Shown here: one piece after another, positions 1 through 26,567 of the stretch
Position numbering within the stretch: position 1 is the first letter of the stretch
How the letters are laid out: each line of letters starts with the position of its first letter
Virus record (IMG/VR): IMGVR_UViG_3300020413_000063
Coordinates: 1-26,567 of that record
Source of the DNA: a virus
Taxonomy: Duplodnaviria > Caudoviricetes
Reading direction: 5' to 3' (one strand)
DNA: 26,567 nt
Made by a program: the position numbers and the translations under genes
Notes under the pieces: generated by a model
The model's database searches: none
Seen by the model: only the letters and a program-made list of their open reading frames with translations
Told to the model about the DNA's origin: nothing

Positions 1-727
1 GTTCCCATTTATCTTTAATATTATGAAAGTTTACATCAAATGCAGAAGGATTAACCATTCCACCAAACTCATCCATGTCATACCCAAGTTCTTCTAATAA
101 CCTCAAATTCTCATATCGATCTACTTCATCATAAATCTCATCTAAATTTTTACCCTTATAGGTAAAATCTTGAGGTGCTAATCTAGGTAAATAATCAAAT
201 TCTGGTATTTCTCTTGATTGAGATGAATAACCACCCCATCCATAAGCCTGAGCCCCTTCACCAGTATTAATTGTATCATCATCAATTCTAAACTTATCAA
301 AATCATGGGGGCTGGCATGCCAACTTCTTATTTTTGATCTATAAGGGTCTACTTTTAAATTTTTAAATTTTTCATAATTAGCAACAATATTTTTACTTAA
401 ATCATCATAGGTTCTAACTAAATTGCCAGGTAATGCCAAAGAGCCTAAACTAGCCATCATTCTAGCACCTTGCCCAAAAGCATTAATTTTGCTACCCCTA
501 GATAATTCATTTATTAACCCCTCACTTGATGATTGAGCATCAATTACATCAGTCGCAGGGGAAATTGTTTCCATCAATCCCAGAGGGAATTGTGCCATGT
601 GACCCTTATCATTAGGATTTCTAGGCAAAAACCTATTCATAAATTGATTAAATTGATTAGATTTTTCATCTAACCATCTTGTATTTTTCTGTCTATTTTC
701 TTCGGAAAGAAAATCTAATAAATTCAT
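1..727 (-). CDS. ADP-ribosyltransferase-like (ART-PolyVal-type) domain protein, 3' end truncated by the window edge
   Basis: Translated by hand: ATG at 727 with GAGG upstream, open for 242 codons to the edge (MNLLDFLSEENRQK...). Contains SWHASPHDFDKFRIDDDTINTGEGAQAYGWGGYSS, matching the YHGSPHxFxxF...GTGEGAQAYGWGLY signature. Confidence 0.8.
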   Translation of the reverse strand, partial: MNLLDFLSEENRQKNTRWLDEKSNQFNQFMNRFLPRNPNDKGHMAQFPLGLMETISPATDVIDAQSSSEGLINELSRGSKINAFGQGARMMASLGSLALPGNLVRTYDDLSKNIVANYEKFKNLKVDPYRSKIRSWHASPHDFDKFRIDDDTINTGEGAQAYGWGGYSSQSREIPEFDYLPRLAPQDFTYKGKNLDEIYDEVDRYENLRLLEELGYDMDEFGGMVNPSAFDVNFHNIKDKWE

Positions 728-729
728 TG

Positions 730-879
730 TTATCCTCTGCGCTTATTTCTCACAGTTTTGGATGCTAATTTAAAAGCTTTATTCGTTGGTGCGCCTTTTG
801 TACCTGGCTTTCTCATTTTTTCATTACTACCAGCTTTAATTCTTCTACGTTTAGCATGAATATTTGCGTATAAAGACAT
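730..879 (-). CDS. 49-aa K/R-rich phage microprotein
   Basis: MSLYANIHAKRRRIKAGSNEKMRKPGTKGAPTNKAFKLASKTVRNKRRG; its start overlaps the upstream stop (TAATG at 877-881). Resembles the LYANIHAKR...MRKPG.KGAPT peptides of marine phages. Confidence 0.85.
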   Translation of the reverse strand: MSLYANIHAKRRRIKAGSNEKMRKPGTKGAPTNKAFKLASKTVRNKRRG

Positions 880-956
880 TATTTCCCCTTCTTTCCACCT
901 TTAGGTTTTGGGGGTCTACCTCTAGTTGATCCATAAGTTCCTTTTCCTTTTGGCAT
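879..956 (-). CDS. 25-aa basic microprotein with AT-hook-like RGRP core
   Basis: MPKGKGTYGSTRGRPPKPKGGKKGK; TAATG coupling to the terL stop (954-958) and to the next gene (877-881). Confidence 0.8.
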   Translation of the reverse strand: MPKGKGTYGSTRGRPPKPKGGKKGK

Positions 957-2368
957 TATAAAACTCCTCTCAAGTTACGTTTTAATGGTTTATTCCATCT
1001 ATTCGCATGACCACCTCTTAAAGCAATCATGTTGTCATGCGCCATGACTAGGCACAAAGCATCTGCCCTATCTGGGGAAGATAAACCCCTCTTTCTCATT
1101 TCATCCTTAGATTCAGCTTTTGCCTTACCATTGGATGAAAAGCTATATTTCACACTCACCATTTCACTAATGAGTTTTTGATCATTGGGTAACTTACAAT
1201 CTCTATTTTCTAAAAATGCCTTGAGTTTAAACCATAGCTCACTTCTAAGGTTCATATAGTTGTTCTTCATGGATGGGCTTTCACTTACATTAATGCCAAT
1301 GGCAGGCAATCCCAACTCAGCTAGTCTATCAACACAACCAGCCCCTAAACCAATGCTATCAATAAAAATTTGGGTAGGTTGATCGGTGGGATGTAAGGCA
1401 TCATATTCAGCTTTTACTCTTCCACAGAGTTGCATCAAATCTAACCCCTTCCAAGTCATAACATCTTGAATGACATTCCCCTTACGTTTGCATAAAGCAC
1501 TATGATCATTCCCAAATCGACTTACATCTAACCCCCATGTAATTTCTGCACTTGGATTTTCTTCTATCTCTCTTCTCATTGCTGATTCACATAAGTGATA
1601 GGGAATAATGGTATCTTCATCTGTCTTAGGAAAATCGCCCATAACACGCACAGCAAAGGCATTGCTTTCTTCACCATATCGTTCTTTCATTTCCTCAACA
1701 AAATCTTGGGTCACTAATGGACTATCTAAACAACTCCATCTCCTTCTCCACCAAGAAGATTTAGGTGACATTTGCGTATCAAAAAAAGTTCCACTAGTTC
1801 TAGTCGGGTTTGACAATAAAAGGGTCACACAATTTTTGCCTGACATTGATCCACTCGCTGCTTCAAAAGTCTTTTCATGCACAGCACTAGCTTCGTCAGC
1901 CACAAGAAGGACACTAGCTCTAGGACCAGATGCGTGAACACCAGCCAAAGCTTCTGGTTGCTCAGCTCTTGAAGTCTTGGCACTTATAAAAGCCTCACTT
2001 GGACTAGCAATTAATTCAACTCTATCACTCTTCACATTAAGCAAATTTTTAAGAGCTGGGGGTAGTTTGGTAATATGGGATTTTAGTTCGGAGAAAAGAG
2101 CATCAAATAATTGCTGAGAACTGGGGGCTGTTACGACTATCCGAATAGGGTATCTCGTAAATAACATCCAAATCATTAACCAAGATGCACAAGTGGACTT
2201 TCCAGTTCCATGACCACTTCTTACACTTAATCTTCTCTCACCATCACTTACTGCTTTTAACAATTCTTTTTGATAATCAAATGGGTCAACACCAATTACC
2301 TCTTGAACAAACTTAACGGGGTCATTCCCATATTTTTCTAAAAATTCTTGAAAGGGATTAGTGGACAT
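956..2368 (-). CDS. terL: Terminase large subunit
   Basis: Walker A SGHGTGKS, Walker B LLVADEA, motif III SNP, RNase H-like nuclease GLDVSRFGND...SPDRADA. ORF is open to 2413, but ATG 2368 (MSTNPF) minimises overlap with the upstream gene. Confidence 0.95.
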   Translation of the reverse strand: MSTNPFQEFLEKYGNDPVKFVQEVIGVDPFDYQKELLKAVSDGERRLSVRSGHGTGKSTCASWLMIWMLFTRYPIRIVVTAPSSQQLFDALFSELKSHITKLPPALKNLLNVKSDRVELIASPSEAFISAKTSRAEQPEALAGVHASGPRASVLLVADEASAVHEKTFEAASGSMSGKNCVTLLLSNPTRTSGTFFDTQMSPKSSWWRRRWSCLDSPLVTQDFVEEMKERYGEESNAFAVRVMGDFPKTDEDTIIPYHLCESAMRREIEENPSAEITWGLDVSRFGNDHSALCKRKGNVIQDVMTWKGLDLMQLCGRVKAEYDALHPTDQPTQIFIDSIGLGAGCVDRLAELGLPAIGINVSESPSMKNNYMNLRSELWFKLKAFLENRDCKLPNDQKLISEMVSVKYSFSSNGKAKAESKDEMRKRGLSSPDRADALCLVMAHDNMIALRGGHANRWNKPLKRNLRGVL

Positions 2369-2576
2369 ATTCATTTCCATAAGCATGAGGAAATAATCTT
2401 CTAAAATTTTCATCTGCAGCGTGTTCCAAAATAGAGCAAGTATCTATCGGATCTTCACATGATGACACAAGATGAATATTCATTCCTTTAACACCCAACA
2501 TAATCACTTCATCAAAGTGATCTCCTCGAATTCTCTCTAGCTCTTCCTTAGTCAGGTATTTTGGTGAGTTTGTCAT
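2358..2576 (-). CDS. Hypothetical protein between terS and terL
   Basis: 72-aa ORF in operon orientation that exactly fills the terS-terL gap. Confidence 0.6.
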   Translation of the reverse strand: MTNSPKYLTKEELERIRGDHFDEVIMLGVKGMNIHLVSSCEDPIDTCSILEHAADENFRRLFPHAYGNEYVH

Positions 2577-2991
2577 TGTCTAGTGGCTTTGCGTTTCTAA
2601 GAGCATCAATATGCAAGTCACCAACATTAATTTGAACAGTCGCTTGTTTTTGTCCAAACATTTCGGGGTTATCACAACCAGCTAGCCATTTTCTAAGATT
2701 AGCTTGCTCTCTTGCTTTAGCAATCGCATTGGGGCTTTCCTCAACATTATCAATTATTTCTAAAGCTTGCTCAGCAAATGCCTCACCTCTCTCTTTTCTC
2801 GCACCTTGCAATAACTGTTTTTGCTTTGGGTCTTTATATAAATTGCTCACTAATAATTTGCGACTAACCCCAAATGACCTAGCTATCGCTGTCATGCTTT
2901 CACCAGAACAAACTCTATCCAAAATATTTTGGAAACCACCACTCTTTTCAATGTCAGCTAACATTTGTCTTTTTATTGGTTGACCTGCCAT
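2548..2991 (-). CDS. terS: Terminase small subunit (Sf6-like)
   Basis: N-terminal HTH (GESMTAIARSFGVSRK), helical ARKERGEAFAEQALEIID, RKWLA...PEMFG motif; upstream of terL. Confidence 0.85.
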   Translation of the reverse strand: MAGQPIKRQMLADIEKSGGFQNILDRVCSGESMTAIARSFGVSRKLLVSNLYKDPKQKQLLQGARKERGEAFAEQALEIIDNVEESPNAIAKAREQANLRKWLAGCDNPEMFGQKQATVQINVGDLHIDALRNAKPLDNDKLTKIPD

Positions 2992-3159
2992 TTCATAAAT
3001 ATAATTTGAAAAAATTTTTTTTTCATGTTAATTATCTACACAACCCCCTCTTGTATGGGTGTATTTCTCGACCTACATCAACATCAATAACAGTGGGTAT
3101 AGGGGGGGTTATTTTGAGAAAGTGTCCGAAAACTGGTTATATAACACCCTCTCACCACC

Positions 3160-3172
3160 TAAGTCATTGATT
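3160..3172 (-). promoter_or_regulatory. IHF-binding consensus site
   Basis: Minus strand AATCAATGACTTA is an exact match to WATCAANNNNTTR, in non-coding DNA with an AT-rich flank. Confidence 0.55.
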
Positions 3173-3186
3173 TCATTATATATTGT

Positions 3187-3214
3187 TTGGCGCATAATCT
3201 ACATTATGTTACTT
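3187..3214 (+). other. dif: dif-like XerC/XerD recombination site
   Basis: TTGGCGCATAA-TCTACA-TTATGTTACTT; 21/28 identical to E. coli dif (GGTGCGCATAA-TGTATA-TTATGTTAAAT), with the 11-6-11 layout and both inner 8-bp arms exact; intergenic. Confidence 0.8.
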
Positions 3215-3216
3215 TT

Positions 3217-3534
3217 TTATTCAAAAAGTCTCGCGTGAGCGTTCTTTGGTGCGTGTGCGCCGTGGCTAGGTTGAAGGTCTAGTTTCCATAATCTATAGTT
3301 ACCATCCTTTAACTTTCTTATGCATGATGTACCCAATGGGTAACACTCATTCATAGCACTTCTTGCCCTACCAATCTCATCACTAGGTACATCAATAAAC
3401 TCATTAGGTTTCATATCAACAACGATAGAATAATACTTTCCTCTTTCATCCCCCTTCAAGTATTCCTTATGCTTCTTTTGTGTAGTCACCTTTAAACTCC
3501 CCAATGTTTCTAATAATGTCATCTTGATATTCAT
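3217..3534 (-). CDS. Hypothetical protein
   Basis: 105-aa ORF in operon orientation; start uncertain because it overlaps the DUF6378 gene. Confidence 0.6.
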   Translation of the reverse strand: MNIKMTLLETLGSLKVTTQKKHKEYLKGDERGKYYSIVVDMKPNEFIDVPSDEIGRARSAMNECYPLGTSCIRKLKDGNYRLWKLDLQPSHGAHAPKNAHARLFE

Positions 3535-3817
3535 TGTTCTTATTGATCACTATCGCAATGCCACAATAGTTAATAATGTCTTGCCAACTATCCAAATGAT
3601 TAGGTGACTTCATTAGTCTAGCTAACTTGAGTGTTATGATTTGCAAGATTACATCTGTCTCAACTAAATCCTCATTGAGTTTATTCTTGAGAATGAGGTT
3701 AAAGAAATCCTTTATATCCCCATGATTGACAATAGCATTACCATAACTTTCACCTCTATCATCTAATAGCTTACTTGCCTCAAGTATTTCATTTTGTATT
3801 TTCTTATTAATATTCAT
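3467..3817 (-). CDS. DUF6378-like protein (all-alpha, nucleotide-metabolism-associated phage family)
   Basis: DRGESYG...LKLARL...HLDSWQDIINY motifs. Confidence 0.8.
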   Translation of the reverse strand: MNINKKIQNEILEASKLLDDRGESYGNAIVNHGDIKDFFNLILKNKLNEDLVETDVILQIITLKLARLMKSPNHLDSWQDIINYCGIAIVINKNNEYQDDIIRNIGEFKGDYTKEA

Positions 3818-4011
3818 GACTGCTCCTCTTCAATTAAATGTTTTGGAATAAAACCTAATGATATTGGTCTATCCCTACTTAGCTTTTCATTAGCTCTCCT
3901 ATACTTCATAGAGCAAATATTTGAGCAAAATGTTTTCCTTATATTTGAATACCCAAATGCTTTGCCACAGTAAGTACAATGTTTCTTGCCCCTAATTTTA
4001 TCTACTCTCAT
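3814..4011 (-). CDS. Small FCS/treble-clef zinc-finger protein
   Basis: CTYCGKAF...FCSNIC; overlaps the downstream start at ATGA. Confidence 0.7.
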   Translation of the reverse strand: MRVDKIRGKKHCTYCGKAFGYSNIRKTFCSNICSMKYRRANEKLSRDRPISLGFIPKHLIEEEQS

Positions 4012-4020
4012 AATACTTCC

Positions 4021-4542
4021 TCAAAATGGGATTGGGTCATCATAGAAGTTATCAACATCATCCTTGACCCTAGCCCCCTTAAACTCCTTTAAGGTCGCAA
4101 ATACGGTTCTAGGAATGGTATTCACCAATCCCTCTAGGCTAATCCATACCTGACCCTCATGTTGCCCAAGAGGAAGCTGTTTATTGTATCTACTCACATT
4201 AACAATTGTTTTGGGCAATCCATCATGTTTAGTTTGCCAAACATTGCTATCAATCTTCTTCACCTGTTGATCTTCACAAATACCATCCACAATCTTGAAT
4301 GCCTTGATCATGCCCCTAGCAAGCTCAATGATATTTTTATTATCCTCTCTTTTGATGGCTCTAATAAGCCTCTCTTCTTGTTTAAGAAACTTTTCCCTTA
4401 ATCCCTTATCAACATATTTGAGATACGTTTGATCAATCCCATATTTCTTTTCCATGATCTCAACAATTTGATCTAAATGCTCAATGATAGTTCTCAAGGA
4501 ATAATAGTCGCTAAAGTGAGAGTTAAACTTACCCATCTCCAA
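4021..4542 (-). CDS. Hypothetical protein with SSB-like acidic C-terminal tail
   Basis: 173-aa ORF (ATG 4536 may be the true start) ending DDVDNFYDDPIPF. Confidence 0.75.
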   Translation of the reverse strand: MEMGKFNSHFSDYYSLRTIIEHLDQIVEIMEKKYGIDQTYLKYVDKGLREKFLKQEERLIRAIKREDNKNIIELARGMIKAFKIVDGICEDQQVKKIDSNVWQTKHDGLPKTIVNVSRYNKQLPLGQHEGQVWISLEGLVNTIPRTVFATLKEFKGARVKDDVDNFYDDPIPF

Positions 4543-4550
4543 ACCCCCAT

Positions 4551-4708
4551 AAGTGAGGAAAAGTGAGGAAAGTGAGGAAACCTAGACCCCTATTTAAGTA
4601 CTCCTCACTAAAGGTTTTTCCCTTAGAGGAATAAGTACCTCTAAGGAAGGAAATAACCTTTTGTATATTCGTGAGTACTTTTTGAGGAACTTTGAGGAAA
4701 GTGAGGAA
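4551..4708. repeat. Iteron-like TGAGGAA repeats flanking a palindrome; candidate replication origin
   Basis: AAGTGAGGAA at 4551, 4561, 4570 and 4699; TGAGGAA at 4683 and 4693; inverted CTCCTCACT at 4601; perfect inverted repeat CCTTAGAGG (4621-4629)/CCTCTAAGG (4638-4646). Confidence 0.75.
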
Positions 4709-4712
4709 CATT

Positions 4713-4889
4713 CTATTGTTCATCTCTAGTAGTTGTACCATTGCTAACCCCCATTGTTTTTGTGTTATGAACCTCAATATTGTCCACTCCAAATTGTATT
4801 TCTAATCGAAAACAATCCTCACATAACGCAATGTCATCATTAATAATAAAGACTATTGCATCTCTTTTACATTTAGCACACAAGCTCAT
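4713..4889 (-). CDS. Small CxxC...CxxC zinc-binding protein
   Basis: MSLCAKCKRDAIVFIINDDIALCEDCF...; ATG 4889 overlaps the upstream stop (ATGA). Confidence 0.6.
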   Translation of the reverse strand: MSLCAKCKRDAIVFIINDDIALCEDCFRLEIQFGVDNIEVHNTKTMGVSNGTTTRDEQ

Positions 4890-5716
4890 ATCAATTTTCC
4901 TTGTTGAGATGATTTGTAAGCTTTTGACCAAGATGTTTTGGTCTTGCCATAGTTTCTAAAACCACCCTTAACTCTCTCTCCATCCTCATCATAAAGAACT
5001 TGGAAGAACTCAGGGAAATGCACATGAATAACATGGTGATCCCATGCAACTTTATCAGGGGTAGTTTCATCCCATAAAGTTGATTGACTTCCAAGGCTCA
5101 TGTTTTCAAAGCAATATTCTTGACTAACCCTATTCCCATAACCCTTCGATAATAGGCTCAAGAAAAATAAGGTATCTTCACCAAATCTAACTTTAACTAA
5201 TGGTAATTCTTTTAAAATATCTTTGAAATCTTTTCCATTAAACCATACAGCACTACCTAATGATGTATTGTTTCTATAATAAACAACATCTGGAATATTC
5301 TCAGAATGAGAACATCCACAAAATGTAACATTAGGCTCTTCTAACCATTGAGAGTATAATCGAAACATATCCAAAAGATCATGGTGAGAACAAATCCTTC
5401 TTGATTTCTCCATGTTATCTTCACCACCAAATCTTTTGGCATTTCTTCTATAAAACTTTATGTCATCATCAAGAACTGCATATTTCATATTGCAACCCTC
5501 TTGATAAATAATCTTTCTAGTTTTGGCTAAACATAAGTAATCATCTAAATTCACTTTGTCTGGCAACACTAAATAATCACAATCATAATGATATTTGGGT
5601 CTTTCCCATTTTTGAACAACCATAGTCACCTTTTCTTGTAGTTCTTTGGGTAAACTCTCATAAGTAATTTGATTATCTACTCTATTAACAGTTGGGATGA
5701 ATATTCTTTCTATCAT
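4886..5716 (-). CDS. TAGT/GREB1-like GT-A glycosyltransferase (copy 2)
   Basis: IFIPTVNR, LAKTRKII, VLDDD (DxD), GEDTLFFLSLLSKG motifs. Confidence 0.75.
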   Translation of the reverse strand: MIERIFIPTVNRVDNQITYESLPKELQEKVTMVVQKWERPKYHYDCDYLVLPDKVNLDDYLCLAKTRKIIYQEGCNMKYAVLDDDIKFYRRNAKRFGGEDNMEKSRRICSHHDLLDMFRLYSQWLEEPNVTFCGCSHSENIPDVVYYRNNTSLGSAVWFNGKDFKDILKELPLVKVRFGEDTLFFLSLLSKGYGNRVSQEYCFENMSLGSQSTLWDETTPDKVAWDHHVIHVHFPEFFQVLYDEDGERVKGGFRNYGKTKTSWSKAYKSSQQGKLI

Positions 5717-6597
5717 GCGACTTTCTCCATTGTGTTGATATTGACCAACACCATCCCATAATTATCTACACCACTTGGAATATTTAGCCCCTCTCTCATA
5801 ATGGGTTTGTTCTTCCTAAATGGTGTGTAATCTACATGATGGTGCCAGCGATTAAATTTCCAAGTGACAGACGCAACATCAGGGTGCATCTCTTCCAACA
5901 TCTTTGACTTATTCATAGTGCCTTCATGGGCATAGAATTCTTCCGTATTGCCCCCACCTAATCGCTGTGTTGTGGCTTTTTCTTGTAAGAATGCATTGAA
6001 TTGAAGAGTGCATAGCCCATCTTTAAGAACTCTTAGAGATAGGTCGGTATCTTCATTATATCTACCTCTCCACCTATACTCACATGAGTTATCAATCAGC
6101 AAACATGAGTAAATTCTAGTATTGAGCAAAAATGGTGGGTAAACCTCACTTGCAAAGCAAAATTTGCAATAATTCAAGCCACTAATAGGAATGTTTGTAT
6201 ATCTATCTACAAAATCCTCACTTGCTTTAAACAATGCGCCACTATTACAAATATTCTTGGCATTCCTATTAAAACGATAGAAATTATAAATGTTATCATC
6301 CATCACCCAATGCTTTTTAGCACCTATGGAAATAGAATGATCCCATGCAAAATTCCTAGCACCCCCTGGGCCTTTTGACTTACTATCCCCAAGATCATCA
6401 AAAGTGTCATAATTCTTGAGATAGTTTGGGTCTAAGATTAAAACCTTATCTTTTCCTACCTCATTGACGTAATTTTCGTACTCTAATTCCTCAACTACTA
6501 TCCAATAAGGCACTTGCATTCGATCTAAAGACTTTGACGTTAGACGGGATTCCCAGCGACCCTTAGACACAATGTAGATGGGATAGGTAGGTATCAT
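5713..6597 (-). CDS. TAGT/GREB1-like GT-A glycosyltransferase (copy 1)
   Basis: PIYIVSKGR, GGARNFAWD, WVMDDN, NTRIYSCLL, RYNEDTDLSL, GGGNT motifs. Confidence 0.85.
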   Translation of the reverse strand: MIPTYPIYIVSKGRWESRLTSKSLDRMQVPYWIVVEELEYENYVNEVGKDKVLILDPNYLKNYDTFDDLGDSKSKGPGGARNFAWDHSISIGAKKHWVMDDNIYNFYRFNRNAKNICNSGALFKASEDFVDRYTNIPISGLNYCKFCFASEVYPPFLLNTRIYSCLLIDNSCEYRWRGRYNEDTDLSLRVLKDGLCTLQFNAFLQEKATTQRLGGGNTEEFYAHEGTMNKSKMLEEMHPDVASVTWKFNRWHHHVDYTPFRKNKPIMREGLNIPSGVDNYGMVLVNINTMEKVA

Positions 6598-6863
6598 TTC
6601 TCCAAATCCCCCTCATCAAAATATCTTTTAGAATGATGGTCTTGGAAAATGAGTTTAGGATGCCAAATAGACTTAGTTTGTTGCGTCACATTTTGATCAA
6701 TTTTTTTACCAAAATCTTGAACATCTCTCCAATTTCTAAATCTACAAATAATGACATATTCAGCCTCAATTTTCTCATGTGAGAATTCGGGCATTCCTTC
6801 CCACATTTCATCACTCATTGTAGGCATTTCAAACAATGCCATTTGCTCATCTTTCTTAGGCAT
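6594..6863 (-). CDS. Small glycosyltransferase-associated protein
   Basis: WEGMPEF...F...TKSIWHP pattern, recalled from genes that precede phage TAGT genes; GAGGT RBS before ATG 6863; ATGA-coupled to the GT. Confidence 0.65.
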   Translation of the reverse strand: MPKKDEQMALFEMPTMSDEMWEGMPEFSHEKIEAEYVIICRFRNWRDVQDFGKKIDQNVTQQTKSIWHPKLIFQDHHSKRYFDEGDLEK

Positions 6864-7071
6864 TGACCTCACCCATTCTAGTTCCAAACTTTTTGCCCGG
6901 GATATGAACTAGCATTTTCTTTTGAACTAGCTCACTCCTAATCGCTCTAATTGTGGGTACTGCTAACCCCACCATATCTTTCATCTCTGCTAAAGATGGT
7001 GGGTAGTCATTTTTTTCTATGTATCTTTTGTATGCGTAAAAGACGATTTTTTCATTTGGTGAGCTAAACAT
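6856..7071 (-). CDS. Stand-alone LexA-type winged-HTH DNA-binding protein
   Basis: YIEKNDYPPSLAEM...L..K.ML...PGK resembles the LexA N-terminal domain; no peptidase domain; TAATG coupling at 7069-7073. Confidence 0.75.
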   Translation of the reverse strand: MFSSPNEKIVFYAYKRYIEKNDYPPSLAEMKDMVGLAVPTIRAIRSELVQKKMLVHIPGKKFGTRMGEVNA

Positions 7072-8078
7072 TAATATCTCCAATCTGACTTAATTGTAGG
7101 TTTCTTGGCTCTCTCTGACCTAGCAGGCTTTGCTGGTACATTTTTTTGTGGTTGAGCTTTGTAATTTCTTGTCTTTCTCTCCAAAGTAAAAATTTCTTCC
7201 CCTAAACTATCCTCATTATAAAGAACCCCCTTCTCATGCATTCCCATAACATCCATAAGTTGAGCCTCTAAAGTTTCTCTTAATTTTTCACATGATTTGA
7301 TGGTTTTGACACACTCATATAAATCCAATGCGACTTGCTTATGGGTTTGAGTAAAATCTACAATTGGTAGATCACTCTCACTTTTTGGATAAGCTTCAGC
7401 ACTATCTTGAGTATCCATTGAGGGATAATAGTCTGGACCCTTTTTACGATTATAAAAGTCTTGTATTCTCTCAATGATTTCATTTTGCATTTCTTTATCT
7501 GGCTCATAGATAAATAGACGCAAAGATGAACCCCTATATAAGACACTAACCATGACATATCTTGCTTTATTACCATGCGCCTCATAGCAAAGATGACCAC
7601 CTTGAATTTGCAAAACACCTCTTTCAAGTGGTGGCTCATCTTCAATAGAGTGTTGTGTTGATTTAGCCTCTGTTAGAATTACATCACCTTTATCAAGCTC
7701 TATAAATTCCTTTCCCTTGAGCTTACCCATAAAACGAATATTCTCTGTTTCATGTATTTTTTGATTAGTATTTGATGTAAGAATTCCATCTAAACTCACC
7801 TCAAAAAAATCTTCTTTAAATCTAAAGACTTCGGTGATGTTTGAATTGACACTACAATTAAGATGTTCACCACTCACATTTAAAATATTAGTTTCATGAA
7901 TGTTTCCCCATTGTGTGTACTCATTCCCATTAAAGGGGGCTAATGGAAGATAATCAGGGTGATTATTTGCTAAATGTGATCTTAATAAACCATTTCTTTT
8001 GAGCCACCTATTTAGACCCCAAAGAGTAGGCAATACTGATCCTGTGATGAGATCATCACGAGTAAGTTTTCCAACCAT
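7071..8078 (-). CDS. YqaJ-like (lambda Exo family) exonuclease
   Basis: ITGS, WGNIHE, SLDG, EAKST and QIQG motifs of the PD-(D/E)XK viral exonuclease; GGAG RBS. Confidence 0.85.
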   Translation of the reverse strand: MVGKLTRDDLITGSVLPTLWGLNRWLKRNGLLRSHLANNHPDYLPLAPFNGNEYTQWGNIHETNILNVSGEHLNCSVNSNITEVFRFKEDFFEVSLDGILTSNTNQKIHETENIRFMGKLKGKEFIELDKGDVILTEAKSTQHSIEDEPPLERGVLQIQGGHLCYEAHGNKARYVMVSVLYRGSSLRLFIYEPDKEMQNEIIERIQDFYNRKKGPDYYPSMDTQDSAEAYPKSESDLPIVDFTQTHKQVALDLYECVKTIKSCEKLRETLEAQLMDVMGMHEKGVLYNEDSLGEEIFTLERKTRNYKAQPQKNVPAKPARSERAKKPTIKSDWRY

Positions 8079-8090
8079 TTTTTTCTCCGT

Positions 8091-8342
8091 TTATTGTGAC
8101 AAATAAACAATAAAAGAGAGAGCTATAATTAGGATTGTTAAGACTGCTTCTATACAAGTCTGACCAAACGAGATTAGGTCAGGTGAGTTAGCTTTGACAG
8201 ATTTAATAAATCTATATGTTCTACTAATAATTTCAGTTAAGATAATATATATTATGCGCCCAAAATGATAAAACACATTTGATATACCTATATTATTGCC
8301 TCTTTTAATGCCTTTTCTCATATTTTCCTCAATTTTTACCAC
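8091..8342 (-). CDS. Hypothetical membrane protein
   Basis: Hydrophobic C-terminal segment AVLTILIIALSFIVYL; start uncertain. Confidence 0.5.
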   Translation of the reverse strand: MVKIEENMRKGIKRGNNIGISNVFYHFGRIIYIILTEIISRTYRFIKSVKANSPDLISFGQTCIEAVLTILIIALSFIVYLSQ

Positions 8343-8360
8343 ATTTAGCCGTATGTAACC

Positions 8361-8762
8361 CTAATCTTGGTTACTACCACTAGATGTAGTGTTTCTAGTT
8401 TTCTTGGAAGTAACATTATAAACTCTTACTTCCTTTTCTTTTTCAAGTTTAAGATCATGATTAACTTTAGTTATAATACTTCTAAAACTCATGACTTTAA
8501 CATTATAAGGAATATTTGCGCCTTTTATGTCTTTTAGGTCTTTAACTAGTTTCTCTAAATGTTTGACTGCTATAGCTAAATGATTAGTGGTCATTGATGG
8601 AATATCTAATCTTGTACTCTCATTATCCCCTAACAATTTTTCTCTATATCTATTCATATAAAAACTATTTTTTCTAGCTTGTGGAGTAGATCGGTCTGCA
8701 TAATGGCTTTCTCTAGCCAAATAATCTTCCTTGTCACTACTCTTTCTAAAATTCATTAACAA
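8361..8762 (-). CDS. Hypothetical protein
   Basis: 133-aa ORF, TTG start preceded by AAGGAG. Confidence 0.7.
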   Translation of the reverse strand: MLMNFRKSSDKEDYLARESHYADRSTPQARKNSFYMNRYREKLLGDNESTRLDIPSMTTNHLAIAVKHLEKLVKDLKDIKGANIPYNVKVMSFRSIITKVNHDLKLEKEKEVRVYNVTSKKTRNTTSSGSNQD

Positions 8763-8828
8763 ACACTCCTTATACTTTCACAATAAATGTAAAATTTCTT
8801 TTTAAAAGTTTTTTATATAGACTTGAGT

Positions 8829-9308
8829 TTAAGATATGAACTTGAGTTTATCGCGTGAACTCACATATTCTGTATAATAATATTCTGTGCTTTTAAGCAT
8901 GATATCATCTGATTTGTAACACATGATTTTTGCAGAGATATGACTTTCAATGGCGATAAACCACCCCTCTTCTACACAATGATTAAATACTTTAGATACA
9001 AAAGCTTTTTTCAACTGTGGAAAATAATCTCTGACTTCTTTTTGGGTAATACATTTATCTTGTAATGTTTTAAGCACAACGAAAGCACCAATAATTCTTT
9101 TATTCATGTGACTTCTAAAATAATGGGTAGCTCTACGCATTTGCGGATCATGGGGTATGGGATAGTTTTGGTAATTAAAAAACGATAGTTCGGTTGCCAA
9201 ACTGTTTATGATACCCTCTTTAATATTGTATGGTGGTGGTGTAGCTTGAATTTTTTTTGCTTTCATATCCATGATCTTTCCACTTCTTTGATGTTCATTT
9301 AAATTCAT
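8829..9308 (-). CDS. Hypothetical protein, possible winged helix
   Basis: ITQKEVRDYFPQLKKAFVSKVFNHCVEEGWF is wHTH-like; GGAGA RBS. Confidence 0.55.
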   Translation of the reverse strand: MNLNEHQRSGKIMDMKAKKIQATPPPYNIKEGIINSLATELSFFNYQNYPIPHDPQMRRATHYFRSHMNKRIIGAFVVLKTLQDKCITQKEVRDYFPQLKKAFVSKVFNHCVEEGWFIAIESHISAKIMCYKSDDIMLKSTEYYYTEYVSSRDKLKFIS

Positions 9309-10026
9309 CTTTTTCTCCTAGATTTTGGTTAATAATTCTTCTTAATACTTGAGGAAACCATCTTGTCTTTCCCTTAAAGGTAAGAATTCCCCTCATTTCT
9401 AATTCTTGGCATATCCCAAATTCAGTAACATTTGGAAATTCCAATTTAATTTTCTCAATAATTGGCCAGACTTCTTTACGAAACTCCGCCCAACGTCTTA
9501 CATTAGCCTCATGAGCCTTAGTTAATTTTTTGGTACGTTTTGTATTACCAATCTTCACCCCCTTTTCTACGGCTCTCTTTTGACCTCTCTTGATGCGATT
9601 TGATTGCTCTAATAACTTTTGCTCTGCAATCATTCTCATGCCCCTAAGAAAAGTTTGATTTGTGGCTGGACTAAAATTGGGTTTTAAATCAACACCAATA
9701 ATTTTAACCTGACTTTCTAACATCATGGTAATGGCTTTAAAATTACCACTCACAATTACAAAGTCATTCATGATCAAATCAGCAAAATTTGATTTAGCTA
9801 TGGAAAGAGCCTCTTTTAACCCATCCCAAGTTCTACGATTTGTTTCGGTTACTTCCTCAATGATTGACCAATCACCACCATTGAGATGAAAAAGAATACT
9901 ATCTTTAGCTCGTTCATCATCCTTCAAAAGATAAACGACTTTTCTTCCATAATGCTTAACCACCGTTTTCTCCCTAGAAAATGTTAGCTGAAAATAAGGA
10001 GATTTCAAGTCTTTCATATTATACAT
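9295..10026 (-). CDS. Serine recombinase/resolvase homologue, predicted catalytically inactive
   Basis: Retains WSIIEEVTE, LKEAL..AK...ADLI, IAEQ...SNRIKRGQKRAVEKGVKIG (helix E) and the C-terminal RGILTFKGKTRW...LRRII domain; the YxRVS and KLDRLxR motifs are absent. Confidence 0.75.
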   Translation of the reverse strand: MYNMKDLKSPYFQLTFSREKTVVKHYGRKVVYLLKDDERAKDSILFHLNGGDWSIIEEVTETNRRTWDGLKEALSIAKSNFADLIMNDFVIVSGNFKAITMMLESQVKIIGVDLKPNFSPATNQTFLRGMRMIAEQKLLEQSNRIKRGQKRAVEKGVKIGNTKRTKKLTKAHEANVRRWAEFRKEVWPIIEKIKLEFPNVTEFGICQELEMRGILTFKGKTRWFPQVLRRIINQNLGEKDEFK

Positions 10027-10036
10027 CTAAATATAC

Positions 10037-10234
10037 CTAACGGTAGTTTTTATCATTAAGTTGTTTAATAAAATTTAAAATTTCATTTTTTTGAAATAAA
10101 GTTACATTGGATAATTCAATGTCATAAGTGATCGGACTATATTCAATTTCATCAATTGTGCCTTCCATTTTTCCATCTGGAAGTCTGTAACCCATCCCAT
10201 CTTCTACAATGTTGTAATAAATTTTATTGGTCAT
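10037..10234 (-). CDS. Hypothetical protein
   Basis: ATG 10234 (MTNKIYY) with GGAG RBS. Confidence 0.65.
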   Translation of the reverse strand: MTNKIYYNIVEDGMGYRLPDGKMEGTIDEIEYSPITYDIELSNVTLFQKNEILNFIKQLNDKNYR

Positions 10235-10294
10235 TTTTATTCTCCATTGGTTGTGATATTTCATTGGGGGTCTATCAATCCCCCCAAAAAGATA

Positions 10295-11044
10295 TCACCC
10301 CCTACCTAGTGCTAATGTTGAACCATTGGAGCTACTACCAACACCCTTATTTAAGGATGTTCTATCCCCTGCACTTCTACCAGCCTCTTTTGCGCTACCA
10401 GAATTAATAGTCATACTTCTTGAGCCTCTTCTTAATCTTGGGTAACGTATCTTATGATTTTTTTGTAGCTCTCTATTAGCTACTACAACTAAGCTTGTTC
10501 CATCAGATGCTTTAGGAGTATTATTTAAAGCCTCATTTTTGCTTGCAAGATGCATTGAATGTAATCTAATTCCAATTCTTTTAGCCATAGAATTAAGAAA
10601 TGTAGCTCTAATACTATTTGCACTTACAAAAGCTTTTTCATACTGATACTCGCTTGTAAGCATATAACGATTAAACTCAATTTCCATTGAATTCCTTATC
10701 AATGAGTACAAATATAAAGCATTTTCTACATTGTGAGGCTCACCAAAAAGACAAACTCTATTGCCACTAAAAACTGTCTTAATCTGACAAAAGTTTTGAA
10801 TATCATACCAACAATGACTTACTGGATGTAATGGTGATTTTAAGTAGTCTGTTTGACCACATTTTAAAACTTTCTCAACATATTCAGCTTCGGTTACATC
10901 AAGTTCAGTTAATGTAACTTGGTACTTATCTTGAAGAGTTTTAAGTAATTGAGCTGCAGCCATTGCCTCTGCTTCCGTTGCACCTTGATCAACTGTTTTT
11001 GAGGTTAAAGCTTTCATCTTTTTTAAAATTTCTTTCTTATCCAT
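10295..11044 (-). CDS. DUF2786-domain protein
   Basis: N-terminal ILKKMKALT...GATEAEAMAAAQL...KY; FGEPHNVE..YLY; C-terminal AGRSAGDRTSLNKGV. Confidence 0.85.
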   Translation of the reverse strand: MDKKEILKKMKALTSKTVDQGATEAEAMAAAQLLKTLQDKYQVTLTELDVTEAEYVEKVLKCGQTDYLKSPLHPVSHCWYDIQNFCQIKTVFSGNRVCLFGEPHNVENALYLYSLIRNSMEIEFNRYMLTSEYQYEKAFVSANSIRATFLNSMAKRIGIRLHSMHLASKNEALNNTPKASDGTSLVVVANRELQKNHKIRYPRLRRGSRSMTINSGSAKEAGRSAGDRTSLNKGVGSSSNGSTLALGRG

Positions 11045-11310
11045 TATTTTTCTCCTGTTACTTTTTTAATTTCATTCCAAATTTCTGTTTGACTTTCAGC
11101 ACACTTAATTCTTTTGGTTGCAAATTTATCTGCAAAAAATATTTGCCCAACAGTAGGCTCATGAATATCATTCATGAGTAAATAACTGTCATAATTAGCT
11201 TGGTAGAGAATGTGCTTTTTTGCGTCAAACAGAGCCATTTGCAATTTCTCAACTTTTATTTCCAAATCGTTAATTTGGTAGTTTAAATTTCTTTCTAAGT
11301 TATTTTCCAT
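11044..11310 (-). CDS. Hypothetical protein
   Basis: 88 aa, TAATG-coupled at both ends. Confidence 0.7.
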   Translation of the reverse strand: MENNLERNLNYQINDLEIKVEKLQMALFDAKKHILYQANYDSYLLMNDIHEPTVGQIFFADKFATKRIKCAESQTEIWNEIKKVTGEK

Positions 11311-11504
11311 TACACACCCCCCTCAACATAGTCATAAAGACCATTTTTATTGACAAAGATGATTTTTCTTTCCAAAGCTAATTTAATTAATTCATCAGCA
11401 TTTTTTTCAAAATTAAAGTCTGGTGCATGATGCTGAAAGAAATCATCTTTCGTCATGTTCGTTGTAGGAGCTATTCTAATATTTGCGTCTAAACCCTTTT
11501 TCAT
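11310..11504 (-). CDS. Hypothetical protein
   Basis: 64 aa, TAATG-coupled, GGAG RBS. Confidence 0.7.
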   Translation of the reverse strand: MKKGLDANIRIAPTTNMTKDDFFQHHAPDFNFEKNADELIKLALERKIIFVNKNGLYDYVEGGV

Positions 11505-11869
11505 TATACATCTCCCTCATGAATATGAAGTTGGTAACCAAGTTGATCACACAAATCTTCAACAATGAATTTTTGGAATAGTGGTAAAACTCTTAGATTA
11601 TTGTCACTAAAATCTGGCTCTGTACTTTCACACTTAGCCTCATGTTGATCTTTAGTGTAAGTAGCCAACAAAGTTAAAGTTTGAGCTATATTGTTGTCTG
11701 GTCTAAGAGCTATTTGAGTTTGGGTAAAACCCTTACCCACATGAATTTCTACTTTTGTAAAAAGACAATGCTTATTTTTCATCTCATCTTTGAGAACATT
11801 AAGCTCTTCTTTTAATGCTACATTTTCATGTTGCTTTTGTACTAATGCTTTTTCTAAAAATTTAATCAT
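11504..11869 (-). CDS. Hypothetical protein, first gene of the leftward early operon
   Basis: ATG 11869 (MIKFLEK) with GGAGA RBS; N-terminal coiled coil. Confidence 0.7.
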   Translation of the reverse strand: MIKFLEKALVQKQHENVALKEELNVLKDEMKNKHCLFTKVEIHVGKGFTQTQIALRPDNNIAQTLTLLATYTKDQHEAKCESTEPDFSDNNLRVLPLFQKFIVEDLCDQLGYQLHIHEGDV

Positions 11870-12026
11870 AAGTTTCTCCATTGTTTCAACATCAATGTAA
11901 CACAGTATAAACATTTATTTACTAATGTAAAGGGTCACATATAAATAAATGTTAAAATAATGTTGAAAAATCGTTGAAATTGAGATTTTTAAGCAAATAG
12001 TTTATCAATATTGTTACAAAATCATA
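11870..12026. promoter_or_regulatory. Divergent promoter/operator region
   Basis: AT-rich gap between divergent operons; leftward TTTACA(11931-11926)-N16-TATACT(11909-11904); 12-bp inverted repeat 11910-11921/11942-11953; GTT(G/A)AAA at 11951, 11962 and 11973. Confidence 0.7.
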
Positions 12027-12221
12027 ATGCTATCAAAGAAATTTGTTATGGAACTAAAGAAAAAACAACAACTAATTTATCTAAATAAATCAGTAGCTAG
12101 TCAACTAAAGATAATGTCAAAAAGGTATGATCTAAGTATTAGCAAGCTAGCTGAGATTATTTTGAGAGATGGGGTTGAGCAGTTAAAGAAAAATGGCATA
12201 GGGAAGTTAAAAATTGACTAG
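12027..12221 (+). CDS. Ribbon-helix-helix (Arc/CopG-like) regulator
   Basis: QQLIYL strand followed by two helices (SQLKIMSKRYDLSISKLAEIILRDG); ATG 12048 is an alternative start. Confidence 0.75.
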   Translation: MLSKKFVMELKKKQQLIYLNKSVASQLKIMSKRYDLSISKLAEIILRDGVEQLKKNGIGKLKID

Positions 12222-12555
12222 TAGTGCTAAAAGAAAAGGTTATGTACTAGAGGCAAATGTAGTCAAATTTTGGACTGAGCTAGGCATCAAATGTAAGAGA
12301 ATTTTGGGTTCTGGTGCATTTAAACATTACTCAAAATCTCTTGCGTCTGATGTTAATTTGAATGGTCTTAAAGTCGAATGTAAAAGACGCAAATCAGGAA
12401 CTGGTTTTATGTCACTTTACAATTGGTTTGACCAAGATGATGCAGACCTTCTTATAGTTCATGCAGATAGAAAAGAACGGCTTTATGTTTTGAAAGAAAC
12501 TCAATTTTTAAAACTTGTGACTAGCGATAGTTGGACAAAAAAGAAGGAGAAATAA
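12214..12555 (+). CDS. Holliday-junction resolvase-like PD-(D/E)XK nuclease
   Basis: KRKGYVLE, SGA, SDV and VECKRRK motifs. Confidence 0.85.
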   Translation: MTSSAKRKGYVLEANVVKFWTELGIKCKRILGSGAFKHYSKSLASDVNLNGLKVECKRRKSGTGFMSLYNWFDQDDADLLIVHADRKERLYVLKETQFLKLVTSDSWTKKKEK

Positions 12556-13155
12556 ATGGATTTAGGTTTCGGAAGTGGTGAAAAGACAGAATGGATTTCA
12601 TTCAAACCATCAGCTAATGGGTGGCTCATGGATGGTGAAGAAATTGACATGAATGGTAAAGGCATTCTTGTTGATCCATCATCTATAAAAACTGGTTGGA
12701 TGAAAATAGCACAAGGAATGGCACCAGATTGTCTTTGGGATGAAAAAGTTGGTAGACGAGGTGAAAGACCAAGTGAAGATCACAAAAGAGGTTTTCAAGT
12801 CATGGTTATGCCTAAAGTCAAAGTTGATGACCAAATGAATGAAAATTGGAAACAATGGCAATCTAATAGTGTTGGTGCTTTTATGGGTCTACAAGACCTA
12901 TTAAGTAGCATTACAAGAGCTGATAAAGATGCTTTTTCAAAAAATGATGGGAAAGTCATTCAAGCAAAATACACTGGCTCTAAAATTAATGATGGTGGAG
13001 TTGGTAAAACAAGAATTCCTCAATTTGATTTTTTAGGATGGGCTAATGCTCCTTCTAAACCCCAAATTGATGAAGAAGCCGAGCAAAGACAAGACATGGA
13101 AGAAAGTCAAGCATCCAAAGATATTGTGGATGATGACATTGATAACTTGTTTTGA
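12556..13155 (+). CDS. Putative single-stranded DNA-binding protein
   Basis: Lies between resolvase and primase; aromatic-rich core; acidic tail DDDIDNLF; AAGGAG RBS. Confidence 0.6.
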   Translation: MDLGFGSGEKTEWISFKPSANGWLMDGEEIDMNGKGILVDPSSIKTGWMKIAQGMAPDCLWDEKVGRRGERPSEDHKRGFQVMVMPKVKVDDQMNENWKQWQSNSVGAFMGLQDLLSSITRADKDAFSKNDGKVIQAKYTGSKINDGGVGKTRIPQFDFLGWANAPSKPQIDEEAEQRQDMEESQASKDIVDDDIDNLF

Positions 13156-13173
13156 CGGCTAGCCTGTAAACTT

Positions 13174-13199
13174 GGGGGTGAGAAATCACCCCTCTTTTT
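13174..13199 (+). terminator. Intrinsic terminator/attenuator hairpin
   Basis: GGGGTGA-GAAA-TCACCCC stem with a GNRA loop, followed by TCTTTTT. Confidence 0.65.
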
Positions 13200-13201
13200 C
13201 C

Positions 13202-15103
13202 ATGTTTGAACCCTACGCAAAAGACATAGCCATAAAACTACTTGGTGAACCCAATCCCAAATTAAGCAAAGAAACAGAGCTTCGTTGGGGAAATTTTGGT
13301 TCAATGAGTGTTGATCTGCAAAAAGCTACCTTCTTTAATCATGAAACTGGAGTTGGTGGTGGGATGGTTGATCTGATCAAACATGAGAACCATGACCCAA
13401 AAATATTTTTAAAAGAGATGGGAATTCAACAAGAAATCCCTCAAATGGCAAAAAGCCAAATATCAGTTGTGGCTCGATATACCTACAAAGACGCAGAAAA
13501 CAATGAAAGCTATGAAGTCATTAGGTATCATCCAAAGACCTTTAGACAAAGAAAATTTGATCCTTTTACTAAAAAATATGTGAATGGTCTTAATGGAGTT
13601 ACCCCACTTCCTTACAATCTCCCCGAAATTCTCTCAAGAATAGATGAACCAATCTATATAGTTGAAGGTGAGAAAGATGCTGATTTCTTGATGGAGAAAG
13701 GTCTTTTGACCACTTGTAATAGTGGTGGGGCTAATAATTGGAAACCATCACTCAACGAGCATTTTCAGAGTAGAGAAGTCATAATTTTACCAGACTTAGA
13801 TGAAGTTGGTAAGAAACATGGTTTATTTGTAGCTAGTGAACTAAAAGACATAGCTAAATCTATAAAAATTGTTGAATTACCCGTTGAAGCAAAACAAGAT
13901 GTTTATGATTATTTTCAAAATGGTGGAAGTGTTGAGAGCTTACAAAAGTTAGCTTTTCAAACATCATTAGTAGGAAATGTTGAAAAACCTCAACCCTTCA
14001 AAACTTGGGAAGTTATTGACCCATTTCTTTTACCTAGAAGAGATTTCATATATGGCAACTTTTGTAGAGGATATTGTAGTTTAACTGTATCACCTGGGGG
14101 AGTTGGAAAATCTACTTTAGCTCTATCTCAAGCAATAGCTTGTGCATCTGGAAAAGGATTTTTAGGGGTCACACCAGAGAAAAAATTAAAAGTAATTTAT
14201 TATAATTCGGAAGACCCAATAGATGAACTTCAAAGAAGAACATTAGCTATTCTTCAACATTTTAAAATTGAGCAAGAGCAAATTCAAAATCAATTATTTT
14301 TGTCAAGTGGAAGAGATGTTGATTTAGTTTTGGCAGAGGGAATTGAAGGAATTATTAAAGAAGATGCTTTTGACACTATTGAAAGCTTTTGTTTAGAAAA
14401 TGAGATTGATGTTTTAATCTTAGACCCATTAGCAAATATGTTTAGTGGGTCATCTGAATCCAACGAGCTATTTAAAGATTTAGGAAAAAAACTCAGTCAA
14501 TTGGCAGATAGATGTAATTTAGCCATTGAGATAATCCACCATACTCGGAAGTTAAATGGTAGGGAAAGTAATGTTGAGGATGCTAGAGGCGGGTCATCTC
14601 TTGTGGCTGCAGTTAGAAGTGCCAAGAGTTTATCTCCAATGGATAAGGAAACTGGCTTAAAATTAGACTTAGACCATACAAATTATTTTAGTGTTAATGA
14701 TGGAAAAGCTAATCTTAGACCCCTCGAAAAGCAAACTTGGTTTGAAAAGCTACCAGTTGAATTAGCTAATGGTGATAGTGTTGCTATTTGCCAACCGTGG
14801 GAATGGCCAGATGTCTTTGATGGTGTAACCAAAGATCAAGCTAAGATTTGCCAATCTAAGATAGAAAATTCCGACCCTAAACTACGTTTTCATTCACTTT
14901 CTAACCAATGGGCAGGCATAGTTGTAGGAGATGTATTAGATTTAGATATTTCTAAAAAATCTGACAAAAACAAAGTTATTCAAATTATTAAGAAATGGGT
15001 AGAAACAGATGTTCTTAGAGTTGATGAGGAGTTTGATAGTAGACAAAGCCGAAATGTAAAAATTGTTGTATCTGGTGATAATAAATTGGTGGCGCATGAC
15101 TAG
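13202..15103 (+). CDS. Primase-helicase (TOPRIM + AAA_25/RepA-like helicase)
   Basis: TOPRIM IVEGEKD and LPDLD; Walker A SPGGVGKS; Walker B LILDP; IHHTRK; DARGGSS. ORF is open from TTG 13172. Confidence 0.92.
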   Translation: MFEPYAKDIAIKLLGEPNPKLSKETELRWGNFGSMSVDLQKATFFNHETGVGGGMVDLIKHENHDPKIFLKEMGIQQEIPQMAKSQISVVARYTYKDAENNESYEVIRYHPKTFRQRKFDPFTKKYVNGLNGVTPLPYNLPEILSRIDEPIYIVEGEKDADFLMEKGLLTTCNSGGANNWKPSLNEHFQSREVIILPDLDEVGKKHGLFVASELKDIAKSIKIVELPVEAKQDVYDYFQNGGSVESLQKLAFQTSLVGNVEKPQPFKTWEVIDPFLLPRRDFIYGNFCRGYCSLTVSPGGVGKSTLALSQAIACASGKGFLGVTPEKKLKVIYYNSEDPIDELQRRTLAILQHFKIEQEQIQNQLFLSSGRDVDLVLAEGIEGIIKEDAFDTIESFCLENEIDVLILDPLANMFSGSSESNELFKDLGKKLSQLADRCNLAIEIIHHTRKLNGRESNVEDARGGSSLVAAVRSAKSLSPMDKETGLKLDLDHTNYFSVNDGKANLRPLEKQTWFEKLPVELANGDSVAICQPWEWPDVFDGVTKDQAKICQSKIENSDPKLRFHSLSNQWAGIVVGDVLDLDISKKSDKNKVIQIIKKWVETDVLRVDEEFDSRQSRNVKIVVSGDNKLVAHD

Positions 15104-15341
15104 TGTAGCTACAGGAACCAAAGTTTTATTATTTGCTCTTTTAGAGTTTAGTTCTTTTGAGGATTGTAACAAAGCAAGAGAAATTCTAGCTCCATTGGTT
15201 CACCATGATCTAATTTATCAATGTGAATGGCATAATCATTCAAGTGTTTTCTTTTTTGAGCACAGTGCAAAACATAAATTTTATTCTACAAAACCTTATA
15301 AAAAACCTTACATTATTGATTTTTTAACAAATGCTCGTTGA
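15096..15341 (+). CDS. Hypothetical protein
   Basis: ATG 15096 overlaps the helicase end, with GGTGG upstream. Confidence 0.55.
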   Translation: MTSVATGTKVLLFALLEFSSFEDCNKAREILAPLVHHDLIYQCEWHNHSSVFFFEHSAKHKFYSTKPYKKPYIIDFLTNAR

Positions 15342-15389
15342 AAGAATGTTGAAATTTAAAAATTTAAAAAAATAATATAGAATTAATTT

Positions 15390-15474
15390 ATGGAAATCTT
15401 TTCCATACTTTTCTCCAAAACTTCCCCCCTCTTCAACCTCCCTTTCTTTAAAAAAACATAGGGGGGGGATTTTT
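15390..15474 (+). ncRNA. Candidate small RNA / bidirectional terminator with anti-SD-like loops
   Basis: Hairpin ATGGAAA-TCT-TTTCCAT, linker TTCTCC, second stem CCCCCCT/AGGGGGG enclosing ACCTCCC, then a T tract; upstream TTTAAA-N17-TAGAAT. Confidence 0.5.
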
Positions 15475-17449
15475 ATCTCATCATTCTAATCATTTGATCA
15501 ATTAAGCCTCTACCACTTTGAGCTAATCCAGATTCAGGTTCATCAGCAACAGTTTCTAAAATAGAAGATTGACCACCAGCACGACCAACATTTTCAAATA
15601 AACTTTCAAACAATTCTGGTCTTGAAATAATACTTCTGTAATTTTCTTGTGCATTGCCAGCATTCCTACTTGTTAGAATATTAGCTAATCTTATTGCGTC
15701 TTTTTCACTATATCCTTCTGTTCTAAATTGATTTGCAAGTTTTCTAGCTACTTGAAATGCTCCAGCTTCTAAACCACCACTTCTTAAAGATTGACCAATT
15801 GTCATAGCATCATCAACATTTGCATTTTTTTGAGCTTCTATATTTGATTTAGTATCACTTTTTTTAGCTACAATCCTTTTAGATGTTAAAGCATTTTTTG
15901 CATTTTCAAATTTCTCAATCATAGTTTGAATTGATTTATTTGGGTATAATTCTTTAAATATCATACTTGCTGAGCTATCTGATTTAGCAAAATTATCAAT
16001 TAAATTATTCAATCCTTTAACAGTATTCATGTTATCTCTAATTTCCCTAGCTAATCCAATTTGATATTGTTGAGTTAAAAATTCTTTATCAGATTTATTT
16101 GTAATTTTAGCTAAATTTTTCTTGTAACTAGATAAAAATTCGTCTGGACTAGTTTTACTTAAAACCCCTCTAATTTCTTTTTCTACTTTCATTGCAATTT
16201 GATTAGCTGTGTTAGCTGATCTTGCATCTTTAATCCCAGGGGTTTCATCATCTATTTTTTTTGTAACTGGTTCTTGTTGTTTTTCCCTTATATTTTTTGC
16301 AGTTTTAGAACTTTTCATTTTATAGGTTAAATCTTTAACATCTTGTGCTACAGCCTCAACAATTTCCATTGATAATGGTTGATTGCTTAAATTTTGCAAT
16401 TTTCCAGTTTCTTTATTTATTTTTAAGGGGTTGTAAGATAAATTTAACTTTGACCTTAATAATTGATTAGCTTTTTTAATAAATTGTGGATTTACCTCAA
16501 GCATATTATTAAAAGCATCTACTAATTCTTTTGATGGGGTAACTCCTTTTAATGCACTGTCGTATGCATCACTTGTCTTTTTAGATTGTGTTGAAACCAT
16601 CTCTTCAAAAGTATCAAGAAAATTATTATACCCATTCATTTGATTTTGAGATACTAACCCCTCTGGAATTAAATCTTGATTAGCTTGTTTTTGAATATTT
16701 TTGGATTGTGCATCTAAATTAGCATCAGCACCTTCTCTTATAGTTTTGCCAGCAGACTTTTCCCATTGGGTAGCAATTACTTTTCCTAAATGTGCAAAAG
16801 ATGGGTCAATATCCATTAATGGTATTTTTTCTTTAATAATTGTTTTTAATGCATCATTTAAAGTCATCCTACTATTTCTTGCATAATTTCTTAATGCATT
16901 GATAACTGCTTTGGCTTCTTGCCCACCTAAATTTTTATCTATGTATTTAAAAAAAGGTGTAGCAATATTGCCACCTAAAGCACCAACAAAGCCACCTAAA
17001 GGAACAAAAATAGCTCCTAATAAAGCACCATTTAAAACTTGATCAATGCTTTCACCTTTATCTCTAGCTTGACCATAAGCTTGTAAAGCCCCAAGTGTTG
17101 CCCCCTCTAATGTTAATGCTCCACCTTTAGCTAATTTATTAGCACCTTTTAACACTCTTCCCCCAAGACCTAATGGGGCAAGTAAAGAAGCAGTACCACC
17201 AGTAATTTCACCAGCTAACATTGATTTAGGATTAGTTCTTTGATAACTATCTATTTGGCCATGTATTCTATCTAGTTCTTTATTATATGAACTATCTGGT
17301 TTAACCATACTTAAAAACCTAGCCTCAAGTTCATCACCAAAATCAAGAGTTAAGCCTTGATAAGCACCTCTTCCAAATGCCATTGGTGCTGTATTAGTTT
17401 TATCTCTTGCTTGGCTTGCTAATTCTTTTAGATAATCATCTTGTGACAT
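15473..17449 (-). CDS. Internal virion / DNA ejection protein
   Basis: 658 aa; GAYQGLTLDFGDEL motif, Gly/Ala-rich hydrophobic stretch, helical remainder; last gene of the virion operon. Confidence 0.7.
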   Translation of the reverse strand: MSQDDYLKELASQARDKTNTAPMAFGRGAYQGLTLDFGDELEARFLSMVKPDSSYNKELDRIHGQIDSYQRTNPKSMLAGEITGGTASLLAPLGLGGRVLKGANKLAKGGALTLEGATLGALQAYGQARDKGESIDQVLNGALLGAIFVPLGGFVGALGGNIATPFFKYIDKNLGGQEAKAVINALRNYARNSRMTLNDALKTIIKEKIPLMDIDPSFAHLGKVIATQWEKSAGKTIREGADANLDAQSKNIQKQANQDLIPEGLVSQNQMNGYNNFLDTFEEMVSTQSKKTSDAYDSALKGVTPSKELVDAFNNMLEVNPQFIKKANQLLRSKLNLSYNPLKINKETGKLQNLSNQPLSMEIVEAVAQDVKDLTYKMKSSKTAKNIREKQQEPVTKKIDDETPGIKDARSANTANQIAMKVEKEIRGVLSKTSPDEFLSSYKKNLAKITNKSDKEFLTQQYQIGLAREIRDNMNTVKGLNNLIDNFAKSDSSASMIFKELYPNKSIQTMIEKFENAKNALTSKRIVAKKSDTKSNIEAQKNANVDDAMTIGQSLRSGGLEAGAFQVARKLANQFRTEGYSEKDAIRLANILTSRNAGNAQENYRSIISRPELFESLFENVGRAGGQSSILETVADEPESGLAQSGRGLIDQMIRMMR

Positions 17450-17458
17450 TTATTCCCC

Positions 17459-19120
17459 CTAATCTAAATTTAAATAATCATGTGTAAAGTCTGGATATTT
17501 TTCTTCTAAATATTTCTTTATTTTTATTTTATCTTGTTTTGAAAAATGACCTGCTGTCCACATTTGTCTAAAGTCAAAATTATTAAAAGTTCTACCATAT
17601 TCATCTTCTAATTTAACAAATATAGAATTTCTAATTAAACCTTGATTTCTCATATCTTGCCAAACATCCCTAAGAGATGCCCCTTGAGGTAACATTTCCT
17701 CTATTTTGGGTGGGGTAGTTAATCTTTCATCAATAGCTAAATTACTTATATAATTTTCACCTTTTTTATATTGTTCTTCACTAATCCCTAGTGGCTCAAC
17801 AATATTTCTAATATCCATGTTCCCATATCTATCAACTCTTTCTGTTGTTTGTTGGGCAATATTTTCATAATTCTTTTTAGATTGATTAAATATATCTCTT
17901 GAGGTTTGAAGTATAAAATTTCTTTGGTCTTTAGTTAAACCACCAGCACCAACAACTTGATTATAAAAAGCTCCAGCCCATGCAGGAATACCACCTAATT
18001 GTCTAACAGATGCTTGCTCACCTTCTCTAACAGTACTTCTTGGGTCTAAAAGTTTCATAAATCTAAAAACAATAGCCAAGTCATCAGAAGGTAGACCCCT
18101 AACAGCCATTGATACTAAATCATCATAAAAAGGTATCATTGCTCTATAATTTGCTACATATTCATGATTATAAAATTCTTTTCTAAAAGCACCCTCTTGA
18201 TCCATGATATCACCTCTGTTTTGTATCATGGATTTAAATATTTCATTAGGCTCAACATTACTTTGCAACATAGCCATGTACTTATCTTTCATTGGCCCAG
18301 CTGACATTGAAGTTATATAACTCTCTAATCTTGTACGACCTTCTGCTAATTTATTAGCCTCATTTTGTTTTTCTTGGCGCAAAGAAATAGCTTGATTTAA
18401 AGTTGGGTCTGGATTTAATCTCATTGAATTAAATGCCATTGCTAGATTACCCATATTTGGAGAGCCACCCCCACCTAATAAGCCACCTAAACCACCAGTT
18501 AATTGGCTAATCAAACTTGCTTTTTTATTGGGATTAGGTGGTTGATTTATATTATTAGCCCCACCGAAATGGTTTATTCCTAAATCATTTATCATTTTTG
18601 CCTTATCCCTTCGCATTTTAAGTGAGTTTAAATATGTGTTTAATTGACTTCTGTGATCTGGATTACTTGGGTCATAATTTGGCATATCTCTTGGGTCTGC
18701 CCTATAATAAGCTTTTTCAAGAGCTTCCGTAATTGAACCAATATCTTGAAAAGTTCCTTGATTATACAAATCCATAAAACTTTTATAATTTTGAAAAGAT
18801 GTTGGGTCTTTGTAATTACTATCTTTTAGCTCTTCCAACATAAACCTTACTTGACCACTTAAATCATCAATAGGTAATCCATAGCTATCTAAATAATTTC
18901 TTAACTTATCTTGCCTTCCACCTCTCCATTGATTTATACCTAATGCATACCTTTTTTTATCATCTTCTGGGCTTCTTATACTTCCATCAAATCCTCTTGT
19001 TGGAGTATACATATTTTCAACCATCATGTTTCCAACAAAGCCAGACGCAACATCAAATGGCATCCCACTTGATAAAAGTTGTGTCATAATTGAAAAAACT
19101 GATGGATGTAAATTTGCCAT
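17459..19120 (-). CDS. Internal virion protein with N-terminal phage tail lysozyme domain
   Basis: SGFVGNMMVE, LGINQWRGGR and QVRFMLEEL (Phage_lysozyme2-like); C-terminal FMKLLDPRSTVREGE ejection-protein motif. Confidence 0.8.
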   Translation of the reverse strand: MANLHPSVFSIMTQLLSSGMPFDVASGFVGNMMVENMYTPTRGFDGSIRSPEDDKKRYALGINQWRGGRQDKLRNYLDSYGLPIDDLSGQVRFMLEELKDSNYKDPTSFQNYKSFMDLYNQGTFQDIGSITEALEKAYYRADPRDMPNYDPSNPDHRSQLNTYLNSLKMRRDKAKMINDLGINHFGGANNINQPPNPNKKASLISQLTGGLGGLLGGGGSPNMGNLAMAFNSMRLNPDPTLNQAISLRQEKQNEANKLAEGRTRLESYITSMSAGPMKDKYMAMLQSNVEPNEIFKSMIQNRGDIMDQEGAFRKEFYNHEYVANYRAMIPFYDDLVSMAVRGLPSDDLAIVFRFMKLLDPRSTVREGEQASVRQLGGIPAWAGAFYNQVVGAGGLTKDQRNFILQTSRDIFNQSKKNYENIAQQTTERVDRYGNMDIRNIVEPLGISEEQYKKGENYISNLAIDERLTTPPKIEEMLPQGASLRDVWQDMRNQGLIRNSIFVKLEDEYGRTFNNFDFRQMWTAGHFSKQDKIKIKKYLEEKYPDFTHDYLNLD

Positions 19121-19122
19121 AT

Positions 19123-19806
19123 TTAACCCATTTTAGTCATTGCTAATAATGTTAGGTAATCAAATAAGCCATGTTTTTGAGATGTTGTTTGCGTTCCTTG
19201 AGCTGGAATTATTCCTAGTGAACTTAATAAAGCACTTAACCCTTGTTGCCCTGCTCCTGTAAAACCACCAAATTGTTGTTGAGCTTTGTCAACTAAAGCT
19301 TGTTGTAACATTCTTTGGGTTTCACTTCGATTATAAGCTTTATCATCTAAATAATTCGCCATTCCAAAACCCATATTAGAAAGACCAGATAATGCCCCTG
19401 CCCCTGCCATTTGATTTTGAGCAACATTTAATCCCATTTGATTTTGAGTATTAAATTGGTTCATGGCTTGATTATAATTTTGCATATTTAAATTTGATGC
19501 AAGATCACCAGCTTGTTTTGCATAAACTTCATTAGTTAAACTATCGGCTACTCCATGCCTACTTCCACCGTATGCGCCTGCACTTACTGCTTGTGCTTGC
19601 ATATTTTGGATTGCTTTTTGTCTAGCATCTTCAAGATTACCTAATGATTTATCAATAACTTGGTTAGTATAAGGGTTCATATATTGATTAAGGTTATCTT
19701 GATTAAAGGCCACTGGTTGATAATTCATGGCATTAGTCATTCCAGTTTGGGCTTGACCCATACTATCAACTACTTGGTTATAAACATTGTTCCCTGCTGT
19801 TGCCAT
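19123..19806 (-). CDS. DNA transfer/pilot-like internal virion protein
   Basis: Q/N/A/G-rich; YMNPY and AGAYGGSR motifs. Confidence 0.7.
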   Translation of the reverse strand: MATAGNNVYNQVVDSMGQAQTGMTNAMNYQPVAFNQDNLNQYMNPYTNQVIDKSLGNLEDARQKAIQNMQAQAVSAGAYGGSRHGVADSLTNEVYAKQAGDLASNLNMQNYNQAMNQFNTQNQMGLNVAQNQMAGAGALSGLSNMGFGMANYLDDKAYNRSETQRMLQQALVDKAQQQFGGFTGAGQQGLSALLSSLGIIPAQGTQTTSQKHGLFDYLTLLAMTKMG

Positions 19807-19821
19807 TTTTTGTTCTCCTAA

Positions 19822-20478
19822 TTAAGGGGTCGGTTCTCTAAAATCGTTGTGAAAAAGTCCATCTGGGTAATCATAGTCACCACTTAACCAATCAGTAAAA
19901 TCTTGGATGGGGTCATAATTCATATCAATGTTATATGTTCCACTATCAAAAAAACTATATTCACCATTGTCATTATTATTTGCTATGGTTGTAGTTGGTG
20001 GGAAATAGTTATCATCATCACTTGAACCACTAGAAGTTGGAGTAGGTGATCCCATTGTATTTGATGCCATCATTGGAGTAATTGGGTAGCCTGTGACGGG
20101 ATTGACTTGACCCATTGTGCTAGGTGGGGGTAAAGATTCGGCCGTCTGTGCTTCTATTCTCCTATAAATATCTGGGTAATTCTCTTTTAACTTAGCCAAT
20201 TGGTCTGTATATAAATCATAAGACTTGTACCCACTAATCCCATTTTCAGTAACCATTGGTGGTAGATTGTTTGCTACTTCTTCCATCCCAAAAGAACTCA
20301 AAGCACTATTAAGATTGTTATTTATTCTTGGGTCTTGTCCAACTACATCAACACCCATATACGGAGCATAAGGAACATTTAAACCTTTAGCTTGAGCCAC
20401 AGCATCTTTAACCATATCCTCTTGCCATTTTGGGATAGCTGTTGTTACTGTTTGAGAACCACCTTTACCACCTGCCAT
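19822..20478 (-). CDS. Putative internal virion protein
   Basis: MAGGKGGSQTVTT.IP.W N-terminus; AGGAG RBS before ATG 20478. Confidence 0.65.
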   Translation of the reverse strand: MAGGKGGSQTVTTAIPKWQEDMVKDAVAQAKGLNVPYAPYMGVDVVGQDPRINNNLNSALSSFGMEEVANNLPPMVTENGISGYKSYDLYTDQLAKLKENYPDIYRRIEAQTAESLPPPSTMGQVNPVTGYPITPMMASNTMGSPTPTSSGSSDDDNYFPPTTTIANNNDNGEYSFFDSGTYNIDMNYDPIQDFTDWLSGDYDYPDGLFHNDFREPTP

Positions 20479-20479
20479 T

Positions 20480-20842
20480 TTATATCTCCTTATAGATAGT
20501 TGTTTGGGCTTCTTTCCACCCATGATCTTTTAATGCTTTTACCCATCCTCTTCGCCCACTTATTGTTAGTTCTGTGCAATTTAATTTCTTAGCCCAAAAG
20601 ATAACACTTTGGTGCATATCCTTTAATTGGTTCATTTCCCCCGCCCCCAAAAATACATGACAAACTTTCTTTTTAGGATATTCCAATATCTCCGTGACAA
20701 GGCATCCTTTTTCTGCTGGCCACAATTGGTATTTTCGTTCTGCAAGACCTTGAAATATATCCACCAAATCATGCGTACCCCCACCATATTTAAGAGCCTC
20801 TTCAATCCAATAACTACATTTATTAATTTCTTCTTTTTTCAT
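20480..20842 (-). CDS. GNAT-fold-like virion morphogenesis protein
   Basis: VTEI..YP.KK..HVFLGAG and GRRGW motifs; lies between the nozzle and internal virion genes. Confidence 0.6.
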   Translation of the reverse strand: MKKEEINKCSYWIEEALKYGGGTHDLVDIFQGLAERKYQLWPAEKGCLVTEILEYPKKKVCHVFLGAGEMNQLKDMHQSVIFWAKKLNCTELTISGRRGWVKALKDHGWKEAQTTIYKEI

Positions 20843-21048
20843 ATTGCTATTGCTGAAAGCACTCCACTATTATCAACACTTATTTTATACCTAGTTCCAT
20901 TAGGGCTAGATAAAATCAATCTTTCATCTTTTACTATTTCAACGTCTTGTTGTTTTTTACGATTTAATGCATCTTGACTTTCAAGCTCTCGATTTCTTTC
21001 GATTTCAAAAGTTGGGTCATAATTTTGAGATGGTGGTTGTAAAATCAT
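20839..21048 (-). CDS. Small tail-associated protein
   Basis: LILSSPNGTRYKISVDNSGVLS motif; ATGA-coupled at both ends. Confidence 0.7.
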   Translation of the reverse strand: MILQPPSQNYDPTFEIERNRELESQDALNRKKQQDVEIVKDERLILSSPNGTRYKISVDNSGVLSAIAI

Positions 21049-23327
21049 CTTTTCCCACCTTGCTTTGCATCAAGTCTAATAGTTCCTATTCGCCAATCAC
21101 TATTAGAATTAGCATCAGTTATTCTCATTGTGGCTTGCCTTCCTGTAAATCTTACATCTGTAGGATTTGAAAACGTCACTAACCCATGATCAGTTTCAGA
21201 ACCATTGGGGTACAATTTTGTTTTAAATCGACCTACAACATTACCTTGAGTTTTTTCATCAGGAATAATTTGGTTTATATGCATTAAGTTGTCACCATTT
21301 CCTAATTGAAAAGGTGCAGTTTCAGCAAATGGGGTAAAACCATTTCTATTAAAACCTACCTCATGCTCAACAATTTGGTGAGGCAAAATAGAGAATGTAC
21401 CTTTATTTTGGGTTTGTAATAATTCAGAAGTATTTGCCCCATTTGTATGATTGCTAAAACTTGGTGTATGAAAAGTAAGCCATCCTCTGCCAGGTCTTAA
21501 TTGGTCAGTTCTATCTAATGGTGTAACTTTTATATATTTTGTAAAAGCCCCTGTACCACCCATTTGTTTTATTCCATCAAAACTTTCTGTAATAATTCCA
21601 TGATTTAAAATATCAAAACCACCACCAAGAGAAAATTCAAATTGGGCAATACTTCCACTACTTGTTGAACTAAAATTAATCTCCGTAATTTTTGTCCATT
21701 GGTATCCTTCAAGTCTTGTTATTGTTGAAATTGGTGAAACCATTTGAAAAGAGGCACTTTGAGATGCTCCATTTTCATCTAAGCCAACTAATTGAATTGT
21801 AACTGTTACTGTTGAGCCTGATGGGTATCGATAGAAAAAATATTCAGCACTTGGTAAGGTAAAAGTTTCATACAATGTTCCAGACCCAGAATATTGAACT
21901 AATTCCCCATAATCACTTATGCCTATATTAATAGAACTAGTTGTGTCTAAAAAATTAATAGGTGGTGTATTTGCAGAAATAGAAGGATTTGCATAAATGG
22001 ATGTATTAATTCTATTTCTTTGCCTAATAAGATTTCCTACATTTGTGCATGATAAATCTTTTTCTGGACTTGATGAAGTTGTTGGGGTTTGCCCATTAAA
22101 TTCTACTTCAATAAATAAACTATCTCCAGAACCATGCCTAATTGCTAGTGGATAAGTACTATCATTTAATTTGCTAGTTGCTTTTATTGGATACTCAAAA
22201 ACACCTTGATCAACACCAGATGTTCTACCTAATTCACCATACCACCAAGAATTGTTTTTGTAATTCCATGTTACATATTCATTATTTTCATTAGAATTTA
22301 ATCCTGCAAAATACCATGTAATTTCATCAAACTTTGCGTTGGTTATTGCACAAATTTTTGATTGTTGAGTTGTAGTAAGTCTTTCTGTAAGATAATCTTG
22401 AATTTCACATTTAAGTTCTTGAACTCTTCCACCACTATAAATAAAAAATCCATTTGATCCCCACCAAACTATTCCAGCATCTATAGACGCAGAAGCTAGG
22501 TTTCCATAAGCTCCACAATTTTCACCAACCCTCTGAATAGAATGAACAAATGGTAAACCAATGTATCTTGTGGCATGAGCATCTGTATCTGTAACAATTA
22601 AAATTCCACCTCTAATTTTTTGAGATAAAACATATTGACCAGTTGTTTGTAAATCTAAATTACCAGCTTGATTAGTTGCGCTAGATGCCCATGTATTATA
22701 ATTTTCTTGGTCACTCCATTTTACTTGTCTACTTGTAAAGCAAAACAAAAATCTTTCATCACTTACAATAGACCCAACATTATTATTACTATAACCATTA
22801 CTAGGGTCAGATGCTCCAGATATTTCTTGAGCTTTATTTGCTGTATTTAAATCCCAATAAAATACTCTTCCACTATCTCTATTACAAAAAATTAATTGCT
22901 CTCCAAATGTTGAAAACTGTATAGTTGTAGCAGGCAAAAGTGTAGAGGATGTTGATAATGGCTGACTTCCCCATTGACCACTACCGTAAAAGCCTGACCC
23001 ATAACCAGTCATTCCTTGAGCATTTTCTCTTCCTATTACAAAAAGAGTTGGTGTAATATCATACAAATCCCCATTGGGGAAAAGAACAAATACTTTTTTA
23101 TAATTTGTAAAAGCTAAATATCTTGAACCATTATTACCTTTCCAAGCTATCATGCCTCTTATTGGCGCATCAACTGCTATATCAGTTCTTGTTCTCCAAC
23201 CACCTAAAGGTTTTAAACTATCATCATGCCAACGTACTAATTGACTTATTGCCCATCTACCAGAAGCATCAAGTTCAGTACCATTTTTATAAACTCCATT
23301 AGGAAATTTTAATGGGATAAGTGGCAT
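21045..23327 (-). CDS. Tail nozzle / DNA-stabilisation protein (P22 gp10-like) with internal insertion
   Basis: MPLIPLKFPNGVYKNGT, WSDQEN...W, FDEITWYF, IPDEKTQG, RFTGRQ and WRIG..RLD...GKR motifs; TAATG coupling at 23325-23329. Confidence 0.75.
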   Translation of the reverse strand: MPLIPLKFPNGVYKNGTELDASGRWAISQLVRWHDDSLKPLGGWRTRTDIAVDAPIRGMIAWKGNNGSRYLAFTNYKKVFVLFPNGDLYDITPTLFVIGRENAQGMTGYGSGFYGSGQWGSQPLSTSSTLLPATTIQFSTFGEQLIFCNRDSGRVFYWDLNTANKAQEISGASDPSNGYSNNNVGSIVSDERFLFCFTSRQVKWSDQENYNTWASSATNQAGNLDLQTTGQYVLSQKIRGGILIVTDTDAHATRYIGLPFVHSIQRVGENCGAYGNLASASIDAGIVWWGSNGFFIYSGGRVQELKCEIQDYLTERLTTTQQSKICAITNAKFDEITWYFAGLNSNENNEYVTWNYKNNSWWYGELGRTSGVDQGVFEYPIKATSKLNDSTYPLAIRHGSGDSLFIEVEFNGQTPTTSSSPEKDLSCTNVGNLIRQRNRINTSIYANPSISANTPPINFLDTTSSINIGISDYGELVQYSGSGTLYETFTLPSAEYFFYRYPSGSTVTVTIQLVGLDENGASQSASFQMVSPISTITRLEGYQWTKITEINFSSTSSGSIAQFEFSLGGGFDILNHGIITESFDGIKQMGGTGAFTKYIKVTPLDRTDQLRPGRGWLTFHTPSFSNHTNGANTSELLQTQNKGTFSILPHQIVEHEVGFNRNGFTPFAETAPFQLGNGDNLMHINQIIPDEKTQGNVVGRFKTKLYPNGSETDHGLVTFSNPTDVRFTGRQATMRITDANSNSDWRIGTIRLDAKQGGKR

Positions 23328-24157
23328 TATTTCATAACCTTTAAACGCATTTTCCATCTACCTACAGTTGTTGTGACTGTATTCCCCACAACACCAGCTG
23401 ATCTTGAGGCAATTTGGAATTGACCTAGACTTGGGAATACTCCTTTTACATTTGCATTATCTCCACTTTCTACATAGACACTTGGAGAGTAACTAGCATT
23501 GGCTACTGTATCTGTTCCATAAATAGTATCTCCGACACTATACCCATGATCTGCTTGAGTACATACAATTGCCCACTGAATCATAAATGGACTAGCATTC
23601 AATCCATGAGAAAAAGAAAAAGTACCACCACCAGTTACAGTCATGTCACTTGATGTTGCGCCTTGCCTTGTAGCAGCGATTGCTGAATAAATAGAAGTTG
23701 TGTCCACACCAGCAAAAGTAAATTGACCAGTATTGCTATCATAAGTGAGTGATCCATTTGATGATGAACCACTATTTGAAACTGACAAACTTCCCAATGT
23801 CATTCCAGAACCACTATCATCAGTTGCAAATTCTAGGGCAGTTCCACCACTATTCATTTTAAGGATTTGGCCTGACGTTCCTAAAGATGATGGAGTATCC
23901 GACATATCTAAAATGGAAGGTGTGAAAAATTCTAATGCAGTTGCACCACTATTCATTTTTAATTGTTGATTTGCAGTTCCTAATGCGTTTGGAGTGTCTG
24001 TTATTGAACTAGCCACAATTGAAGTTGGAATTGCGTCTGATACTGTTTTTAGATTTGTATCTATAGAAATAATCGTATTGTTTAAAGTACTGCCCCACAG
24101 ATTTTCAGACCCACCGACAGTTGGATATTCAAAGCTATAATTTGATGTAGTTCCCAT
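23327..24157 (-). CDS. Tail fibre-like protein
   Basis: PTVGGSENLWG.LN N-terminus; duplicated DTP..LGT..Q.LKMNSG.TALEF unit. Confidence 0.7.
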   Translation of the reverse strand: MGTTSNYSFEYPTVGGSENLWGSTLNNTIISIDTNLKTVSDAIPTSIVASSITDTPNALGTANQQLKMNSGATALEFFTPSILDMSDTPSSLGTSGQILKMNSGGTALEFATDDSGSGMTLGSLSVSNSGSSSNGSLTYDSNTGQFTFAGVDTTSIYSAIAATRQGATSSDMTVTGGGTFSFSHGLNASPFMIQWAIVCTQADHGYSVGDTIYGTDTVANASYSPSVYVESGDNANVKGVFPSLGQFQIASRSAGVVGNTVTTTVGRWKMRLKVMK

Positions 24158-24158
24158 G

Positions 24159-24923
24159 TTATGCGACCTTACTTAATGTTGAAAATACGTTAGATTGTGA
24201 CCAAGAAGTTGATGGGTTTGAAACTTCTGACCAATTTGTACTTACATTTGAAGTTTCTTCCCAAAAATACTTAGGCACGATAATGATGTTTGATTGTGAT
24301 GTAAAACCACCATTCCCCATTTGTATTCTTTGGAAAGTTCCATTGATACTTGATTGAGAAATATGTGACGCAACACCAGAGAAAATTCCATTAGCATTAC
24401 AAGTAGTTTCTAATTGTGATGCTAAATTTATTGAATTTGTTCTAATTCTTACATTTGATGCATTAACATTTGTTTGAGATGTTAAAGATAAGCCCGATTG
24501 TAAAATAGCATGAAATGGCGCATTAAATGCACTTTGGTAAGATAAAGAAACTTCACCAAATCTAACTCTTAAAATATTTGTTGTTACTGATGATTGTGAT
24601 GCAAAAACAATAGGAGATGTTCTTAGCCTTATTGCATTTATTGTAAAAGTTAAATTGTCAGCTAATGTTGCATTATCTTCTCTAACTCTTCTAGCCCCAC
24701 AAGTACTATTTGTTTGAGAACCAAAAATAGCTGATGTTGTTTCGATTGCGTTAAATGTTCCAGAAATAGAAGCTTGAGATGCAAAAGAAATAGATGCAGG
24801 TTGAATTCTATTTGGAATAGTTGATAAATTTGAATTTATAGAAAAAGTTACCGAAGCTTGAACAAGAGTTGTACTAGCTGATGTGCTAAAAGGAGTTTCA
24901 CTATAACTTACAAATCCAAACAT
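24159..24923 (-). CDS. Ser/Thr-rich virion protein with 20-aa periodic repeats
   Basis: MFGF..YSE.PFS N-terminus; SQ recurs every 20 aa; Trp every 10 aa at the C-terminus. Confidence 0.65.
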   Translation of the reverse strand: MFGFVSYSETPFSTSASTTLVQASVTFSINSNLSTIPNRIQPASISFASQASISGTFNAIETTSAIFGSQTNSTCGARRVREDNATLADNLTFTINAIRLRTSPIVFASQSSVTTNILRVRFGEVSLSYQSAFNAPFHAILQSGLSLTSQTNVNASNVRIRTNSINLASQLETTCNANGIFSGVASHISQSSINGTFQRIQMGNGGFTSQSNIIIVPKYFWEETSNVSTNWSEVSNPSTSWSQSNVFSTLSKVA

Positions 24924-24938
24924 TAATTATTTTTTCCT

Positions 24939-25280
24939 TTAGTCTGCCCAAGGTAAATTAGGATTTTTGATAGCCATATCATCAATTTGTTTTTGAATTT
25001 GTGCATTAACATGAACTTCATAATCACCAGTTACTTGTGCTTGAATCCATCCAAGAACATCTGATTCTTTTAATTCTGATATTGCCTTAAAGTCTGATGC
25101 AGAAGTATTTACAGAAGTAAGAGGAGTAGCACCTACAAATTCACCTTTATTTCCATTGCTATCTGTGCCTATCTTTTTCCAACGAGTTTGAATGACTGCA
25201 TCTTTATTTGTAGCATTATCAGTATTAGTTTCATCTTTAGTTTGTATAGATGTAACTTCCCATGTGTAAGTCATGCTCAT
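24939..25280 (-). CDS. Conserved tail-module hypothetical protein
   Basis: TYTWEV...F...L.E..VLGWI pattern typical of tail-fibre neighbours. Confidence 0.7.
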   Translation of the reverse strand: MSMTYTWEVTSIQTKDETNTDNATNKDAVIQTRWKKIGTDSNGNKGEFVGATPLTSVNTSASDFKAISELKESDVLGWIQAQVTGDYEVHVNAQIQKQIDDMAIKNPNLPWAD

Positions 25281-25480
25281 AGTGATAACTCCTTATCTAG
25301 TCTTTCTGTAAAAACTTGTTTCATTGCGCCTATTTGATCTAACGTAAATCTTGCTGAATTTTCTTTTTTCTCAATATCAATAAGTTGTGAAAACAAATAC
25401 TTTTGTTGGTCAGTAAGAGATGATTGTTCATACTCTTTACCTTTCCATCTTATCTTTGGGGGTTGTGTATTCTCTGTCAT
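25277..25480 (-). CDS. Small coiled-coil tail-module protein
   Basis: GKEY....LTDQQK motif; GAGGA RBS. Confidence 0.7.
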   Translation of the reverse strand: MTENTQPPKIRWKGKEYEQSSLTDQQKYLFSQLIDIEKKENSARFTLDQIGAMKQVFTERLDKELSL

Positions 25481-25488
25481 GTATTCCT

Positions 25489-25854
25489 CTATTCTGGTTT
25501 AGTAGGCAAATCTGACTCTTCTAAATTAGGCCAGTTTTCATGAGTGGGTAAATCTCGCAAAGCTTGTCTATAAGGTTGCCATTTGGTACGAGTTTCTTCT
25601 GCAACGTCTGGTTGTTGTGTCCAATCAGATTGACTTAACAAATCATTTCTTACATTTCTTAACATTCTTGCTCTTTGTTCATCTTCAGTACCTTTAATAA
25701 TAGTAGGGTCATTTTTTAACATTTCTTCTTCATTATTATGATTTTCAACAATCCAATCTTTTTCTTCTTCAGAAAGCACTTTTGGTTCACTAGACCCTGC
25801 AACAAAAGCAGGAAAATTATCCCAATCAATATCTTCTTTTGTTATCTTGCTCAT
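25489..25854 (-). CDS. Tail fibre assembly chaperone
   Basis: RNDLLSQSDWTQQPD...W..YRQALRDLP signature. Confidence 0.85.
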   Translation of the reverse strand: MSKITKEDIDWDNFPAFVAGSSEPKVLSEEEKDWIVENHNNEEEMLKNDPTIIKGTEDEQRARMLRNVRNDLLSQSDWTQQPDVAEETRTKWQPYRQALRDLPTHENWPNLEESDLPTKPE

Positions 25855-26567
25855 GGTTTTAACCCTATAAATGTAAAGTCATAGTTAAAAGTTGAACTAG
25901 AGTTAGACCCTGCTACTCTTATCCCTTGATTAGTCCAACCATGAGATAATGTTTCTCCTTCAATTAGTCTTGGATAAAAATAGAAAGAGGGGTAATCGTG
26001 AGTAACATTAACTCTCCAACTAAAAGTTTTAGTTGAAGATCCAATACCTACAGCATCCCACTCAGCAATAACAGAAGTGTCTAGTTTTCTTTTATTTGAA
26101 TAATAACCAGTTCCACCTATCGTATCGCCATTTGACCCTATACCTGAACCTGTACCTGTAGGAAGCGCGCCACATTGCGCTCGAAACATGATACCATTAT
26201 TACTATTTTGAGCATTACTTTGATAAACATAATGATTTGAATTACTAAGAGTAACACTAAATTCTGGGTAAGCCTCAATATAGTGTTCTACATACGTAAC
26301 ATTGTTAGTAGGAATTACATTGCCAGAAGAACCAGAACTTACTAATGGATAGAAATTTACTAACACAGTACGACCAGACCACCCTACAAGATTTCCATAT
26401 AATTGTATTCTTTTATAAGTATTATTGTTCCAAACAAAATTATTTACACCCTGAAGAAAATCCACACTATTAACATTAGTGCCTGTGTAGTTCCCTATAA
26501 CTTCCCAAGCTCCACCCCCTGCATCTACCCAAGTTGGACTTTGGTTTGCACCATTGGTTTGAAGCAC
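25851..26567 (-). CDS. Tail fibre / receptor-binding protein, C-terminal part (5' truncated)
   Basis: VLQTNGANQSPTW..AGGGAWEVI fibre linker followed by a beta-rich domain; directly upstream of the chaperone. Confidence 0.75.
   Translation of the reverse strand: MLQTNGANQSPTWVDAGGGAWEVIGNYTGTNVNSVDFLQGVNNFVWNNNTYKRIQLYGNLVGWSGRTVLVNFYPLVSSGSSGNVIPTNNVTYVEHYIEAYPEFSVTLSNSNHYVYQSNAQNSNNGIMFRAQCGALPTGTGSGIGSNGDTIGGTGYYSNKRKLDTSVIAEWDAVGIGSSTKTFSWRVNVTHDYPSFYFYPRLIEGETLSHGWTNQGIRVAGSNSSSTFNYDFTFIGLKP

Follow-up and report, generated by a model that had tools for sequence, protein, structure and literature searches.

A dif-like XerC/XerD site in the packaging region of a marine podovirus-like phage and its relatives, with a possible role in genome circularization

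The stretch of viral DNA analyzed here (26,567 nucleotides of IMG/VR record IMGVR_UViG_3300020413_000063, hereafter the window) represents 70% of a marine podovirus-like genome, of which another contig, G001:C4, supplies the remainder: The two are 99% identical over their overlaps, and the joined map closes at about 38.1 kb. Binning with a gammaproteobacterial MAG weakly suggests a gammaproteobacterial host. Between the start of terS (2991) and the stop of an ORF at 3217–3534, the window holds a 28-bp sequence (3187–3214), read directly from its letters and overlapped by two short plus-strand ORFs, which has the two 11-bp arms, the 6-bp spacer and the dif-like inner bases of a XerC/XerD core site. 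The features that the initial annotation had reported are in place: the 11-6-11 layout with spacer TCTACA, identity to E. coli dif at 21 of 28 positions (counted by eye against the E. coli-type dif in L026, L045 and L068), an IHF box separated from the XerC arm by 14 bp (3160–3172 on the minus strand, matching the IHF consensus motif), and the lack of a tyrosine recombinase gene among the 42 window ORFs. No tyrosine integrase is encoded by the 15 ORFs from the rest of the genome either. Elsewhere in the window, two tandem TET-associated glycosyltransferase genes (PF20691, phrog_842; 4886–6597) suggest DNA base glycosylation.

Table 1. Features of the window bearing on the dif-like sites, with coordinates in the window.
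Feature	Position	Strand	Remarks
terL, large terminase	956..2413	-	phrog_2 E 2e-41; 49% identical to phiM5 TerL
terS, Sf6-like small terminase	2548..2991	-	PF20901 E 1e-14; phrog_1482
C-run / G-run / A-T-run element before terS	3009..3108	-	G-run 3102–3108; predicted genome end near 3073–3075
Predicted direct terminal repeat, with dif-like site and IHF box inside it	3075..3430	.	right limit uncertain, about 3240–3770
IHF consensus box	3160..3172	-	14 bp from XerC arm; optional accessory site
Putative XerC-binding arm	3187..3197	+	TTGGCGCATAA; inner ATAA almost always kept across the relatives' 39 dereplicated sites
6-bp spacer	3198..3203	+	TCTACA; hypervariable among relatives
Putative XerD-binding arm	3204..3214	+	TTATGTTACTT; fifth-position G kept
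YqaJ/RecE-like exonuclease	7071..8078	-	might serve as backup, yielding circles by homologous recombination
Second Xer-like site	8235..8262	-	TGGGCGCATAA, TATATA, TTATCTTAACT; 23.5 bits; candidate attP or operator
133-aa helical protein, no known family	8361..8762	-	directly upstream of second site; conserved (alignment A5); 120 homologue clusters
Serine-recombinase homologue without YxRxS catalytic motif	9295..10026	-	phrog_125 E 9e-5; Atlas features 0.95 to Recombinase clusters; alignment
RusA-like Holliday junction resolvase	12214..12555	+	phrog_244 E 1.5e-11; might complete a junction begun by XerC

An arms-only matrix, trained on 13 distinct sites from 24 inovirus or host-type loci, gives the site 24.6 of 31.5 bits, and matches of at least 23.5 bits arose at 0.003 per simulated window (300 simulations). 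Relatives were gathered as the best 80 of the TerL matches listed from each of three collections, taken with alignment A1 (13 of its 15 non-window rows come from site-bearing loci) and ranked by likeness to the window TerL; a site was called at 19 bits or more and no more than 2 kb from terL. The scan of relatives that the initial annotation had proposed reveals positional conservation near the terminase genes: Among TerL-selected viral loci with 1.5 kb of DNA upstream of terL, 36 of 49 carry such a site there at a distance of up to 2 kb, and 24 of 43 metagenome loci with enough upstream DNA carry one at most 2 kb from terL; these fractions are not population estimates, and they come from counts that ignore kinship and sets that share some contigs. 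No site was found in 386,533 other bases of the viral loci or in 650,587 bases elsewhere in the metagenome loci. Grouping the viral TerLs leaves site-bearing clusters at 13/17 (90% identity) and 4/8 (80% identity); genome contigs with a TerL match have the site in 6/54 cases, and retraining the matrix on phage sites turned up a site in 4 of 27 negatives. In relatives, the site is located upstream of terS or between terS and terL; of 39 dereplicated sites, 26 have the XerC arm toward terL and 13 the XerD arm.

The pattern extends beyond this terminase family. An exact dif pattern occurs in about 890 viral stretches, and when 80 dif-pattern viral loci were examined in a reverse test, 49 had it beside terS or terL, 24 were of inovirus or host type and 7 were unassigned; the TerLs beside these sites form five groups that are mutually unrelated by BLAST. 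The host XerCD use inferred in the initial annotation is well supported by such arms, conserved next to terminase genes across families. Phage C72C1 (OQ984150.1), a member of the TerL family whose site is placed between terS and terL and followed after 45 bp by a run of C residues, is the sole site-bearing record among 21 GenBank records, 17 of which were read near terL only, no site being found in the other 20; its record states neither host nor genome ends, and we found no paper on it. Pelagiphages HTVC010P, 034P, 028P, Greip, 106P, 027P, 023P, Hodr and others have no site in the parts examined. Site-less relatives also make up 13/49 viral and 19/43 metagenome loci. In six relatives (L394, L405, L410, L266, L301 and L382), dif is absent and other direct repeats or palindromes occupy the same slot upstream of the C-run, which suggests that the genome end may host interchangeable protein-binding modules. 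Variant arms (L227, L168, L170, L183, L281 and L294) occur in relatives as well as in contigs binned with Gemmatimonadota, Myxococcota and Acidobacteriota, and may track host Xer systems.

While the arms are held nearly fixed, the spacer drifts. The 39 dereplicated sites contain 35 distinct spacers, and even L016, whose TerS is 98% identical to that of the window, has TGTTGA. Among pairs with TerLs at least 95% identical, spacers are unlike in 41/95 and inner arms differ at 2.7% of positions; among pairs at 80–90% identity, spacers are unlike in 685/701, and across these TerL pairs inner-arm differences amount to 3–9% of positions. This drift would be expected if the recombination partner were always an identical copy; a free spacer fits binding alone equally well. 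The drift should not be overinterpreted, in that chromosomal sites, too, carry 37 spacers in 99 sites; the three commonest proteobacterial-type spacers (TGTATA, TATATA and TCTATA) account for 42/99 of these versus 4/66 phage sites; 7 of 47 phage spacers recur among the 99. The spacer-edge rules of true dif are kept in the phage sites (T at position 13 in 0/66, A at position 17 in 64/66), as is the fifth-position G of the XerD arm (position 22 of the site), present in 39/39 terminal sites and lost in 7/9 of the second sites described below. That G is a XerD contact (PMC9226527), and chromosomal dif spacers are conserved within species (PMC2731167). With chromosomal dif and its XerC/XerD/FtsK system (PMC2731167, PMC5357621), the phage site shares the 11-6-11 layout, inner arm bases, better-kept XerD arm and spacer-edge rules, but it is phage-borne, its spacer is hypervariable among close relatives and it shows little KOPS polarity: The one KOPS in the window is far from the site, and KOPS are aimed at the XerD arm in 3/39 sites. 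A chromosomal dif would be a single terminus site with KOPS polarity, whereas phage genes lie on both sides of this one, and FtsK-gamma was found in 0/15 records. From its sequence, 3187–3214 is likely a working target of host XerC and XerD.

The IHF box is tied to the Xer site, yet it is optional and occurs on either arm. Counted by themselves, IHF boxes in the window are at chance level (7 found versus 4.56 expected, with 14 of 100 shuffles reaching 7); unlike this count, their spacing from the arm is above chance. Near 67 dereplicated sites, 15 of 30 exact boxes fall in an inward-pointing slot of 12–16 bp that represents 3.7% of positions, so placed at 15/67 sites, and a relaxed motif occupies this slot at 13/40 terminase-linked versus 0/24 control sites. 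Among the 39 sites, the box is on the XerC side in 3 and on the XerD side in 5. The initial annotation had read the box by analogy with cer and psi; its co-occurrence at fixed spacing stands, but that reading proved too narrow, since the box accompanies 15/67 sites, on either arm, and also chromosomal Cellvibrio dif. In Cellvibrionaceae, chromosomal dif (L333–L336 and L340; in L334 flanked by glycogen genes) is accompanied by an IHF consensus at phage-like spacing, 14 bp away from its XerD arm, and IHF may act at some host dif sites.

The site also has a constant relation to a run of at least six C residues, which lies on its terL side in 36/40 cases (2–128 bp away in 35) and on its far side in 0/40, the 40 including one weak match, L014; this geometry holds in both site orientations. 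In phiM5 (MF074189.1), which has the same TerL family and C-run element together with its own integrase and no dif-like site, GenBank annotates a terminal repeat of 357 bp that ends 43 bp from the C-run start and reaches 314 bp upstream. Transferred to the window, the phiM5 end would fall near 3066, and the repeat would take in both the IHF box and the dif-like site. Runs X4 and X5 each have a contig starting at 3075, and G001:C4 has an end at 3073, which places these ends 34–36 bp from the C-run; relatives' contigs often break at C-runs, which could explain the ends at 3073–3075. Among eight listed pieces in X4, X5, X6, X7 and X8, depth is highest for the contig that carries the site, at 1.48–2.44 times the median, a comparison of single figures per contig, among listed pieces only, that rests on these five fragmented runs (X1 and X2 are single contigs and X12 is a mix of relatives). 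Other phages share 31–35 bp around the site. With the phiM5 analogy, the contig ends and the depth as hints, the dif-like site likely belongs to a terminal repeat some 350 bp long. The connection with packaging drawn in the initial annotation has gained support: Relative to the C-run, 36/40 sites are located where the terminal repeat is predicted, and none is located opposite. None of 38 loci examined contains two terminal copies within a single record. A 54-bp repeat of G010 was rejected as a terminal repeat, since it looks like an assembly overlap, and a pile-up of contig ends 400–600 bp upstream of terL (10/72) was set aside, many of these ends mapping to C-runs. The G001:C4 copy (L319) is short of about 21 bp around the terS start relative to 2984–3009 of the window. 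Another C-run plus G-run, at 15424–15468 between two convergent gene blocks, is possibly a terminator or a second structural element.

In phage P1, loxP is a tyrosine-recombinase site near the packaging start that is duplicated in virion DNA and recombined with its own copy by Cre. The reading that we tentatively prefer, which may well be right while falling short of probable, is a host-driven likeness of loxP: Host XerCD would recombine the two terminal copies of the site, closing the incoming linear genome into a circle. Its elements would be arms conserved beside the terminase genes, a spacer left free to drift by a partner that is always an identical copy, and a site placed by a repeat of about 350 bp at both genome ends. 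XerC would then form a Holliday junction independently of FtsK, with an IHF bend assisting in some phages, and completion of the exchange would fall to replication or to the RusA-like resolvase. The product would be a unit-length circle from incoming linear DNA, and the same site could later cut monomers from multimers. The proposed likeness is that of a terminal duplicated site recombining with its own copy; unlike P1, the phage has no recombinase for it, the site copies host dif with a 6-bp spacer between two unequal arms, its duplication would take the form of a short, fixed repeat, and it occurs in at least five terminase families. It would be loxP-like at most, and not a member of the loxP class, since a cognate phage tyrosine recombinase is absent. 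XerC-first exchange without FtsK, completed by replication, is described for CTX and ColE1 (PMC9226527). Counting against circularization, no activator was found, phiM5 has no site and many relatives are site-less.

Host XerCD might instead resolve circular dimers or concatemers during replication or in an episomal state, as at cer and psi, with the proximity to terS coupling resolution to packaging. A free spacer and fixed arms would be expected likewise, IHF at fixed spacing could serve as a topological filter and the phage YqaJ exonuclease could generate multimers; we nevertheless consider multimer resolution unlikely, though a serious rival, as a site with this function may sit anywhere, yet here it is always just upstream of the end-marking C-run, and no partition gene was found among the 42 window ORFs or the 15 from the rest of the genome. 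The plasmid sites share with the phage site a self-self Xer recombination (proposed here for the phage) and a nearby DNA-bending accessory site, but cer and psi have about 180 bp of PepA/ArgR/ArcA sequence, placed on the XerC side (PMC5357621), whereas the phages have one IHF box, on either arm and at a minority of sites. The recombinases of the relatives are also in favor of multimer resolution, as they are of circularization, in that site-less relatives own an intact resolvase-type enzyme: An intact serine recombinase is encoded in three whole genomes, all without the terminal site (a small, non-independent sample), and a homologue without the catalytic motif accompanies the terminal site in 4/4 cases (window 9295–10026, L144:966–1634, L342:935–1624 and L351:4517–5293). 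YxRxS is absent from the top 15 profile matches of the latter's clade; a profile search for the homologue in 48 fragments gave no match and is uninformative.

This motif-less homologue heads an operon before a second dif-like site (8235–8262), both overlooked in the initial annotation; in this site the XerC arm is intact, the spacer is the host-type TATATA and the fifth G of the XerD arm is replaced by C. A XerC arm follows the stop of the 133-aa gene by 72–135 bp in 8 of 9 distinct loci (background 0.025), the nine including the window's near-identical copy and a 90% relative; across them the spacer is TATATA in 6/9 and the XerD arm is always damaged. A small membrane ORF runs through the site in frames that differ between loci, and the constraint therefore appears to be on the DNA. 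A shared operon, with the motif-less recombinase, often a helix-turn-helix gene, a 120–140-aa protein and then a Xer-like site in a small membrane-protein ORF, is seen in the window (8235–10026, minus strand), L323:8791–10634, L549:3494–4762, L552 and L553; the close relative G002 has neither the second site nor a recombinase match. For the 133-aa protein we found no Pfam or PHROG match and no isolate homologue; its predicted structure is weak (pLDDT 64) and has no fold match, and its predicted complex with E. coli XerD scores 0.21.

A combination of an intact XerC arm, a host-type spacer and a degenerate XerD arm is that of a TLC-type attP, and on sequence grounds the second site appears a better attP candidate than the terminal one, with an operator role as likely as attP. 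The terminal site could circularize the genome while 8235–8262 serves as attP for insertion into host dif, aided by the 133-aa protein or the motif-less recombinase; the attP reading can be combined with circularization, and we regard this two-site arrangement as quite improbable. Its anatomy, the fixed place of the site and the different frames speak for it. Against it, no XafT-type activator domain was found (DUF3653, the XafT-linked domain, occurs in 0/15 records; an unrelated activator could act instead), and the 120 homologue clusters of the 133-aa protein are all on contigs of at most 38,157 bp. The layout resembles that of the TLC attP (PMC9226527), and xafT adjoins attP in Vibrio IMEX, the elements that integrate at host dif (PMC12715192). 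The two sites were rejected as partners in an inversion or pdif-cassette role: Their spacers differ, core genes lie between them and there is no strand-switching joint.

No less improbable, in our judgment, is a role in binding only, in which XerC and XerD, with IHF, would form a roadblock or landmark near the genome end, acting against nucleases or SMC-type defenses or shaping the terminase complex, with no strand exchange. IHF acts at packaging sites of lambdoid phages. Binding alone predicts a free spacer too, and the other repeats in the same slot of dif-less relatives agree with it; so does the unloading of SMC by XerD without recombination in Bacillus and Staphylococcus (PMC9226527). What speaks for strand exchange is that the phage sites preserve the 6-bp spacing, two different arms and the base preferences seen at the spacer edges in true dif; that both orientations occur (26 versus 13) is a further point against binding alone.

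Integration at host dif through the terminal site, which the initial annotation had offered as an option, now appears very unlikely, given a spacer that changes even between near-identical phages and a search for host junctions that yielded none. The terminal site resembles the attP of IMEX (CTX, VGJ, TLC, dif-type double jelly-roll phages and gokushoviruses; PMC12715192, PMC7062461 and PMC9226527) in being phage-borne, dif-like and without an integrase, PF00589 (tyrosine integrase) being absent from all 15 site-bearing records; it is also absent from 4 site-less ones, which counts against integration. Nor need an unusual spacer preclude insertion, as IMEX attP spacers can differ from host dif in VGJ (PMC5357621) and gokushoviruses (PMC7062461); some phage spacers do recur in chromosomes, and the hosts are uncultured and poorly assembled at dif. 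But here the site belongs to the packaging locus of a tailed dsDNA phage with no prophage junction and no XafT-type domain, and the attP-like anatomy is that of the second site. No prophage bounded by attL and attR at host dif was found in the collections, which may not include the host genomes. Past the site, phage primase, helicase or exonuclease genes follow in 14 of the 16 long metagenome loci, and the other two are unassigned (28 of 40 selected ORFs searched), with recognizable host genes in 0/16. No terminase match lies near chromosomal dif with a G-run on the XerC side (0/99, 19 of which have only about 300 bp of flank); the pattern of site plus XerC-side IHF box has no matches in genomes, and that with a XerD-side box has nine, the annotated ones being host or inovirus loci. 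Seven loci checked by eye on TerL genome contigs of 75–440 kb have no site near terL, and joints and loose ends of assemblies match other phages' sites, not host DNA, with none in a second set of runs. Finally, that the terminal site is a chance match or a functionless vestige is scarcely credible and largely refuted by the conservation counts, since even in AT-rich DNA, and with an IHF box by itself at chance level, such a match is expected so rarely per window, and its position is conserved while spacer and flanks drift.

The terminal site is real and widespread, and would be a novel form of Xer exploitation. Published Xer hijacking consists of integration by tailless or filamentous elements and of plasmid resolution; IMEX are described as filamentous, satellite, tailless or microviral in PMC12715192, PMC5357621, PMC2731167, PMC7062461, PMC9226527, PMC9618062 and bioRxiv 10.64898/2026.06.12.731946, and our searches of the openly accessible literature found none that describes dif sites beside the packaging genes of tailed phages. 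The geometry relative to the terminal repeat, the spacing of IHF boxes on either side and the second site are new here. A fuller scenario, possible but doubtful as a whole, is that abundant tailed phages from aquatic habitats, with terminases of at least five families, use a dif mimic in their terminal repeats to have XerCD circularize the genome before phage genes are expressed, and that the present lineage swapped a serine resolvase for it while retaining an attP-like second site, together with a new activator module, to insert into host dif on occasion. The site would mark genome ends, arm variants could point to hosts, and the host factors xerC, xerD and ihf would be testable with C72C1 if it can be cultured. 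If circularization is its function, XerCD would have a third role, in the lytic cycle of tailed dsDNA phages, and this would explain how small podoviruses without a recombinase close their genomes.

Follow-up and report, generated by a model that had tools for sequence, protein, structure and literature searches.

A serine recombinase orthologue without its catalytic residues, and an alternation of tyrosine integrase and dif-like site, in a marine podovirus family

The open reading frame at 9295-10026 of the window (the whole stretch of 26,567 nucleotides analyzed) is, by alignment and gene order, syntenic and orthologous to the active small serine recombinases of a marine podovirus family. 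The frame is intact, the catalytic residues are lost, and the gene is under purifying selection, as in a serine pseudo-recombinase. In the same family, a dif-like site takes the place of a tyrosine integrase encoded two genes downstream of the recombinase. We tentatively favor the reading that the window protein is a DNA-binding dimer, regulating phage transcription and maintained by purifying selection, after an integrase-to-dif swap in which the phage likely uses host XerCD.

The window is a linear virus record (26.6 kb, 70% complete by CheckV) encoding a terminase, a YqaJ exonuclease, a primase-helicase, a Holliday-junction resolvase, and two TET-associated glycosyltransferases. It lacks portal, capsid, and lysis genes, which are supplied by an overlapping 34.6-kb contig (L054, L056, and L057) with >99% identity to the window around the recombinase gene. 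The full phage is roughly 38 kb and tailed, with portal and capsid of SU10 type. The runs holding at least half of the stretch (8 among 24 listed) are marine metagenomes, and no RNA run is among the listed holders. The two genome matches, MAGs containing the gene, were inspected for integration at host dif and rejected as host evidence because their contigs are phage-only and their phylum-level labels conflict. One such contig (L056 1-64, compared with window 2983-3073) opens with window 3010-3073 reversed and attached to the start of terS. This is probably a fold-back of the assembly; no such joint was seen in 4 runs.

9295..10026, minus strand: catalytically dead small serine recombinase with resolvase fold, long helix E, and C-terminal helix-turn-helix (ORF, alignment, AF2 model, dN/dS)
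9970..9975, minus strand: ribosome-binding-like AGGGAG, 6 nt before GTG 9963 (sequence; same layout in close copies and L254)

The ORF has 243 codons, with YLLKD at residues 32-36 and NDFVIVSG at residues 87-94. Translation probably starts at GTG 9963, giving 222 aa, with ATG 10026 (243 aa) as the alternative. The GTG position is common to P0003, the P0006 clade, and most live orthologues. The 21 codons upstream of GTG 9963 are also conserved, frame and ATG being kept in 7/7 close copies, so that ATG 10026 is a less likely but possible start. The promoter-like TTGAAA-16-TAACAT preceding GTG 9963 is no more frequent than chance predicts (18 found, 21 expected). In the alignment with 21 live relatives, the window protein has Y-L-D-D where the live enzymes have Y-R-S-T, and V/I/G in their D/R/R columns. 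All of Arg8, Ser10, Asp67, Arg68, and Arg71 (gamma-delta resolvase numbering) are replaced. The YxRxS nucleophile motif (Arg8 and Ser10) reads Y-L-L-K-D, and the DRLxR motif (Asp67, Arg68, and Arg71) reads V-I-V-S-G. The loop after the nucleophile is about 10 residues shorter than in live relatives, the ESG motif is missing, and the Arg119 equivalent in helix E is retained as R123 of the 222-aa form. The original prediction of a 243-codon ORF with these two altered motifs and a shortened loop is therefore confirmed by alignment, with the start probably corrected. The protein has no Pfam Resolvase (PF00239) match, and its PHROG 'DNA invertase' match is weak (E 9e-5, residues 99-180). Viral clusters with and without PF00239 appear in the ESM Atlas at 0.91-0.95, which we treat as a lead only. 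With 222-243 aa instead of >400, and no PF07508 or zinc-ribbon match, it is not a large serine integrase.

Homology to the live recombinases is secure because 30 of the 31 viral loci found with profile A2, built from 8 close copies of the window protein, are live serine recombinases (24-32% identity) that have in common with it the gene slot and an N-terminal HxGK followed by an HLNGGDW signature. Protein searches by indexed words retrieved no more than 2 and 3 relatives. A PDB sequence search gave CAP as its sole match, which we dismissed as chance. The AF2 model has a pLDDT of 85, and about 90 in the three-helix C-domain. All 5 Foldseek matches with E<=0.001 are serine recombinases, the top one being Sin resolvase in a regulatory complex, and structure comparison to 3guv gave a VIA Z of 9.9 (rmsd 2.8, 127 aligned). 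The model has the resolvase alpha/beta fold and the long helix E, as had been proposed, and the match leans on live enzymes because these make up 21/24 rows of the AF2 input alignment. The preserved helix E and C-terminal region were also borne out: the helix-E arginine is kept, and the predicted three-helix DNA-binding domain is conserved and basic. Homologues of the recombinase are carried by large coliphages. The cultured OM43 phage MEP301 has a live copy adjoining yqaJ and has no annotated integrase and no dif-like site; its authors doubted recombinase function on domain grounds (PMC8024684).

Selection has kept the protein intact. Among 7 close copies, dN/dS is 0.016-0.115 in all 21 pairs (dS 0.10-0.95). 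For the dead domain alone it is 0.012-0.084 (21 pairs), the lowest domain value in the close clade (about 0.05). The 8 complete close copies have no stop or frameshift, and dN/dS is about 0.07. A pseudogene was already ruled out by dN/dS across the close copies. No serine is conserved in the N-domain of the dead proteins aligned, and therefore no alternative nucleophile is present there. On both counts the prediction of a protein that is catalytically dead and not decaying holds.

A homologue search over 1.84 billion representatives gave 139 matches. Both catalytic motifs are found, by a strict pattern, in 85/143 stored homologues, many of the others being fragments or variants, and at least 13 full-length homologues besides P0003 lack the catalytic serine in the alignment. 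Ten dead proteins form one clade (SH-aLRT 98, from a quick tree with long branches), and a long stem branch leads to the window clade. The catalytic columns are replaced in 10/10 members and none keeps the serine, with the exceptions that one member keeps the Arg8 column and some have Arg at the 68 column. Serines conserved in at least 8/10 members occur only in helix E and the recognition helix. The residues invariant in 10/10 (F161, L188, E189, T195, G198, and W202) are clustered in the helix-turn-helix, as expected of a shaped binding surface. Mean identity in the N-domain is 0.24 among dead and 0.48 among live proteins; in the C-domain it is 0.32 in both. Net charge is +6.9 in dead versus +2.8 in live proteins for helix E, and +8.9 versus +4.8 for the C-domain, and the charge of the emptied catalytic domain has shifted to neutral or acidic. 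Dead proteins and their live orthologues are only about 21-24% identical in each domain, and Tyr11 is conserved in both.

The tree requires 3 changes for the catalytic losses. It does not establish independent losses, since one common origin for the 10 dead rows put to the AU test was not rejected (p 0.21). A recombinase without the serine and DR was also observed at L231 1027-1776, in a phage that retains a tyrosine integrase. It looks like a separate, recent loss of catalysis, the sole argument being its contrast in sequence identity: 58-61% to live enzymes of integrase phages and 23-33% to other dead ones.

The gene lies in a recombination module with the following features.

8829..9308, minus strand: winged-helix-like protein whose gene overlaps the stop of the recombinase; most of the family has it, L255 does not (alignment; L012 homologue)
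8361..8762, minus strand: helical-hairpin protein in the integrase slot, accompanying the dif-like site; candidate Xer accessory factor (alignment, slot survey)
8235..8262, minus strand: dif-like site 1, with XerC arm, TATATA spacer, and partly degenerate XerD arm, in the slot of the attachment-like motif of integrase phages (arm-wise scan)
8091..8342, minus strand: small hydrophobic ORF overlapping dif-like site 1 (ORF list)
7071..8078, minus strand: YqaJ/RecE-like exonuclease, constant downstream module border (domain matches)
4886..6597, minus strand: two TET-associated glycosyltransferase genes (PF20691) in tandem (Pfam)
3187..3214, plus strand: dif-like site 2, with TCTACA spacer and near-canonical XerD arm, between a small ORF and terS (arm-wise scan)

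The gene order of the family is primase-ssb-resolvase (divergent), and further on recombinase - winged helix - X - yqaJ. In type 1, slot X holds a tyrosine integrase (PF00589), in some phages with a small Xis/AlpA-like gene, followed by a common short motif. In type 2, it holds an 80-140-aa helical protein homologous to that at 8361-8762, followed by CGCATAA-(T/C)RTATA-TT. We found an integrase in 39 loci, a dif-like site in 37, and both in 0, the loci being redundant; among clusters at 90% identity, 16 have an integrase, 14 a dif-like site, and none both. The best 80 of 362 integrase scan matches gave 36 family loci, none with the dif-like motif. Searches with four family integrases (tblastn) found no integrase in the window, L054, L056, or L057, and Pfam found none on the main ORFs of the window and the added contig, so the element has no integrase of its own by these searches. 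The motif after the integrases may be a tRNA 3' end; as a tRNA piece it was recognized by neither ARAGORN nor Rfam.

By these comparisons of gene content, the tyrosine integrase two genes downstream of the recombinase is what the dif-like site replaces. A switch from phage-encoded to host-encoded recombination had been proposed from the window itself. The switch is seen in the family, but the enzyme replaced is the tyrosine integrase and not the serine recombinase: phages that carry both a live recombinase and an integrase show that the recombinase did not serve as integrase. The best-fitting sequence of events is that dif first replaced the integrase and some dif lineages later lost catalysis.

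Several neighboring genes vary among the relatives. The L012 homologue of the winged-helix protein matches MarR_2 (E 6e-6, 26.8 bits), just below the cut-off of 27. The winged-helix gene is 58% identical to L001 4308-4784 and 31-35% to L006 3152-3799, whereas its neighbors are 83-97% identical. Such fast divergence is frequent in immunity-type repressors. At L255 9992-11079, a dead recombinase is directly followed by a gene like that at 8361-8762, and the winged-helix gene is absent. In the P0006 clade, yqaJ is split in two frames with a break near codon 100 (L254 8493-9564 and L256 6501-7572). In the close relative L001 (7016-7759), a different, methyltransferase-looking ORF immediately follows the common upstream gene. 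Reads show strain variation around window 5960-6580, within the glycosyltransferase region, and window 4886-6597 is possibly variable DNA-modification cargo.

The arm-wise scan gave 2 dif matches in the window versus 0 in 100 shuffles; a scan with the whole 28-bp dif consensus, allowing as many as 3 mismatches, gave no match there. The XerC arm and TATATA spacer of site 1 occur once each in 15/401 bacterial genomes (control 0), and the 14 occurrences read out are all full dif-like sites with the same XerC arm and spacer. Site 1 is thus a dif-like attachment site with a host-type XerC arm and spacer, as in IMEX. The scan of viral contigs for the motif covered 8 of 64 parts and gave 124 loci, 80 of them with flanks, by which 16 family loci were added. 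In 26 related records chosen by protein, CGCATAA-N6-TT occurs once in each of 7, all with a type-2 slot (reverse control: 4 hits). Around site 1 we compared 22 loci, 13 found through the motif itself and 9 through protein. The motif lies in two different frames of the overlapping ORF across these relatives, and therefore the constraint acts on DNA. In the 22 loci, dead or live, conservation within 50 bp of the site is limited to CGCATAA-N6-TT. The contigs of 4 runs, which show presence only, have no joint at either dif-like site and, among the loose ends listed, none at these sites. Host XerCD likely uses the phage dif-like site, and this tailed-phage family appears to exploit XerCD.

Site 2 is inverted relative to site 1 in the window and direct in L254-L256. 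Its counterparts lie at L254 11474, L255 14261, and L256 9482, and compared with L254 and L255 the window has the 28 bp in reverse orientation. Between the two sites lie 3-5 kb that contain yqaJ, a LexA-like gene, and cargo that varies, a layout reminiscent of dif-flanked modules. The motif TAAGTCATTGATTT is present at window 3161-3174, 26 bp from site 2, and also at about 6390 of L028, adjoining the attachment-like motif of an integrase phage. L135 has, apart from the usual site at 2926, a further dif-like motif (1041-1068) right before the start of its live recombinase.

The gene that tracks the dif-like site is, by gene content, that at 8361-8762 and not the dead recombinase allele. All 36 loci with its homologue carry a dif-like site and none an integrase (redundant loci; the profile was built from family members), so that it is tied to the site as an XafT-family gene would be. 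The family always precedes the site and has an invariant Arg, a near-invariant Pro, and two long helices. DUF3653, the domain of the XafT family, was matched neither by this protein nor by 4 homologues, and a fold search with its model gave no match with E<=0.001. Complex prediction of its core with a bacterial XerD catalytic domain scored 0.00, which weighs neither way. We regard the protein as a candidate Xer accessory factor.

The dead allele is tied to the dif site only loosely, as judged from the loci compared. In the 30 clusters with a visible slot, those with integrase comprise 15 live and 1 dead recombinase and those with dif 8 live and 6 dead (90% identity; L213 moved to live by eye, partial genes dropped). 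The enrichment of dead alleles, 6/14 versus 1/16, has a Fisher p of 0.03, for clusters that are non-independent and unevenly ascertained; they were found by different routes, and those through the HLNGGDW motif favor live alleles. Behind it stand two dead lineages with dif and one with an integrase, and in the dif-only sample p is 0.10-0.24 at lineage level. A dif site is likewise present in the P0006 clade (3/3 loci), which was retrieved through its protein rather than the motif. The yqaJ alignment was too diverse for a family scan, and P0007 has no viral locus. The proposed co-occurrence of dead alleles and dif sites was accordingly found as an enrichment, but 8/14 dif clusters are live and L231 is dead with an integrase. 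Phages with a live enzyme and a dif site exist, and therefore the site does not need the dead enzyme.

Our favored reading, the DNA-binding regulator, would have arisen as follows. From the comparisons above, the ancestor was a live small serine recombinase heading the order recombinase - winged helix - X - yqaJ, with X either a tyrosine integrase (with or without the Xis/AlpA-like gene) and its attachment-like motif or the 8361-8762 family with a dif-like site. The live enzyme may have carried out resolution or inversion of circular phage DNA and may, like Tn3-family resolvases, have doubled as a DNA-binding repressor. Once a dif site was present, strand exchange could pass to host XerCD. In a deep clade of dif phages, the protein lost its catalytic residues in a burst and was then conserved again, with a more basic helix-turn-helix that matches that of live enzymes in conservation. 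It would have kept the ability to bind a site with its helix E and helix-turn-helix, and the simplest use of this would be as a repressor in the lysis-lysogeny region. The dimer, the target, the repression, and the use of XerCD are the conjectural parts of this explanation. Across 30 loci, live and dead, no inverted repeat is conserved in the 200 bp upstream of the gene, either as a binding site or as a cognate res/inv-like crossover site. This lack of an operator-like repeat counts against a regulator. So do the live MEP301 copy with neither integrase nor dif and the coliphage homologues, which make the live enzyme's job uncertain; the greater basic charge, which equally fits non-specific binding; and the long branches and quick-tree SH-aLRT of the dead clade. 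For the wider scenario, a swappable lysogeny cassette in a widespread family of tailed marine podoviruses in which the integrase was swapped for a dif-like site plus an XerCD activator unrelated to XafT (8361-8762), freeing the serine recombinase to become a DNA-binding pseudo-enzyme, we find the case possible and rather doubtful.

An architectural accessory for XerCD that binds DNA flanking the dif-like site(s) and sets topology or direction is unlikely. Non-catalytic resolvase subunits and PepA/ArgR have architectural roles of this kind. Every dead-clade locus with a visible slot carries a dif-like site, the window and P0006 clades have a second site near terS, and the top Foldseek match is a resolvase in a regulatory complex. 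However, the original suggestion of an architectural or directionality factor for dif found no footing around the site, where no motif specific to dead alleles flanks the conserved core in the 22 loci, and 8/14 dif clusters keep a live enzyme while the 8361-8762 gene tracks the site. Non-specific coating or protection of DNA, as a packaging aid, nuclease shield, or means of host shut-off, seems rather improbable. It agrees with the more basic helix E and C-domain and with the missing operator-like repeat, but the clade-invariant residues cluster in the helix-turn-helix and the gene stays within the recombination module.

We have little faith in a dominant-negative inhibitor that forms mixed dimers with, or occupies sites against, live recombinases of co-infecting relatives or satellites. 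Related phages commonly carry live orthologues and the dimerization helix is retained in the model, but the 21-24% identity to those orthologues is poor for heterodimers or common sites, and selection in the close clade is purifying, not diversifying. Just as improbable is a protein-protein adaptor, in which the emptied catalytic domain binds the winged-helix protein or a host factor; within the close clade, dN/dS is lowest in that domain, which is neutral to acidic, and the recombinase stop overlaps the winged-helix gene, but across the wider dead clade no part is less conserved than the N-domain (0.24), and L255 has no winged-helix gene. A cryptic enzyme with another nucleophile, or a pseudogene in early decay, is hardly credible, as the helix-E arginine and Tyr11 are kept but the loop and five catalytic positions have been lost, live enzymes conserve Tyr11 as well, and the 8 complete close copies are free of stops and frameshifts at a dN/dS of about 0.07.

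The combinations live + integrase, live + dif, dead + dif, and dead + integrase form a natural series, which would capture a recombinase turning into a DNA-binding protein; the only precedent we found for such a conversion is poxvirus F16. Temperate marine phages with a dif-like site in place of an integrase would be called lytic by integrase-based screens, and if tailed phages make this replacement, lysogeny in the ocean virome is undercounted. If the proposed role is true, the 8361-8762 family is a second class of phage-encoded Xer factor. The literature searched, with most subscription journals and supplements outside it, gave nothing on dead serine recombinases in bacteriophages, and under the same limits nothing on dif-using marine tailed phages or an integrase/dif swap. 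Already known are an inactivated viral serine recombinase, in poxviruses, and XerCD-exploiting elements; the phage pseudo-recombinase clade and the integrase/dif swap were not found described.

Like the large serine integrases (phiC31, Bxb1, and SPbeta), the window protein has the catalytic fold and then the start of a recombinase-like domain, but it has 222 aa, no zinc-ribbon or coiled-coil domain, and no catalytic serine. With the small serine recombinases (PF00239; MEP301 gp04 and the L012 and L016 proteins) it has in common the fold, length, helix E, C-terminal domain, and slot beside yqaJ; without Ser10, Arg8, Asp67, Arg68, and Arg71, with a short loop and no PF00239 match, it is not an active member. 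IMEX such as TLC-phi with XafT exploit XerCD (PMC6744903, PMC9226527). XafT-driven integration of TLC-phi tolerates a degenerate XerD arm that keeps the innermost T (PMC9226527), and lysogenic phages at dif are mentioned for Xanthomonadales (PMC6744903). TLC-phi and IMEX of its kind are like the present phage in having no integrase, an intact XerC arm and spacer, a degenerate XerD arm with the innermost T, and a small gene beside the site. They differ in that here the element is a tailed phage of about 38 kb whose small gene lacks DUF3653 and whose integration is putative. The closest parallel for the protein itself is poxvirus F16/OPG61, described as an inactivated serine recombinase of unknown function (bioRxiv 10.1101/2022.11.22.517515). 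Both proteins are viral, have DRLxR replaced, and have an active form surviving in a deeper branch, but the window protein is of separate origin, belongs to a bacterial virus, keeps its C-terminal DNA-binding domain, and sits in a recombination module.
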